DNA from: Candidatus Latescibacterota bacterium
GTDB lineage: Bacteria > Latescibacterota > UBA2968 > GCA-2709665
Length of the DNA: 64,000 bases
NCBI GenBank assembly: GCA_965205485.1
Contig: OZ242180.1
Location: 2,752,001 to 2,816,000 of the forward strand
Reading direction: 5' to 3'
Positions 1 through 64,000 of this stretch are shown here, piece after piece; within the stretch, counting starts at the first letter, position 1; the number at the start of each line of letters is the position of its first letter. The notes under the pieces were generated by a model. The model saw nothing but the letters and a program-made list of their open reading frames with translations, did not search any database and was not told where the DNA came from. A program made the translations under genes and the position numbers.

Positions 1-714
1 CCCGCCCAGGAAGGCCGCAATTACACTGATGACCACCAGGGGCGTGACGTCGCGCGTCCAGAACCGGGCGGCAGCGGCGGGAAGTATCATGATGCCCACC
101 GCCATCAGGGTCCCCAGCGCATGAAACCCGCCCACCAGATTGAGGACCGTCAGGACGAGAAAGCTGTAGTGGGCCACCGGACTCAAGGGACTGACCGAGC
201 GGAGAAAGCCCGGGTCGAAACACTCCATCACCAACGGCCTGTAGATGACGGCAAGCCCGAAAAGGGTGACCGTGGCGATTCCCGAGACCAGGAATATGGC
301 CGTATCGTCCAAGGCGAGGACCGTGCCGAACAGGATGTGCAACAGGTCGACATTGCTTCCGCGCGTCGAGACGATCACCACCCCGACGGCGAGGGAAATC
401 AGATAGAAGGCGGCCAGGCTGGAATCCTCACGGGCCACGGTGGTTCGGGCTGCCAGTCCGGATAGCATCGCCACAGTCACTCCCGCGATGACCCCGCCGA
501 GGGTCATCGCGCCGAGCGACAGCCCTGCCACGAGGTACCCGAGCGCGGCGCCGGGAAGAATCGCATGGGCCATGGCGTCCCCGGCCAGACTCATCCGCCG
601 CAGGGTCAGGAACACCCCGATGGGCGTCGCCCCCAGCGAAAGAGCAAGGCACCCGACCAGGGCCCGACGCATGAAGCCGAATTCAACGAAGGGGGCGATG
701 ACGGCATCGTACAT
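1..714 (-). CDS. Zn/Mn ABC transporter permease (ZnuB/ABC-3 family), runs off the left edge
   Basis: Absent from the ORF track; manual translation from ATG 714 gives MYDAVIAPFVEFGFMRRALVGCLALSLGATPIGVFLTLRRMSLAGDAMAHAILPG..., the typical ABC-3 permease motif; directly downstream of the ATPase. Confidence 0.9.
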   Translation of the reverse strand, partial: MYDAVIAPFVEFGFMRRALVGCLALSLGATPIGVFLTLRRMSLAGDAMAHAILPGAALGYLVAGLSLGAMTLGGVIAGVTVAMLSGLAARTTVAREDSSLAAFYLISLAVGVVIVSTRGSNVDLLHILFGTVLALDDTAIFLVSGIATVTLFGLAVIYRPLVMECFDPGFLRSVSPLSPVAHYSFLVLTVLNLVGGFHALGTLMAVGIMILPAAAARFWTRDVTPLVVISVIAAFLGG

Positions 715-751
715 CACGTGCCTCTTGCCGGAGGAGAGGAGGCGCCGGCGT

Positions 752-1501
752 TCATCTCCCGCATACGGCCGCCCCTTCGATAAAAGCCTCGGTAAGCCGG
801 CGCGCGCGATCGAGATTCGCTGGAGAAAGGACGTACTCCGTTGGCCCCGCGGCGATCTGCTCGCGGGCCAGCAGAAGGGTCTCGGGGAAATCCGTCCGAA
901 CCTGATCCAGGTCGTGCAGGACGGCGACGACCGTCCTCGCCTCCCCGTGCCAGCGATGAATGAGTCCCTTCAGATCACGTACTGTAGCGGAATCGATCGC
1001 CGTGAACGGCTCGTCGAGAAGAATCAGCCGCGCGTCCTGGAGGAGCAGGCGGGCGAACAGGGAACGTTGCATCTGCCCGCCGGAAAGGGTGCCGATGGAG
1101 CGCTTCTCGAAACCACCCAGACCCACGATATCCAGGACTTCGCCGACCTTCCGGTTACCCTCGCGTCCGAATCGACGGAAAGCCCCCGTCTTTCGCCACA
1201 ATCCCATGGCCACCATGTCGAAGACCGAGATCGGAAAGCTCCGATCGATATCGGACTGTTGAGGGAGGTACGCGATGTCCGAGGCTTTGATCCCCGTCAA
1301 CCTGATTTCGCCTTCAAGGGGCGCGAGGTTGCCGGAGGTTCCTTTAAGTAGAGTCGACTTTCCGGCGCCGTTCGGTCCAACCACGGCGACCAGGGCGCCC
1401 GCGCGGATGGCGTAATCGAGATGATGGACTGCGGGGTGGCGGTCGTATCCGAGGGTCAGGTTATCAAAATGCAGGATCGTTCCGTCCGTTGGCGCACTCA
1501 T
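752..1501 (-). CDS. Zn/Mn ABC transporter ATP-binding protein (ZnuC-like)
   Basis: Walker A GPNGAGKST, LSGGQ signature, LLDEP Walker B, VLHD; likely start MSAPTDG at 1501. Confidence 0.9.
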   Translation of the reverse strand: MSAPTDGTILHFDNLTLGYDRHPAVHHLDYAIRAGALVAVVGPNGAGKSTLLKGTSGNLAPLEGEIRLTGIKASDIAYLPQQSDIDRSFPISVFDMVAMGLWRKTGAFRRFGREGNRKVGEVLDIVGLGGFEKRSIGTLSGGQMQRSLFARLLLQDARLILLDEPFTAIDSATVRDLKGLIHRWHGEARTVVAVLHDLDQVRTDFPETLLLAREQIAAGPTEYVLSPANLDRARRLTEAFIEGAAVCGR

Positions 1502-1605
1502 AGCAGGGCCCATGCGACCGCGAACCACAACAGACCGGCGGCGCCGCCGGCAAGCGCGAGGCGCGCTCCGATACCGGCCCGAAGTGGAGAGAATTGTGGC
1601 TTCAT
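1498..1605 (-). CDS. small 35-aa single-TM protein overlapping the ABC ATPase start
   Basis: MKPQFSPLRAGIGARLALAGGAAGLLWFAVAWALL; its TGA overlaps the ATPase ATG (ATGA coupling). Confidence 0.55.
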   Translation of the reverse strand: MKPQFSPLRAGIGARLALAGGAAGLLWFAVAWALL

Positions 1606-1618
1606 CCGGATAATCCTG

Positions 1619-1782
1619 AGAAGCTGTTTTAAAATTACCGGTGAGTTCCCGAGCGCGAGCGAAAAAGTGGCGGTCAAGGCGGGAAAACCCGCCCATATTT
1701 GTCTATACGGGTGGGTTTGACCAACGCAGACCGGCGCTTTTGCAGCCGTGCGAAGACCGCTGGGAATTTTATGACAGCTTCT
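1619..1782. mobile_element. MITE-like dispersed repeat, family A, copy 1
   Basis: Imperfect terminal inverted repeats agaagctgttttaaaatt ... aattttatgacagcttct; near-identical inverted copy at 51332-51521. Confidence 0.8.
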
Positions 1783-1822
1783 AATGACAATTCGCGCGGA
1801 CAACGAGGCCAAGGCCCACCGC

Positions 1823-2848
1823 TTACATACCCATTGCTGGTTTAAGTGCAAACGACGCGTTCAGCAGCCACAGCGCGAAAAGGACCAGGAGGGCGCCGCC
1901 AAGCGCGCCTACGCCACCGGCCGCCAGCGTCCACAACGGCGACCTGTGAGCGACGACCTCACTCGCCCAGTCTCGCGCCCTCGTAGCAATAATGGCCAGG
2001 ACAACAACGGTGATCGCGGTACCTATGGACATGGCAAACACGGAAAGCGCCCCATGCCAGTGTAAATCCATCACGGCGGCGAGGACGAGCACCAACACTG
2101 CTCCGCTGCAAGGGCGCAGCCCAATGGCCAAAACCACGCCAGCCGCCGCATGCCGGCCGCCGGCAGTATCAATCTCTGCAGCGCTGGGCAGATGCCGGCA
2201 ACCGCCATCCGCCCCGTGTACATGATCGGCATGGTCGTGGCGGACTTCGCCGGTTTCTCGGCGCAATTGGCGAACGCTTTCTGACAGGGCACTTGCCGCG
2301 CGTACCAACAGGTAGAGTCCGACGATCGCAAGCAGCGTGAAACTGACTCGCGTAGCCCACAATGATGCCGTTTCCGTCTCCATAGGCAGCCAACCTGCCA
2401 AACCGATCGGGACGTAGACCAGCACCAGCGCCGTCACCCCCTGAAGGAGTCCGGCTGCGGCGCCCATGGCGACCCCGCGATTCAGCCGGCTTCGGTGGGT
2501 CAGCAGATAGGTCGTCAACACGACCTTCCCGTGCCCGGGCCCCGCGGCATGCAAGACACCGTAGAGAAAGCTCATCAGCACCAGAGCCCAGCCGACGTCA
2601 TCCTTGCCGCGCAGCGATCGCAATTCGGTTGTCAGTTGTACGAGAAAATCGCGTTGCTTATCCAGGACCCACGTCGCAGCCTGATCCCAGAGCGAAGATG
2701 CCTGCCCGGTGTCAGCGTGACTTTCACCGCTGGAGTACTCGGCCGCGATTGGCTCGCCGGGCAGCATCGTTGCCGCGTGGAGATCCGCGGAGAATGCGGC
2801 GGCACACAGCCATGCGAGAAAGACCGCGATGTCGTAACTCACTCGCAT
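1823..2848 (-). CDS. NicO/RcnA-like nickel/cobalt (metal) transporter
   Basis: SFLYGVLHAAGPGHGK motif, His-rich loop HDHADHVH, GLRPCSGA motif, multiple TM helices. Confidence 0.85.
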   Translation of the reverse strand: MRVSYDIAVFLAWLCAAAFSADLHAATMLPGEPIAAEYSSGESHADTGQASSLWDQAATWVLDKQRDFLVQLTTELRSLRGKDDVGWALVLMSFLYGVLHAAGPGHGKVVLTTYLLTHRSRLNRGVAMGAAAGLLQGVTALVLVYVPIGLAGWLPMETETASLWATRVSFTLLAIVGLYLLVRAASALSESVRQLRRETGEVRHDHADHVHGADGGCRHLPSAAEIDTAGGRHAAAGVVLAIGLRPCSGAVLVLVLAAVMDLHWHGALSVFAMSIGTAITVVVLAIIATRARDWASEVVAHRSPLWTLAAGGVGALGGALLVLFALWLLNASFALKPAMGM

Positions 2849-3043
2849 CGAATCGTCACCGTTTCAGAAGACAGAATGCCGAGGCCATTGCCACCGCTTT
2901 CATTGATGACGGGCGAGGCGGCATTTGGGCCGGGTTATGCCACGGGCCGATCGCCCGCGGCCTGGCGTGATGTAGAGGCTGTCGATACAGGCCAGGTTGC
3001 GGTTGGTTTCAGGACAAGCGGGTCGTCCTCTTCGATTGAATGA

Positions 3044-3063
3044 TGTTATGTTATAACATAACA
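3044..3063. promoter_or_regulatory. Zur-like operator (perfect 20-bp palindrome)
   Basis: TGTTATGTTATAACATAACA, containing the TGTTATAACA core of proteobacterial Zur boxes, upstream of metal uptake genes. Confidence 0.75.
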
Positions 3064-3090
3064 ATATAAACGAACGGGATACGTTGTCAA
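3063..3090 (-). promoter_or_regulatory. sigma70-type promoter for the metal uptake operon
   Basis: TTGACA (3090-3085), N16, TATATT (3068-3063), abutting the palindromic operator. Confidence 0.6.
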
Positions 3091-3149
3091 GCGCACGATT
3101 GAGAATTCAGCGAAAGAGATCGCTTTTGTATGCTCGTCAGTGTCGGCAA

Positions 3150-3343
3150 GTAGGGGCGGCCGGCCGGTCGCCCCTACACCAATTCTGACCGAATGCGCCA
3201 GATGGTTCCAAGGTTGCGCTTCCATGCCTACCGAATCTAAGGGGGAACGGGTTGAGTCCCGCGTCCCTCTTTCGTATATTCGTACCGGATCGGGTCGCCG
3301 AGATCCTCCTTGTTTGTGAAGGCGAACGGCCGGTCGCCCCTAC
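3150..3343. repeat. REP-like palindromes GTAGGGGCG...CGCCCCTAC (full copy 3150-3177, partial 3321-3343)
   Basis: Same motif recurs at 6160-6187 and, degenerate, at 26259-26283. Confidence 0.75.
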
Positions 3344-3392
3344 ATTGGACAGCAGCGCGAATTGACGGAGACATCGCCGGAAAAACCGCACG

Positions 3393-4850
3393 ATGAATGG
3401 CGCGAATCCACAGCCGAGGATCCTGCTGACCGGCGCCACGGGCTGCATTGGCGGCCGACTGCTTGAAGCGCTCGAGGCAGCGGGACGTCCGGTCCGCTGC
3501 ATGACCCGCCGTCCCGAAGCGCTCATCGCGAAGGTCGGGCCGCAGAGCAGCGTTGTCCGCGGCGACTGCTTCGATCCGGCGTCGCTTGCGGCCGCGTTTT
3601 TGGGCGTCGAAACCGCGTATTACCTGGTCCACTCGTTGGGCGGAAGCGCGGATTTCGAAGACCGGGACCGTGAGGCGGCTCGCAATTTCGGTGACGCGGC
3701 TCTCGACGCCGGCGTGCGGCGCATCGTCTACGTGGGCGGTCTCGGCGCCGCCGAGGGTCTATCAAAGCATCTGCGCAGCCGCCATGAGACGGGAGAGGTA
3801 TTGCGCGGGTCCGGCGTGCCCGTGATCGAGTTCCGTAGCGGCATTGTGCTGGGCGCCGGAAGCCTTTCGTTCGAACTCATCCGGACCCTGGTCGAACGCC
3901 TACCGGTGATGGTCTGTCCGTCGTGGGTGCGTACGCCCACGCAACCGATCGCGCTTGCAGACCTGATCGCGTATCTTGTTGCGGCGCTCGACCTTCCCCC
4001 TGGAGAGAGCCGACGGTTCGAGATTGGCGGCGCGGACGTGGTCTCCTACCGCGAGATCATGTGCGAGTACGCACGGCAGCGCGGTCTCCGACGCCTGCTG
4101 ATTCCCGTGCCTCTGCTGACGCCGCGTCTGTCCAGCCTCTGGCTGGGGCTGACAACGCCGGTCTATGCGCGGGTCGGTCGTGAACTGATCGACGGTCTTC
4201 GCACGGCGACCGTGGTTAACGATACAACCGCAAGGACTGTGTTTCCCGTCCGTCCTCTCGGGTTGCGCGAGGCCACCGCACGGGCCGTCGAGGACGAGGA
4301 CGCGGCTTTCGCCGACACGCCGTGGTCGGAGGCCGCGCTGGCGGCCGCAACAGTCCTGCGCTGGGGCGGCGTCCGTCTCCGCGGCCGGCTGATCTACTCG
4401 TCTGCGGTCGATCTGCCGGTCGATCCTTCGGCTGCGTTCGCCCCCATTGGGCGCATCGGCGGGGTCAAGGGTTGGTACTTCGGTGACTGGATGTGGCGCC
4501 TGCGCGGTCTGGTCGATATGGTACTGGGCGGCGTGGGAATGAACCGGGGCCGCAGGGACCCAGAAAATCTGGCCGCAGGCGACGTCCTGGACTGCTGGCG
4601 GGTGGATGTCTGCGAGCGGAACGTTCGTCTCAGGCTAGCGGCCGAGATGAAGCTGCCCGGTCGGGGCTGGCTCGAGTTTGACGTCACGCCTCGGGACGGA
4701 GGCGTGTCAAGGGTACGCCAGACCGCCGTCTTCGACCCATCGGGCCTTTGGGGGCGTTTCTACTGGCACGCACTGTATCCGATTCATGTCCTGTTGTTCG
4801 GCGGGCTTCTTCGGAGCATCGCACGACGAGCCGTCGCGACGGCGCACTGA
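3393..4850 (+). CDS. NAD(P)-binding SDR-type oxidoreductase with C-terminal DUF2867 (YbjT-like)
   Basis: LLTGATGCIGG Rossmann motif; C-terminal RLAAEMKLPGRGWLEF...GRFYWHALYPIH typical of DUF2867. Confidence 0.85.
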   Translation: MNGANPQPRILLTGATGCIGGRLLEALEAAGRPVRCMTRRPEALIAKVGPQSSVVRGDCFDPASLAAAFLGVETAYYLVHSLGGSADFEDRDREAARNFGDAALDAGVRRIVYVGGLGAAEGLSKHLRSRHETGEVLRGSGVPVIEFRSGIVLGAGSLSFELIRTLVERLPVMVCPSWVRTPTQPIALADLIAYLVAALDLPPGESRRFEIGGADVVSYREIMCEYARQRGLRRLLIPVPLLTPRLSSLWLGLTTPVYARVGRELIDGLRTATVVNDTTARTVFPVRPLGLREATARAVEDEDAAFADTPWSEAALAAATVLRWGGVRLRGRLIYSSAVDLPVDPSAAFAPIGRIGGVKGWYFGDWMWRLRGLVDMVLGGVGMNRGRRDPENLAAGDVLDCWRVDVCERNVRLRLAAEMKLPGRGWLEFDVTPRDGGVSRVRQTAVFDPSGLWGRFYWHALYPIHVLLFGGLLRSIARRAVATAH

Positions 4851-4866
4851 TGGACAGGAGGACGCC

Positions 4867-5508
4867 ATGCGCTTCAATGTCGAAGCCCAACTAAATGCGG
4901 CAACACGGTACGTGTCGTCTCCGGAGCGCGATGGAGAATCCGTTCACGCGGTCACCATTGATCGCAGCTACCCCACGACGGTGGAGGACTTATGGGATGC
5001 CGTCACGAACGGCCAGCGCATTACGCGCTGGTTTCTCCCGATCAGTGGCGAACTGGAACTGGACGGCCGTTATCAGCTGGAAGGTAACGCGGGCGGGGTG
5101 ATTACAGCATGTCGAAGACCATCTCATTTCGAGGTCACCTGGGAGTTCGGCAGGGACGTCAGCTGGGTGGAAGTGGATATCTCGGAAGACGGCAACGGGG
5201 ACCCGCGATTGAGTCTCACGCACACCGCTCGTCATTCGCCACACTGGGACGAGTATGGGCCGGGCGCGGCAGGTGTCGGCTGGGAAATGGGTCTCACGGG
5301 GCTGTCGATCCATATCGCGCAACCGGACGAACCGCTTCAGGACGAGACCGCCTTCGCCGCGTCCTCGGAAGGCAGGGCGTTTATATCGGGCAGCAGCGAG
5401 GGATGGGAGCAGGCAGCCGTGGCTGCCGGAACAGACCCCGTCTCGGCGCACGCTGCGGCATGTCGCACAGCCGCTTTCTATACCGGCGAATCGCCAGAGA
5501 CTGCCTGA
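4867..5508 (+). CDS. SRPBCC/AHSA1 domain protein
   Basis: VEDLWDAVT...RWFLPISGELELDGRYQLEGNAGG...GPGAAGVGWE; RBS aggag before ATG 4867. Confidence 0.8.
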   Translation: MRFNVEAQLNAATRYVSSPERDGESVHAVTIDRSYPTTVEDLWDAVTNGQRITRWFLPISGELELDGRYQLEGNAGGVITACRRPSHFEVTWEFGRDVSWVEVDISEDGNGDPRLSLTHTARHSPHWDEYGPGAAGVGWEMGLTGLSIHIAQPDEPLQDETAFAASSEGRAFISGSSEGWEQAAVAAGTDPVSAHAAACRTAAFYTGESPETA

Positions 5509-5526
5509 CACCGCGACTTGAGAACA

Positions 5527-5654
5527 GAGACGTAAGGCGGTTGACGGGAGAGATTACCTGCCTTGTGACGTCTCTCCTCGTGCCGGAGGCAAGCAGGAAC
5601 AAGACATCGTGCAAGGACTTCCTCTACCGTCTACCCTCTTCCGTCTCACCGCCT
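5527..5654. repeat. 128-bp structured intergenic repeat, copy 1
   Basis: Ungapped alignment to 12794-12921 at about three-quarters identity (hand count). Confidence 0.7.
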
Positions 5655-5724
5655 CTTGGCGACCCTTCAGTAAAGCTATCAGTGTTCAGTCGTCAGCCAA
5701 AACGAGAATCGAAAGGAGATCGTG

Positions 5725-5906
5725 TATGGATATCGAGCTTGTCTACTGCGCCATGTGAGGTTACGAAGACGAGGCCGTCAGTTTGACGCGCCATGTGCTG
5801 GAAGAATACAAGACGTATGGATATCGAGCTTGTCTACTGCGCCATGTGAGGTTACGAAGACGAGGCCGTCAGTTTGACGCGCCATGTGCTGGAAGAATAC
5901 AAGACG
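5725..5906 (+). repeat. exact 91-bp tandem duplication of the selenoprotein 5' end
   Basis: 5725-5815 equals 5816-5906. Confidence 0.95.
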
Positions 5907-6158
5907 GGTATCTCACGTTTCACGCTGGTTCCATCCGGACGCGGAAAATTCGAGATCACCGCCGACGGGAAGACGGTCTTCTCAAAACTGAAGGAAGGCC
6001 GGTTTCCTGAAAACGCGGAGATTGTGTCCCGCCTCGCCGCGGGAAAAGGAACCGGCGGACCCGGTTCGGATTCCTGCTGTTCAGATGACGAGCCTGGCAG
6101 CCGCAAAGGCGGGGGGTTCCGCTCCCTCTTCGCGAAGCTCTTTCATAAGGGCAGCTGA
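5817..6158 (+). CDS. Rdx (SelT/SelW/SelH) family selenoprotein, CxxU motif
   Basis: MDIELVYCAM-TGA(5847)-GYEDEAVSL... is in frame with ORF 5874..6158, which has the SelW-type GKFEITADGKTVFSKLKEGRFPE; hairpin downstream of the TGA. Confidence 0.85.
5864..5883 (+). promoter_or_regulatory. putative bacterial SECIS hairpin
   Basis: ggcCGTCA-gtt-TGACGcgcc starting about 15 nt after the in-frame UGA, G-U at the loop start; duplicate at 5773-5792. Confidence 0.7.
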
Positions 6159-6159
6159 A

Positions 6160-6187
6160 GTAGGGGCGACCGGCCGGTCGCCCCTAC
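6160..6187. repeat. REP-like palindrome
   Basis: gtaggggcgaccggccggtcgcccctac, perfect palindrome right after the selenoprotein stop. Confidence 0.8.
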
Positions 6188-6331
6188 GAATGCAATGGCC
6201 GCGTGAGGAGGTGTGCGCATCAATGCACGGGGTATTGTGTCCGCATTGAAAATTGGCTATAATTCCGTAATGAGGGTGGAGTAGGGGTGGCCCGGGTGGA
6301 CTGTTCGAATTTCAGATCCGGGGAGGCTGCA

Positions 6332-7003
6332 ATGGTGTATCGTATCTGCCTCACGCTGACGTGTGTTTTCGCACTTGCCGGGTGTTATACGCAGATTCGT
6401 CCGCCCGAATATGTAGCGGAAGACCGTGTCAGTTCCGCTCTGTCTGCGGAAACCGACACTGTTGTCGTGTACAGACAGTACGTTTACAATAGTTTCGATC
6501 CGTACGGGTGGGTGGTGGCGCCGTATTACGAACCGTATTTTCCACGCTATCCGTCGTGGGCGAGACGCGGATTCCGATGGAGACATTCCTACTGGACAGC
6601 GGCATACGGACCGTGGTGGAGGGGGTGGATGCGGCGGGTCCTCGCGCGAGGTCGATTGCCCGCCCCCACGTACAGGTATCGTCCGGTCGACGCGGATCCG
6701 ATCGACCTTCACGAACCGCGCCTGCGCATCAGATACACCGGATTGCGGGGCGGGGAGCACGCGCCCGCCGGTACGGTCCGGAAGGGTAAGGTAAAAAAGA
6801 CGACGCGGAGGCGGCGGGCGCCTGTGGCAAGCGCCATCCGGACCGACTCGAAAACGGAAAGATCGGGCGGCACGTCGAGAACCGCCTCGAAACCGCGCGA
6901 TTCTGGCGGCGGCCAGTCGTCCAAACCGAAAGAAGAAGAGAAGCAGCAGGAAAAGCGTGAGGAGAAGCGCGAGGGCCAGCGGCGCAGAGGGGGGATGCGA
7001 TGA
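6332..7003 (+). CDS. hypothetical lipoprotein with Tyr/Trp/Pro-rich middle and basic disordered tail
   Basis: Lipobox LAGC after a hydrophobic signal; RBS ggagg before ATG 6332; ATGA overlap with the next gene. Confidence 0.7.
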   Translation: MVYRICLTLTCVFALAGCYTQIRPPEYVAEDRVSSALSAETDTVVVYRQYVYNSFDPYGWVVAPYYEPYFPRYPSWARRGFRWRHSYWTAAYGPWWRGWMRRVLARGRLPAPTYRYRPVDADPIDLHEPRLRIRYTGLRGGEHAPAGTVRKGKVKKTTRRRRAPVASAIRTDSKTERSGGTSRTASKPRDSGGGQSSKPKEEEKQQEKREEKREGQRRRGGMR

Positions 7004-8283
7004 AGCCCCTCCGTCCGATCATCTCGATTCTGGCGATAGGCGCCTGGACGGTATCGCTCAACGCGCAGGAGGTTGCGCTCGACGGGTTTTCCGGAATCGG
7101 CGCGCGAGCGATGGGGATGGGGGGCGCGTACGTCACGGTATCGGATGATTTCTCCGGCCTTTTCTGGAACCCGGCAGGATTGGCGCGTGCCCGGCAGGGG
7201 TCCATCTCGTGGGGGATGTCCCACGACCGCTATCGGAACGAGTCGCATTTCTTCAGCCAGACGTCGGCGTTTGAATTAAACAGCACGCGCTTCGCAACGG
7301 GGGGTATCGTCTACCCCATTCCGGTCTATCGGGGAAGCCTGGTTGTTGCGGGAGGATTCGGGCGCGTCCGGCACTTCGACGGCGGATTGCGGATTGACGC
7401 GTACGATGAAGTCGCCGAATACGATAAGTCGGGCTTCTCAGAAGACAGGGGTACCTTCGGCGCCTGGACCATGGGCGCTGCTATCGACGTGGCGCCGCGC
7501 CTGTCCGCGGGAGTTTCGTTTTACAAGTGGCGTGGAACCAACCGGTTCATGCAGGAACTGACGCTTGACGACGTGCGGCAGGTCCACGCGGATACGGTTC
7601 GCATCTTCCAGCGGTTCGAGTCCGACGACAGCTTCTCAGCGCTGGGCGTTCAGGGCGGCATCCGCTACTGGCATCCGTCCGGTTTCCGGCTTGGCTTCAC
7701 GGTTTCCGCGGCAACACCTATTGAGGTTTCGGCTGATCTGGTGGATGAATTCGAAGATACGTTCGACGATCGGAAGGACATCTATCCTCGCGACAATTAC
7801 GCGGACAGATATGAGATACGGCAGCCGCTCTCGCTGGGATTCGGTCTTGGATGGTCTTCGAAGGGATTGACGTTGAGCGGCGACCTGCACTACGGGGATT
7901 TACAGGAAGCGACCTACAGCGTCCTGGCGCGGAACATTACGCCGTACGTCGACGATTTCCGCCGGCAATACCGAAGTGCGGTGCGGGTCCATCTGGGCGG
8001 TGAATACGCCGTTCCCGGCAGGGGTGTGGCCGTGAGGGCCGGATACTATCGCGACCCGGTTCGATACGTGGGAGGCGGATCCGTACCGGAGGTGCGGATC
8101 GAGACGGACCGTGACGCGTGGACGCTTGGGATCGGCGCTGAGCTGGACCGGTACTTTGCGCTGGACCTGGCCGCCGTGATTGGCGGGTACAAACAGACGG
8201 AAGGCAATCGCCAGGACAGGGTGCGTACCATTCGCGCGCTGGTTTCCATGCGCGTGAACTTCGACGCGGAGGCATATTGGTAG
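7000..8283 (+). CDS. outer-membrane beta-barrel, FadL/OmpP1-like
   Basis: Signal peptide then GARAMGMGGAY...DDFSGLFWNPAGLA; amphipathic beta strands; aromatic C-terminus. Confidence 0.8.
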   Translation: MKPLRPIISILAIGAWTVSLNAQEVALDGFSGIGARAMGMGGAYVTVSDDFSGLFWNPAGLARARQGSISWGMSHDRYRNESHFFSQTSAFELNSTRFATGGIVYPIPVYRGSLVVAGGFGRVRHFDGGLRIDAYDEVAEYDKSGFSEDRGTFGAWTMGAAIDVAPRLSAGVSFYKWRGTNRFMQELTLDDVRQVHADTVRIFQRFESDDSFSALGVQGGIRYWHPSGFRLGFTVSAATPIEVSADLVDEFEDTFDDRKDIYPRDNYADRYEIRQPLSLGFGLGWSSKGLTLSGDLHYGDLQEATYSVLARNITPYVDDFRRQYRSAVRVHLGGEYAVPGRGVAVRAGYYRDPVRYVGGGSVPEVRIETDRDAWTLGIGAELDRYFALDLAAVIGGYKQTEGNRQDRVRTIRALVSMRVNFDAEAYW

Positions 8284-8321
8284 CGCGGAATACTGAATCA
8301 GATTGGCGAGGTACAGCAATA

Positions 8322-8357
8322 GCCGCCGTTTGCGAGCAACCGGCGGCAGTTTTTTTT
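8322..8357 (+). terminator. Rho-independent terminator
   Basis: gccgccg...cggcggc hairpin followed by a T8 run. Confidence 0.7.
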
Positions 8358-8369
8358 CGCCCGCCTTGT

Positions 8370-8705
8370 TTAAGGTCGCCCATAAAGCACCCGTCCTTCC
8401 CTCAGGGCTCGCGCCACTACGTGGTTGAGAGAATCGCGCCAATATTCCACTCGTTCGCGACTATAAACCAGGATGTCTTTTGGAACGTTAAAATGGGACA
8501 ATGCGTTATAGAGCCTGATCCCTTCGTTGTACCTCAGTTCGCCGTTCTCGAAAGACTCTGACTTAATGACAAGCAGATCCACGTCGGAATCGCTCGTGGC
8601 GTTACCTCGAGCGTGGGAGCCGAACAGGATGACCTGTTCCGGATCGGCTTCGTCGACGATGGTCCTTACCATCTCTTCGAGCAGGGCGTCTGTAACCTGT
8701 GTCAA
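8370..8705 (-). CDS. minimal nucleotidyltransferase (MNT) domain protein
   Basis: VILFGSHARG..DSDVDLLV; TTG start overlaps the upstream TGA. Confidence 0.8.
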   Translation of the reverse strand: MTQVTDALLEEMVRTIVDEADPEQVILFGSHARGNATSDSDVDLLVIKSESFENGELRYNEGIRLYNALSHFNVPKDILVYSRERVEYWRDSLNHVVARALREGRVLYGRP

Positions 8706-10012
8706 CTCTGCACCTCGTCCGTGTTGGCCTCGCGTATATTCGCGCGGGTTCCGGGGATATCGAAACAGGCGTACTGGTTCTCCCGCATGATCCGGGTCGC
8801 TACTTCGATCGCCTGTTTTTCCGTCATATACCCGTCTGCAATCTCCGCTTCCAGCGCCCGGCGGATCTCGTTCCGTGCCTGAATGGAATACGCCAGTGTG
8901 CCTGTGGGCCACCCGGTATCGCCCCCGAATGCAAACAGCTTATTGGCGGGGACGGCGTGCAGGAAACGGCGCAGAAAGTCCCTCGAACTGTACGGGTCGA
9001 TGCTCCACGCCCAGCAGAGATCGACCCAGATGTTGCGGTAGTGCTTCGCCAGCGCAACGAGTTCATCGCTATACGGATAGGCGATGTGCATCAGGACGAA
9101 ACGCGCGTCCGGATATCGTGCGAACAGCGCGCACATATTCCCCGCGGCGATCCGGCTCACCGGCATGCGGTCGTTCCCGGCGTAGTATCCGGTGTGGATT
9201 TTGAACGGCAGGTTATGTTCGATAGAGAGTTCCACGCCCCTCGCCCAGCACCAGTCCCCGAGGCAGAGACGCGTCTGGACCGGGGCTTCTTCGTCCGGTC
9301 CCTTCAGTAACTTATCGAGCGCAGTTGCCGCCTCCGAGTCGTCCCGTTCCGTCCAGTTCAATGTGCGGTTGTACGCGTGCTGAGCCTTCACCGCGATCGC
9401 GCAGCCGGCGTATTTTGAAAAGATGCCTTCCATCGCCTGCCGGAGGGAGTCGAGCCCCGTCACCTCGATGTTCGTCTCAGCGCAAGTCTGCTCCGGATCG
9501 ATCTCTCCGTTGCAGAACCCTGCCCAGGAGAGGTCGTAGAGGAAAAAATCGAGGCCGGAACGGTCGGGGCGGCAGGCCCACTGGAAATCGTCCGTCTGAA
9601 CGTGATCCAGTCCTGCCTGATCCCGCAGCATGCGAAGGCGTTCGCCGGGCTGCCGCAGTGCGTGGATCTTTTCCTGGGCGTCCGTGAGGGCATCCGCGGT
9701 CAAGACGTCGATGCCGTACACATGCCTGGCGATCAGCCGAACCGCTTCCCCGTATCCGGTAAACTGCGTCGCCTCCCAGGCGTCGCGGATGCCCTCGAAT
9801 CGCCCGGCGACGTCCGCGTCCGACCCGTCCATCAGCCGCTTCACGGCGGCCGGAGGTGCGCCGGCGGTGTGAAGGTCGGCCGGAACGTAGTTGCCGAACA
9901 GGTCCTGCAGAATGTCCGGGCCGTCGTTCACCCATTCCGGCTCTTTCCGCAGATGCTCGTGCGTATCGACCAGTGCGATTTGCTCTACATGATGGCTCAG
10001 GTCGGTGTTCAT
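8702..10012 (-). CDS. amidohydrolase family protein
   Basis: DTHEH, KIHTG, VLMHIAYPY, FGGD metal-binding motifs. Confidence 0.85.
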   Translation of the reverse strand: MNTDLSHHVEQIALVDTHEHLRKEPEWVNDGPDILQDLFGNYVPADLHTAGAPPAAVKRLMDGSDADVAGRFEGIRDAWEATQFTGYGEAVRLIARHVYGIDVLTADALTDAQEKIHALRQPGERLRMLRDQAGLDHVQTDDFQWACRPDRSGLDFFLYDLSWAGFCNGEIDPEQTCAETNIEVTGLDSLRQAMEGIFSKYAGCAIAVKAQHAYNRTLNWTERDDSEAATALDKLLKGPDEEAPVQTRLCLGDWCWARGVELSIEHNLPFKIHTGYYAGNDRMPVSRIAAGNMCALFARYPDARFVLMHIAYPYSDELVALAKHYRNIWVDLCWAWSIDPYSSRDFLRRFLHAVPANKLFAFGGDTGWPTGTLAYSIQARNEIRRALEAEIADGYMTEKQAIEVATRIMRENQYACFDIPGTRANIREANTDEVQS

Positions 10013-10044
10013 TCGATCGTCCCCACGCCGCTGCCGACGAGCGT

Positions 10045-10653
10045 TCAGGTCCCGGTCCAGGGCGGAAAGAGTTCGTGTTCGATGCCCAGCAGATTCAGAA
10101 TCCGACCGGCGATGAAATCCGCCAGGTCGTCAAAGGTCTCCGGCTTCTGATAGAACGCCGGCATGGCCGGCAGGATGGCGGCACCCGCCTCCGCGGCAGC
10201 GGTCATGTTGCGGAGGTGGATCAGGTTCATCGGTGTTTCCCGGGGGACCAGTATCAGCGGACGCCGTTCCTTGAGCGTGACGTCCGCCGCCCGCTCGATC
10301 AGGTTTCCGGAAGCGCCGTGGGCGATATTCGCCAGGTATTTCATCGAACAGGGCACCACAACCATGCCGCGCAGGCCCACGGACCCGCTCGCGACAGGCG
10401 CCGCCATATTGCCGATCTGGTGAACGATCACGCGTCCGTTCGCAATATTGGCGCCGTACCTGTCCGCAAGGAAATCCTCAAACTCAGCCTGCTTTCCTTC
10501 GAAGCCCGCTTCCTCTCTAAGCAGCATCCAGCCGAACCCGGAGACGATGAGATGAACCTCGTCTCCGTTCATCAGCAGCGCGCGCAGGGTGCGCAGCGCA
10601 TAGATCGCCCCGCTGGCGCCGGTTATCGCAACCGTCGTCCGGTTCACCGCCAC
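10045..10653 (-). CDS. ubiX: flavin prenyltransferase UbiX
   Basis: [43 protein letters not shown]. Confidence 0.95.
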
Positions 10654-11504
10654 AGCACGTCTCCAAGCGTAAAGACGAAAAAGACGGCGCTGATCGCGGC
10701 ATTCACGTTCATGAACGCCACGCCGAGTTTTGAAAAGTCGTCAGGCTTTACAAGCCGGTGCTCGTACACCATCAACCCCGCCACGACGACGAGTCCAGCC
10801 GCATAGATAACTCCCAGCCCGAAACGCACCCCCACCGCGACCATCAGAAGAAAGGAAATCGCGTGCAGGGCCCGGGCGATGGCGAGCCCCCGGAGCACGC
10901 CGAAACGTTGCGGAATCGAATTAACCCCGTGTCCGCGGTCAAACTCGACGTCCTGGCAGGCGTAGATGATATCGAATCCGGACACCCAAGCCAGTACAGC
11001 GCCTCCCAGAAGCAGGATCTCCGCGTCCAGACTTCCGGCGATCGCGATCCAGGCGCCGATCGGCGCAACCGACAATGCGAGTCCGAGAAAGAACTGCGTG
11101 CCCCACGTGAACCGTTTCGTATAGGAATAGAAGAAGACAATGCCCAGGGCCACGGGCGACAGCGCGAAACACAGGGTATTCAGCCTCCAGGCCGCCAGTA
11201 CAAGCGCCGCGGAGGAAAACGCGACCAGCACGCGCACGGCGGCTGGAGAGATCCGGCCCAGCGGCAGTTCGCGGGCCGCGGTTCTGGGATTCGCCGCGTC
11301 CATCTCCCGGTCCACCAGCCGGTTGAAGCCCATCGCGGCGCTCCTGGCCCCCACCATCGCCACAACGATCCAGAACACCTGGGCCAGGCTGACGTCAAAC
11401 TCCAGAGCCGCCAGCGCCGCGCCGCTGAACGCAAACGGCAGGGCGAACACGCTGTGCGAAAACTTGATCATGCGCCCGTAGGTTACAATCCGTTCAACGA
11501 GCAT
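10644..11504 (-). CDS. UbiA-family prenyltransferase, MqnP-like
   Basis: [54 protein letters not shown]. Confidence 0.9.
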
Positions 11505-11548
11505 GGGTGGGTCCCAACCTGTACCCGTCCACTCGCACAGAGGATCCG

Positions 11549-12631
11549 CTATCGCGGTCCGAGCGCGGCGTTGACAGTTTCATCGATTCGAGACATCTCG
11601 TCGTCCGTCAATTCCACGCCGGCCGCGTTCACATTGTCCTCCAGATGCCGCATTTCCGTTACGCCGGCGATGACGGACGGCACCTGCTCGTTGGCCAGCA
11701 GCCAGGCGATCGCGAGTTGAGCAAGGGAAATCCCCTTCGCTTCCGCAACCGCGAGCAGCCCTTCAACGGCCTCCAGGTAGGGTTCGGTCAAGAACTCGGC
11801 CTGGTCGCCGTCGTCTATGATCCGACCGCTGGCGTCTTCCAGACTTCCCTTGCGGTACCGGCCGGTGAGCAGGCCGCTCGCGAGCGGATAATAGGGAATC
11901 ACGCCCACTTCGGCCCTGGCAGCCGCCTTCAGCAAATCAGCCGCGCGGCCGCCGTCCTCGGCCGCGACCGCATCCTGCTGTACGAGATTGTACCGGTTCT
12001 GCACGGCCACAATCCGCCGCGAGACGTCCTTGCCCACCTTTTCCAGCGTCGCGACCACGTTCGCCATCTGTTTCGCCGAATGATTGGATACCGCCAGGTA
12101 ACGCACCTTCCCCTGCGTGACCAGATCGTCGAACGCGCCCCAGGTCTCCTCGATCGGCACCCGGTAGTTTCCCTGGTCGTCGGTGCCGTTCTGGTGCAGG
12201 TAGAGCAGGTCGATGTAATCCGTCTGCATCCGCTCCAGACACTTGTCTACCCCGAAGTGGATGTACGTCCGGGAAGCGCCGAGCTGATTCGGCGTAAAAT
12301 CGGCCTCCATGGCGTGCTCTGCGCGCACCGGGTTGTGAATCTTGGTTGCCATGACCACCTGCTCCCTGACCGAACGCGGGCGAGAGGCGAAATAGCGCCC
12401 CAGCAGGCGTTCGGAATTTCCCGATGCCAGGTTGTATGAACATGCCGTATCCCAGTGAAAGACCCCCAGTTCCAGGGCGCGGTCCAGGACCTCGAACCCC
12501 TCGTGGTCCCCGATGCGGGATCCATCGTACACGGGATCGCCCCATTTCCACATGCCCAGTCCTACCACGGACACGAATAGACCGGAATTCCCAACCCGCC
12601 GGCACGGCATGCCTCTGAATTCTTCTGCCAT
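11549..12631 (-). CDS. aldo/keto reductase
   Basis: GLG, DTACSY, ATK, DYIDLLYLH, GKVRYLAVSN, PLASGLLTG. Confidence 0.9.
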   Translation of the reverse strand: MAEEFRGMPCRRVGNSGLFVSVVGLGMWKWGDPVYDGSRIGDHEGFEVLDRALELGVFHWDTACSYNLASGNSERLLGRYFASRPRSVREQVVMATKIHNPVRAEHAMEADFTPNQLGASRTYIHFGVDKCLERMQTDYIDLLYLHQNGTDDQGNYRVPIEETWGAFDDLVTQGKVRYLAVSNHSAKQMANVVATLEKVGKDVSRRIVAVQNRYNLVQQDAVAAEDGGRAADLLKAAARAEVGVIPYYPLASGLLTGRYRKGSLEDASGRIIDDGDQAEFLTEPYLEAVEGLLAVAEAKGISLAQLAIAWLLANEQVPSVIAGVTEMRHLEDNVNAAGVELTDDEMSRIDETVNAALGPR

Positions 12632-12793
12632 TTTTCAGACCTCCATTGATTGAATTTGTAACTATCCTCAATTCACAAAAGATAACAGTCAATTTGGCTG
12701 AAAAAAGCCTGAATGCGGGTAGAGGGTAGACCAAAAGCGGTGAGAGGGGAGCCGGTAGAGGGTAGAGAACCACGCCCCAGCCCACCACTTGGT

Positions 12794-12921
12794 GAGACGT
12801 AAGCCGGGAGAGGTTAGAGATGTCCTGCCTCGTGAGGATTCTTTTCGTGCCGAAGGCAGCGAGGAATTAAATGTCGGGCGAGGATATCATCTACCGTCTA
12901 CCCTCTCACCTCTACCCGCCT
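12794..12921. repeat. 128-bp structured intergenic repeat, copy 2, within heptamer-like purine/pyrimidine tracts (about 12718-12990)
   Basis: Homologous to 5527-5654; flanks have gtagagg and cgtctcc/tctaccc units. Confidence 0.7.
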
Positions 12922-13036
12922 TTCTTCTACTGTCTTACGTCTCCCGTCTACCCGGTTATCTCCCCCTCTTCCGTCTCCCGTCTCCCTGCTTTTCGGGCGC
13001 CGGGGGGAGATGTCCCCAAAGACTAACGAATCAAGG

Positions 13037-15856
13037 TTAAGCGGACCGGATACGCGGATGTCGATTGTGCCAATCCGTCGCCTGCTCGTACGCCAGGCCG
13101 GCGGCCAGAACGGTCGCTTCGTCGTAGAGGTTCCCGATCAGCGTCAACCCCAGGGGCATCCCGTCCACGAAGCCGCACTTCAGCGTGAGGGCCGGATGTC
13201 CGGTGAGATTGGTTGTCGCGAGACTCGCCCCGGCTCTACCGGGCGCCAGAAGCACGTCCCAATTCGCCATCAGTTCCTCCATGTCGCGAATCATCAGGGA
13301 ACGAACCTGTTGCGCCCGCAGATACTCGACTGCCGGCACCATACGAAAGCTGCGAAATACCGTGGGCCAGGAACTCTTGTCCGCATCGCTCATGGCGTCC
13401 AGTTCGCCCGCCCGGGTCGCACTGTCGAACGCGGCCGCCGCCTCCACGCACAGCATCATCGACACCGCGCCCTGCGGAAACGCCGGTAGCGTCACCGGCT
13501 CTACCCGGAGTCCCAGTTCCTCAAACCTGCAAAACGCCTCCTGGTAGACGGCGCGGTCATCGGACGACGCCATCGCATCGAATTCAGGCTTGATATAACC
13601 GATTCGCAATGCCTTCGTGTCGGTTGCCGCGGGCCAGTAGAACGGCGCGTCCACCACGGAACGGTCTCTCCCGTCCGGCCCGCGGATCGCGCTGAACACG
13701 GCCGCGCAATCTTCAACGCCGCGGCACATGGGGCCGAGTTTATCCATGGTCCAGGCAAGCGCCATCGCGCCGTACCGGCTTACGCGGCCGTAGGTTGGCC
13801 GCAGCCCCGTTACCCCGCAGGTGTGGCTCGGCCCCACGATGGAGCCCAGAGTTTCCGAACCGATGCTGAAGCCGACGAGGCCCGCGGCGGTCGCCGCGCC
13901 GGGGCCGGCCGAAGACCCGCTCGAGCCGGTTTCCGTATTCCAGGGGTTCCGGGTCATTCCGCCAAACCAGTGCGGCCCGTTGGCGAGGGCTCCCGTTGAG
14001 AGTTTGGCCACGAGAACCGCGCCTGCATCCTGAAGCCGTTCCACAACAGCCGCGTCGGTTTCAACTGTCTGTTCCCTGAAGGGCGTGGCGCCCCACGTGG
14101 TCGGGATTCCCTTTGTGGCAAGCAGGTCCTTGGCGCCCCAGGGAATCCCGTGCAGCGGCCCCCTGTACCTGCCGGCCATGATCTCCGCTTCCGCGGCCTT
14201 CGCCTGCGCCATCGCCAGGTCGTCGGTGAGCGAAACCACGCAATGCAACGCGTCCCCGAACGCGTCCAGACGTTCCAGGTAGAGCCTGGCGAGTTCCACG
14301 GGAGACACCTGCCGCGTTTCTACCAGGCGGGCGAGCGCGCTCACGGGTAGAAAGGCCAGGTCCTCCCGGGATTCCGGTCGCTCGATCGCGGAAGCCGTCA
14401 ACCGGAACGGGCGCTGTTCTCCGGATGGCGGCGGCTTCACGCCGGGCAGGAATATCGAGGCCGGGCTCACGTCGTAGCCCACGTCCACGTCGCGAAGTTC
14501 CCGGTAACGGAGACGGTATTGCTCCACGTCCCGCCTCATTTTCCCACGCTGTTCTTCGGTAAAGCGGATTCCGCTCAACTGCTCCGCGCCCGCGACCCGG
14601 GCGTCGACCACGGCTGCTTCCGCCTCCGCGATGCCGTTCAGCGATACAAACCGGATCTCCGTATCGATATCCGGGCTGCAACCCTCGCCGATGTGCCCGT
14701 GCGTATAGACCAGACGCGGTACGTTCACGCGGTTGTGTCCGGTCTGACGTTCGAGGGCCGGCAGCCAGTTGGATGCGTCAGGTTCGTCCGCCGATATCCT
14801 GTAGGCCGAAAACGTCTCCCCGCCGTCCCGCGACGTAAACAGCGCGATCTCGTTGGTGGAATCCGACCAGCCGCCGCCCCGCCGGCACACCGGGACCGCG
14901 GCGTAGATCACGCCGTCGTCCGCGATGCTGAGCGCGCACACGTCCGACATTTCGCACCGTCCGAACAGCCGCTCCGCCCCGGGCATCAACGAAACGACCC
15001 GCCAGTCGTTCTTTCCCCTGGTGTAGACAAACGTCTCCGCCACGTCGTTCTCGCGGCGATTCAGCGTAAAGCAGAGCGTTCCCCTGGCGCCCGTTACGAC
15101 GTTGCCCATACGGACGTCGAGACCTTCGTCGAATTCGATGATGCAGGGTGAAGCCGGGGTTGTGGGGAGGTCGAGCGCGCGTCCGTCGACGGTCTCCCAG
15201 TTCTCGCCCCGGTCGCGGGACCGCATCACGCCGAATCCCCTGCCGCGCGTGTCGCCATAGTCCGCTTCAGTTGCCCGCACGATGTGATAGGCAAGGTAGA
15301 GCGTTCCGCTCCCGTCGATGTGAAGCGCGTTCTCGAACTGCGTATACGCGGGAGGTCCCTTGGGGTCCACGAGCTTGACCGGGTCCGTCCACTCGCCACC
15401 GCCGGTTTTCTTCTGATACACCAGCGACCAGGGTCGTTCCGCGGCGTACGAGCCGCGGTAACAGGCATGCAGCGTATCGTCCGCGTCGCAGACCAGGCTC
15501 GGATAGGTCGCCGTGGATCCTCCGAACGAAGGCTGTTCCACCCACGACGTTGAGGTATTGGGACGTCTGCTCACCACGTGACGCATCGGATTGTGATGGG
15601 GACCGAATGCCAGGTGCAGGTAACCCCGCGAATCCATTGCAAACGCCGCGCCCGCGTGGTTGTCATCCCCGGTTCCCACGTAGACCGGCCTGCCCCAGCG
15701 CCTGGTCTTGTGGTAGTAGGTCCGCACATAGATCTTGCAGATCTGATCCAGCCACGCCACGTGTGTCTTGCCCGCGTGGGTCAGGATCTTGTTGCTCATG
15801 GTGTACGCGGTTCCCCGCGTTGATCCCGTAACGGAAAGCACCTTGTGCCTCATCAT
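13037..15856 (-). CDS. fusion of BNR/sialidase-like beta-propeller and amidase-signature domain
   Basis: N-half has DNHAGAAFAMDSRGYLHL, ATYP and Asp boxes SRDRGENW/SRDGGETF; C-half has GAKDL, GSSGSSAG, GSETLGSI; start probably MMRHK at 15856. Confidence 0.85.
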   Translation of the reverse strand: MMRHKVLSVTGSTRGTAYTMSNKILTHAGKTHVAWLDQICKIYVRTYYHKTRRWGRPVYVGTGDDNHAGAAFAMDSRGYLHLAFGPHHNPMRHVVSRRPNTSTSWVEQPSFGGSTATYPSLVCDADDTLHACYRGSYAAERPWSLVYQKKTGGGEWTDPVKLVDPKGPPAYTQFENALHIDGSGTLYLAYHIVRATEADYGDTRGRGFGVMRSRDRGENWETVDGRALDLPTTPASPCIIEFDEGLDVRMGNVVTGARGTLCFTLNRRENDVAETFVYTRGKNDWRVVSLMPGAERLFGRCEMSDVCALSIADDGVIYAAVPVCRRGGGWSDSTNEIALFTSRDGGETFSAYRISADEPDASNWLPALERQTGHNRVNVPRLVYTHGHIGEGCSPDIDTEIRFVSLNGIAEAEAAVVDARVAGAEQLSGIRFTEEQRGKMRRDVEQYRLRYRELRDVDVGYDVSPASIFLPGVKPPPSGEQRPFRLTASAIERPESREDLAFLPVSALARLVETRQVSPVELARLYLERLDAFGDALHCVVSLTDDLAMAQAKAAEAEIMAGRYRGPLHGIPWGAKDLLATKGIPTTWGATPFREQTVETDAAVVERLQDAGAVLVAKLSTGALANGPHWFGGMTRNPWNTETGSSGSSAGPGAATAAGLVGFSIGSETLGSIVGPSHTCGVTGLRPTYGRVSRYGAMALAWTMDKLGPMCRGVEDCAAVFSAIRGPDGRDRSVVDAPFYWPAATDTKALRIGYIKPEFDAMASSDDRAVYQEAFCRFEELGLRVEPVTLPAFPQGAVSMMLCVEAAAAFDSATRAGELDAMSDADKSSWPTVFRSFRMVPAVEYLRAQQVRSLMIRDMEELMANWDVLLAPGRAGASLATTNLTGHPALTLKCGFVDGMPLGLTLIGNLYDEATVLAAGLAYEQATDWHNRHPRIRSA

Positions 15857-15893
15857 TCTCACCCGTCTTGCGCGTACGCCGCGACAACCCGTG

Positions 15894-16595
15894 TCACGCG
15901 TCCGTCCGGATTCTTGCCACCCAACCCGACGTGGCGTCGCAATAAAGGAACCCGCCATCGTAACCGGAGAGCCCGTGAGGCTCCGGATCGGACGGCGGGA
16001 CATGGATGCGATCCAATTCATCGCCCGTGCACGGATCGAGTTTTACGATCACACGATCCGAAGTGTGTACGATCCACACCCCGTTCTCAACGCGAACAAC
16101 GCCGTGCGCCCGTCCGTACGGAAGGGGTAACACCCGCTGAATCGTCCAGTCCGAGATACGTACTTGCGTCAACGTCTGGTCCTTCAACGTGGTCAACCAC
16201 AGCGTTCCGGTCTCGAACGAATCGTACTCCAGCCCGTGCGTGCCGCCGCCGCCCGGCAGCGGCCATCGCCCCAGGGTATCGCCGGTCTCGGGATCCACCC
16301 GCAGAATCTCGCCCGAATCCGCGTCCGCGTCCCGGGGCGTTCTCCACTTCTCCGCCGAACCGTTGGCAGCCACCCAGAGCGATCCGTCGCCCCAGGCCAG
16401 CCCGCTGGTGTTGGACGACTCGGTGGACAATTCGAACCGCATCCGCAGCATCCCGTACTCGTCCGCATCCGAGACATCCAGAATGGCGGCGCGGTCCGTT
16501 ACCTGGTCGACCAACCATATTCCGTCGCCGGTTGCCTGCACGCCGTTGGGCATCCCGTACGGCGCTCTGAACCAGCGTTCGATTTTCGCATCCAT
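15894..16595 (-). CDS. beta-propeller protein (glutamine cyclotransferase/NHL-like)
   Basis: Repeated blades: PNGVQ, SGLAWGDGSLWV, HGLEYD, PEPHGLS. Confidence 0.65.
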   Translation of the reverse strand: MDAKIERWFRAPYGMPNGVQATGDGIWLVDQVTDRAAILDVSDADEYGMLRMRFELSTESSNTSGLAWGDGSLWVAANGSAEKWRTPRDADADSGEILRVDPETGDTLGRWPLPGGGGTHGLEYDSFETGTLWLTTLKDQTLTQVRISDWTIQRVLPLPYGRAHGVVRVENGVWIVHTSDRVIVKLDPCTGDELDRIHVPPSDPEPHGLSGYDGGFLYCDATSGWVARIRTDA

Positions 16596-16673
16596 GTCAG
16601 AAGCTTTCAGGTGGTGGGTCGTGAGTCGTCGTTCAATCGGAGGTTCAGGAACTGCGGCTGGTGGCGACTTCCG

Positions 16674-17771
16674 TCAGGCGACACGACGGCCCGCGATCTC
16701 GAACAGACGGTACTCCACCCAATCGTGTTCGCAGCAGGGCCCCCGGGCGAACCAGGCTCTACCATTTGACGGCTCCAGAACAATGCCGCAAATCGTCTGC
16801 CCGCATCCGTCCACGCTGTGCCTGCAGATCGAAACGGGGCTGTTCACGTGGTCGCCGAGCGCCGACTTGATCGTCTCGGCATCCGGATCGGCAGACCTGT
16901 TCAGAAGCCGCGTTGCCCGGCCCCAGCGTGCGAGGCTCTGGCCCCGCTGATCGTTCGCGCGGCGCTCCAGCGGTATGAGGCGTTCCGCCAGATAGTGATT
17001 CGAGTGCGCCATCGGTCCGTCGAACGGGCTGGTGGCCTCGTAGTCGGCGGCCGTGGTTTCCAGGTTGTAGATCTCCCCGTGCCGGTCGCACAGAACATAG
17101 TTCATGCCGGACGCCCGGCGAGAGGAGACCGCGGCGTCGATGGCGTCTCCGATTTGAGCCGTGGCGAGAATGCGCCTGATCACGAACGGGTAGGGGACGC
17201 CAGGTCCGGCGTCGCCGGGGACGAGGTTGTTGATGACAACACCGATACCTTCGCTGTTCAGACCCGCGCTCCCGAGCATTCCCGCCGTTGTGTACATGAG
17301 CGCGTCAGGTCCTGCACCGGTGATTCGCAGCAACACTGCCGCAGGCTGAAAGATCTCCACCAGGTCGTAATTCTGGCCGATGGCGGCACGTGCGCCGCCT
17401 TCCATATCAGGGACCATGAACGTCGTACATCCCGCCCCGATAAAGTTCGGGGAGAGATAGTCGAAAATGTCCAGGAAGCCGTTGAGCGCCATGATCTCCT
17501 CAATCGGCACACCCGCGCCATCGGCAATTCCTCCGGCCTCTTCCACCAGATCCGGAGCATAAGCTTCCGCGGGTTTCGCGTAGGTCGCGGCGATCTCAAG
17601 CACCCGTGTCTTGCTCAATACAGGTACGCGTTGGCGCCGGCTCGTGCGCTCCAGGTAGTCAAAATAGACCGGAATCAGCGCGCGAATTTCTTCACGGAAC
17701 GCCTCTCCGTGCGCCTGCCCGCGATTCGAGGGCGATCCTGACACCTCGAGGAGCGGAAAACCGTCGCTCAT
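16674..17771 (-). CDS. peptidase C45 (AAT-like) Ntn-hydrolase
   Basis: RGQAHG, G-CTT autoprocessing site, GQNYD, AGLNSEGIGV, HSNHY; RBS aaggag. Confidence 0.85.
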   Translation of the reverse strand: MSDGFPLLEVSGSPSNRGQAHGEAFREEIRALIPVYFDYLERTSRRQRVPVLSKTRVLEIAATYAKPAEAYAPDLVEEAGGIADGAGVPIEEIMALNGFLDIFDYLSPNFIGAGCTTFMVPDMEGGARAAIGQNYDLVEIFQPAAVLLRITGAGPDALMYTTAGMLGSAGLNSEGIGVVINNLVPGDAGPGVPYPFVIRRILATAQIGDAIDAAVSSRRASGMNYVLCDRHGEIYNLETTAADYEATSPFDGPMAHSNHYLAERLIPLERRANDQRGQSLARWGRATRLLNRSADPDAETIKSALGDHVNSPVSICRHSVDGCGQTICGIVLEPSNGRAWFARGPCCEHDWVEYRLFEIAGRRVA

Positions 17772-17821
17772 GTACACTCTCCTTCATCGTGATTACGGCG
17801 GCAATTCCTTCCGAAATGTGT

Positions 17822-19237
17822 TTACGACTCGCCACCGGCTGTTTCTTCGTTTTCCTCCGCGTCCCGCGCCTGCAATTTCCTGGCCGTCTTCGGGGACCCG
17901 ATGTAAAGTGAGTCGTAGGCCGCTTTCGAACTTGGAAAGGGGCCTTCGTGCCGGGTGCCGTGCCACTGCAGATTGGTGAACATCGGATTGGTCATCCCTG
18001 TTTCCGCCTCGCGCTTCGCAATCCACGCGTCCATGCGGTCTCTGAGCATCCGCGCCACGCCGGGTTCCTCTTCCGCAAGATTCACGTTCTCGCCCGGGTC
18101 TGCCACCAGGTTGTACAGCTCCACCTCGGGCTTCCCGTGGAAATCGGGCTCCAGCGCCACGATCAGCTTCCACTCGGGCGTGCGCCACCCGTGCTTGCGC
18201 ATCCAGGTGGCCTCCGTGATATAGAATTCAGACCGGTTGGACGCCCGCTGTCCGCAAATCAGCGGCAAGAGGCTGTTGCCGTCGAATTGGATGTCTGTCT
18301 GCACGTCCAGAAGCTCCAACAGGGTCGGCGCGAGATCGGGATGGCTCGTATAGCCGTTCACGCGCAGCCCTTCCGGCAGTACGCCGGGCAGACGCAGAAT
18401 CAGCGGGACATGCAGGGTGCAGTCGTACATCCCGTGATGATCGAAATAACAATCGTGATCGGCAAGCGTCTCCCCGTGGTCTCCGTTGTATACGACAAGC
18501 GTCTCGTCGGCAAGACCCAATTCCTCCAGGCGCGTGAGGATCCGCTGGATACAGGCATCCATATACGCGACTTCGCCGTCGTACTGGGCGATCACGTAGT
18601 CCGCGTCGGTGATGCCGGGTGGCATCCAGCTGAGATGAAAGTCCCGAAACGGCTTGAAATTCCGCACCGGTTCCATCGACGTTTTGGCGGGATCGCACGG
18701 GTCGCCGCTGTAAAACATCGTATCGTACGGCGGAGGCGGCAGGTAAGGCGCATGAGGGTCCATATGACGCAGAAACAGGAAGAAGGGTCGGTCGGCGGCG
18801 GCGAGCCGCTCCAGTTCCGGAATGGTAACGTCGTTCAGCCACTCGGCCTTGCGAAGGGGCCGTTGCTCCCATGATCCCCAGGCTTCGTAGTCGAGGTACC
18901 TGTCGAACCCCCGTGAGCTGGGATTGCCCGTGAAACCGACGCAAGTCGTATCGTATCCGGCGCCGCGCAGAATCTCGGAGAGACTCCTCACTTCGGGCCT
19001 TAGTCCGCCCTTGTGGCGCAGCGCCACGACCTGCGTGGAAAAACAATCCATGCCGGTCAGCATCGACGCATAGGCGGAGGTGGTTGGGATATGCGGGCTG
19101 AAGTTTTTCTCGAATAACACCCCCTGCGCGGCCAGCCGGTCCGCGTAGGGGGTCGTCAGCCGTCCGTATCCGTAACAGCTCATGTGGGCGGCCCACAGGC
19201 TGTCCACACCGAAAAACAACAGGTTCCGTTTTGGCAT
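17822..19237 (-). CDS. sulfatase/alkaline-phosphatase superfamily hydrolase (Thr at nucleophile position)
   Basis: GVDSL, IPTTSAYASMLTG, DPHAPY, YDGEVAYMD, GDHGE, VPLI. Confidence 0.85.
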   Translation of the reverse strand: MPKRNLLFFGVDSLWAAHMSCYGYGRLTTPYADRLAAQGVLFEKNFSPHIPTTSAYASMLTGMDCFSTQVVALRHKGGLRPEVRSLSEILRGAGYDTTCVGFTGNPSSRGFDRYLDYEAWGSWEQRPLRKAEWLNDVTIPELERLAAADRPFFLFLRHMDPHAPYLPPPPYDTMFYSGDPCDPAKTSMEPVRNFKPFRDFHLSWMPPGITDADYVIAQYDGEVAYMDACIQRILTRLEELGLADETLVVYNGDHGETLADHDCYFDHHGMYDCTLHVPLILRLPGVLPEGLRVNGYTSHPDLAPTLLELLDVQTDIQFDGNSLLPLICGQRASNRSEFYITEATWMRKHGWRTPEWKLIVALEPDFHGKPEVELYNLVADPGENVNLAEEEPGVARMLRDRMDAWIAKREAETGMTNPMFTNLQWHGTRHEGPFPSSKAAYDSLYIGSPKTARKLQARDAEENEETAGGES

Positions 19238-19511
19238 GGTTGATGGACCCTTCTCGTCCGGCGAACAGGCGGCGGTACCGACAGGGAAATCACCGGACCC
19301 CGTCGCTCCACCAGTATTAGCCTCAATCCGAAAAAAACAGCAACGCGGTGACGCGATAAAACCCTCCGAAACGGGGCATTATCGACGTATAGAAGGACGT
19401 TTTTTTCCTTCACGGCCGGTGACCTGGTGTATCCTGGTAATCAGCCGTCTAATCGCCTTTATTTACAAACATATATTCGAATTAACGTTCCCGAGGACTT
19501 ACGAATCAAGG

Positions 19512-20606
19512 TTAGTCCTGCATCAGCGGGAGTTGCACAGGCTGTCCGGTTTCGTAACACTGCAAGGCCGCAAACGCAATCTCGTGCGTAACAATCGCGT
19601 CGTCCAGGTTGCAGTGCGATTCCGTGCCGGTCTGAATGCATTCCACGAAGTGATCCATCTGACCCTGGAACGGGTGGTGGGTCACGTCCGCGCTGTCCGG
19701 CAGGATCGCCGGAATCTCCACCCAGCTGTTCTGTCCGGGATACTTGTGCGACCAGACCCTGTTGTCTTTTACGGTACCCTTGTTACCGAAAATTTCTACC
19801 GGGAACGTGTAGGGCATGATGCACCCATAGTTCACAGAGACCTTTCCGACGGCCCCATTTGAAAACTTCACCAGGGCGACTTCCAGGTCGTCGTACTCCA
19901 GGGGAAGGCCGTCCACCCACTTGTTGGCCAGGTAGTCGAACTCTTTCTTGAGACCCTTCCGGTAACCGCCCGAATAGGCGAACACCTCCACGGGTTTCGC
20001 CGCTTCGAACTCGCCTTGGGCCGCGAACCAGCGCAGGGAGTCGATGGCGTGGCATCCGCCGGTCAGAAACGCGCTCACGCCCGTACTCGTCTTTCTGGCC
20101 TCGTCCCAGCCCGTCCACCAGCTTGCGATATCGTGCTGATAGTCGGCTTCCACGTAGAAGACGTCTCCCAGGGCGTCGTCGGCGACCATGGACTTGATGG
20201 TCTCGAACAGCGGATTCCATCGCAGCACGAAGCTCACGACCGTACGAACGCCCGCCTCGTTCACCGCCGTGCGCATGGCCCTGATCTCGTCCAGGCTGTT
20301 GGCGATGGGCTTCTCGATGACGACGTGTTTCCCGCCCTCCGCCGCGGCGATGGTATTCTCGGCGTGAAAGCGCTGCGGCGTGCAGACGCACACGATGTCA
20401 ACACCGTCGTGCGACAGCGCCTGCTCATAGTTGTCGTACAGACCGATGCCCTCCAGACCGGCCTCTTCGGCACGCGTCCGGGCGCTGGACAGTTTCCGGC
20501 TGGATACAGCCACCACTTCGGTATGCGGGTTGTTGGTGAAGGCCATGATGTGCTGCGTGGAAACCCAGCCCGCGCCGTGTACAAGAACTCCCAGTTTTTC
20601 GGCCAT
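19512..20606 (-). CDS. Gfo/Idh/MocA oxidoreductase
   Basis: HGAGWVS, CTP, HVVIEKP, GCHAIDSL; RBS ggagg before MAEKL. Confidence 0.9.
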   Translation of the reverse strand: MAEKLGVLVHGAGWVSTQHIMAFTNNPHTEVVAVSSRKLSSARTRAEEAGLEGIGLYDNYEQALSHDGVDIVCVCTPQRFHAENTIAAAEGGKHVVIEKPIANSLDEIRAMRTAVNEAGVRTVVSFVLRWNPLFETIKSMVADDALGDVFYVEADYQHDIASWWTGWDEARKTSTGVSAFLTGGCHAIDSLRWFAAQGEFEAAKPVEVFAYSGGYRKGLKKEFDYLANKWVDGLPLEYDDLEVALVKFSNGAVGKVSVNYGCIMPYTFPVEIFGNKGTVKDNRVWSHKYPGQNSWVEIPAILPDSADVTHHPFQGQMDHFVECIQTGTESHCNLDDAIVTHEIAFAALQCYETGQPVQLPLMQD

Positions 20607-20684
20607 CTCAAACCTCCTTGGCGTGTTTTCGGGCGGCGGGCGGCCGCGCGTCTGCCTGGATGCGCCCCCGACCCGGTAGTGCAA

Positions 20685-22115
20685 CTACAACCGTGACTGA
20701 TCGAAGAGCGGCACATGCGACAGGGCCGCTTCGCCAACTTCCAGTGAGCCTCCCGTCACCGGTGTATTGTTTCTGATGTAATCCATGAGCAGGTGGTGAT
20801 ACGCCTCTGCGACGTCGGGATGATCTGCCGCCACGTTATGCAGTTCATCGGGATCGGACACCAGATCGTAGAGCTCGGGCGGCGCCAGCGGTTGCGCGTT
20901 TCCGTCCGCCGACGCGGGGTTGTTCTTCACCCAGGGTGTCTGGTAGTTCCATTCCCTGCTGCGAACGCTGGCGTAGTTGCCGAACGCGGTAGTCACGTGG
21001 TCCGGCCCGCCCTCAGACTCTCCCGTCACGTATTTCCGGAGATCTTCGCCCAGACATCGATCCGGGGCATCGATCCCCATCAGTCCCAGAAGGGTGGGCA
21101 TCAGGTCCTGGTGTTGCACAAAGGCATTCGCGACGCTGCCGCCAAAGGTATCCACGTCCGGGTGCCGAATGATCAGAGGCACCTGCGTGCATTGCCAGCG
21201 CAGCCGGCTGGGACCTTTATGGAGTTGCCCCTGTTCTCCCATCATCGTGCCGTGGTCGGAGAGGAAGACGACGATCGAGTTTTCCAGCAGCCCGAGGTCT
21301 TCCGCAGTTTCCATCAGCCTCCCGAACCACCGGTCGATCAGCGCGCAAAGGCCCCGGTAGTGCGCCCGCACCCGGTGTACCTGGTTTTCGCTCATCCCCT
21401 CCGTGCTGGCCGGTGGAAATATCCACTCCACGCCGTCGTGGTCGTCCCCTTCATAATGTTGTTCCACCAGTTCGGGAGGGGCAAACCATGGTTCGTGCGG
21501 AAAGAAGCACTCCAGCCAGAGCATGAACGGCTGCTGCCGCGCATTTTCCCTGAGGAATTCGATGCCCTTCCGAAGCACCCGCACGCTGCACCAGTCGGTC
21601 TCGTCTTTCCAGTCCCGGCTGTTCATCAGAAACTGGGTCAGCACGGGCGAGCCCACGCCGGTTGGATCGAACCGGCCAACCGGAACGGCGTCCCGGGGCC
21701 CGGCCACAACGTAGTCCATTTCCTGACCGCGTTCCCAGTTGAACTGGACGAACCCCCGGTGGAAGTTCTTGCCCGGCTTGAACTGGTGCGGCAGATCGCT
21801 GATCAGCCCCGTTACGTATCCGTGTTCGACCAGCCACTCCGCCAGCGTCACGTCTTCGTGAAACAGGGGATGCCAGCCGGCAAGCTGCACCCGGTCCCAT
21901 TTCTGAGGCGCCCACAGGAACGGGAAGATCGGCCGCCCGGTATAGAGCACCCGGCGGGCGGGCAGCGTGGGTATGCCTTCGCCGAATGCGGAATCGAAAC
22001 GCACGCCTTCCTCGGCAAGGCGGTCGATATTGGGCGTCCGGACCGGCGAGTCGTCCCGGTAACAGCTCAGATGGTCCACGCGGAAGGTGTCGCTGCACAA
22101 CACGATCAGATTCAC
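20685..22115 (-). CDS. sulfatase-fold hydrolase (TxPxR motif)
   Basis: SDTFR, TPNIDRLA, PTLPARRVLYTG, PHEPW, SDHG. Confidence 0.85.
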   Translation of the reverse strand: MNLIVLCSDTFRVDHLSCYRDDSPVRTPNIDRLAEEGVRFDSAFGEGIPTLPARRVLYTGRPIFPFLWAPQKWDRVQLAGWHPLFHEDVTLAEWLVEHGYVTGLISDLPHQFKPGKNFHRGFVQFNWERGQEMDYVVAGPRDAVPVGRFDPTGVGSPVLTQFLMNSRDWKDETDWCSVRVLRKGIEFLRENARQQPFMLWLECFFPHEPWFAPPELVEQHYEGDDHDGVEWIFPPASTEGMSENQVHRVRAHYRGLCALIDRWFGRLMETAEDLGLLENSIVVFLSDHGTMMGEQGQLHKGPSRLRWQCTQVPLIIRHPDVDTFGGSVANAFVQHQDLMPTLLGLMGIDAPDRCLGEDLRKYVTGESEGGPDHVTTAFGNYASVRSREWNYQTPWVKNNPASADGNAQPLAPPELYDLVSDPDELHNVAADHPDVAEAYHHLLMDYIRNNTPVTGGSLEVGEAALSHVPLFDQSRL

Positions 22116-22199
22116 AGAAACCTCGGTACGACCCGCGAGGGAGAATAGAAAAGCGGCATTGGGGGCGACTCGCGGCGTGTCCCCGGCGATCTGAAACGC

Positions 22200-22802
22200 T
22201 TAGTCGACCACGTTCCGTCCGCCGTCGTCCAGGCTGTCGGGACGCCGCCAGTACGTGAATTGGGGCGTCCAGTCTTCTTCGCCGAGGCCGGCCAGCCCCA
22301 ACAGCGGCCACATCGAGCAATAAATGTCACCCGGGCCGAACACACACGCGTTCTTGCGGAGAATCGTGTCAGCGTCGCGCTCGTAAACCACCGCGCCGGG
22401 GAAGTTGTCGTCCCCTTCCATCACGGATTGCTCGCGGATGTAGTCTCCGCCGCCGTGGGAGGCCAGTTGAAACCGCCACCCGCGCGCGTTCGCGAAACGG
22501 CGCTGGGTTTCCGGCGGGTCCTTCGACAGGAGGACCACCGCCAGAGCGGACTCCAGATGCGGGAGCAGTCCGTTGAAGCCGTCCGCCCAGAGCGTGCAAT
22601 AGCGGCAGCCCTGGCCCATGTTGTGGATGGCCAGCAGCCTGTCCCTGTCGCCGAACAGGTCGAGCAGCGTGGCTTCGCCCGCCATCGTTTCAAACGTGTA
22701 ATTGGGGACAGGCGTTGCCGGGTTTTCTTTCTGCAGGGCGTGGAGTTCCGCCATCAGTTCACCAATTTGCCGCTCCAGTTCCAGGATTCTATCGTTCGAC
22801 AT
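22200..22802 (-). CDS. DUF899 family thioredoxin-like protein
   Basis: TLLDLFGDRDRLLAIHNMGQGCRYCTLWADGFNG. Confidence 0.8.
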   Translation of the reverse strand: MSNDRILELERQIGELMAELHALQKENPATPVPNYTFETMAGEATLLDLFGDRDRLLAIHNMGQGCRYCTLWADGFNGLLPHLESALAVVLLSKDPPETQRRFANARGWRFQLASHGGGDYIREQSVMEGDDNFPGAVVYERDADTILRKNACVFGPGDIYCSMWPLLGLAGLGEEDWTPQFTYWRRPDSLDDGGRNVVD

Positions 22803-22996
22803 ATCCCGCCTCTTGCAATGGTCAGATGGCGTATTCCGACAAGCGCCGACGCGCGCCTCAGACGCCTGCGACTGGCCGTTCCGTCAGATCCGAAAACGGA
22901 CTGTTAACCTAATGCCTGAGCCCAAACGCCGCAAGCGGAATAGATATCCGGCGGGACAGCGCCTCCGGCTCGAACTGTTCGTTGAGCGGAAGGCCA

Positions 22997-23025
22997 TTGA
23001 CATCGCCAGACGTACCGGATATCTT
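22997..23025 (+). promoter_or_regulatory. sigma70-type promoter
   Basis: TTGACA-N17-TATCTT upstream of the isomerase gene. Confidence 0.55.
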
Positions 23026-23077
23026 GAAACGAACGTCCATCTTCGGGTAATGCGAGTCATCCGACACGGATCCAGCC

Positions 23078-24064
23078 ATGCTACCGAGCGTGCTTCCTCT
23101 AAAACCCTATTTCCGAGAGATGATCTGGGGCGGACGCGGGCTGCGAGAGCATTTCGACAAGGCCCTGCCGCCCGGACGGCTCTACGGCGAATCCTGGGAA
23201 GTCTCCGCGTACCCGGGCATGGAGAGTACCGTCGCGGCCGGCCCGCTTTACGGACGGTCCCTTCGCTCCCTTGTTGAATCGCACGGCCGCGAGTTGCTCG
23301 GCGACGTGGTCTTTGACCGTTACGGAGGCGAATTCCCCCTGCTCGTCAAGCTGCTGGACGCACAACAGGACCTTTCCATCCAGGTACACCCGGACGATGC
23401 CTACGCCCGGATGAAACGTCCGGGGGAATTCGGGAAAATGGAAGCCTGGTACGTGCTCCGATCGGAAGACGGCCGCATCGCGTGCGGCCTGAAACCCGGT
23501 GTTGACAGATCCGCGTTCGTCGATGCGATCCACAACAACCGCGTCTCGGATGCCGTCGAGTTTTACCACGCCCGCCAAGGGGACGTCGTCTTCATCCCGC
23601 CGGGAACGGTCCACGCCCTCTGCGCCGGGGTCATGGTTTACGAGGTCCAGCAATCCAGCGACATCACCTTCCGCATTTTCGACTACAACCGCACCGGCGC
23701 CGACGGGAAACCCAGGGAGTTGCATATTGACGACGCCCTGGCGGTCATCGATTTCGACGGTCCGCGCCGGAAACCCGTGGCGTCGTCCACGCTATCCTCG
23801 ACAGGTCCCAGCCGGACAGTTCTCGTCGAGTCCGAACACTTCCGGCTGGAACGTTTCAATCCCTCCGGAAACAGAGTCGATCATCCACCTCGCACTTCGG
23901 TATCGGCGGTCACGTTTATTCACGGCAGCGCCGGAATCCGCGGCGGCGACGACGCCTTTCACGCGAGGATAGGGGGCACGTTTCTCGTCCGCGCGGGCCG
24001 TGACTTTGCCGTCATCCGCCGCGATAATTTCCCCGCCGAATACCTGGTTGCGTCGGTTCCTTAA
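23078..24064 (+). CDS. manA: mannose-6-phosphate isomerase, class I (cupin)
   Basis: WGG, GESWE, FPLLVKLLDA, LSIQVHPDD, GKMEAWY, GTVHA, EVQQSSD. Confidence 0.9.
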   Translation: MLPSVLPLKPYFREMIWGGRGLREHFDKALPPGRLYGESWEVSAYPGMESTVAAGPLYGRSLRSLVESHGRELLGDVVFDRYGGEFPLLVKLLDAQQDLSIQVHPDDAYARMKRPGEFGKMEAWYVLRSEDGRIACGLKPGVDRSAFVDAIHNNRVSDAVEFYHARQGDVVFIPPGTVHALCAGVMVYEVQQSSDITFRIFDYNRTGADGKPRELHIDDALAVIDFDGPRRKPVASSTLSSTGPSRTVLVESEHFRLERFNPSGNRVDHPPRTSVSAVTFIHGSAGIRGGDDAFHARIGGTFLVRAGRDFAVIRRDNFPAEYLVASVP

Positions 24065-24088
24065 GTCGTCCGCGATTTCGACAAAATG

Positions 24089-24121
24089 AAGCCCCGGAGA
24101 AGCAATTCTCCGGGGCTTTTT
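24089..24121. terminator. hairpin terminator between convergent genes
   Basis: aagccccggagaa-gcaa-ttctccggggctt followed by Ts. Confidence 0.8.
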
Positions 24122-24148
24122 GGGACCGACTTCGTCTCGAACGCGAAT

Positions 24149-24604
24149 TCACACAACATTCTCACGGTCGCGACTGTTCGCCATTTCGGCCGTGATTTGC
24201 ATTAAATGATCCAGTTCTTCAGGCGCGTATACCGGGATGGTTGCGCGTTTGAAATCGCCGATGTTTCTGGTTACGATTCCGTCCGCATTCACGTTCAGGG
24301 CCGCATGATACATTACTGCGTCCTCGAAGTCCGTGAATTTCGACTGGAGGGCTCCTTCCAGCACGGCCAGGTTTACCGGCGCGACGTCAAGCAGGTCTAT
24401 CAGGTTTCCGATTTCGCGGCGCGCCTGGCGATCTCCTACCGTTCTGCGAGCAAGATAGTGGACGGTCGTCACGGTCGTCGCGCTGATAAATCCGGACATC
24501 TCGCCCTCGTCGACCCTGGAAAAAAGCCGGGCGGCGATATCTGAAAACGGCTCGCGATCCAGCAGAAGATCCAGCACCACGTTGGTATCGAAGAGAATCT
24601 TCAA
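24149..24604 (-). CDS. PIN-domain toxin (VapC-like)
   Basis: ILFDTNVVLD, DFEDA, IVTRNIGDF. Confidence 0.9.
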   Translation of the reverse strand: MKILFDTNVVLDLLLDREPFSDIAARLFSRVDEGEMSGFISATTVTTVHYLARRTVGDRQARREIGNLIDLLDVAPVNLAVLEGALQSKFTDFEDAVMYHAALNVNADGIVTRNIGDFKRATIPVYAPEELDHLMQITAEMANSRDRENVV

Positions 24605-24831
24605 AGATATTTGTCCTCGAGATACCTCCGGTAATCTTCCGGGCTGGCGCCTCGCAACGAGCCCTTCATCGATCGCACCGTGGGACTGATATCAGGTCCA
24701 TCCCGTCCACGTCCCAGAAGCACGAAATAGTCGGCGACGATCCGGGAGACGGATTTCCCTCTGGACCTCGCGAATTCTTTGGCGACGCCGATGAGTTCTT
24801 CTTCCAGCCGAAGCGTGAGCTTGGTCTGCAT
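24601..24831 (-). CDS. ribbon-helix-helix-type antitoxin (DUF6364-like)
   Basis: MQTKLTLRLEEELI..AKEFA..GKSVSRIV...YLEDKY; 4-nt overlap with the PIN gene. Confidence 0.85.
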   Translation of the reverse strand: MQTKLTLRLEEELIGVAKEFARSRGKSVSRIVADYFVLLGRGRDGPDISPTVRSMKGSLRGASPEDYRRYLEDKYL

Positions 24832-24850
24832 TTCATTCTCTCAATTTAGA

Positions 24851-24881
24851 TGACGTATTACTTTTCGAAAAATATACGTCA
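24851..24881. promoter_or_regulatory. palindromic operator upstream of the TA pair
   Basis: TGACGTAT-tacttttcgaaaaat-ATACGTCA, overlapping a minus-strand TTGACG. Confidence 0.65.
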
Positions 24882-24988
24882 AGCAGGTCGCTATGTCAAG
24901 ATTGGGGTATATGAAAAAGGCGCCGGCAAAGCGACGCCCTAAACGACTATATCATGCGAAGCACGAACCGTTGTCCGAGTTGTCGCGT

Positions 24989-25447
24989 CTACTCCTCTCC
25001 GTCGTAATATTCCGCATCGGTCATGCGGCCCAGCTTGCCCGGAGGCCGGATGGCCCATTTGTCCGAATCCGGATAGTAGCAGGGATCGCAGACGGGGTTG
25101 TCGGCAATGACGTAGTAGACCATGTCTTCGTCCTCGCTGGGATTGCGAATGTGGTGCGCCGTGCCGGGCGGCTGGACGAACACGTCGCCGGCCTCGACCT
25201 CGAACGTTCGGTTGTTCCGACGGACGATACCGCGGCCGCTGACGACGATGTAGAACTCCCACTGGACCTGGTGCGCGTGATACGGGAAGTTGGTCATGCC
25301 GGCAGGAATCCGCACCCAGTCGACTTCGAACGGCTGCCCTTCGGTTCCCAGGGCGCCCGAAATGTCCTTTCGCGATACGCAGAAACTCCCGCGGGGCGAA
25401 CGATGCAGCTTTTCGTCTAAATCGGGTTCATGGATCTTTTCAATCAT
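24989..25447 (-). CDS. cupin domain protein
   Basis: PYHAHQVQWEFY...GDVF..PPGTAHH...YPDSDKW. Confidence 0.85.
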   Translation of the reverse strand: MIEKIHEPDLDEKLHRSPRGSFCVSRKDISGALGTEGQPFEVDWVRIPAGMTNFPYHAHQVQWEFYIVVSGRGIVRRNNRTFEVEAGDVFVQPPGTAHHIRNPSEDEDMVYYVIADNPVCDPCYYPDSDKWAIRPPGKLGRMTDAEYYDGEE

Positions 25448-25481
25448 ATTGTCTTCCTCCCAAAAAGCCGCGAACGATCCT

Positions 25482-26147
25482 TCAGGCGCCCCGCATCCAA
25501 CCACCGGCCACCCTGGCCAGTTCCTCCAGAACGGGTTCGTTGGTATTCCTTCGTTTCAGCACCTTGAACCCGTGGTCCGCGGTATCCACCACGTGGAGCG
25601 TCGCATGGTTCAGCCCGTGAACGACGGGCTCGAGCAGTTTCATGTCCGCCATCTTGTCGCGCTGCCCTGAGAGAAACAGCATCGGTACCGATACATCCTG
25701 CAGATGTCCGGCGCGCTCTACATTCGGTTTTCCCGCGTGCAGGGGAAATGCGAAAAACACGATTCCCCTCAATCCATCCATCGGTTCCTGCGAACAGGCC
25801 ATGGAGACCATGCGCCCGCTCATGGAATGCCCGCCCGCGAAAACTGGCAGGCAGTTCGCATGATCCAAAGCGGTCGCGACGGCGGCGCGCACCGTGGCCA
25901 GGCGCACCTTCTCTCCGTCCATGCCCCCGCCCCTTTCGGAGTAGGGATAGTTGAATCGAAATGTGGCGATGTCCGCGTCGTTTAACACATCGCTCAGATC
26001 CTGCATGAACGCGTGACGCATATTGGTGCCGGCGCCATGGCCCAGAACGAGCAGCGCATCCGCCCCGTCCGGCTTCGCGATCAACCCAGACACCTCGCCC
26101 TTTTCTTCCGTCGCAAGAAACTTCAAATCTACGGTTTCAACGGGCAT
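25482..26147 (-). CDS. alpha/beta hydrolase (KANL3/Tex30-like)
   Basis: HGAG, RFNYPY, GGHSMSGR nucleophile elbow, GQRD, ADHGF. Confidence 0.85.
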   Translation of the reverse strand: MPVETVDLKFLATEEKGEVSGLIAKPDGADALLVLGHGAGTNMRHAFMQDLSDVLNDADIATFRFNYPYSERGGGMDGEKVRLATVRAAVATALDHANCLPVFAGGHSMSGRMVSMACSQEPMDGLRGIVFFAFPLHAGKPNVERAGHLQDVSVPMLFLSGQRDKMADMKLLEPVVHGLNHATLHVVDTADHGFKVLKRRNTNEPVLEELARVAGGWMRGA

Positions 26148-26394
26148 GAGTTTTCCTTCCTGAATGACTTGGACTGTGGTTGCTGGCACTGTTTCGCAAA
26201 TCGTCAGTCTGTGATTTCTGGTCCACCGCCATCGCCTTCCCGTCAATTACCGGTAATTGTAGGGGCGTCCCTTGTGGGCGCCCGGCCTCTTGAGGGAATC
26301 TGCAATGTTCCGCGCCGCGGTGTCGCCGCATTCTTTCCCTGGAGCGAGGGCATCCTGCCGTCGAAGCCTGACGTCAGATGCAGTCGAATTCGGG

Positions 26395-26574
26395 TCAATT
26401 CACAGACGTCTTGTGTTTCATTCTCCCCGCCTGCTGGGACTGTTGCAGCAACTCCGTCCGTTTCTTCCAGAAAACCAGTTGTTCTTCCATCGTCATGCCC
26501 GCAGTCAGACTCCGGATTCGTTCAGCGCCGCGGCGTTTCATTTCAACGCAGTCAAACGTCTTCTTCGTCTTCAT
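26395..26574 (-). CDS. small hypothetical protein, antitoxin-like
   Basis: MKTKKTFDCVEMKRRGAERI...MTMEEQLVFW; RBS aggag. Confidence 0.6.
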   Translation of the reverse strand: MKTKKTFDCVEMKRRGAERIRSLTAGMTMEEQLVFWKKRTELLQQSQQAGRMKHKTSVN

Positions 26575-26634
26575 AATAAATCGTCTCCTGAGGGGAATGG
26601 ATCGCAATATCTGTGTGTCGGGAGGATGTTTTCA

Positions 26635-27096
26635 TCATCCCCACGTGATCCGCGAGTCGTCCGGCGTACCGCACGCGGGGCCGCCGTGATCGTCAGTCAA
26701 CTTCAGCCTCACGACGATGGGTTCATCCGACTCGAGCGCCTGTTCGATCTCCGGCCATTCCAGGTGCGTGAGCCGGATCTTGAGTCGCCGGAACATGTTG
26801 AATCGATCGGACCGCTTCACGCCCCAGGATAGATAGAAGAACCGGTCCCGGGGCCTGCCCTGCGCGTACGGACCCAGGAAATTGGGAGACCCGTCCCATT
26901 GTTTCCCGATCCTGAACTCCGGATGAAACACCACCCGATGCCGGTCGGCCGGGACCTGTTCGATAACTTCGGTCCCGCGCTGGATTCCCAGATACACCGG
27001 CTCCTTGACCCTGGGTTCGTGTTTGTAAGGGTCTTCGAAACGGAGTCCCGGCAATCGCGAGCACAGCACTTTCAATTTCAGCTGCTTATCTGACAT
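26635..27096 (-). CDS. DUF5990-like protein
   Basis: GIQRG, FLGPYAQGRPRDRFFYLSWG, MFRRLKI, LTDDHGGPAC. Confidence 0.7.
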   Translation of the reverse strand: MSDKQLKLKVLCSRLPGLRFEDPYKHEPRVKEPVYLGIQRGTEVIEQVPADRHRVVFHPEFRIGKQWDGSPNFLGPYAQGRPRDRFFYLSWGVKRSDRFNMFRRLKIRLTHLEWPEIEQALESDEPIVVRLKLTDDHGGPACGTPDDSRITWG

Positions 27097-27154
27097 CACA
27101 CCTGTCCGAAATCGTCTTTAACGACCGCAATCACGACATGATCCACCAGTAACC

Positions 27155-27302
27155 GGAGCGAGGGCATCCTGCCCTCGAACTTCGCGTCACCTACCGCTAT
27201 TCGCGTAGAGTGACTGATGGGGCCATTCAATCCGACACCAGGTCACGGAAAACACCGTGTGCGACGAGTTACCCGACGTCGAGGGCAGGATGCCCTCGCT
27301 CC
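27155..27302. repeat. inverted REP doublet (REPIN-like)
   Basis: ggagcgagggcatcctgccctcga at 27155-27178, exact reverse complement at 27279-27302; third copy with one mismatch from 26341. Confidence 0.8.
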
Positions 27303-27644
27303 CTGGAACGCCGACTGCACCGGCCCCGCCGCGTCTGCCGTATTACAATAAGCGACCCGCACACGATTTCCAATCCATTATTTGACCTGGGCGATTGTCG
27401 ACCGCTCGCAACAGGTGTGCATCGCACACACGTTTATCTCGGTAGATGGCAGGTGCATCATGTGACCCGGCCACGGCCTGCTGACGCTGATACGCTTTTT
27501 CAGATAACAAATAACTGATTGATATTATTAAATATAAGTTCAAATTACCGAAAAGTGGCTATAGAAAAATATGTCCCCGGTTCGTCTTGGCACGTTTCTT
27601 GATCTAATTACCTCCGCGTGAAATTTATCGTGCGGAGGGACCGT

Positions 27645-28361
27645 ATGCGACATGCTATCGTATTCGTGGTCGTTTTCCTGATGATGCCCGGGACGTCAAA
27701 TGCACAGGAGTTGGGTGTGAGTGTCTCTGGTGGCTATTCAATTCCTGGCGACAGTCGTCTCTACTGCGGCAGCGGTAGCCGCAGCGACTGGGACCTGCCG
27801 ACCGCTCGTCTCTACTGCGGCAGCGCCAACGAAGGGGAACTGCTGTCGGCTCAGATAGACTTCCATGAAATGCAGGCCGGGCTCGTTCTTTCCGGGGACT
27901 TCTTCTTACGCATCGAACCGTGTGACGTCGGCGTTGGCGCTTTCACCCATTCAAGCGGCCGTATCTCCGGCTCGTTGCTTTCAACGAACGCTCGAGGGAA
28001 AGAAGCCGGGTCGGTCGATTTCACGAGGTCTTTCAGGACGGCATTTGCATTCTTCCGGTGCCGTGCGACAACGAATTCCCGGCTAACGCCCTATCTTGGG
28101 GGCGGCATTGGCATTTACGGGCTACGTGAAAGTGAATCCTACGAGTATTCCAAATGGGAAAAGGGTCGGCTTCTTCAGGTGGTCGCGGGGGGCGAAGCCC
28201 GTTTGACCGAGAGCTCTTCCAGAGTCTTCACGGAAATCGGCGTAAATTTCGCCGTACTCGACGATGAACCGGAACCGGGCTGGGACATAGTCAAATGTTG
28301 TGGATGGAACATGGCCTTTGCAACATTGACCGTCGCCATCGGCCTGAGGTTCGCCCACTAG
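27645..28361 (+). CDS. putative small outer-membrane beta-barrel protein
   Basis: Signal peptide, PYLGGGIG strand, C-terminal TLTVAIGLRF; RBS ggagg. Confidence 0.6.
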   Translation: MRHAIVFVVVFLMMPGTSNAQELGVSVSGGYSIPGDSRLYCGSGSRSDWDLPTARLYCGSANEGELLSAQIDFHEMQAGLVLSGDFFLRIEPCDVGVGAFTHSSGRISGSLLSTNARGKEAGSVDFTRSFRTAFAFFRCRATTNSRLTPYLGGGIGIYGLRESESYEYSKWEKGRLLQVVAGGEARLTESSSRVFTEIGVNFAVLDDEPEPGWDIVKCCGWNMAFATLTVAIGLRFAH

Positions 28362-28458
28362 CCGCAAACCGTTAAGTCGACGCCGTACACAAGAATGCCC
28401 GGGCGGGGGATTGTCCGAACGGGCATGGCGGGTTGCCTTTTGTTGCTCTGGGCATTCG

Positions 28459-30189
28459 TTACTTTCTTCGTCCTGTTTCGTTCGCGTTCCCTCGTTTCTG
28501 CATCCGCGCCCAGGTGTCCCTCAGCGTAATCGTGCGATTGAAAACGAGCTTTTCGGGCGTCGAATCCGGGTCCACGCAGAAATATCCCAATCGTTCGAAT
28601 TGAAACTGGGCGCCGGGCTCCGCGCCATCGACCGTGGACTCCACAAAACAGCTCGGCCGCACCTCCAGGGATTTCGGGTTCACCGTTTCGCTGATGTCCC
28701 CGCCTTCGGCAACCTCCATTGGATTCTCCACGTTGAACAGCCGATCGTACAGGCGCACCTCCGCCTCAACCGCGTGTGCGGCGGACACCCAGTGGATCGT
28801 ACCTCGGACCCTGCGGCCGTCAGGTGTCGACCCGCCCCGGCTCTCGGGGTCGAACGTGCATCGAAGCTCAACGACGTTTCCATCCTCGTCCTTCACGACG
28901 TCCGTGCAGGTGACATAACAGGCCGCGCGGAGCCTGACCTCCCGCCCCGGCGCAAGGCGGCGGAATCTACGGGGCGGATCCTCCATGAAGTCCTCCCGCT
29001 CGATGTAGACTTCCCGTGAAAATGGCACCGCGCGCGTCCCTGCGGACGGGTCCTCCGGATTGATCTGCGCTTCAATCCTCTCTTCCATGTCTTCGGGGTA
29101 ATTCTCGATGACCACTTTGAGCGGATCGATCACCCCCATCACTCGGGGCGCAAACCGATTCAGATAGTCCCGGATATGAAACTCCAGGAGATCGATCTCC
29201 GCAGTTGTATCTCGTTTGGACATTCCCACGCGGCGGATGAAATTCCGAATCGCCTCGGGGGGCACGCCCCTGCGCCGAAGTCCCGATAGCGTGATCAGCC
29301 TGGGATCGTCCCATCCGGCCAGCAGCCCGTTTTCGATCAATGGCCGCAGATGTCGTTTTCCCACCACCGTATGCGTGACGAACAGCTTTGGAAATTCGAT
29401 CTGACGCGAAGGGAAAATCCCGAGCTCCCGGATATACCAGTCATAAAGGGGGCGGTGGTCTTCGAATTCCTGCGAACACAGGGAATGCGAAACCCCCTCG
29501 ATCGCGTCCGACTGCCCGTGGGTAAAATCGTACATCGGATAGATACACCACGCATTTCCCCGGCGGTAGTGAGACGCCTTGAGGATGCGAAACATCACCG
29601 GATCGCGCAGGTTCATGTTGGGCGACGCCATATCGATCTTCGCCTTCAGGGTTCGCGCACCATCCGAAAATTCACCCGCCCTCATCCGTGCAAACAGATC
29701 GAGGTTCTCGTCGATGGACCGGTTTCGATAGGGGCTTTCTCTTCCCGGTGAGGTCACCGACCCACGGTATGCCCGGGTCGCATCCGTGCTCAAATCGCAT
29801 ACGTAGGCTTTGCGCTTCTTGATCAGTTTGACCGCGAATTCGTAGAGTTGCTCGAAATAATCGGAGGCAAAATAGAGGCGGTCCTCCCAGTCAAACCCCA
29901 GCCATCGGATATCCCGCTGGATTCCGTCCACATAGCTTGCCTCTTCCTTGGTGGGGTCGGTATCATCAAAGCGGAGATTGCAGACGCCGCCGAATTCCTC
30001 GGCAACCCAGAAATTGAGACAGATCGCCTTGGCGTGGCCGATGTGCAGATGCCCATTCGGCTCGGGAGGAAAGCGCGTCATCACGTCCGTGTACCGGCCG
30101 GCGGCGAGGTCCTCCCGAATCGCGTCGCGGATAAAATCGGAGGGAGCGTTTTCGTCGGCGTCAGCCGGGCTGGCATCGGCTTCGTTCAT
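28459..30189 (-). CDS. glnS: glutamine--tRNA ligase
   Basis: [40 protein letters not shown]. Confidence 0.95.
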
Positions 30190-30269
30190 GGGAAACACCT
30201 CGCAAAAAAGACCGAATGCAACGGGTAAATCAGGGTGAGCAACCTGTAGACGACATACTCCGCTAAAAC

Positions 30270-30400
30270 GACTGAACTCACTGAAGCGTTGGTTGAGCCA
30301 GTCGAAACGTGTTCACTGAACTTGCCGAAGTGCCCGCGTTTCGATACCTGTTAACAGATTTAGCCAGCCCTTCGCCGACCCTTCGACAGGCTCAGGGAGC
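30270..30400. repeat. cluster of degenerate REP-like units (CTGAGCTTGTCGAAG type)
   Basis: gttgagccagtcgaaac, cactgaacttgccgaagtg, cccttcgacaggctcaggg. Confidence 0.5.
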
Positions 30401-30460
30401 GGCTCGGGCATGGCTAACGACTACCAGATCGAATGCAAGAGATGTACCGCCACGTGCCCG

Positions 30461-31441
30461 TCAGGAAGGACGAGTGTCGTCTTCGGTGACCCATTCCGGC
30501 TCCGTGAACAGGCTGCTGACCGACTCGCCATTGTGAATTCTGCGAATGGCTTCGGCAAGCAGGGGCGCCACGGACAACACCGTCAGTCTCGCATTCGACT
30601 GAATTGAGGCCGGCAGGGGTACCGTATCCGTTGTCACGACCTCGCGTACTTCGTCGAACGCGCAAAAGCGCTCGAGCGCGTTACTCGTGAACAGGCCGTG
30701 CGTGCACGCCATCGTGATTTCGCTTACCCGCCGGTCCCGGAGGCGGCGGATCAACTCGACAAGGGTGCCGCCGGTTGCGATCTCGTCGTCCAGAACAATG
30801 ACCTTCCTGTCGTCGACGTCGCCCACGATCGCGTCGATCACCACCTTCGTGTCGGAGATGCGGCGCTTGCTCCCCGCGGCCACGGGCAGTTTCAGCATCC
30901 TGGCGAAATGGGCGGCGTCTTTCGCCCGTCCAAGGTCGGGAGAGACGACGACCGTATTGTCCAGATCGCGGCCCAGAAAGTGACCGGCCAATATATTGAG
31001 CGCGTTGAGGTGGTCCACGGGTACGCTGAAGAAGCCGTGCACCTGCGCCGCGTGGAGCGTCATGGTGAGGACGCGGCTGGCGCCGGCCGTGTAGAGCATG
31101 TCCGCGACAAGCCGGGCCGCAATGGAGATCCGGGGCGCGTCTTTCTTGTCCGAACGCGCATAGCCGAAATACGGGATCACGGCCGTTGTACGCGCCGCGG
31201 ATGCGCCCCTGGCAGCGTCAAGCATCTGCAGCAATTCCATTAGATGATCGTGAACCGGCATCACTATGGGCTGTATAAGGAATACATCCGCTTCCCTGCA
31301 GTTGGCCTCGAGTTGCACCTGGAAGCATCCGTTGCTGAACTGATTCAGCATGCTGCGGCTGCGGGCCACGCCGAGGTGTCCGCAGATATCCTCGGCCAGT
31401 TCCGGATGCGCCGTTCCGCCGAACATCACGATTTCACGCAT
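30461..31441 (-). CDS. prs: ribose-phosphate pyrophosphokinase
   Basis: IPYFGYARSDKK, VVSPDLG, VLDDEIATGGT, THG. Confidence 0.95.
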   Translation of the reverse strand: MREIVMFGGTAHPELAEDICGHLGVARSRSMLNQFSNGCFQVQLEANCREADVFLIQPIVMPVHDHLMELLQMLDAARGASAARTTAVIPYFGYARSDKKDAPRISIAARLVADMLYTAGASRVLTMTLHAAQVHGFFSVPVDHLNALNILAGHFLGRDLDNTVVVSPDLGRAKDAAHFARMLKLPVAAGSKRRISDTKVVIDAIVGDVDDRKVIVLDDEIATGGTLVELIRRLRDRRVSEITMACTHGLFTSNALERFCAFDEVREVVTTDTVPLPASIQSNARLTVLSVAPLLAEAIRRIHNGESVSSLFTEPEWVTEDDTRPS

Positions 31442-31647
31442 GGGTTGTACTCCGTGTACGGAAATTGCACCCGTATCGTGTTACAGGGTTGATCGCCGAC
31501 CGACAGCGACTCAACTGGAGGACCACGGCGTTACGACACACGCCGTTTCGCACATGTGCCTTTTGTGCTTTTTGTGGCCAATTTGATGTTGATCTTCCGT
31601 AGAGCTGAGGTTAAGGACCATTTGAACCGACAAAACCGGTTGACGCG

Positions 31648-32595
31648 TCAGGTCCGATCCTCGATCGATGCAGCCCTTATCTCGTCCAGTTCTTTGGCGC
31701 TGAAGACTCCCGCTTCGAAGAGATTCAGATATTCCTGTGATACACTCTGCCCGAAGATCATCGGATCGTCCGTATTGACGGTGACCTCCACGCCGTGATC
31801 GAAGAGAACGCGGATCGGATGCGACGAGAGGGAGTCCACAGCGCCCAGCATGACGTTGCTGGACGGGCAGACGTGAAGCCGAATCCGGTTTTCCGACAGC
31901 CATTGCATCACCCTGGGCGATTCGGCAGCAGCGATGCCGTGTTGTATCTCGTCCAGCTCCAGGATTTCCGCCGTCTCCCGTACGCGTTCGGCCCCGCCGA
32001 ATTCGCCAACGTGCGCCTTCAATTTCATTCCGGCCGACCTTGCATTTCTGTAGATGGGAATCACGACGTCAACGGAACACGCGTTTTCGTCGGCATAAAG
32101 GTCGATCGAAAGGAAGACGCCGGACTCGATTCCCGCGTGGATACGATGGACCATCTCCCTGTCGGCGACGATCTCTCGCGGTATGCCGAGTTCCGGCCTG
32201 AGATCGATACGGTCGCGATAACGCTTCCTCAGTTCCTTGATGGTGGACGCGAATTCCGCGAAGCCGCTCTCGAAATGACTGGCAGACCGCACGTCGAAGC
32301 TCATCTCCAGGCATCGGACGCCGTCTTCAATCGCGTCGCCGATCGCCGCCGCGGCCGTGAATTCAAAGGCCTCTCGCGAACTGATGTGGGGACCCAGAAC
32401 CCTGACGGCGTAGTCATCCAGGGCCTTAATGCCGGGCATGGGAAAAGCCGGCCGTTCCAGCGGGTAACCGAGCCAGCGCTCCACATTCTCGATTCGCGTT
32501 CCGAAGAAGGCGTGGCGGTGGAAGTCGGCTTTCGGCGCGCGCTGAATCGACTCCACGTCGCCCGACTCGAGGGCCTGCGCGAAGGGTAGGTTCAT
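31648..32595 (-). CDS. adenosine deaminase family protein
   Basis: PKADFHRH, AHVGE, IQHGI, CPSSN, VNTDDP. Confidence 0.8.
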   Translation of the reverse strand: MNLPFAQALESGDVESIQRAPKADFHRHAFFGTRIENVERWLGYPLERPAFPMPGIKALDDYAVRVLGPHISSREAFEFTAAAAIGDAIEDGVRCLEMSFDVRSASHFESGFAEFASTIKELRKRYRDRIDLRPELGIPREIVADREMVHRIHAGIESGVFLSIDLYADENACSVDVVIPIYRNARSAGMKLKAHVGEFGGAERVRETAEILELDEIQHGIAAAESPRVMQWLSENRIRLHVCPSSNVMLGAVDSLSSHPIRVLFDHGVEVTVNTDDPMIFGQSVSQEYLNLFEAGVFSAKELDEIRAASIEDRT

Positions 32596-32717
32596 TGTAC
32601 GGCCATCAAATATACATACCTGCGCTGTCGTATTTGATTTTTAATTCCCGGTTTTTTCATTTTTCCATGCAGAAGGAAATGGTATCCAATGCACCTGTCG
32701 CGCTTAAAAACAAAATT

Positions 32718-32791
32718 TGGCTGCCCCCCAGGGATTCGAACCCCGATACTACGGTCCAGAGCCGCATGTCTTGCCATTAGACGAGGGGGCA
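32718..32791 (-). tRNA. tRNA-Gln(CTG)
   Basis: Acceptor UGCCCCC/GGGGGCA, anticodon arm tgcgg-ctCTGga-ccgta, GTTCGAATCC T-loop, encoded CCA. Confidence 0.95.
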
Positions 32792-32818
32792 GCCATATTT
32801 GCGATGCGTGTGGTCTGT

Positions 32819-34258
32819 TTATTGTGGAGCGGTCTCCCTTCGTCCCAGTCGTTCCAGGCCCGTCTTCATCCGCCGGATACACGTTTCCTGTCCCAGAACA
32901 TCCATCATTTCGAACAGTCCCGGCCCCGTGTTCGTACCGCTGAGCGCGAGGCGGGTGGGATGGATCAGCTTTCCCGTTGAGATACCGAGTTGTCCTGAGA
33001 GCGTACGCGTGGCGCCTTCGATTTCCCCTTCGTTGAAGTCGGACAGCGCTTCAAGCCTGTCGATCAGCAACGCCAGCCGGGACGGGCTGTCGACCTTCCA
33101 GTGTTTCTTGCGGGCTTTTTCCTCGTACGATTGCGGATCGTTGAAGAAGTACTCGAAATTCAGAAAATCCCGTAAGGTCTGGATGCGCGGCTGCATCAAG
33201 CTTACGGCCCTCAGCAGGCTCGACCGTCGGGCATCCGCATCTTGCGCCGTTATCCATCCCGCGTCAATCCACAGCTTCAGCGCTGCCCGCAAGAGTTTGG
33301 AAACAGGCTTCAACCTCAGGTGTTCGCCGTTCAGCCAGACCAGCTTTCGCTCGTCGAAGACCGCATTCTTGCTGAGCATTCCTTCAACGGAAAACGCCTC
33401 GATCAATTCCTCTTGTGTGAAGACCTCCCGGTCAACCCCGGGAGACCAGCCCTGAAGCGCCAGAAAATTAAACAGCGCCTCGGGCAGGATGCCTTGCTGC
33501 CGGTATTCAGTGACCGTCGTCGCGCCAAGGCGCTTGCTCAGCTTTCTGCCATCCGGGCCCATCAGCAATGTCGTATGCGCGTATACCGGGACCGTCCAAC
33601 CCAGCGCTTGAAAGAGCATCACCTGCTTGGGTGTATTGGAGAGGTGTTCCGCGCCCCGGATCACCAGCGTCACGCCCAGATCGTGATCATCGACGACCAC
33701 CGCCAGGTGGTAGATCGGTGATCCGTCCGCGCGCAGGACAATGAAGTCCTCCACCTCGACGTTGTCCCATCGTTGCGTGCCCCTGATGGGATCCTGCCAG
33801 ACCGTTACGCCTTCCGGAACCCTGAAACGCACCGTCTTCGGCCGCCCCTCGGCTTCAAATGCAGCCTGTTGTTCCGGTGTCAGGTCCCTGTTGTACCGAA
33901 CCCGCCGGCCCTCCGCCTGTGCCTGCTGCTGCAGGGCCCGCACTTCTTCCGGGGTCTCGTAGGCGTAATACGCGTGTCCGGTCTCCAGCAGCCGGTCAAC
34001 CGTTTTTCGGTGCGCATCCGCGTTACCGGACTGAAAAATCGGCTTGCCGTGAAACGCAATCCCCAGCCAGTCCAGTCCTTCCTTTATGGTCTGGAGAGCG
34101 GCGTCCGTGGACCGGTCCCGGTCCGTATCTTCAATCCGCAGGTGCAGCCGCCCGCCGTAATGCCGGACGTAGAGAAAGTTGAAAAGCGCAGTACGGGCGT
34201 TGCCCACGTGAAATCCGCCAGTGGGCGACGGCGCGAATCGAAGAACGGGATCGGACAT
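32819..34258 (-). CDS. gltX: glutamate--tRNA ligase
   Basis: RFAPSPTG, HVGN, LRIEDTD, KLSKR; start MSDPVL at 34258. Confidence 0.95.
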   Translation of the reverse strand: MSDPVLRFAPSPTGGFHVGNARTALFNFLYVRHYGGRLHLRIEDTDRDRSTDAALQTIKEGLDWLGIAFHGKPIFQSGNADAHRKTVDRLLETGHAYYAYETPEEVRALQQQAQAEGRRVRYNRDLTPEQQAAFEAEGRPKTVRFRVPEGVTVWQDPIRGTQRWDNVEVEDFIVLRADGSPIYHLAVVVDDHDLGVTLVIRGAEHLSNTPKQVMLFQALGWTVPVYAHTTLLMGPDGRKLSKRLGATTVTEYRQQGILPEALFNFLALQGWSPGVDREVFTQEELIEAFSVEGMLSKNAVFDERKLVWLNGEHLRLKPVSKLLRAALKLWIDAGWITAQDADARRSSLLRAVSLMQPRIQTLRDFLNFEYFFNDPQSYEEKARKKHWKVDSPSRLALLIDRLEALSDFNEGEIEGATRTLSGQLGISTGKLIHPTRLALSGTNTGPGLFEMMDVLGQETCIRRMKTGLERLGRRETAPQ

Positions 34259-34511
34259 TAAGAATCGCTGAGACGTGAGAAGTAAGGCGTGAGACGAGAA
34301 CAGCGACGTCCGCGCCGATTTCGTTTTCGAAGTGAGCGTAATTCGAACCGCCCACGTGCCGGCGGTGAATCGGTAGCCATATGTAATCGGCGGTCGGCAA
34401 CTTGACGCGAGAAACAAGAAGCAAGAAACGTCGCCGGACGATTGGGGTGAGGGGTGTGGCCCTCTTCCTTCTTGCTTTTTCCTTCTTCTTTGTCAGTGCC
34501 GCTTGTTTTCT

Positions 34512-34604
<93 letters not shown>

Positions 34605-34962
34605 GCATAAAAGATTCCGAGAAATCTAATTTTACCAAATCGTGCCCGCAAAATCAAGGAAAACCTGTGATGCGGAGACTATTTCGCCAGGCGTCGGGGA
34701 ACCGGCGCAGTCTAAAACGAAAGGGCCTAAAAGCCCTGCCTGTACATCGGATTCGGCCGCCCTTTCACCTCGGGCCGTCCGCGTTTAACCCAGGGTCTCG
34801 AGTTGCCGGTCGTCGGCCGGAGCGAGCAGCCCGCCGTGAACCGCCAATGCGTATCGCGGCGAATTTCACCAATCATCAAGGACTCAATGAATCCAACTGG
34901 AAATTCAACATCAGGTCGTTATATTTCGTACCCATTCTAAACCGAAACCGGAAAGGCTAAGA

Positions 34963-35652
34963 GTGATGCGTACTGGTGTTCTGTTCGATCTCGATGACAC
35001 GCTGATCGACCTCCAATACTCTCGTCGCCATGGGCTGCGCGCGGTTCAGGAGATTCTGACCGGCCTCAAGCGGGTCTCGCTGGAGGAACTCGAACTTGCT
35101 CACGACGAGGAGTTGAACCTGACCTATCCGCGTACGCTCGACGGCAGTCTGTCCGCCGAGGAAGCGGGCCGTTTACAAATACACGGCATCTGCCGGCGTT
35201 ACAACCAGGAAACAACCCGTGTGGCAGAGGCTGCAGAGGCTTACGCGCAAGCGCAGCAGTCCAACCCCACGCTTGTACCGGGTGTCGAGGCGTTGTTCGA
35301 CGCGCTGCGGGGACGGGCGAAGATCGGAGTCGTCACCAACGGCTGTCCGCTTCAGCGATACAAGCTGGAACTGTTCGACCTTTTTCCCCTGGACGCGCTG
35401 GCGATATCGGAGGAGGTGGGAGCGGAAAAACCGGACCCGGCGATCTTCCGTTACGCGCTTGATGAGCTTGGGATGAAGAAGGCGACAATGATAGGTGATT
35501 CGTGGGATAATGACGTTCTGGGAGCGGTAGGATGCGGTCTGCCCGCGATCTGGCTGAATCGTTACCGTCGAACCTGTCCCGATCCTTTACTTGCCGTTGA
35601 AATCAGTGGATTCGAGCCCGTGGAAGATGTTCTGAATGTCCTGAATCTTTAG
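34963..35652 (+). CDS. HAD-family hydrolase
   Basis: FDLDDTL, VTNG, KPDPAIF, MIGDSWDND. Confidence 0.9.
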   Translation: MMRTGVLFDLDDTLIDLQYSRRHGLRAVQEILTGLKRVSLEELELAHDEELNLTYPRTLDGSLSAEEAGRLQIHGICRRYNQETTRVAEAAEAYAQAQQSNPTLVPGVEALFDALRGRAKIGVVTNGCPLQRYKLELFDLFPLDALAISEEVGAEKPDPAIFRYALDELGMKKATMIGDSWDNDVLGAVGCGLPAIWLNRYRRTCPDPLLAVEISGFEPVEDVLNVLNL

Positions 35653-35689
35653 CCAATCGTCATACACAACCCTGGAATGGAGGCGAAAG

Positions 35690-35968
35690 ATGACGGTAAC
35701 CGTGCACATCCCGGAGCCACTTCAGAAGTGGACGAAAAATCAAGCCACGGTAGAAATCGCGGATGTCATCTCCATAGACGACGTGATTGACAGCCTGGAA
35801 AGGGAACATCCGGGTATCAAGGACAAGCTGGTCGAGAACGGAGAGATTCGAAAATATCTCAATGTCTTCCTCAATGAGGAAGATATCAAATTCATGAAGG
35901 ATGAAGACATCCGTCTCAGACACGGAGATAGCGTGTTCATCATACCGTCCATAGCGGGAGGCAATTGA
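35690..35968 (+). CDS. MoaD/ThiS (CysO-like) ubiquitin-like sulfur carrier
   Basis: V.IP, YLNVFLNEEDI, C-terminal IAGG-N; RBS ggagg. Confidence 0.85.
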   Translation: MTVTVHIPEPLQKWTKNQATVEIADVISIDDVIDSLEREHPGIKDKLVENGEIRKYLNVFLNEEDIKFMKDEDIRLRHGDSVFIIPSIAGGN

Positions 35969-36083
35969 TGGACCGGCGAGATTCTCTGGCTCGTGGATCC
36001 GCGCTTTCCACGGCAGCGAATCCAAGGGCGGAAGACAGGCGCCTGTCCGGCTGTACTTACCGGCGTTTTGGAGGGCGTCCGTA

Positions 36084-36758
36084 GTGTCCGTGCTGCCCGT
36101 CGTCTTCCACAACCTGCTTCGATACGACACGCTCACGTATAGCGACAACCTATCCGCCGCTTTTACTGTCGGATACCGCCTTGAAGATCGCCCGGACGAC
36201 ACGTGGAGCGTCCGGTTCACTAAGTTCAAATTCGATCCCGACGACGCTTCCACCCAGGGCGGGGTGAGGCTCATGGCGCACGCCGCAGGCATTCTTGTTC
36301 AAGGTCTCGGATTGGACCCCAACAGGACGGTCTTCGCGCCAGCGCTGCGCTCCGCAGAAAAAACCGCGGATTCTGAGGGATTGATGGCGATGCTCGCAAG
36401 TCGGTGCGCCGGAGCCTGCCGTTACGAGCCGGGGCTGTTGCGCAAGGAAGTCCATCCGCCCACGGGCAGAGGAGGACTGTATCCTGAATTTCGGGCCTTA
36501 CTGGTTGAGCAGGCTGACTATCGTTCCGCTTCCCTGGATGCCGACACGGTCTTCATCGTGGACGACTTCGTAGCCACTGGAATGACGCTGTCCCTTGCAG
36601 CTACCTCAATTCTGAAGCGCAACCCGGACGTGACCGTGTACGGATTCGCGCTGGCGAAACCGGAATGGCATAAAATGGTCCTCGATTGGCATGGCGTGGA
36701 TCTCAGCAACAGCCACATACCATCTCACTGGTCTTCGATATGGTCGGCGACCCCCTGA
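36084..36758 (+). CDS. phosphoribosyltransferase-domain (ComF-like) protein
   Basis: PRPP loop FIVDDFVATGMTL, C-terminal VYGFALAK; RBS ggagg. Confidence 0.7.
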   Translation: MSVLPVVFHNLLRYDTLTYSDNLSAAFTVGYRLEDRPDDTWSVRFTKFKFDPDDASTQGGVRLMAHAAGILVQGLGLDPNRTVFAPALRSAEKTADSEGLMAMLASRCAGACRYEPGLLRKEVHPPTGRGGLYPEFRALLVEQADYRSASLDADTVFIVDDFVATGMTLSLAATSILKRNPDVTVYGFALAKPEWHKMVLDWHGVDLSNSHIPSHWSSIWSATP

Positions 36759-37078
36759 AAAAGGAGTGTCGCTCTTACTCCTGAGGGCGCTCAATGGCTT
36801 ACCGGCAGGCAGACGAACAAGCGGGTACGTGTCAGCTCTTCACAAGGGAGGGGATCGCGAACGACCACGAGGCCGCGGACGCCTGCTCCGTGTCCGTCCG
36901 CGACAGCGACGGGTTGGGCGCCGTCCGCATAGACATGAACGATAAATCCGTCAGGGGGCGTCTATTGCCTCCTGACGGCTCTCTATTACCCGAACGTTCA
37001 GAAAGGCCGGTGTCCGGACGTCCTTCAGATCATGCGCAACGCCCGCCGGTCAGGAAATACAGCTGTCAGATTCAGAAT

Positions 37079-37167
37079 TGGCGGTGGGGGTGGGATTCGA
37101 ACCCACGGATCCGGTAAGGATCAACGGTTTTCAAGACCGCCACGTTCGACCACTCCGTCACCCCACC
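37079..37167 (-). tRNA. tRNA-Ser(TGA)
   Basis: GGTGGGG acceptor, gcggt-ctTGAaa-accgt, variable arm, T-loop, CCA. Confidence 0.95.
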
Positions 37168-37212
37168 GTCACGATTCACAGGATCCAGACATCCGCGGCG
37201 GTTCTACAAAAA

Positions 37213-37240
37213 ACTATAGAAAACGGGTGTTCGCTGTCAA
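37213..37240 (-). promoter_or_regulatory. promoter of tRNA-Ser(TGA)
   Basis: TTGACA-N16-TATAGT on the minus strand. Confidence 0.6.
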
Positions 37241-37432
37241 GACCTTTGTCTCCCGAAACCACTCCCGGACGGCCGGCCGGACATCCTTGTTTTTGCCCGA
37301 TGAAGTCGTCTATTTCCGCCGGTTTAAGATGTACAAGATTGGGGTTGCGCCGCCCTGGAGATTCCTGTATCATTAGTCAAGTTTGAGGCGTTCCCGGGTG
37401 GTCCGGATTCTGTCGGCGTCTGCTGCCGCACG

Positions 37433-39088
37433 ATGACCGCCGGGGCTTTTCAGACAGCATCCCACGGAGGCCCGGTGCCCCAGGTCCATGCCAGGCTCGT
37501 AACCGGCGCACAGATGGCCCGCATCGACCGCGGGGCCATGGAACGCGGGGTTTCCGGCATCCGGCTGATGGAGAATGCGGGGCGCGGCGCGGCCGGGGTT
37601 CTCGACGACCTCGCCGGTGGCTTTCAGGGCAAACGAATCGCCGTCCTCTGCGGCAAGGGCAACAACGGCGGCGACGGGTTCGTGATTGCGGATCTCGCCG
37701 CCTCGTCAGGCGCTTCGGTTTCCGCCTTTCTACTGGCAACGGAAGACCAGGTCACGGGCGACGCGCGCCACCACCTGGATCGAGCCCGGAAGAACGGCCT
37801 TGAGATCGAAGAAATCGTTGAAATTAAAGATCTTGTACGAATCCGGCCTGTGCTTTCCAACGCGGCCGCCGCTGTAGACGCCCTCCTTGGAACCGGGATT
37901 CGGGGCGAACCCCGCGGGCTGATCGCCGGCGCAATCGAAACGCTTCGGGACGCCGCCTGTCCCATCCTGGCCGTAGACGTTCCGTCCGGCCTGGATGCGG
38001 ACACCGGCCTTGTAGATGGGGCCTGCGCCGCTGCAACGCGCACGGTCACCTTCGGACTCCCTAAAATCGGGCAGTTTCGCTTTCCGGGCCGGTCCCTCTG
38101 CGGAAGCCTTTTTTGCGCGGACATCGGACTGCCTCCCGCGGCTGTCGCAGGTGAAGACGTCACCTGTCAACTCATTGCGGCGCACGGAGGCGCGGCGCTT
38201 CTGCCGCGACGTCCGCCGGATGCCCACAAGGGCGATTGCGGCAGGGTGGTCATCCTCGCCGGTTCAATGGGTTTCACGGGCGCCGCGGTACTTTCGGCGC
38301 AGGGGGCGCTCAGGTCCGGCGCCGGGCTGGTTCAGGTCGGCGCGCCGGAGAGCCTGAACGACATTCTTGAGGTCAAGCTCACCGAGGCGATGACCCGTCC
38401 GCTTCCAGAGGTCCGGAAACACCGCTGTCTCGCCCTTCGCGCCCGCGGCGACATACAAAGGTTGGTCGAGGAGGCCGATTGCGTGGCGCTGGGACCCGGG
38501 CTGGGCACGCACCGGGAAACCGTCGAATTGGTCCGGCGGATCGTTCACGATATCCAGGCGCCGCTCGTTCTGGACGCAGACGGCATCAACGCGTTCGCCG
38601 GAGCGCCCGAAAACCTGAAAATGCGGACGGCGCCGACCGTTGTCACGCCCCACCCGGGGGAATTCGCGCGTCTCACCGGTCTCGGCAGAGAGGCCGTCTG
38701 TTCGGATCCCATCGGCTCGGCGCAGACACTGTCCGGCGAGGCCGGCGTCATCGTCGTACTCAAGGGCGCGCCGACCGTTGTGGCCGTGCCCTGCGGCCGA
38801 ACGTACGTCAATCCCAGTGGGAATGCAGGCATGGCCTCGGGCGGATCCGGAGACGTGCTCACCGGAATTCTCGCGGCACTGATCGGTCAGGGGCTGGACC
38901 CCGAGTCAGCGGCCAGCCTCGGTGTCTACCTGCACGGGTTAGCCGGGGACCTGTGCGCCGAACGCGCGGGTGAGGCCGGAATGATCGCGAGCGACATCGG
39001 GGCGACGCTCCCTGGCGCCGTGCGCGCTATTGAAACAGGCGCGGACAAGAATCGATACATTCAATTTCATGCGTTAACAGTCCGTTGA
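37433..39088 (+). CDS. nnr: bifunctional NAD(P)H-hydrate epimerase/dehydratase (YjeF)
   Basis: LMENAG, CGKGNNGGDG, DALLGTG, DVPSG, TPHPGE, GGSGDVL. Confidence 0.95.
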   Translation: MTAGAFQTASHGGPVPQVHARLVTGAQMARIDRGAMERGVSGIRLMENAGRGAAGVLDDLAGGFQGKRIAVLCGKGNNGGDGFVIADLAASSGASVSAFLLATEDQVTGDARHHLDRARKNGLEIEEIVEIKDLVRIRPVLSNAAAAVDALLGTGIRGEPRGLIAGAIETLRDAACPILAVDVPSGLDADTGLVDGACAAATRTVTFGLPKIGQFRFPGRSLCGSLFCADIGLPPAAVAGEDVTCQLIAAHGGAALLPRRPPDAHKGDCGRVVILAGSMGFTGAAVLSAQGALRSGAGLVQVGAPESLNDILEVKLTEAMTRPLPEVRKHRCLALRARGDIQRLVEEADCVALGPGLGTHRETVELVRRIVHDIQAPLVLDADGINAFAGAPENLKMRTAPTVVTPHPGEFARLTGLGREAVCSDPIGSAQTLSGEAGVIVVLKGAPTVVAVPCGRTYVNPSGNAGMASGGSGDVLTGILAALIGQGLDPESAASLGVYLHGLAGDLCAERAGEAGMIASDIGATLPGAVRAIETGADKNRYIQFHALTVR

Positions 39089-39176
39089 TAAAGTCGCTCT
39101 GCAGGCGAGGGCGCGCAACGCAGTATTTCGGCCACGAGAGCCGGCCGCAGCCCGGATGGGCTTTTTCAACGGGCTG
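39078..39176. mobile_element. MITE-like repeat, family B
   Basis: Imperfect TIRs cagtccgttgataaag ... ctttttcaacgggctg; partial inverted copy at 45822-45859. Confidence 0.6.
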
Positions 39177-39197
39177 CTCAACTGAGAACCGGATCAA

Positions 39198-39725
39198 ATG
39201 CCGGATATCCGCGAAAGCATCGACGAGATGATTGAGGAGTCCTATCTCTCCGGGCTTACTGACGGTGAAATCAGGGCCGACATGGAACGCTTCGTGAGCA
39301 TCTGCGGCAGGGTTATCCGCGAGAACGTACACGACAGGAAACAAACCCGCAGGCTTACCGAACAACTCGCCAGGGCGCGGGCGCTCAGTCTGGTTGAAGA
39401 CGCGTCCGGATCTAGTGACGACGCGGATCTTCTTATCCCCGACGCGGGCGCACGTTCGTCTCTCAAGGGGCGGTACGCAGAGAGGGTGGCCCGAAACAAA
39501 CGTCTCATTCTCAGGGTCATCCGCGAGTGCGATCCGAAACTTGAACAACTTATCGAACAGGAGCGGTTTTCGGGATCGATTCCGGAACCATCCGCGCCTG
39601 CGATGCCCATCGGCGTCAACCCGCCCCGGAACAGGGCGAAGGATTTTGTCCTGAAGACGTGTTTTGCCGTCACGCTGCTCCTCATCCTCCTGCTGGTCTA
39701 CCTGGTTCTGCTGCAAAATGTCTGA
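39198..39725 (+). CDS. hypothetical protein with C-terminal TM anchor
   Basis: Fills the nnr-carB gap; C-terminal hydrophobic helix. Confidence 0.6.
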   Translation: MPDIRESIDEMIEESYLSGLTDGEIRADMERFVSICGRVIRENVHDRKQTRRLTEQLARARALSLVEDASGSSDDADLLIPDAGARSSLKGRYAERVARNKRLILRVIRECDPKLEQLIEQERFSGSIPEPSAPAMPIGVNPPRNRAKDFVLKTCFAVTLLLILLLVYLVLLQNV

Positions 39726-39862
39726 GACGCCGTCCGCCATACGGTTCCACTCCGCCTGCGAGCATGCGCCTTTTTCAAGGACAGCCGCAGGTTTTTTTCT
39801 TAGAAAATGATCGACCGCCCGTGACCGGATCCATTTCATAGACCGAGACCTTTCCTGCGATT

Positions 39863-41311
39863 ATGCCCAGACGTAACGACATTCAGAAAATCATGCTCAT
39901 CGGTTCCGGGCCGATTGTCATCGGCCAGGCCTGCGAGTTCGACTATTCCGGCGCGCAGGCATGCAAGGCCCTGAAGGAAGAGGGATATACAGTTGTCCTG
40001 CTGAACAGCAACCCCGCGACGATCATGACGGATCCGGAAATGGCGGACCGGACCTACGTGGAACCGGTCGCGCCGGAGGTATGCGCGGCCATAATTGAAC
40101 GTGAGCGACCCGAAGCGCTCCTTCCTACGCTTGGCGGACAGACCGGACTGAACGTGGCCATGGAGCTCTACAACAGCGGCGTCCTCGATGAATTCAACGT
40201 GGAGATGATCGGCGCGAATGCCGAAGCCATTGAGAAGGCAGAAAACAGGGAACGCTTCCAGGCCGCAATGGCCGGTATCGGCGTTGAATTTCCGAAAGGG
40301 AGATTTGCGCACAGCGCGGAAGAAGCCCGCGATATCGTCGACGAAATCGGCTATCCTGCCATCATTCGTCCTTCCTATACGCTTGGAGGCACCGGCGGGG
40401 GCACGGCCTATAACGCCGAAGAGTACGAACATCTCGCGGTTCGTGGGCTGGATCTCTCGCCCACGACGGAAATACTGGTCGAAGAGTCCATCATCGGGTG
40501 GAAAGAGTTCGAGCTGGAGGTCATGCGCGATCTGAACGACAACGTGGTTATCATCTGTTCCATTGAAAATTTCGATCCCATGGGAATCCACACGGGCGAC
40601 TCCATTACCGTAGCGCCGGCGCAGACCCTGACCGACAAAGAGTATCAGGCCATGCGGGACGCGTCCATCGCCGTTATCCGGGAAATCGGCGTGGAAACCG
40701 GAGGATCCAATATTCAGTTCGCGCTGAATCCGCTGGACGGACGTATTGTCATCATCGAAATGAACCCGCGGGTGTCCCGGAGTTCCGCGCTGGCCTCGAA
40801 GGCCACGGGGTTCCCCATCGCGAAGATCGCAGCCAAACTCGCCGTGGGATACACCCTGGACGAAATCCGGAACGACATCACCCGGGAAACACCCGCCTCA
40901 TTCGAGCCGACCATCGACTATTGCGTGGTCAAGATTCCTCGGTGGACCTTTGAAAAGTTCCCCCAGACGGAGGACCTCCTTGGCACCCAGATGAAGTCGG
41001 TGGGTGAAACCATGGCCATCGGCCGGACGTTCAAGGAGGCCTTTCAGAAGGGCCTGCGTTCCCTCGAAATCGGCCGCGCCGGATTCGGGGGCGACGGAAA
41101 GGACCTGGCAATCTCCGAACTCGACCGTGCCGTGATCGAGCACCGGCTGCGAGTACCCAATTCCCAGAGACTCTTCTATCTCAAGGCAGCACTGGATGCG
41201 GGTTGGCCGTTATCCGAACTGTACGACCTGACGGGTATCGACCCGTGGTTCCTCGAAAACCTGCGGCAGATCACCGAATTCGAAAAGGAACTCGCCGGAC
41301 TCGTCGCGTGA
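39863..41311 (+). CDS. carB: carbamoyl-phosphate synthase large subunit, N-terminal part
   Basis: [20 protein letters not shown]-grasp motifs, [19 protein letters not shown]; ends within the oligomerisation domain. Confidence 0.92.
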
Positions 41312-41346
41312 ATTTTAAGACAGCTTCTTAGGAGCATCGCAGCCGT

Positions 41347-43179
41347 ATGCGCCTTAAACAACGAACCATCGACGACCTCCGGGCCCGAATCGGCCGCAGA
41401 GATCTCATCAAGGCCAAACAATACGGTTTCAGCGACCGGCAGCTTGCCCATCTCTGGAACACCAGTGAATGGACCGTAAGGGCCCTCCGTAGAGAATTGA
41501 ACATCCACGCGGTCTATAAAACCATTGACACGTGCGCCGCCGAGTTCGAAGCGTATACGCCTTACCATTATTCGACTTACGAAGACGAAAACGAGGCCAT
41601 CCGCTCCGAACGTCCGAAAATCATGATCCTGGGCGGCGGCCCGAACCGCATCGGGCAGGGCATCGAATTCGACTACTGCTGCGTGCACGCGGCTTTTGCG
41701 CTGAAGGAAGACGGCTACGAGACAATAATGGTCAACTCGAACCCCGAAACCGTCAGCACGGATTACGACACTTCCGACAAACTCTATTTCGAACCGCTCA
41801 CGGCCGAAGACGTTCTGAACATCGCGCATCTGGAAGAACCTGACGGCGTCATCGTACAGCTCGGGGGCCAGACGCCGTTGAACCTCGCTCGCGACCTGGA
41901 GCGCGGCGGCGTCAATATTATCGGCACGTCTCCCGACAGCATCGATCTGGCCGAAGACCGCAAGCGATTCGGCGCGCTGATCCGGCAACTCGGCATTTCC
42001 CAGCCCGAAAACGGAACGGCCACCAGCGTGGACCAGGCCGTCGCCGTGGCCGACGCCATCGGCTATCCGGTGCTCGTCCGTCCCTCGTATGTCCTTGGCG
42101 GTCGGGCCATGGTAATCGTCTACGAACGCAATGCGCTGCTCAGCTATATGGAGAAGGCGATCCAGGCATCGCCCGAGCATCCCATCCTCATCGACCGATT
42201 TCTCGAAGATGCGCATGAGTTCGACGTGGACGCCGTGGCGGACGAAACATCGGTGGTGATCGGGGGCATCATGCAGCATATAGAAAGCGCCGGCGTGCAT
42301 TCGGGCGACAGCGCCTGCGTGCTGCCGCCGTACGACATTTCCGGGGAACACCTCGATGAACTCCGTACCCATACCCACGCGCTGGCCGGCGCATTGAACG
42401 TCGTGGGGTTGATGAACGTACAGTTCGCCCTGCAGGACAATAAGGTCTACATCATCGAGGTCAACCCGCGCGCCAGCCGGACGGTGCCCTTTGTTTCGAA
42501 GACGATCGGCGTTCCCCTGGCCAAAGTGGCGGCGCGCGCCATGGTGGGCCGGTCCCTTGCGGAACAGGGGCTGACCGGTGAAATCTCCTTCGATCACATC
42601 GCAGTCAAGGAGGCCGTATTGCCCTTCGCCAAGTTTCCGGGTGTGGATACCCTGCTGGGTCCCGAGATGAAGTCCACGGGCGAAGTGATGGGCATTGACA
42701 CCGACTTCGGTCTGAGCTTCCACAAGGCGCAGTTCGGCGCGGGCGTGCGGCTACCCACCTCCGGCGCCGTGTTCATCTCCGTCAACGACCGGGACAAGGA
42801 AGCCGTGATACCCGTCGCCCGCCGGCTGTCGGAGCTTGGTTTTCAGATTGTCGCGACCCGCGGCACCCACGCCAGGCTCAAAGCGCACGATATTCTCGCC
42901 GAGTCCATTCTCAAGATCCAACAGGGACGTCCCAATATTCTGGACGCCATAAAGAACAGGTCGATCGTCCTGATGGTGAATACGCCTGCGGGTGAGGCCG
43001 CGCAAGCCGACGATCACAGGATTCGCCAGGCCACGCTTCAATACGGTATCCCGTACACGACCACGCTGGCAGGGGCGTCGGCCGCGGTGGCCGGTATCGA
43101 ATCCCTTAAGAAAAACGGCGCGGTCAGAATTCGTTCACTCCAGGAATTCCACGGGAAGGAGGGGCGAGAAAACGCATGA
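41347..43179 (+). CDS. carB: carbamoyl-phosphate synthase large subunit, C-terminal part
   Basis: AKQYGFSD, DTCAAEF, GGGPNRIGQGIEFDYCC, EVNPRASRT, MGS domain; own RBS aggag. Confidence 0.92.
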   Translation: MRLKQRTIDDLRARIGRRDLIKAKQYGFSDRQLAHLWNTSEWTVRALRRELNIHAVYKTIDTCAAEFEAYTPYHYSTYEDENEAIRSERPKIMILGGGPNRIGQGIEFDYCCVHAAFALKEDGYETIMVNSNPETVSTDYDTSDKLYFEPLTAEDVLNIAHLEEPDGVIVQLGGQTPLNLARDLERGGVNIIGTSPDSIDLAEDRKRFGALIRQLGISQPENGTATSVDQAVAVADAIGYPVLVRPSYVLGGRAMVIVYERNALLSYMEKAIQASPEHPILIDRFLEDAHEFDVDAVADETSVVIGGIMQHIESAGVHSGDSACVLPPYDISGEHLDELRTHTHALAGALNVVGLMNVQFALQDNKVYIIEVNPRASRTVPFVSKTIGVPLAKVAARAMVGRSLAEQGLTGEISFDHIAVKEAVLPFAKFPGVDTLLGPEMKSTGEVMGIDTDFGLSFHKAQFGAGVRLPTSGAVFISVNDRDKEAVIPVARRLSELGFQIVATRGTHARLKAHDILAESILKIQQGRPNILDAIKNRSIVLMVNTPAGEAAQADDHRIRQATLQYGIPYTTTLAGASAAVAGIESLKKNGAVRIRSLQEFHGKEGRENA

Positions 43180-44966
43180 AATCAGACCGGAAGATTCCGC
43201 TGTCCTGCATCGTCCTGCTTGCGGGTGCCCTGGTTTCCGGGTGCGTCTATTACAACACGTTCTACAACGCCCGAAAACAGTACCAGGAGGCCGAACGCAA
43301 GAGAGAGGAAGCCGAGAACGTGTCTGCCACCGGCCAGAAGAGCCGGCAAATGGTGTTCCGGTACCGCGATTTTTATATGCGCGCCATACGCAAGGCTTCC
43401 ATCGTCCTCGACCGGCATCCCGACAGCAAGTGGGTGGACGACAGCCTGCTGCTGATCGGTAAGGCGTTCTACTGGCGCGGAAGCTACCGTGACGCCCTGC
43501 TGAAGTTCCAGGAACTGCAGGACAATTTCCCGGAAAGCCTGCTGCTCACCGAAGCCCTCTACTGGAATGGAATGTCGCTCTGGGCGGCGGGAAGGGCCGA
43601 AGAAGCGCGCCCGGTACTGGCCGACGTCGGCGAGAGCGCCGATCCGGTGTTTTCCGGGAAAGCCCGGCTCGCGCTGGCCGAACTGGAAGCCGAAGCCGGC
43701 GAGTACGCCGCCGCCATCGATGCGTACCAGAAACTGCTTGAGTCCAAACCCAGGGGTCTTGCCACGAAAATCTGGGTTGGTATCGGCAACGCCAGGTTTC
43801 AACTGGAACAGTATGAAGACGCGCTGCTGGCCTATCGCCGCGTCTTGAAGTCGAAACCGAAGAACAAGATCAATTTCGAAACCCGCCTCCAGATCGGCAG
43901 CATTCTCGAACGTCAGGGAAAACTGGACGAAGTCCTGGCAACGTACAACCGCATACTGAAGATAAAGAGCCTGAGATCATATGAGCCCGAAGTCCATCTC
44001 AAACGGGCGAATGTGTACCAGCTCATGGGTAATCAGGAAATCGCCGATGAGATCTACCTAGAAGTTATCGAACACAACCCGAAGACCGAATTCAGCGCCG
44101 AAGCCTACTACCGGTTGGCGATGTTTGCCCAGACGACCCAACGAGATATGGAGAAGGCGAAAGAGCTTTTCGCCAGCGCCCGAAAGGAAAATCCAGGTTC
44201 CGACGCCGGAAGGGCGGCCAGAGACCGGGAAAAGGACCTGGGCAAGCTGGAGCGCTTTCAAAAGGCGGCGGCCAAGGGCAAGAAAAAGGGCCTCAAGGCG
44301 CTGTTCAACGTGGCGGAGATGTATCTGTTCAACTTCTCGGAACCGGATTCCGCACTCGCCACCTATCGAAGGGCATATTTTATCGCCGACAGTCTCGATG
44401 CCGAACTGGCGCCAAAAGCCCTGTATGCCATCGGCCTGATCTATGCGGACAGTCTGAAGAACCAGGAAGCGGCCGAGAAGACGTTCCGGAAACTGATCGA
44501 CAGGTACCCCGTCAACCCGTACGCCGTGGGCGCCCGTCAGCGGCTGGCGCAGGCCCTCGAAGACGACGCGAGGGCGGAAGCGCGGTTTCGCGAGGCCGAA
44601 ACGCTGATGGCAGGTGGCGTCAACCCGTCCGGCTACCTGGACATCCTCAGACAGTTGCCCTCGGATCATCCCAACAGCCCCTTTGCGGCCAGGGCCCTGT
44701 ATACAGTCGCGTGGACTCACGCAAACCGCCTGGACAACCCCGATTCCGCGAGGGTCTATTACCAGAAACTCGTGGACGGCTATCCTCTCACGGAATTCGC
44801 GGAACTCGCGTCGAAGAGCCTCAAAGGCGATTTCCTGACAGTCATCGCGCAGTCCGACCCTGACGCGGAACCGGCCGGTCGTAAAAACAGTTCGAAGCCT
44901 GCAGACCGGAGAAATGACAAACGCCGGCGGGATTCCGAAAGCCCGGGTAAGAATCAATCCCCGTAA
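43176..44966 (+). CDS. TPR-repeat lipoprotein
   Basis: Lipobox VSGC then YYNTFYNA; many TPR helices. Confidence 0.8.
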   Translation: MKSDRKIPLSCIVLLAGALVSGCVYYNTFYNARKQYQEAERKREEAENVSATGQKSRQMVFRYRDFYMRAIRKASIVLDRHPDSKWVDDSLLLIGKAFYWRGSYRDALLKFQELQDNFPESLLLTEALYWNGMSLWAAGRAEEARPVLADVGESADPVFSGKARLALAELEAEAGEYAAAIDAYQKLLESKPRGLATKIWVGIGNARFQLEQYEDALLAYRRVLKSKPKNKINFETRLQIGSILERQGKLDEVLATYNRILKIKSLRSYEPEVHLKRANVYQLMGNQEIADEIYLEVIEHNPKTEFSAEAYYRLAMFAQTTQRDMEKAKELFASARKENPGSDAGRAARDREKDLGKLERFQKAAAKGKKKGLKALFNVAEMYLFNFSEPDSALATYRRAYFIADSLDAELAPKALYAIGLIYADSLKNQEAAEKTFRKLIDRYPVNPYAVGARQRLAQALEDDARAEARFREAETLMAGGVNPSGYLDILRQLPSDHPNSPFAARALYTVAWTHANRLDNPDSARVYYQKLVDGYPLTEFAELASKSLKGDFLTVIAQSDPDAEPAGRKNSSKPADRRNDKRRRDSESPGKNQSP

Positions 44967-45005
44967 CAACCCCTGCAGTCATTCAAGACATCCCGGTCTG
45001 CCCGG

Positions 45006-45815
45006 ATGACGCTTCGTCCAATGATGAGTCAATTCCTTCAGGAAAACGCCGAAGTCCTCGAAAACGAGCCAATTGCTCGAAACGTCTACCTGATGCGCCT
45101 GCAAGCGCCGAGAATCGCACGGGCATGCCGCCCCGCCCAATTCGTACAGATCCGCACCGACGCGGGTCAGTCGCCCTATCTTCGACGTCCATTCAGCGCA
45201 CTTCGCACGCACCCTGAAGCGGGATCGATTGAGGTGGTCTACGACGCCATCGGTGAAGGCACTCGCCGGATGGCTGCCGCCTCGGCCGGGCATCGCCTGG
45301 ACCTGCTAGGCCCGCTCGGAAAACCCTTCGTCCCGTCGACGACCGGCCGCGTACTGCTGGTCGCCGGAGGGGTCGGTCTGGTACCGCTCGCCTTCCTGGC
45401 CTGGTTCCACAGCGAGCGCCGGGATGACATGGTATTCCTGATGGGGGCAGCGAACCAAGGACGGATGCCCGATATGGATCGTGTGATTCCCTCCGATCTG
45501 CGTCGGTGGCTGGCCACGGACGACGGCAGCCTGGGTCACGAAGGCCCTGTGACGGATTTGATTCCGGAACACGTCGTGCCGGGCGGTACCCAGGTGCTTA
45601 CGTGCGGACCGCACGCCATGATGGCGCGGGTCGCCGAGATCGCGGCAGAGCGCCGCCTGCCATGCATGGCATCCATGGAGAATCACATGGCCTGTGGATT
45701 CGGCGCGTGTGTCGGCTGTGTGGTGGAATACCGGGAAGCGGAAAGGGAAGACCATCGATACCGGAGAGTCTGCATTGAAGGCCCGGTGGTGGACGCTCAT
45801 GCGATCGTCTGGTAG
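45006..45815 (+). CDS. pyrK: dihydroorotate dehydrogenase electron transfer subunit
   Basis: LRRPFS, GPLG, AGGVG, CGP, MACGFGACVGC...C; start may be 45021/45024. Confidence 0.92.
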   Translation: MTLRPMMSQFLQENAEVLENEPIARNVYLMRLQAPRIARACRPAQFVQIRTDAGQSPYLRRPFSALRTHPEAGSIEVVYDAIGEGTRRMAAASAGHRLDLLGPLGKPFVPSTTGRVLLVAGGVGLVPLAFLAWFHSERRDDMVFLMGAANQGRMPDMDRVIPSDLRRWLATDDGSLGHEGPVTDLIPEHVVPGGTQVLTCGPHAMMARVAEIAAERRLPCMASMENHMACGFGACVGCVVEYREAEREDHRYRRVCIEGPVVDAHAIVW

Positions 45816-45863
45816 ACGGCGCCTCGCCTTCAGAGCGGCTTTATCAACGGACTGTCAACGACC

Positions 45864-46787
45864 ATGGACCTTTCCACGCACATCGGCGGCGGCCTGACCA
45901 TCAGAAATCCTGTAATGATGGCCTCGGGAACCATCGGACACGGCGCCGAATACGAGGGCATGTTCGACTTCGCGAGGGTCGGCGGCGTGGTAACGAAAAC
46001 CATAACCTGCCATCCCCGCGCCGGCAACAGCGCCCCCCGCACCGCGGAAACCCCTTCCGGAATGCTCAATTCCATCGGCCTCACGAATCCCGGCCTCGAC
46101 GCCTTTATTGCCGAAAAGGTCCCGCCCTTGCAATCGCTTCCAACAGCGCGAATTGTCAGCATCGCCGGTACTTCGATAGGCGAATTCGCCGAAATGGCGC
46201 GGCGGTTCAACGACGTTCCGGGCGTAGACGCCCTGGAACTGAACATCTCGTCGCCCAATATGAAAGACGGCGGACAGCTCTTCGGGTGCCGCGAGGAGGC
46301 CGCGCACGATGTCACGGCGGCAGTGAAGGCGGTCGCAAGACTTCCGGTCATCGTCAAACTCACGCCCAACGTAACCGACATCGCCACGGTGGCCGCGGCA
46401 GTGGAAGAAGGCGGCGCCGACAGTATCGCTCTGATAAACACCTTGCTTGGCCTGGCCGTGGACGCCGGCACCCGGCGCCCCGTTCTGGGGAACGTCACGG
46501 GCGGCCTTTCCGGACCTGCCATCAAGCCGGTAGCGCTGGCGATGGTGTGGCGGGTCGCCAATACGGTTTCAGTTCCCATTGTGGGCATGGGCGGAATTGC
46601 GACGGCCCAGGACGCAATCGAGTTTCTCATTGTCGGCGCATCGGCCGTGCAGATTGGAACCACCACCTTCATCAACCCCTGGGCTGCCCTGGAGATTGTC
46701 GATGGCATCGCTGAATACTGCCGGAGCCACCGGATCGGGCGCATATCAGACCTCGTGGGTTCGTTTGAAACCGGGCCGCGGAACTGA
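45864..46787 (+). CDS. pyrD: dihydroorotate dehydrogenase family 1B catalytic subunit
   Basis: ASGT, MLNSIGL, ELNISSPN, VKLTPNV, GGLSGPAIKP. Confidence 0.93.
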   Translation: MDLSTHIGGGLTIRNPVMMASGTIGHGAEYEGMFDFARVGGVVTKTITCHPRAGNSAPRTAETPSGMLNSIGLTNPGLDAFIAEKVPPLQSLPTARIVSIAGTSIGEFAEMARRFNDVPGVDALELNISSPNMKDGGQLFGCREEAAHDVTAAVKAVARLPVIVKLTPNVTDIATVAAAVEEGGADSIALINTLLGLAVDAGTRRPVLGNVTGGLSGPAIKPVALAMVWRVANTVSVPIVGMGGIATAQDAIEFLIVGASAVQIGTTTFINPWAALEIVDGIAEYCRSHRIGRISDLVGSFETGPRN

Positions 46788-47229
46788 CCGAGTTGCAATT
46801 CACATTCTCCTGATCTTTGCAATCGGCCTGACTTCAGGCTGTTTCTCCCGGCCGAGGTATCGTACCTCGCCCCCCGGGAGCGACTCCGAAACGACGATCG
46901 TCGATTCTCCCGTTATCTCCACGAAAGACGCTTTTCAGGTTGGCCTTGCGTCGTACTATGCGCACAAGTTTCACGGCCGCCCCACCGCCAGCGGTGAGAT
47001 ATTCGATATGTACGGTCTTACCGCGGCGCACAGAGAGCTTCCGCTCGGTACCGTCATCCACGTAACCCATCTCGGAAACGGACGGAGCGTCAAAGTAAAG
47101 GTCAACGACCGGGGACCCTTCATCGAAGGACGGATACTGGACCTTTCCCTGGGAGCGGCGCGTCGTCTGGATATGGTGGAGGAGGGGGTCGCGCGGGTCA
47201 AGATCCGAATCATCAAGCGCATCGACTGA
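46765..47229 (+). CDS. rlpA: RlpA septal ring lytic transglycosylase lipoprotein
   Basis: GLASYY, TAAHRELP, VNDRGPF..GRILDLS; lipobox TSGC; start uncertain. Confidence 0.85.
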   Translation: MKPGRGTDRVAIHILLIFAIGLTSGCFSRPRYRTSPPGSDSETTIVDSPVISTKDAFQVGLASYYAHKFHGRPTASGEIFDMYGLTAAHRELPLGTVIHVTHLGNGRSVKVKVNDRGPFIEGRILDLSLGAARRLDMVEEGVARVKIRIIKRID

Positions 47230-47276
47230 GGATTCGGCGACGCCGCGATCGTTTTGCGGTAGGGGTCTGCGGAGGG

Positions 47277-48527
47277 TTAGTTTTCGCGGCCGGATTGACT
47301 TTGCGAAAGCGTACGGAAGGCAAACTGCGCGATGAAATCGATGCCCAGCATCCTACCCATGACGCGCCCTTCCTTCAGGTCGATGGCGCTCAACCCCGGT
47401 CCGCCGCCGTCCAGCACCAGCGTGCCGATGTAGATACGTGCACCATCCGGAGCAACGCCGATCGTGGACGCGGCATCCCCGACCCGGAGACGCCCGGATA
47501 TCAGATTGCGTTGTACGTCAATGGTCACCAGGAATCCGCCGGAGCGTGACCCGGTCGAAGCCACGTAGAGCGTCTGACCGTCCGGCGAAAACGCCAGCCC
47601 ACGCGCGGAATCTCCACTCAATTGGATACCCGCCGCAACCTGATCCGAATCCAGATCCAGCACCGAAACGACACCGCGGTCGACGTTGGTCACGTACGCC
47701 CGTCGGCCGTCATTCGTAATGCCGATCTCCCCGGGGACGCCCCCGACAATGATGGAACTCGCGACTGCTCCCTGTTCCACGTCGATCACCGAGATGTCGC
47801 GGCTGTCGGCGTTCGCCACGTACAGCTTCCCGCCATCCGGAGTCATCGCCACGTCGATGGGTCTCTCGCCCACCGAGATCGTATCCACGGGAACCCGCGC
47901 GACCAGGTCCAGCACCACAAGCCGGTCGTGCCGTTCTTCGGTCACGTATGCAAAGCGCTCGTGGGGGCCAAGTACGACGCGACCCTGCGATTCCGTTGGG
48001 ATTGAGAAAAGCGCTTCGTGGTTTTCATCGATGGCGAAGAGCCCGAATCCTTCCGAGACGTAAATTGCCCGTTCGCCCGCCGAGACCGCCATACCGGTCG
48101 GTCCCCGAAACCTGAGATAGTCCGAGAGCAGATGCGACTCGGAATCGATCACCGCCATCCCGCCCAGTAGCGGGTCGAGCGCGTAGACGGCGTATCGCGA
48201 CGACGTCGCGACGCCGGAACGGGCGCCGAATGCCGAGCTGAAGGAGACGAAGTCGGGAAAGTTAACGGTGCCGTCGCCGTTCAGATCCATCCTTGCGTCG
48301 TACCCCGCGTCGCCTTCCGCGGTGTTGAAGCTGCGGGCGAACAGCAGAAAATCCGAAAAACCCACAACGCCGTCACCGTCAAAATCCGCGGTAAGCGGAC
48401 CTGTAGAGCCCTGCGTAACAGGACCCTCGGGTTGCCAGACCAGGACTGGACTCTGCCCATACGCCGAACTTCCGGAAGCGCAGGTGAAAAGCACGCAAAA
48501 CAGCATCCGATGGAGATTTTCGGTCAT
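47277..48527 (-). CDS. exported EF-hand/dockerin-like + YVTN beta-propeller protein
   Basis: DFDGDGVVGFSDF and DLNGDGTVNFPDF repeats; LYVAN/AYVTN blades. Confidence 0.8.
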   Translation of the reverse strand: MTENLHRMLFCVLFTCASGSSAYGQSPVLVWQPEGPVTQGSTGPLTADFDGDGVVGFSDFLLFARSFNTAEGDAGYDARMDLNGDGTVNFPDFVSFSSAFGARSGVATSSRYAVYALDPLLGGMAVIDSESHLLSDYLRFRGPTGMAVSAGERAIYVSEGFGLFAIDENHEALFSIPTESQGRVVLGPHERFAYVTEERHDRLVVLDLVARVPVDTISVGERPIDVAMTPDGGKLYVANADSRDISVIDVEQGAVASSIIVGGVPGEIGITNDGRRAYVTNVDRGVVSVLDLDSDQVAAGIQLSGDSARGLAFSPDGQTLYVASTGSRSGGFLVTIDVQRNLISGRLRVGDAASTIGVAPDGARIYIGTLVLDGGGPGLSAIDLKEGRVMGRMLGIDFIAQFAFRTLSQSQSGREN

Positions 48528-48588
48528 TAGACATCCTTTTCTGATGGCACTCGCGCCTTCAGGTATATAGCCGCAGTCCTTGCGGCCG

Positions 48589-49800
48589 TCAGCCGGCCAG
48601 TGCGGCACGCGCCACGCGGAGCATGTTGCCGCCCAGGATCTTGCGGATATCCCCATCCGGATATCCGCGCTGTACCATACCCACCGTAAAGAGCGGCCAG
48701 TTGGTCCACGCCAGACTCTTCACCATGTGTTCCTGACGCCAGTGCGCGTCGAATGCATCCGGCGGCCAGAAATACGCCCACCGTGGACGCCCCCGTTTAC
48801 GCGGGGCCTTTCTCCTTTCCGTTGCGGAAGCACGCGATGCGTACGCCGTATCCGTACCGATCGTAACATGATCGGCCCCAAACGTTCTGACCATATAATC
48901 GACATGGTCCAGCAGGGCCTGTATGTCGCCGCTTCGACCCAGGAATGCGGGTATGCAGCAGATGCCCACGTAACCGCCCGTATCCGCAATCGCCCGGATC
49001 ACGTTGTCCGGTTTGCACCGCACGTGTTCGTTTACCGCGCAGCAGCCCGAGTGACTTGCCACCATTGGGACCGCGGACGCCCTGGCCGCCTCCAGGCTGG
49101 TCTGCCAGCCCGCGTGCGCTACGTCCAGGATCACCCCGACACGGTTCATTTCGGCGACCACGGACCGGCCGAATTCGCTCAGCCCCGCGTTGGCCGGTTC
49201 GGCGCATCCGTCTCCCAGCATGTTGCGCCGGTTGTACGTCAGATGCATCATCCGAATCCCCAGTTGAAAGAAGATTCGGATGTACCTGAGTTCCTCTTCC
49301 ACGGACACCCAGTCCTGCGAAAGGGGGACACCGTTGCCGCTCATGTAAAAACACTGCTTGCCCTGCTTCTTGGCGGCCTCGATATCCGCGGGCGTGGTAG
49401 CGCGCAGCATGAAATCGCGCATGACGTCCGCCACATAGGTAAAACGTGCGAGACGCTTGATCAGCCGCAGAGGCGCCTGTCCCTCTTCTCCGGCATTCTG
49501 AGCGATGCATGTCACCCCGCTCGACCCCCAGGCTTCCTGGAACTCCGCACGCTCGACCGGATCGGTCGCGCACCGGGTCATCGACATCTCCTCATTCATG
49601 TCGTTCAGCTCCGCCTCCGACGCACCGGCTTCGATGGCGGCCGTCATCTCGTCTCCATCGATTGCGGCCCGGGGCGCGAATCCGTAGGTGTCGCACACGA
49701 TCGACTCCGCGTGCAAGGCCAACCCGTGTTCCAGTTCCTTCTTTCCGGGCTTCAATACCTGTAGCGCAACCTGCCGCGCTTCTTCGATCTTTTCATTCAT
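48589..49800 (-). CDS. membrane dipeptidase (peptidase M19) family
   Basis: HLTYN, GLSEFG, MNRVGVILDVAH, ASHS, IGTD, KILGGN. Confidence 0.85.
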   Translation of the reverse strand: MNEKIEEARQVALQVLKPGKKELEHGLALHAESIVCDTYGFAPRAAIDGDEMTAAIEAGASEAELNDMNEEMSMTRCATDPVERAEFQEAWGSSGVTCIAQNAGEEGQAPLRLIKRLARFTYVADVMRDFMLRATTPADIEAAKKQGKQCFYMSGNGVPLSQDWVSVEEELRYIRIFFQLGIRMMHLTYNRRNMLGDGCAEPANAGLSEFGRSVVAEMNRVGVILDVAHAGWQTSLEAARASAVPMVASHSGCCAVNEHVRCKPDNVIRAIADTGGYVGICCIPAFLGRSGDIQALLDHVDYMVRTFGADHVTIGTDTAYASRASATERRKAPRKRGRPRWAYFWPPDAFDAHWRQEHMVKSLAWTNWPLFTVGMVQRGYPDGDIRKILGGNMLRVARAALAG

Positions 49801-50106
49801 CTTTCGTCCCTTGACCGTAAAGGTACTCGAAATTAAGGATCTCCATGAAATATACCACATCGTCCGCACGCGATCAACGACGAGATTTCGAGGAATGTCC
49901 GGTCCGGATCAGGTGCTTGCCGTGATGATGTGGTTGCGCAGCCATTGCCGCCGCCGTGAAATTCCCAAAAAAACCTTGCGTATTTCGATTTTTCTCATAC
50001 CTTTATGTGTCTTGATCCGAGGGTTTCCTGCCCGGGATCCCCGCGCCGGGCGAGCGCGCGGGGGTATGACCGAATATCGCCGGAAAAGGAGCATGAGAGA
50101 AGCCGC

Positions 50107-51333
50107 ATGAACGAACCGCAAGATGTGCATGAAATGGACGAGAAATACGTCGCAGACCGTGCCAGCGACGAATTCGCAGCCCTGTTGAAAGATGAACCGG
50201 ACCAGACGCCCGCACCGGTGCTTTCGGTGGGCCAGCGGCTCTCGGGTCGCATTCAATCGATCGATGAATCCTCGGTGTTTGTGGAATATGGAGGCCGGAG
50301 CGAAGCCGTTGTCGACATACAGGAACTTAAGGACGAGCAGGGTGTGGTTTCCTGCCGGGTCGGCGACAACATCGAAGCCTTCGTCGCCTCCGTCGAGAAT
50401 GAGGTTCGATTGACCATCTCCCGGCGGACCGGCAATGTCCAGATACTGCGCCAGGCATACGAAAACAGCATACCGGTCGACGGGCGTGTCACCGGATTCA
50501 ACTCCGGCGGTCTGGTCGTCAATCTCGGTGGCCGCCGGGCATTCTGTCCGGTTTCCCAGATCGATACGGGTTACAGCAAAGACCTGGCCTCCTATGCGGG
50601 GCAGACGCTTACGTTCAAAATTGTCGAATTCCGGGGCCGGGGCCGCAATATCGTACTTTCACGCCGCGCCCATCTCGAGGCCGAGGCTGCCCGCCGTGCG
50701 GATGAGCTGCGCGAGAAACTCAACGAGGGCGCTGAAGTCACGGGCAAGATTACCAGGCTTGAACGGTTCGGCGCTTTTGTCGACCTCGGCGGCGTGGAGG
50801 GTCTGGTGCACATATCGGAGATTGCGCACAATCGCGTCGGGCACCCGAAGGACGTGCTCCGGTCCGGAGACGAAGTCAACGTGAAGATCCTGGAACTCAA
50901 GGGTCTGGGCGGAGACAAAGAGCGGATCTCGCTTTCCATAAAGGCCCTCCTGCCCGACCCCTGGGACGGCGCGCTGGAGAGATACCGGGAGGGAGAGGAC
51001 ATCACCGGCAAGGTCGTTTCGATCCAGCAGTTCGGCGCCTTTGTCGAAGTCTCACCGGGTGTGGAAGGCCTGGTTCACGTGTCCCAACTCGCCCGCAGCC
51101 GTGTAGCGCGGCCAGCCGACGTGGTTTCCGTCGGGCAGGAAGTTCGCGCCCGGATCCGGAAGATCGACCGGGACAAGAAACGCATCTCCCTTTCCATGCG
51201 CGACCTTCAGGAAGAAGAAAAGAAGGCGGTTGAAGTAAAGGAAATCGAAGCGTTCAAGATCAAGGAAGACTCGTCAGACAACAAATCTGAAAGCGTCATG
51301 GCCGACGCCCTCCGCCGGGCCGGATTGCTATAG
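50107..51333 (+). CDS. S1 RNA-binding protein with four S1 domains (RpsA-like)
   Basis: FGAFVDLGGVEGLVHISE and FGAFVEVSPGVEGLVHVSQ repeats. Confidence 0.85.
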   Translation: MNEPQDVHEMDEKYVADRASDEFAALLKDEPDQTPAPVLSVGQRLSGRIQSIDESSVFVEYGGRSEAVVDIQELKDEQGVVSCRVGDNIEAFVASVENEVRLTISRRTGNVQILRQAYENSIPVDGRVTGFNSGGLVVNLGGRRAFCPVSQIDTGYSKDLASYAGQTLTFKIVEFRGRGRNIVLSRRAHLEAEAARRADELREKLNEGAEVTGKITRLERFGAFVDLGGVEGLVHISEIAHNRVGHPKDVLRSGDEVNVKILELKGLGGDKERISLSIKALLPDPWDGALERYREGEDITGKVVSIQQFGAFVEVSPGVEGLVHVSQLARSRVARPADVVSVGQEVRARIRKIDRDKKRISLSMRDLQEEEKKAVEVKEIEAFKIKEDSSDNKSESVMADALRRAGLL

Positions 51334-51521
51334 AAGCCGTCTTAAAATTCCCAGCGGTCTTCGCACGGCTGCAAAAGCGCCGGTCGGCGTTGGTCAAACC
51401 CACCCAAGAGTGGCGAGGGGCGCGCAGCCACGATACATTGAATATGGGCGGGTTTTCCCGCCTTGACCGCCGCTTTTTCGCTCGTGCTCGGGAACTCACC
51501 GGTAATTTTAAAACGGCTTCT
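51332..51521. mobile_element. MITE-like dispersed repeat, family A, copy 2
   Basis: Reverse complement of 1619-1782 with a longer central segment; TIR overlaps the S1 gene TAG. Confidence 0.8.
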
Positions 51522-51585
51522 TTGAACAGGATCCCGCATCCGATCCGGTCCGACGAGACCGCGGAGAACGGCCAGGGATCCCGAT

Positions 51586-51936
51586 ATGCCACGCTATAAC
51601 ACCGATCCTGAAATCCTCCTCAAGGAAGCGCAATTCCATCCCTTTCGCGGCGGCGGGCCGGGCGGCCAGAACCGTAACAAGGTTGAAAGCGCGGTCAGAC
51701 TCGCACACCTTCCCTCCGGCATCACTGTCGTTGCGTCCGAACATCGCTCTCAGGGGCGGAACAGGGACCTTGCCCTCCAGCGTCTCCGGAAAAAACTCAT
51801 CGGCCTGAACCACACGGCCAGACCTCGAATTCCAACAAGACCCTCACGTGCGTCCAGAGAAAAACGCATGGAACAGAAACGCCGGCAGGCGCGAAAGAAA
51901 GCCCTGCGGCGCATCGTGGACGGGTCTTGCCCGTAG
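51586..51936 (+). CDS. arfB: alternative ribosome rescue factor ArfB-like (peptidyl-tRNA hydrolase)
   Basis: GGPGGQNRNK GGQ motif, RSQ..N, basic tail RIPTRPS...KKALR. Confidence 0.85.
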   Translation: MPRYNTDPEILLKEAQFHPFRGGGPGGQNRNKVESAVRLAHLPSGITVVASEHRSQGRNRDLALQRLRKKLIGLNHTARPRIPTRPSRASREKRMEQKRRQARKKALRRIVDGSCP

Positions 51937-52154
51937 TCCTCTGCGCGAGGGTCTCGCCATCCCCCGCATCCTGTTCCCCTTCCCGCGGAAAAGGCAGCGG
52001 CGGTTGCGCCAGGCGTCCCGTGGCTCTCCGCCGCCATTTACCTCAAAAATGAATCATATAGAAGGTTCATGCGTCTTACGATACGTGGAAGGAATCGTTT
52101 CCGTGCCTGTATGCGGATGAGATGAATGCCTGTGCCAAACGAATCATCGTCGCT

Positions 52155-55100
52155 ATGAACAATCGATCTTCCCTTATTTCGCGTATTTCCGTCAACAGAC
52201 CTGTGACAATTACGGTGTGCCTGGTGGCCCTGCTCGTAATGGGCGCCGTGGCCTATTCGCGGATCGCGGTGAAAATGATGCCGGCGGGTTTCGATCCGCC
52301 CTTTTTGTGGTTGAGCGTCAGGTATCCCGGTTCGACCGCCACGCCTCAGGAGGTCGAACAGCAGATCACACGCCCCCTGGAGGAGCGCCTGCGGACAATA
52401 AAGGGAATCGAGCAGGTGAGGACGTACACGGACAGCCGGGGCGTCGGCGCCCCCCTCCGGTTTCAGCAGGATGCCGACATGACCCTGGCTTACAACCAGT
52501 TGCGGGATCAATTGGACCGCCTCAAACCGGACCTCCCCGAGGAAGTGCGAGATCGGATATTTGTGTGGAAGTACAACGACGAAGGCTGGAATATCATGTG
52601 GGTCGGCGCGGCCCTCGACTCCTCAATCGTAGACGTGTACCGTTTCCTTGAAACTCATGTCCAGCGACCTCTGGAGCGCATCGACGGCGTGGCCAGGGTG
52701 GAACTCTGGGGTACGGACCCCAAAGAGGTCATGATCGAAATCGACCGGGAGCAACTGATGGCCCGGGGTGTGAACGTCTACGATATGGTCAGAAGTCTGC
52801 AGAACGACAATTTTGCGCTCAAGAGCGGCTATGTGAACGAGGGAACCAAGAAATTCTACGTCCGTTCTCTCGCCCGTTACCGCAGTCTGGAGGAGATTGG
52901 CGATATCCCCGTCGGCTCCCGGCAGGGCGGCGTCAGGTTGCGGGAAGTCGCCGACGTGGTCTACGATATTCCGGCCAGGAGCTGGTATCAGAGAATAGAC
53001 GGTCAGCCGGCTTCTTCCGTGGGGATCAAGGCCGAGTCAGGAGCCGACATCGCCACGGTTTGCGACCGTGTCTCCGAAGCGCTCATCCAGATAGAGAACG
53101 GGCCTGCCCTGGCCGGAAAAGTGCAATTCAACGTGTTCTTCAACCAGGGCGAGCTAATCCGGGGGTCGGTTGCGACTCTGAGGAATACCGGCCTCTGGGG
53201 CGGGTTGTTTGCCGCGCTGATCCTGCTGTTCTTCCTGCGTGTCGTCCGAATGACGGCCATTATTACGCTATCGATTCCGCTATGCGCGATGTTAACCGTC
53301 ACGGTGCTTTATTTTTCCGGGTGGTCCCTGAACCTCATGACTATGATGGGTCTGATGGTAGGCGTGGGGATGGTTGTGGACAATGCGGTCGTGATTCTGG
53401 AGAACATCTACCGCCGGAGGGAGAAGGGCGAGTCGCCGAAGCCGGCGGCCGTCTCGGGCGCGGGTGAAGTCGCCATGGCAATAACCATGGCCACGCTGAC
53501 CACCGTTGTGGTCTTTCTGCCCCTGATGTTGATGACCGGTAACGTGGGGATGACGTTCTATCTTTCCCGGATGGGCGTCCCCGTAATCGTGATGCTGGTG
53601 GGGTCTTTGTTCGTCGCGCTGCTGATCATCCCGCTGGCCTCGGTGCGGTTCGGGGGCGACCGCGTCAAGCCGGATTCGAAGTCCATCGGCTGGGCCCGGA
53701 TACGTTACGGCCGCGTTCTGAAATGGGCGTTGAGCCACCGCCGGGACGCCATATTGATCCTCCTCGCGGTATTCGCAACCATTGCGATTCCGGCCGGCAA
53801 GATGAAACGCTCGGATGCGTCCCGCGGAAACATCAACGATATTGGCATCAATATTCGAACACCCCGCGACTTCACGACATATGAAACCTTTGAATTGATG
53901 AACGAAGTGGAGGAATTCCTGGATTCCAAGCGGGAAGCGTACGGCATCCGAACCATCCGGTCCTGGTTCCGCAAGACCCGCGGGAACTTCCGGATCTATC
54001 TGGATTCGGATCCCAATGAGGCATGGTGGTACGTCGCGTACAAGAACGTGAGATCCGGTCTGGGCGTTCCGGTGGACAATGCGATGGAACGCACGGAGGT
54101 CATCAAGGACCTGAAACAGAACATGCCCAAATACGTGGGGGTGCGCATCGGCGTGGAGAGCCGGGCACGGGGAGGAGGCGACCCTTCAGTTTCCGTCTAC
54201 CTCTACGGTGACGACACCGAGGCGCTCGCGGGCCTCGTAACCGAAGTCGAGCGCCGGCTCAGGGCGATACCTTCGGTGGTGAACGTGGACTCGGACCTGG
54301 AACGTTCCACGGATGAAGCGCAGGTCCTTATCGATCGGGATCGTGCAAGACGCTACGGGATATCTCCGCAGGTGGTGGCGCGGACGCTGGCCTTCACCAT
54401 GCAAGGGGTGAGCCTTCCCCGGTTCCAGTCCGGAGAACGGGAGGTGGATACGCGCCTGTACCTGGAAGAGGCGGACCGGCAGACACTGCATCATCTCAAG
54501 AGTTTCATGTTCAGGTCCGCATCGGGCGACGAGATTCCGCTATCCGAACTGGCCAGCTTCAAGGTAAAGCCGGGGCGCGGGAGAATTCGGCGGGAAGACG
54601 GAAAGACGCGTCTGGAGGTGAAAGCGTTTACGACAAAGGACGATCTCAAGAGTCTATACGCCGAAATCGACCGGGCGATGGACGGTTTCGAAATGCCCAG
54701 GGGATATTCGTGGAACAAGGGAGAACGGTTCGCCCGGTTCCGGGAGTCCGACAACGATACGATTTTCGCGGTGGTGATGGCCGTTACGTGTGTCTTTCTC
54801 CTGATGGGAGTGTTGTTCGAGTCCGTGGTCCTGCCGTTCTCGGTGTTGTTTTCGATACCGTTTTCGTTCCTGGGGGTGTACTGGACGCTCTATCTGACCG
54901 GTACGCCGATGGACATGATGGCCAACATCGGCATGATCGTACTCATCGGCGTCGTCGTAAACAACGCCATCGTGCTGGTGGATATGATCAACCGGATGCG
55001 CCTGGAGGGCATGGGCCGCACCGAGGCGATTCTGGAGGCGGGACACAACCGGTTTCGACCCATTCTGATGACGACGTTCACCACGGTGTTCGGCCTGTTG

Positions 55101-55313
55101 CCAATGGCGTTGGGGAATAGCAATCTGATCGGGATTCCCTATGCCCCGCTGGGACGGACAATGATGGGCGGGCTGCTGGTTTCGACGTTTATGACCCTGC
55201 TGCTTGTGCCCATCTGCTATACGCTGCTGGACGACCTGCGGACGTTTCTGAAAGGCGTCGTTCGAGCCGCGTTCTTTCGCCCCGCCATCGGCGAACAGAC
55301 AGCGGACGACTGA
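52155..55313 (+). CDS. RND efflux transporter permease (AcrB/AcrD/AcrF family)
   Basis: About 1050 aa; GMVVDNAVVILENI, GVVVNNAIVLVD, RFRPILMT. Confidence 0.92.
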   Translation: MNNRSSLISRISVNRPVTITVCLVALLVMGAVAYSRIAVKMMPAGFDPPFLWLSVRYPGSTATPQEVEQQITRPLEERLRTIKGIEQVRTYTDSRGVGAPLRFQQDADMTLAYNQLRDQLDRLKPDLPEEVRDRIFVWKYNDEGWNIMWVGAALDSSIVDVYRFLETHVQRPLERIDGVARVELWGTDPKEVMIEIDREQLMARGVNVYDMVRSLQNDNFALKSGYVNEGTKKFYVRSLARYRSLEEIGDIPVGSRQGGVRLREVADVVYDIPARSWYQRIDGQPASSVGIKAESGADIATVCDRVSEALIQIENGPALAGKVQFNVFFNQGELIRGSVATLRNTGLWGGLFAALILLFFLRVVRMTAIITLSIPLCAMLTVTVLYFSGWSLNLMTMMGLMVGVGMVVDNAVVILENIYRRREKGESPKPAAVSGAGEVAMAITMATLTTVVVFLPLMLMTGNVGMTFYLSRMGVPVIVMLVGSLFVALLIIPLASVRFGGDRVKPDSKSIGWARIRYGRVLKWALSHRRDAILILLAVFATIAIPAGKMKRSDASRGNINDIGINIRTPRDFTTYETFELMNEVEEFLDSKREAYGIRTIRSWFRKTRGNFRIYLDSDPNEAWWYVAYKNVRSGLGVPVDNAMERTEVIKDLKQNMPKYVGVRIGVESRARGGGDPSVSVYLYGDDTEALAGLVTEVERRLRAIPSVVNVDSDLERSTDEAQVLIDRDRARRYGISPQVVARTLAFTMQGVSLPRFQSGEREVDTRLYLEEADRQTLHHLKSFMFRSASGDEIPLSELASFKVKPGRGRIRREDGKTRLEVKAFTTKDDLKSLYAEIDRAMDGFEMPRGYSWNKGERFARFRESDNDTIFAVVMAVTCVFLLMGVLFESVVLPFSVLFSIPFSFLGVYWTLYLTGTPMDMMANIGMIVLIGVVVNNAIVLVDMINRMRLEGMGRTEAILEAGHNRFRPILMTTFTTVFGLLPMALGNSNLIGIPYAPLGRTMMGGLLVSTFMTLLLVPICYTLLDDLRTFLKGVVRAAFFRPAIGEQTADD

Positions 55314-55374
55314 TCGTATGGGCGGACCGGCCCGGGCTTCTCCCGTGGCTGGTGTCTGATTATCAGGACACGAG

Positions 55375-55402
55375 GCCGGAGGTGCGAACCTCCGGCGTTT
55401 TT
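55375..55402 (+). terminator. Rho-independent terminator
   Basis: gccggaggt-gcga-acctccggc then gttttt. Confidence 0.7.
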
Positions 55403-55579
55403 CTGTACATGTCATGGATGGGCCGGGGTTGAAGTGGTGGTTATAGTACGTTATATTGTGGCGTTGTCCGTCCGCGCGTTTCGGCGAATTGTGCGTGAGG
55501 AGACCGACGGCATGCGTGGTTCCGGCTGCGCTTCGCACGGCACAATTTCCCGATTTCCTGCCAGATATTTGGAGTTTCC

Positions 55580-56347
55580 GTGAATTTCAGGCCCTGTATC
55601 GATTTGCGTGGCGGGCGCGTGGTGCAAATTGTGGGCGGAACTTTGCGCCGCGGCGCCGCGCCTGTGACGAACTTCGAGACGGGCCGGTCCGCGGCCGACT
55701 ACGCGAAGATTTACAGAGCGGACAATCTGCCGGGCGGTCACGTCGTCATGCTCGGACCGGGCAACGAGTCGGCCGCGCTGTCCGCGTTGTCCGCCTTTCC
55801 CGGCGGGCTCCAGGTGGGTGGGGGCATCCGTCCGGAAAACGCGCGACGATATCTGGATGCCGGCGCCAGCCATGTCATCGTCACCTCGTATGTGTTTCGG
55901 GACGGGTGTGTAGACAACGATCGACTGGACAGGATGGTGCGCACTGTCGGCCGGAAGCGGCTGGTGCTGGACCTGAGCTGCCGGCGTCGAGGCGGCGGGT
56001 ATCTGGTGGTGACCGATCTGTGGCAGCGGTTTACCAGCGTCCGGGTGGACGGACCCACGTTGAACCGGCTCTCGGAATTCTGCGACGGGTTCCTCGTGCA
56101 CGGGGTGGACGTAGAGGGCAAACGGCAGGGGATCGAGGATTCCCTGGTGAAACTGCTGGGCGCCGAGTCGCCGATTGACGTGACGTACGCCGGCGGCGCG
56201 CGGCGGCTTGAAGACCTGGACCGTGTGGAGAGACTGGGAAAGGGGCGCGTGGGACTGACGATTGGCAGTGCGCTGGATATATTCGGCGGCGACGTGCCAT
56301 ATGCGGAAGTCGTGGCCTGGCAGCGGCGGCGCGAACGGCCGGCGTGA
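55580..56347 (+). CDS. hisA: ProFAR isomerase, His6 (eukaryote-like) type
   Basis: FRPCIDLRGGRVVQIVGGTL, GGHVVMLG, GASHVIVTS, LVLDLSCR, TIGSALDIFGG. Confidence 0.88.
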   Translation: MNFRPCIDLRGGRVVQIVGGTLRRGAAPVTNFETGRSAADYAKIYRADNLPGGHVVMLGPGNESAALSALSAFPGGLQVGGGIRPENARRYLDAGASHVIVTSYVFRDGCVDNDRLDRMVRTVGRKRLVLDLSCRRRGGGYLVVTDLWQRFTSVRVDGPTLNRLSEFCDGFLVHGVDVEGKRQGIEDSLVKLLGAESPIDVTYAGGARRLEDLDRVERLGKGRVGLTIGSALDIFGGDVPYAEVVAWQRRRERPA

Positions 56348-56412
56348 GTCTGGTGATCAGGTGACCGAACGTTCCTGTCCCTGTCAGCAACTCGAGCGGA
56401 CTGCCTTTTCCG

Positions 56413-57426
56413 GTGGAGAACCCCGTGGCGACGTTCCGGGAGATCGGAGAGTTCGGCTTTATCGAGCGGATTGGCGCAGCCGCATTGCCCCCGGCCGTCG
56501 GTGTGTGCTGCGGGATAGGGGATGACTGCGCCGTGTTGGCGTGCGAAAACGACCGTGTGCGGCTCATCACGTCGGACTTGATGGTGGAAGGCGTTCATTT
56601 CGCGGTCGAGGGTTCCGATCCGGGTTGGTTGGGTCATAAGCTGCTTGCAGTGAGCCTGTCGGATATCGCGGCGATGGGCGGGGAGCCTCGCGAGGCCGTG
56701 GTTTCGTTGGCGATTCCCCCGGATTTTGACGTCGGATTCATGGAACGTGTATATCGGGGATTGCGCAGATTGGCGTCTCGCTTTGGCGTCAACGTCGTTG
56801 GAGGCGACACAACGCGGAGTACGGGGCCGCTGGTCATGAATCTGACGCTCACGGGCGAAATGGATCAGGACCGGGTGTGCTACCGTTCCGGCGCAGCCCC
56901 GGGTGATTTGATCTATGCGTCGGGCACGCTCGGGGATTCCGCGGCAGGCTTGAAACTTGCGCTGGGCCAAGCTGTCGGACTGTCTGAGGAGGACCGTGAG
57001 TTTCTTCTCCGCAGGCACCACAGGCCGGAACCAAGGGTGGCGTTGGGTCGGGCGCTGGCGGCATCGGGTACCGTGACGGCGATGTTGGATCTATCGGACG
57101 GGATGGCTTCGGACCTGCGGCATATCTGCAGGCAAAGCCGGGTTTCCGCGGTGATCGATGGGACGGCAATTCCCGTTTCACCCGCGTTCGGGAGATTTCG
57201 CGAGCATTCGGATGCCTGCACCCGGAACCTGGAGATAACGGGCGGAGAGGACTATGAATTGCTGTTTACGGTGGCGCCCGGGGGGAGAGATGACGTGGAA
57301 GCGCTCGGCGCCAAGCCGGGGATTTCCTGCATCGGGCGGATCGTATCGGGTGACGAGCGTGTATATGTCGAGAACGCGCAGGGACTGAGGTCGGAGCTGG
57401 AAGCGCGCGGTTTCAAGCATTTCTGA
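56413..57426 (+). CDS. thiL: thiamine-phosphate kinase
   Basis: GEFGFI, GIGDDCA, LSDIAAMG, GGDT, DLSDG, GGEDYELLF. Confidence 0.95.
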   Translation: MENPVATFREIGEFGFIERIGAAALPPAVGVCCGIGDDCAVLACENDRVRLITSDLMVEGVHFAVEGSDPGWLGHKLLAVSLSDIAAMGGEPREAVVSLAIPPDFDVGFMERVYRGLRRLASRFGVNVVGGDTTRSTGPLVMNLTLTGEMDQDRVCYRSGAAPGDLIYASGTLGDSAAGLKLALGQAVGLSEEDREFLLRRHHRPEPRVALGRALAASGTVTAMLDLSDGMASDLRHICRQSRVSAVIDGTAIPVSPAFGRFREHSDACTRNLEITGGEDYELLFTVAPGGRDDVEALGAKPGISCIGRIVSGDERVYVENAQGLRSELEARGFKHF

Positions 57427-57506
57427 GTCTGACTGTCTCCCTGAATGACTATCGGAACCCGGTCAGTCGATACGCGCCGGGTTGGAAGGAACAGGACTGA
57501 AAAGCC

Positions 57507-59951
57507 ATGTCCCGAGAGCCAGAGACGAATGGGGCCGTCAGCCTGACCGTTCCCGTAACCGGGATGAGTTGCGCGGCCTGCGCCGCCCGCGTTCAGGACG
57601 GATTACGAAAAACCCGGGGTGTAGGCGAAGCGTCCGTCAACTTCGCCACGGGAGATGCCACCGTGCAGTTGAGAGACGGTGTGTCCGGCACGAAGCGGGT
57701 TGTTCGTGAAATCGAGAGTCTCGGCTATGGGATACGTACTGAAGAGACAAGACTTGCCGTGGGCGACATGAGCTGCGCCGCCTGCGTATCCGCAATAGAG
57801 AACGCGATAACGGGGGTACCGGGCGTCGTCGACAGCGAGGTCAACCTCGCGGCCCGTCAGGCCACGGTGCGGCATTTCGCGGTCCCGGATTCCGTTCTGA
57901 CGCGCGCGGTAATCGATGCAGGGTACGGCGCGACAGTAGTGGAACCGGACGCCTCCGCGGAGGAAGGAGAACGGAGGGAGGAACGATCGGAACGCCGTTC
58001 GATTCGATTGCGATTCATCGTCGCCGCGGTGCTGTCAACGTTGATCATGGGTGTGGGTATGCTGCACGAGTCACTGGGAGCGCCGTACTCTCTCCGGCAG
58101 GTCCACCTTCTGCTCTTCCTCCTGGCAACTCCCGTGCAGTTCTGGTGCGGCTGGCGCTTTCTAAGCGGGTTCTGGAGCGGCCTGCGGCGCAGGACCGCTG
58201 ACATGAACAGCCTTATTGCCGTCGGGACGCTGGCGGCCTATGGCTACAGCGTCGCGGGCACTTTTTTTCCCCGGTCCGTTGCTGGGCCCGGAGAGCCCGT
58301 CAGCGTCTATTTCGACACGTCGGCTATGATCATTACCCTCATCCTGCTGGGCCGGCTCCTGGAAATCCGGTCCCGCGGCCGCGCGACCGAAGCCATCCGT
58401 ACGTTGATGGATCTCCGGCCCGAGACCGCGTGTGTCCTTAGAAACGGCGAGGAGACGCTGGTTCCTGTAGAGGACGTCGCCGTCGGCGACCTCATTCGTA
58501 TTCGACCGGGCGACAGAGTCCCTGTAGACGGCGTGGTGCAGGAGGGGCAATCGAGCGTGGACGAGTCCGTGATAACGGGTGAGAGCATGCCCGTTGAAAA
58601 AGTCAGACAAAGCCGGGTTCTCGGGGCAACGCTCAACAAGACCGGGAGTTTCACATTCGCGGCCACACAGGTCGGCGCCGAAACGGTGCATGCCCGGATC
58701 GTTCAATTGGTTCGCCAGGCCCAGGGCTCGCGCGCGCCCGTTCAGCGGATCGCGGACCGGGTTGCCGGGGTCTTTGTGCCTGTCGTTTTCGGCGTCGCGT
58801 TGCTCACGTTCGCCCTGTGGTGGTCCGCCGGTTCCGGATCCGGCGCTTCCAACGCGCTGCTCAATGCCGTTGCGGTCCTCATTATCGCCTGTCCGTGCGC
58901 GCTGGGTCTGGCGACGCCAACGGCCATTCTGGTCGGCACCGGCCGGGCGGCGGAACTGGGTGTCCTCATCAAGGGAGGCTCTGTCCTGGAGACGGCCCAC
59001 CGCCTCGATACGATCGTCCTGGACAAAACCGGCACCATCACTACCGGAAGACCTGCGGTAACCGATCTGGTGACGACAGGTACACGTTCGGAATCGGATC
59101 TGCTCAAATTGGCGGCGTCCGTCGAACAAGGTTCCGAACACCCCCTCGGAGAAGCCATCCGCGACGCGGCGCGGGAACGGAAACAGCCCGTTGAAGAACC
59201 TCTCGAATTTGAAGCCCTGCCCGGGCAGGGCGTGCGCGCAAAAAAGGCCGGCCGCACCATCCTTCTGGGCAACCGGCAGTTGGTGGAAAGCCAGGCCGAA
59301 TTGACCGATGACCTGGATGCGAAGGCGGCGCGTCTGGAAACCGCCGGCAAAACAGTCCTGTTCGTGGCCGTAGACGATCAGGTGGAAGGCCTCATCGGCG
59401 TGGCCGACGTCCTCAAGCCCGATGCCGTTCGCGCCGTCGCCGATCTCAAGTCACTTGACCTGACCGTCATCCTCCTGACGGGAGACAACGCAAGAACCGC
59501 CGTAGCCGTCGCGGAACACGCGGACATTCACCGGGTCATTGCCGGGGTCATGCCCCACGAAAAAGCCGCCCGAATCGAGGAATTGCAGGAAAAGAGACAT
59601 TGTGTGGCCATGGTCGGAGACGGCGTCAACGACGCGCCCGCCCTGGCGACCGCCGACGTCGGCATTGCCGTCGGCACCGGGACGGCCGTGGCGATGGAAA
59701 GCGCGGACATCACCCTCATGTCCGGTAGCCTCACCGGAATAGAGGCCGCGATCCGCCTGTCGGGGCGGACCATGCGCACGATTCGACAGAACCTCTTCTG
59801 GGCGTTTGCCTACAACGTACTGCTGATTCCGGTGGCGGCTCTCGGCCTGCTCAACCCGCTCGGAGGGCCCATGGTGGCGGCTGGCGCGATGGCGCTGAGT
59901 TCCGTCTCCGTGATCTCGAATTCGCTCCGGATCAGAAAATTCATGCGATAG
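57507..59951 (+). CDS. copA: Cu(I)-translocating P1B-type ATPase
   Basis: Two MSCAAC HMA domains, [26 protein letters not shown]. Confidence 0.93.
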
Positions 59952-60050
59952 GCGGGAGGCTGGGGTTTTCCAGGCGCGGTCGCCATTTAAGGCCGCCGCG
60001 CTAAGCTAGACTGGCGCAGTTTTGTTCCGTATACGGAATCATCCGAAAAC

Positions 60051-61175
60051 TCACCGATTTTTCTTCGCGTACGCAAGGATGCCGTTAACGATCTTTTTCG
60101 CGTGGTGCTGCCGGTTCTTGTGATACCGGATTCGATAGGCCTCGTTCTCGTGGTGGACGTTGTGAACTTCAACGAGAATTTCGGCGTGGGCCTGATTATT
60201 CCGCAATACCGCCAGGTTCCGCCCCCGGATTTTAGCGGGGAGGTTCGGCTGGTGCAGGACCGAACGCATGACGCGAGCCAAATACCTGGAACGGCTGTCA
60301 ATTCTGCCCCGCCGTTTATGGTAGATTACCAGCGGACCCTTCGGGCGCCCGGGAGTGTTGTCCGCGTGCAGCGAAACAAACAGACTCCTGCCCCTTCGCG
60401 CTCCCTTTACGAAGCGGTTCGTCACCCGGACTCGCTGTGAAATATTGGCGCTTCTGGGCCGCACCTTTTCCGAATTCCTCCGGTTGTACCGCTCATCGTT
60501 GTAGACTTCGTTCTTTTCGTGCACGAATGTCGTTTTGGCCGGCAGGTTGTCGCGGATCAGATGATTGGGGCTGATCACCGTCAATGTCACCTCCGCGCCG
60601 AGCAGCCTGAGTTCTTTGAACATTCGCAACGCAATGTCGTACACGTATTCATCTTCGACCACGTAAACCCGCTGTTTCTTGCCTGCCAGGTTGGACACGA
60701 TGGCGCCCGGGTCGATTCCTCCGTGCCCGGGGTCGAGCACGATCCGCCATCCCTTCAGTGGTTTCCTTCTCTTCCTGGGCGCCTTGGCGAGAATCTCGTT
60801 GTCGAAGGCGCGCAACAGGATCTGGGCGCGTCGATAGTCCAGACCCGGGCTGGTTCGCGCCCTTTCGGAGTAGTTGCGATGCCTTTGCCTGCTCGCTTTC
60901 GGCTTTTGCCAGTAATATGGTCCGTTCGGCGCGTTGTATTTGGTAATACGAGGTGTCAGACGGAGTACCTGACCCGGATAGACGTTGTTGGACCGCAGCT
61001 TGTTGATCCGCTTGATTGCCCTGATGCTGGTCTTGTATTTCCTGGCAATCGACCACAAGGAATCGCCCTTTCGGACCTTGTGGACCAGCGAGAGTCCGGC
61101 GAGGGGACTTGCCAGCAGCAAGACCACGCAGAGCCCGGCGCTCAGAAGTCGCAAGAATCGAAGCTTATCCATCAT
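60051..61175 (-). CDS. LysM + N-acetylmuramoyl-L-alanine amidase (Amidase_3)
   Basis: Signal peptide, HKVRKGDSLWSIA LysM, LDPGHGG, SLHAD, LVEV. Confidence 0.85.
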   Translation of the reverse strand: MMDKLRFLRLLSAGLCVVLLLASPLAGLSLVHKVRKGDSLWSIARKYKTSIRAIKRINKLRSNNVYPGQVLRLTPRITKYNAPNGPYYWQKPKASRQRHRNYSERARTSPGLDYRRAQILLRAFDNEILAKAPRKRRKPLKGWRIVLDPGHGGIDPGAIVSNLAGKKQRVYVVEDEYVYDIALRMFKELRLLGAEVTLTVISPNHLIRDNLPAKTTFVHEKNEVYNDERYNRRNSEKVRPRSANISQRVRVTNRFVKGARRGRSLFVSLHADNTPGRPKGPLVIYHKRRGRIDSRSRYLARVMRSVLHQPNLPAKIRGRNLAVLRNNQAHAEILVEVHNVHHENEAYRIRYHKNRQHHAKKIVNGILAYAKKNR

Positions 61176-61428
61176 TGTTGTTATCCGCTGAAGCACGAGT
61201 AGACCCACGGGCGCACCTGCCCGTATCTCGAGAGAGTACTCCAGATTTTACGCCATTTGTCCGAAAAAGACAAGTCGGCTATGGCTGTGAACGAGCCTCT
61301 GGAGCCGATACAAGTCGGTTGTTTTCGCCTTGCGTTCGGTGTATTTCACCAATAATTGTTGACAATCATTCATCGAAATGAAATATAAATCGCTAAATAA
61401 CAGTTATTTATATGGTTTTTTGTGATTC

Positions 61429-61444
61429 GGGCACGGTCCTTGCG
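61429..61444 (+). promoter_or_regulatory. sigma54 (-24/-12) promoter of the psp-like operon
   Basis: gGGCACG-gtcc-TTGC with GG-N10-GC spacing; AT-rich tract and palindrome-like ggtgtatttcacc (about 61339) upstream. Confidence 0.7.
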
Positions 61445-61537
61445 TTATGTGGTCGGCAGATCGGCGGATGAGTGTCTGAATCCGGATTTTTTAACCGTGG
61501 CGGGCTACGGACACCCGCAAGAGAAAGGAGTACGACG

Positions 61538-62215
61538 ATGGCCAAGGGGATATTCTCCAGAATGGCTGACATCATCAAGGCCAACATAAACGACCTTCTG
61601 AATCGCGCGGAAGATCCGGAGAAGATGATCCGGCAGATGATCCTCGAAATGGAGGAGGCCGTTAACAAGGCGACGGCGTCCGTCGGGACGGCCGTGGCCA
61701 ACGAGAAACGTCTGGAGCGTCAGCTTCTGGACAAGACGGACCAGATCGAGGCCTGGCAGAAGAAGGCGGAACTGGCCGTGGAATCCGGCGAGGACGATCT
61801 GGCCAGGCGCGCTCTGGAACGAAAGGCCACGCTGGAAAAAGCCGCCGGGGATCTGGAAGCCGCGTTCGACGAGAGCCACAAGACCTCCGATCAGCTCAAG
61901 AAACAGCTTGGGCAGCTCAAGTCCAAACTGGACGAAGCACGCACCCGTCAGGGCGCGCTGATCGCGCGGCGACGCGCCGCTCAGGCTCGGAAGCAGATCG
62001 CCCAGGGCATTTCGGGCGTCGGTGACGACGCCTTTTCCAGCTTCGAACGCTTTCGCAGCCGGGTTGAGAATGAAGAAGCCGAAGCTTCCGCTCACGCGGA
62101 AATTGCCGGTGAAGATCCCTCGCTGGACGATACGTTCGAAAAACTGGAACGACGGAACACGGTGGAAGACGAACTCGAGGCGCTGAAGAACAAACTGCGC
62201 AAATCCGATGCGTGA
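61538..62215 (+). CDS. pspA: PspA/IM30 family protein
   Basis: MAKGIFSRMADIIKANINDLLNRAEDPEKMIRQMILEME, W..KAELAV..GEDDLAR.AL; RBS aaggag. Confidence 0.95.
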   Translation: MAKGIFSRMADIIKANINDLLNRAEDPEKMIRQMILEMEEAVNKATASVGTAVANEKRLERQLLDKTDQIEAWQKKAELAVESGEDDLARRALERKATLEKAAGDLEAAFDESHKTSDQLKKQLGQLKSKLDEARTRQGALIARRRAAQARKQIAQGISGVGDDAFSSFERFRSRVENEEAEASAHAEIAGEDPSLDDTFEKLERRNTVEDELEALKNKLRKSDA

Positions 62216-62849
62216 ATTTCGAAAAATCCTGGACGAAATCGCGTACGAGATCGACAGGACAATGCGCGACGCAACAGAGGCATGGCGTGATTTCAAGATG
62301 ACCCGACCCGCGCGGCAAGAGCCGGGAAGGGTTCGTCACCCCCGTTCGCGTCGGCTGTCCTTCCGATTCTCCGATCTGGCCACTGACGGGAGTTGTGCTA
62401 TGCGATACGCCTTCGCGCTGCTACTGAAAGTCACAGCGATTCTGTTCGTTTTCGGCGGTCTGATGGGCATAGTCTATTCCGGCTTCCGGTCGTCCGGTTT
62501 CATCCTGAACCCCCTTGACATTGTCATGGGTATCGCCGTAATCTCGTTCGCGCTGGTTTTCTGGCTGGCCGGCCGAAAGGTCCAGGTGTCGGCCGAGCAC
62601 AAGCGGTACGCGCAGTATCAACACCGCCTGCTCAGGCTCGCACGCGAGAAAGGCGGCAGCCTCACCGTTCTGGAGGCGGCTACGGACGGGAGGATGACCG
62701 TGGGAAAGGCAGAAGAGATCCTCGGTGCATTGGCCGTCGGCGGCAGCGCCGAGGTTCGGGTGTCAGAGTCCGGTCTCGTTGTGTATCACTTTCCCGAGAT
62801 TGAACATGGATCCGAAAAAACCCGGGCGAAACCGGTGTATGAACTTTGA
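62208..62849 (+). CDS. two-TM membrane protein with C-terminal winged-helix domain
   Basis: Overlaps the pspA stop; two hydrophobic helices (about aa 67-90 and 103-122); aa 141-198 follow a WH pattern. Confidence 0.75.
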   Translation: MREFRKILDEIAYEIDRTMRDATEAWRDFKMTRPARQEPGRVRHPRSRRLSFRFSDLATDGSCAMRYAFALLLKVTAILFVFGGLMGIVYSGFRSSGFILNPLDIVMGIAVISFALVFWLAGRKVQVSAEHKRYAQYQHRLLRLAREKGGSLTVLEAATDGRMTVGKAEEILGALAVGGSAEVRVSESGLVVYHFPEIEHGSEKTRAKPVYEL

Positions 62850-62876
62850 TACATTCGAAAATCACGGAGGGATGTC

Positions 62877-63092
62877 ATGTTTGAAGTCGGTATTGGCGTT
62901 GCGCTGATCGTCCTTGCCGTGGCGGTCCTCAAATACGTGGAGCGGCAGACAAAGGGTACCGTCCCCGGTAAGGTCGAGGAACGCCTGAATGCCCGGCTGG
63001 ACGACCTTGACAGGAGACTGACCGATATCCAGGAAATCATGATCGCGATCGACGAAAAGCTGAATCGCCAGGACTCGGGAGGCGCGTCGTGA
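62877..63092 (+). CDS. small TM + coiled-coil protein (PspB-like architecture)
   Basis: N-terminal TM then RLDDLDRRLTDIQEIMIAIDEKL; RBS ggagg. Confidence 0.75.
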   Translation: MFEVGIGVALIVLAVAVLKYVERQTKGTVPGKVEERLNARLDDLDRRLTDIQEIMIAIDEKLNRQDSGGAS

Positions 63093-63175
63093 ATCGCGCC
63101 AGGTTCACCGGATTACCTGAAGCGCGATCGGCCAGTATCAGAATCATATCTGCTCAAGAAACGGGGCGTTGAATC

Positions 63176-63550
63176 ATGAACACACAGCACATTCACGTCG
63201 GCGAGCGGATTCAGGGTGGGACGGCCGTTGTCACCATCAGCGGCGATCCGATCGCCCTGCCGGAGGTGGCGCCGCTCCGACGCGAAATATCGAACCTTGT
63301 AAACGGAGGCGCTCGCACCGTCGTGGTCGACCTTTCACGCGTGAACCACATGGGCGCCGCCATGCTTGGTGAACTGGCGAGGGGCATTAAAGCCACCCGA
63401 GACGCCGGAGGCGACCTGAGGTTGAGCGGCGTTTCCCGTCGTATCCGAAGAGTCCTCGCATTGACAGGACTCTCTCGATTCTTCAAGCAGGCCGAGATTG
63501 GAAACGGTACGACGGAAGCCGCCAGCCGAAACGTCAAAAAAGTGGCTTGA
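63176..63550 (+). CDS. STAS-domain protein (anti-sigma factor antagonist-like)
   Basis: VVVDLSRVNHMGAAMLGEL...GGDLRLSG...VLALTGL. Confidence 0.85.
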   Translation: MNTQHIHVGERIQGGTAVVTISGDPIALPEVAPLRREISNLVNGGARTVVVDLSRVNHMGAAMLGELARGIKATRDAGGDLRLSGVSRRIRRVLALTGLSRFFKQAEIGNGTTEAASRNVKKVA

Positions 63551-63615
63551 GACTTCAAATCGTCGGAATGCCGTCGCCACACAATCAAACGCGGGGACTT
63601 CAGAGGAGGGAAAGT

Positions 63616-64000
63616 ATGAGTTGGATTCTGGAACTGGCGTTGGCGCTTTGCCTGCTGATCGTTGCGGGTGGATACTCCGTTTATCTGATGACTCCCGGCA
63701 ACAAGAAGCCCAGTGGATCCACTGTGGGGATTTTCCTGGCGGTGGCGGCCGTCGGTTTCGTTGTCTGGGCATTCACGTCGGAACGGTGGAACCTGCTTCC
63801 TGGCGCCGAAGACATTCCCACTATTACCCTGACCGGCAATACCGCCGGTCTAACGGGTGAAAGCGTGAGACTATTTCTGGAAAATCAGAGACGCCTGGAG
63901 TCAACTGCCGGTAAACTCGAGGACGTCGCAGACCGTCTCGAGTTGGCGCAATCCGGAACAGGTCTGGGCATTGCGATGGAGATCGGCATTGGGATCTGTC
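63616..64000 (+). CDS. hypothetical membrane protein, runs off the right edge
   Basis: RBS gaggagg, ATG 63616; MSWILELALALCLLIVAGG...GIFLAVAAVGFVVWAF.., open to the window end. Confidence 0.65.
   Translation, partial: MSWILELALALCLLIVAGGYSVYLMTPGNKKPSGSTVGIFLAVAAVGFVVWAFTSERWNLLPGAEDIPTITLTGNTAGLTGESVRLFLENQRRLESTAGKLEDVADRLELAQSGTGLGIAMEIGIGIC

What the first reader, a model, noticed from the sequence alone, without database searches (positions are those of the whole stretch)
61429..64000. PspA (ESCRT-III) operon with a membrane-anchored ESCRT-II-like winged-helix protein
Seen: a sigma54-type promoter, pspA, an overlapping gene (62208-62849) with an amphipathic N-terminus, two TM helices and the C-terminal domain LLRLAREKGGSLTVLEAATDGRMTVGKAEEILGALAVGGSAEVRVSESGLVVYHFPEI (nt 62628-62801), then a PspB-like TM/coiled-coil peptide, a STAS protein and another membrane protein. 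No recognisable pspC or pspF in the window. Established: PspA/Vipp1 are homologues of ESCRT-III, and eukaryotic ESCRT-II (Vps22/Vps25/Vps36) is built from winged helices that nucleate ESCRT-III. Inference: the pattern L..LA...G..TV.E......A...L..L...G.A......G...Y.FP closely matches the C-terminal WH of Vps22/SNF8 as I recall it (from memory, unverified). This may be a bacterial membrane-remodelling module in which a TM-tethered ESCRT-II-like WH recruits PspA in place of PspC.
Basis: partly seen in the sequence, partly recalled or inferred. Interest (0 to 1): 0.85.

Follow-up and report, generated by a model that had tools for sequence, protein, structure and literature searches.

The report
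Membrane-anchored winged-helix partner of PspA
In this group of bacteria the membrane-repair gene pspA is followed by a small membrane protein whose winged-helix domain looks built for binding proteins rather than DNA and resembles a subunit of the eukaryotic ESCRT-II complex; it may hold PspA at the membrane, as the VIA1 protein does in chloroplasts, but binding is untested.

Summary
A sigma-54 promoter (58 of 61 related loci) drives pspA, which overlaps a gene for a two-TM, single winged-helix (WH) protein. pspA lies directly upstream in 100 of 101 carriers of the same class; 1 of 101 has PspC.

The WH family profile's best PDB match is human SNF8/Vps22 (E 5.6e-6; next 8e-4). Fold searches only tie Vps22 with generic WHs, and Pfam EAP30 is not met. 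Recognition helix plus wing are acidic (129 of 135), unlike ArsR/MarR controls (0 of 44), so DNA binding is unlikely.

The operon continues past the window to a histidine kinase and a receiver-domain, PspF-like activator, so 'no PspF' is a window artefact.

Against: in Gemmatimonadota the same WH family is not near pspA (0 of 30 loci), and binding is untested.

The concept is published (VIA1-VIPP1), and this scan found similar pspA/2TM-WH pairs in archaea. I found no paper on this bacterial single-WH operon. Verdict: it probably works like VIA1 but is not an ESCRT-II member; a new variant of a known kind.

The parts
61338..61350 (+). Candidate upstream activator site (imperfect palindrome GGTG-N5-CACC), 200 nt upstream of the pspA start
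   Evidence: Pattern found in 9 of 61 loci, 8 of them at -184 to -211; shuffle mean 1.06, maximum 4. The pattern was chosen from this window, so the count is generous; function inferred.
61430..61443 (+). Sigma-54 -24/-12 promoter
   Evidence: 58 of 61 loci vs shuffle mean 0.29
61538..62215 (+). pspA (PspA/IM30, ESCRT-III superfamily), 225 aa
   Evidence: PF04012 E 1.3e-50; TIGR02977 best NCBIfam hit, below its cut-off
62208..62849 (+). 2TM + winged-helix protein, 213 aa, overlapping the pspA stop by 8 nt
   Evidence: 15 of 25 distinct homologues start with the same ATG/TGA overlap octamer
62208..62300 (+). Lineage-specific N-terminal amphipathic helix (aa 1-31), part of a 64-aa extension
   Evidence: Helix 2-31 in the model; hydrophobic moment 0.73; conserved in frame in alignment A1; most distant family members lack it
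62388..62402 (+). Possible internal ribosome-binding site (GGGAG) and Met65, which would give a 149-aa form
   Evidence: SD-like word before the internal Met in 22 of 25 homologues; the Gly codon there is GGG/GGA in 24 of 25 vs 183 of 391 Gly codons gene-wide; databases call both 149 and 213 aa. Related sequences, so a hypothesis only.
62418..62570 (+). Two transmembrane helices (aa 71-89, 103-121), placing the N-terminus and the WH on the same side
   Evidence: Hydropathy; model. A cytoplasmic location is inferred.
62601..62825 (+). Winged-helix domain (aa 132-206) with acidic recognition helix and wing; wing tip E187-S188-G189 at 62766-62774
   Evidence: G189 invariant in 111 sequences
62877..63092 (+). 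71-aa TM + coiled-coil protein; first of three paralogous small membrane proteins sharing a C-terminal coiled-coil motif (PspB-like by architecture only)
   Evidence: tblastn among paralogues E 4e-12 and 5e-9; no PspB hit
63176..63550 (+). STAS / anti-sigma-antagonist-type protein; accessory, absent from many related loci
   Evidence: PF01740 E 5.8e-13; patchy
63616..64000 (+). 5' part of a 191-aa three-TM protein ending in the same coiled-coil motif (runs past the window end)
   Evidence: L001 4617-5192

Best explanation
A sigma-54-controlled, PspC-less Psp (membrane-stress) operon in which a two-TM protein presents a cytoplasmic, acidic, non-DNA-binding winged helix as a membrane docking site for PspA. 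It would recruit or nucleate PspA polymer at the inner membrane, the job done by PspC in enterobacteria and VIA1 in chloroplasts and cyanobacteria. Shown: gene order, promoter, fold, charge, linkage within the class, near-absence of PspC. Inferred: cytoplasmic topology; that the WH wing-tip loop binds PspA helix 1; that the small TM/coiled-coil proteins play a PspB-like part; that the downstream TPR kinase and receiver-domain PspF-like activator drive the promoter.
For: pspA is directly upstream in 100 of 101 carrier genomes (21 genera, 3 families, one class); the last is cut by a contig edge. It is also upstream in 21 of 26 metagenome loci, the other 5 beginning at the contig end. The two genes overlap, suggesting coupled translation. 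PspC is in 1 of 101 carriers vs 28 of 67 other genomes of the phylum. WH profile vs PDB: SNF8 E 5.6e-6 (29.1 bits), next EutK 8.3e-4; the same ranking came from a second profile. Recognition helix + wing charge: family -3.66 (129 of 135 at or below -1), close clade 54 of 54; ArsR +2.73 and MarR +2.64 (0 of 22 each). 122 of 139 family representatives carry a TM helix before the WH. The profile matches both WHs of roughly 530-aa proteins laid out as VIA1 is described (hhalign probability 97.8). VIA1 binds VIPP1 helix 1 through wing loops mutated at A171/S172/G173 and E385/A386/G387 (PMC13505992); the corresponding position here reads E187/S188/G189 with an invariant Gly.
Against: No binding data exist. 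In Gemmatimonadota the WH family (28 of 151 genomes) had no pspA within 1.5 kb in 30 of 30 loci, within about 5 kb in 17 of 17 regions, or in 3 further loci. Five stand-alone second matches occur in the own class. Close pspA homologues in family f9 have no such WH gene next to them or in the genome search. All linked cases are kin, so linkage and PspC absence may each be a single event. Fold searches do not single out ESCRT-II; yeast Vps22, Vps25 and Vps36 are not among the 58 PDB sequences listed. Vps25, not Vps22, is the eukaryotic ESCRT-III recruiter. No true VIA1 sequence could be fetched, so homology to VIA1 rests on architecture and recall.
Confidence: 0.55

Rival explanations
1. The protein is a Psp membrane hub, but the WH binds another operon product (the small coiled-coil proteins, the TPR kinase or itself). 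PspA contact, if any, goes through the lineage-specific N-terminal amphipathic helix, as with the C-terminal tail of PspC.
For: The best match is Vps22, a stalk subunit rather than the ESCRT-III recruiter. The N-terminal helix is peculiar to the pspA-linked clade, while the WH is shared with many proteins unlinked to pspA. PspC recruits PspA through its C-terminus (PMC6003685). The small proteins and the kinase are also well conserved in the operon.
Against: The extension is shorter and different in family f3, where linkage to pspA is as tight. The WH is the most conserved part. VIA1 gives an experimental precedent for WH-VIPP1 binding.
Confidence: 0.25
2. A general membrane-stress protein that is co-regulated with pspA but does not touch PspA; the Vps22 resemblance reflects a shared non-DNA-binding WH subtype.
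For: The family is widespread (1342 representatives at E up to 0.001), fused to TM2, RDD, TMEM43, zinc-ribbon and cyclase domains, and unlinked to pspA in Gemmatimonadota. Structure scores are tied.
Against: It holds the position directly behind pspA in 100 of 101 genomes while STAS, ECF sigma and flotillin genes come and go. Lack of linkage does not exclude interaction.
Confidence: 0.15
3. A membrane-tethered DNA-binding regulator of the operon.
For: Top Foldseek hits are MarR-type. Pfam member scans are led by MarR_2 and IclR at weak E-values. Popp et al. note HTH regulators beside pspA.
Against: The recognition helix and wing are acidic in 129 of 135 members vs 0 of 44 controls. The operon already has a sigma-54 activator.
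Confidence: 0.05

Closest known systems
VIA1 (CPLD50, Slr1603) - VIPP1 module of cyanobacteria and chloroplasts (PMC13505992; bioRxiv 10.1101/2023.10.10.561251; review PMC13051332)
   Same: Membrane-embedded protein with an ESCRT-II-like WH (Snf8 was among the top structural hits for VIA1) paired with a PspA/Vipp1-family protein; small-residue/Gly wing-tip loop.
   Different: One WH and two TMs instead of two WHs and three TMs; 213 aa; encoded directly behind pspA in a sigma-54 operon of an apparently non-photosynthetic lineage; interaction untested.
Eukaryotic/Asgard ESCRT-II subunit Vps22/SNF8/EAP30 (PF04157; PDB 3cuq_A, 2zme_A, 1w7p_A)
   Same: The C-terminal WH is the best PDB sequence match of the family profile (E 5.6e-6) and a top-tier structural match (Z 9.8-9.9; 22% identity over 77 residues to 3cuq_A).
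   Different: No tandem WH, no EAP30 hit, integral membrane rather than soluble. Vps22 is a stalk subunit; Vps25 recruits ESCRT-III.
Enterobacterial Psp system pspF/pspABC
   Same: pspA first in a sigma-54 operon; small TM/coiled-coil genes; an activator whose best NCBIfam match is PspF.
   Different: No PspC or PspB profile hit. The activator carries a receiver domain and a cognate TPR histidine kinase and lies downstream on the same strand. A 2TM-WH gene is second in the operon.
PspA loci with band-7/flotillin, NfeD and HTH genes (Popp et al. PMC9239133; Ravi et al. PMC11237479; Makarova et al. PMC11188069)
   Same: PspA next to flotillin, NfeD-type and two-component genes. [quoted passage not shown]
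   Different: In the passages read, those HTH/wHTH neighbours are DNA-binding regulators (for example PadR-like); no membrane-anchored single-WH family was described.

Membership tests
ESCRT-II Vps22/EAP30 | Winged-helix fold | tested here: met
   AF2 model pLDDT about 90 in the domain; Z 9.9, rmsd 2.2 over 69 residues to yeast Vps22 1w7p_A
ESCRT-II Vps22/EAP30 | Tandem WH repeat | tested here: not met
   One WH in the model and in the profile match
ESCRT-II Vps22/EAP30 | Pfam EAP30 (PF04157) above cut-off | tested here: not met
   No hit at E up to 1; none in the genome search at E up to 10; weak hits in 3 of 111 and 2 of 34 members
ESCRT-II Vps22/EAP30 | Closer to Vps22 than to generic WH domains | tested here: inconclusive
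   Yes by sequence profile (human SNF8 only); tied by structure; Foldseek ranks 15 and 18
ESCRT-II Vps22/EAP30 | Soluble subunit of a Vps22/Vps25/Vps36 complex | tested here: not met
   Two TM helices. Vps25 was not searched for separately in the genome.
VIA1 | Two WH domains with three TM helices | tested here: not met
   One WH, two TMs vs the description in PMC13505992
VIA1 | WH homologous to VIA1 WH | tested here: inconclusive
   No named VIA1 sequence was retrieved. The profile matches both WHs of Gemmatimonadota proteins with VIA1-like layout; that these are VIA1 relatives is inferred from layout and recall.
VIA1 | Wing loop between the beta-strands carrying x-S/A-G | tested here: inconclusive
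   E187-S188-G189 with invariant Gly matches the residue names mutated in VIA1, but no direct alignment was possible
VIA1 | Binds helix 1 of the PspA/VIPP1 partner | not testable with these tools
   Needs pull-down or reconstitution
Psp system (pspFABC) | PspA under a sigma-54 promoter | tested here: met
Psp system (pspFABC) | PspF activator | tested here: inconclusive
   Best NCBIfam match TIGR02974 at 343.9 bits, below the 443.55 cut-off and close to AtoC at 336; it has an extra receiver domain
Psp system (pspFABC) | PspB and PspC | tested here: not met
   PF04024 absent; PF06667 has no hit at this locus
DNA-binding wHTH regulators (MarR, ArsR) | Neutral-to-basic recognition helix and basic wing | tested here: not met
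   Net -2 in this protein; family mean -3.66 vs +2.73 and +2.64 in controls

The most novel reading that the evidence does not exclude
This unnamed, widespread membrane-tethered WH family is the bacterial sister of the ESCRT-II winged helix, and a close model of the single-WH progenitor that Hatano et al. postulate. It docks PspA-family ESCRT-III proteins generally; VIA1 is one duplicated member, and WH-guided nucleation of ESCRT-III at membranes predates the split of bacteria and archaea.
Probability: 0.3. Interest if true: 0.85.

Novelty: new variant of a known kind. Interest (0 to 1): 0.6.

Why it matters
How PspA finds damaged membrane in the many bacteria without PspC is open, and ESCRT-II-like partners of PspA-family proteins are so far published only for oxygenic phototrophs (VIA1). 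A small single-WH, two-TM protein encoded directly behind pspA offers a minimal two-protein system. It could test whether a winged helix nucleates a bacterial ESCRT-III polymer, the experiment the VIA1 authors name as outstanding, and it bears on whether the ESCRT-II/ESCRT-III interface is older than archaea. It also points to an unannotated WH family of more than a thousand 50%-identity clusters that generic HTH profiles could mistake for transcription factors.

Tried and rejected
Complex prediction of PspA (single sequence, no alignment) with the WH (aa 125-213, alignment) gave no verdict (score 0.00); this is evidence neither for nor against binding.

Attempts to fetch a named VIA1 sequence failed: the search for longer forms was empty; the homologue list was filled by close relatives; plasmids gave one unnamed hit; PDB and viral contigs gave nothing useful.

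Alignment-seeded neighbourhood scans with A3, A4 and A5 could not run because the alignments were too divergent. The single-protein scan of GTDB gave 3 loci. Neighbourhoods outside two phyla therefore remain unsurveyed. No family member was found in plasmids or viral contigs.

Vps25, Vps36 and yeast Vps22 are not among the sequence hits, and Vps25 and Vps36 are not among the fold-search rows shown; absence there is not exclusion.

The WH tree (79 rows, 72 columns, quick method, one-clade test unfinished) is too weak to order events; pspA-linked rows fall in two supported subgroups within an unresolved node.

Two charge controls were too small and were replaced, which anchored 22 of 30 ArsR and 22 of 24 MarR loci (6 weak MarR loci were left out beforehand).

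The fold search of the VIA1-like model was uninformative (pLDDT 57). Atlas hits were unnamed clusters.

The Cell Reports VIA1 paper and the Vps25-Vps20 structure paper were not held, so Vps25 interface residues were not mapped.

Rejected: membership in ESCRT-II; DNA-binding regulator; 'no PspF-like activator'.
Full report
Observation. pspA (61538-62215; PF04012 E 1.3e-50) overlaps by 8 nt a 213-aa gene (62208-62849) with no significant Pfam family. Its AF2 model (54-sequence alignment, mean pLDDT 76.8) shows an N-terminal helix, two long helices containing the TM segments (aa 71-89 and 103-121) and a confident winged helix. The -24/-12 site at 61430-61443 recurs in 58 of 61 distinct related loci with enough upstream sequence (shuffle mean 0.29), and the genome has an RpoN-box match. 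Homologue labels and a phylum of 168 genomes distinct from Gemmatimonadota suggest a Latescibacterota-type lineage; this is inference.

The operon runs past the window. After the 71-aa, STAS and 191-aa genes come a 125-aa membrane protein, an ECF sigma factor, a three-TM protein in the NfeD position (label inferred, no profile hit), a flotillin (PF01145), a TPR histidine kinase, and a receiver/AAA+/HTH sigma-54 activator. The activator's best NCBIfam match is PspF (343.9 bits, under the cut-off; AtoC 336). The 71-, 191- and 125-aa proteins are paralogues sharing a C-terminal coiled coil, PspB-like in layout but with no PspB hit. In related genomes the recurring core is pspA, the WH gene, usually one to four small coiled-coil genes, and, where the fetched DNA reaches that far, the kinase and activator; STAS, ECF and flotillin are variable.

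Linkage. In the own phylum 101 of 168 genomes have a strong WH match (106 places, E at most 2.3e-10; six more genomes have only weak matches), all in one class. pspA lies directly upstream at 93 places by coordinates and 7 more by fetching. One is cut by a contig edge but keeps the rest of the operon, and 5 are second, stand-alone matches in genomes that also have the linked copy. In metagenomes 21 of 26 loci show the pair and 5 start at the contig end. PspC occurs in 1 of the 101 carriers and 28 of the 67 others. These are kin, so this may be one event. Against generality: in Gemmatimonadota the family is found in 28 of 151 genomes, with no pspA within 1.5 kb in 30 of 30 loci, within about 5 kb in 17 of 17 regions, or in 3 further loci whose genomes have pspA elsewhere. 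Close pspA homologues in family f9 lack the WH gene.

What kind of WH. A profile search of 1.84 billion representatives gave 1342 hits at E up to 0.001, mostly 150-aa two-TM proteins, with fusions to TM2, RDD, TMEM43, zinc-ribbon and cyclase domains. Of the 147 new representatives retrieved, 139 carry the WH and 122 of those have a TM helix before it. Against all PDB sequences, two profiles rank the second WH of human SNF8/Vps22 first: E 1.6e-4 vs 0.029 for the next WH, and E 5.6e-6 vs 8.3e-4; the archaeal ESCRT-III WH 2xvc appears at E 0.38. The reverse test is weak: EAP30 does not hit this protein and hits 3 of 111 and 2 of 34 members faintly, behind MarR_2 and IclR. By structure, yeast and human Vps22 rank 3 and 4 of 48,161 chains (Z 9.9 and 9.8) but are tied with AntR and Z-alpha (Z 10.1, 10.0; likewise). 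Foldseek finds nothing under E 0.001 and ranks MarR first. The resemblance is therefore real at sequence level and undecided at fold level. The clearest functional signal is charge: recognition helix plus wing sum to -3.66 on average (129 of 135 at or below -1; close clade 54 of 54), against +2.73 for 22 ArsR and +2.64 for 22 MarR domains, none at or below -1. That argues against DNA binding.

Relation to VIA1. VIA1 is a three-TM, two-WH protein of cyanobacteria and chloroplasts that binds VIPP1 helix 1; mutating its wing loops (A171/S172/G173, E385/A386/G387) weakens binding and function (PMC13505992: parts 1-4 of 6 read; supplement searched). The preprint reports Snf8 among its top structural hits (passages), and a review proposes that VIA1 recruits Vipp1 (passages). 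The wing tip here reads E187-S188-G189, with Gly invariant in 111 sequences. The family profile also finds, in 16 Gemmatimonadota regions, proteins of about 530 aa laid out WH-TM-hydrophobic stretch-WH-2TM, as VIA1 is described (hhalign probability 97.8 for the family, 95.3 for this domain alone). No named VIA1 sequence could be fetched, so homology to VIA1 itself is inferred from layout and from a recalled resemblance.

Mechanism. Most likely (0.55), envelope stress activates the kinase/activator pair, sigma-54 transcribes the operon, and the coupled WH protein gives PspA a membrane docking site through its wing, in place of PspC. The gene order, promoter, fold, charge and linkage are shown; each interaction is inferred. 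A caution: Vps25, not Vps22, recruits ESCRT-III in eukaryotes (PMC9192718, passages), so 'Vps22-like' does not itself imply PspA binding. Rivals: the WH binds another operon product while the N-terminal amphipathic helix contacts PspA (0.25; PspC acts through its C-terminus, PMC6003685 passages); co-regulation without contact (0.15); DNA-binding regulator (0.05).

Novelty. Four literature searches on this question (one search was for the Vps25 interface) and term searches in Ravi 2024 (supplement), Popp 2022, Makarova 2024, a 2025 review and a phage preprint showed no description of this family or operon. These were passages only; subscription papers, web-app tables and bioRxiv supplements were not seen. 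Makarova et al. already note PspA beside wH genes, and Hatano et al. postulate a single-WH progenitor of ESCRT-II. This scan earlier reported similar pspA / two-TM-WH pairs in archaea (unchecked AI notes, not tested here). Verdict: it works like VIA1-VIPP1 (probable), is not a member of ESCRT-II or VIA1 by the features tested, and is a new variant of a known kind; interest 0.6.

Noticed in passing
L001 9027-12062 (just past the window end): TPR histidine kinase plus receiver-domain activator whose best match is PspF, conserved with the operon across the class; suggests a Psp response driven by a two-component system rather than by PspA-PspF release.
   Followed up: partly
L126-L140 and L144 (Gemmatimonadota): Proteins of about 530 aa with two clear WH domains and a degenerate third, laid out like VIA1, in a phylum where the VIA1 passages I read do not mention it; not next to pspA and not found in the window's phylum.
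   Followed up: partly
window 62388-62402: Conserved SD-like word before Met65 suggests two isoforms (213 and 149 aa), with and without the amphipathic N-terminal extension.
   Followed up: partly
window 60051-61172 (- strand): LysM + Amidase_3 gene transcribed divergently from pspA and kept there in most f1 and f2 loci examined.
   Followed up: no
L095 3-931: In a Gemmatimonadales genome three small TM/coiled-coil genes lie directly upstream of pspA, similar in layout to the 71/191/125-aa genes; L093 and L094 have a different small gene before pspA (CesT-like by recall, not tested).
   Followed up: no
G000:C1:593787-594458 and 1414435-1415136: Two further pspA paralogues in the same genome, neither beside a WH gene; natural controls for binding specificity.
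   Followed up: partly
L163 2539-2748 (G015): Behind pspA only a 69-codon open frame covering the WH matches; the TM part seems lost or broken.
   Followed up: no
L064-L066: Gemmatimonadota 150-aa 2TM-WH genes are followed directly by a gene with CxxC (zinc-ribbon-like) motifs.
   Followed up: no
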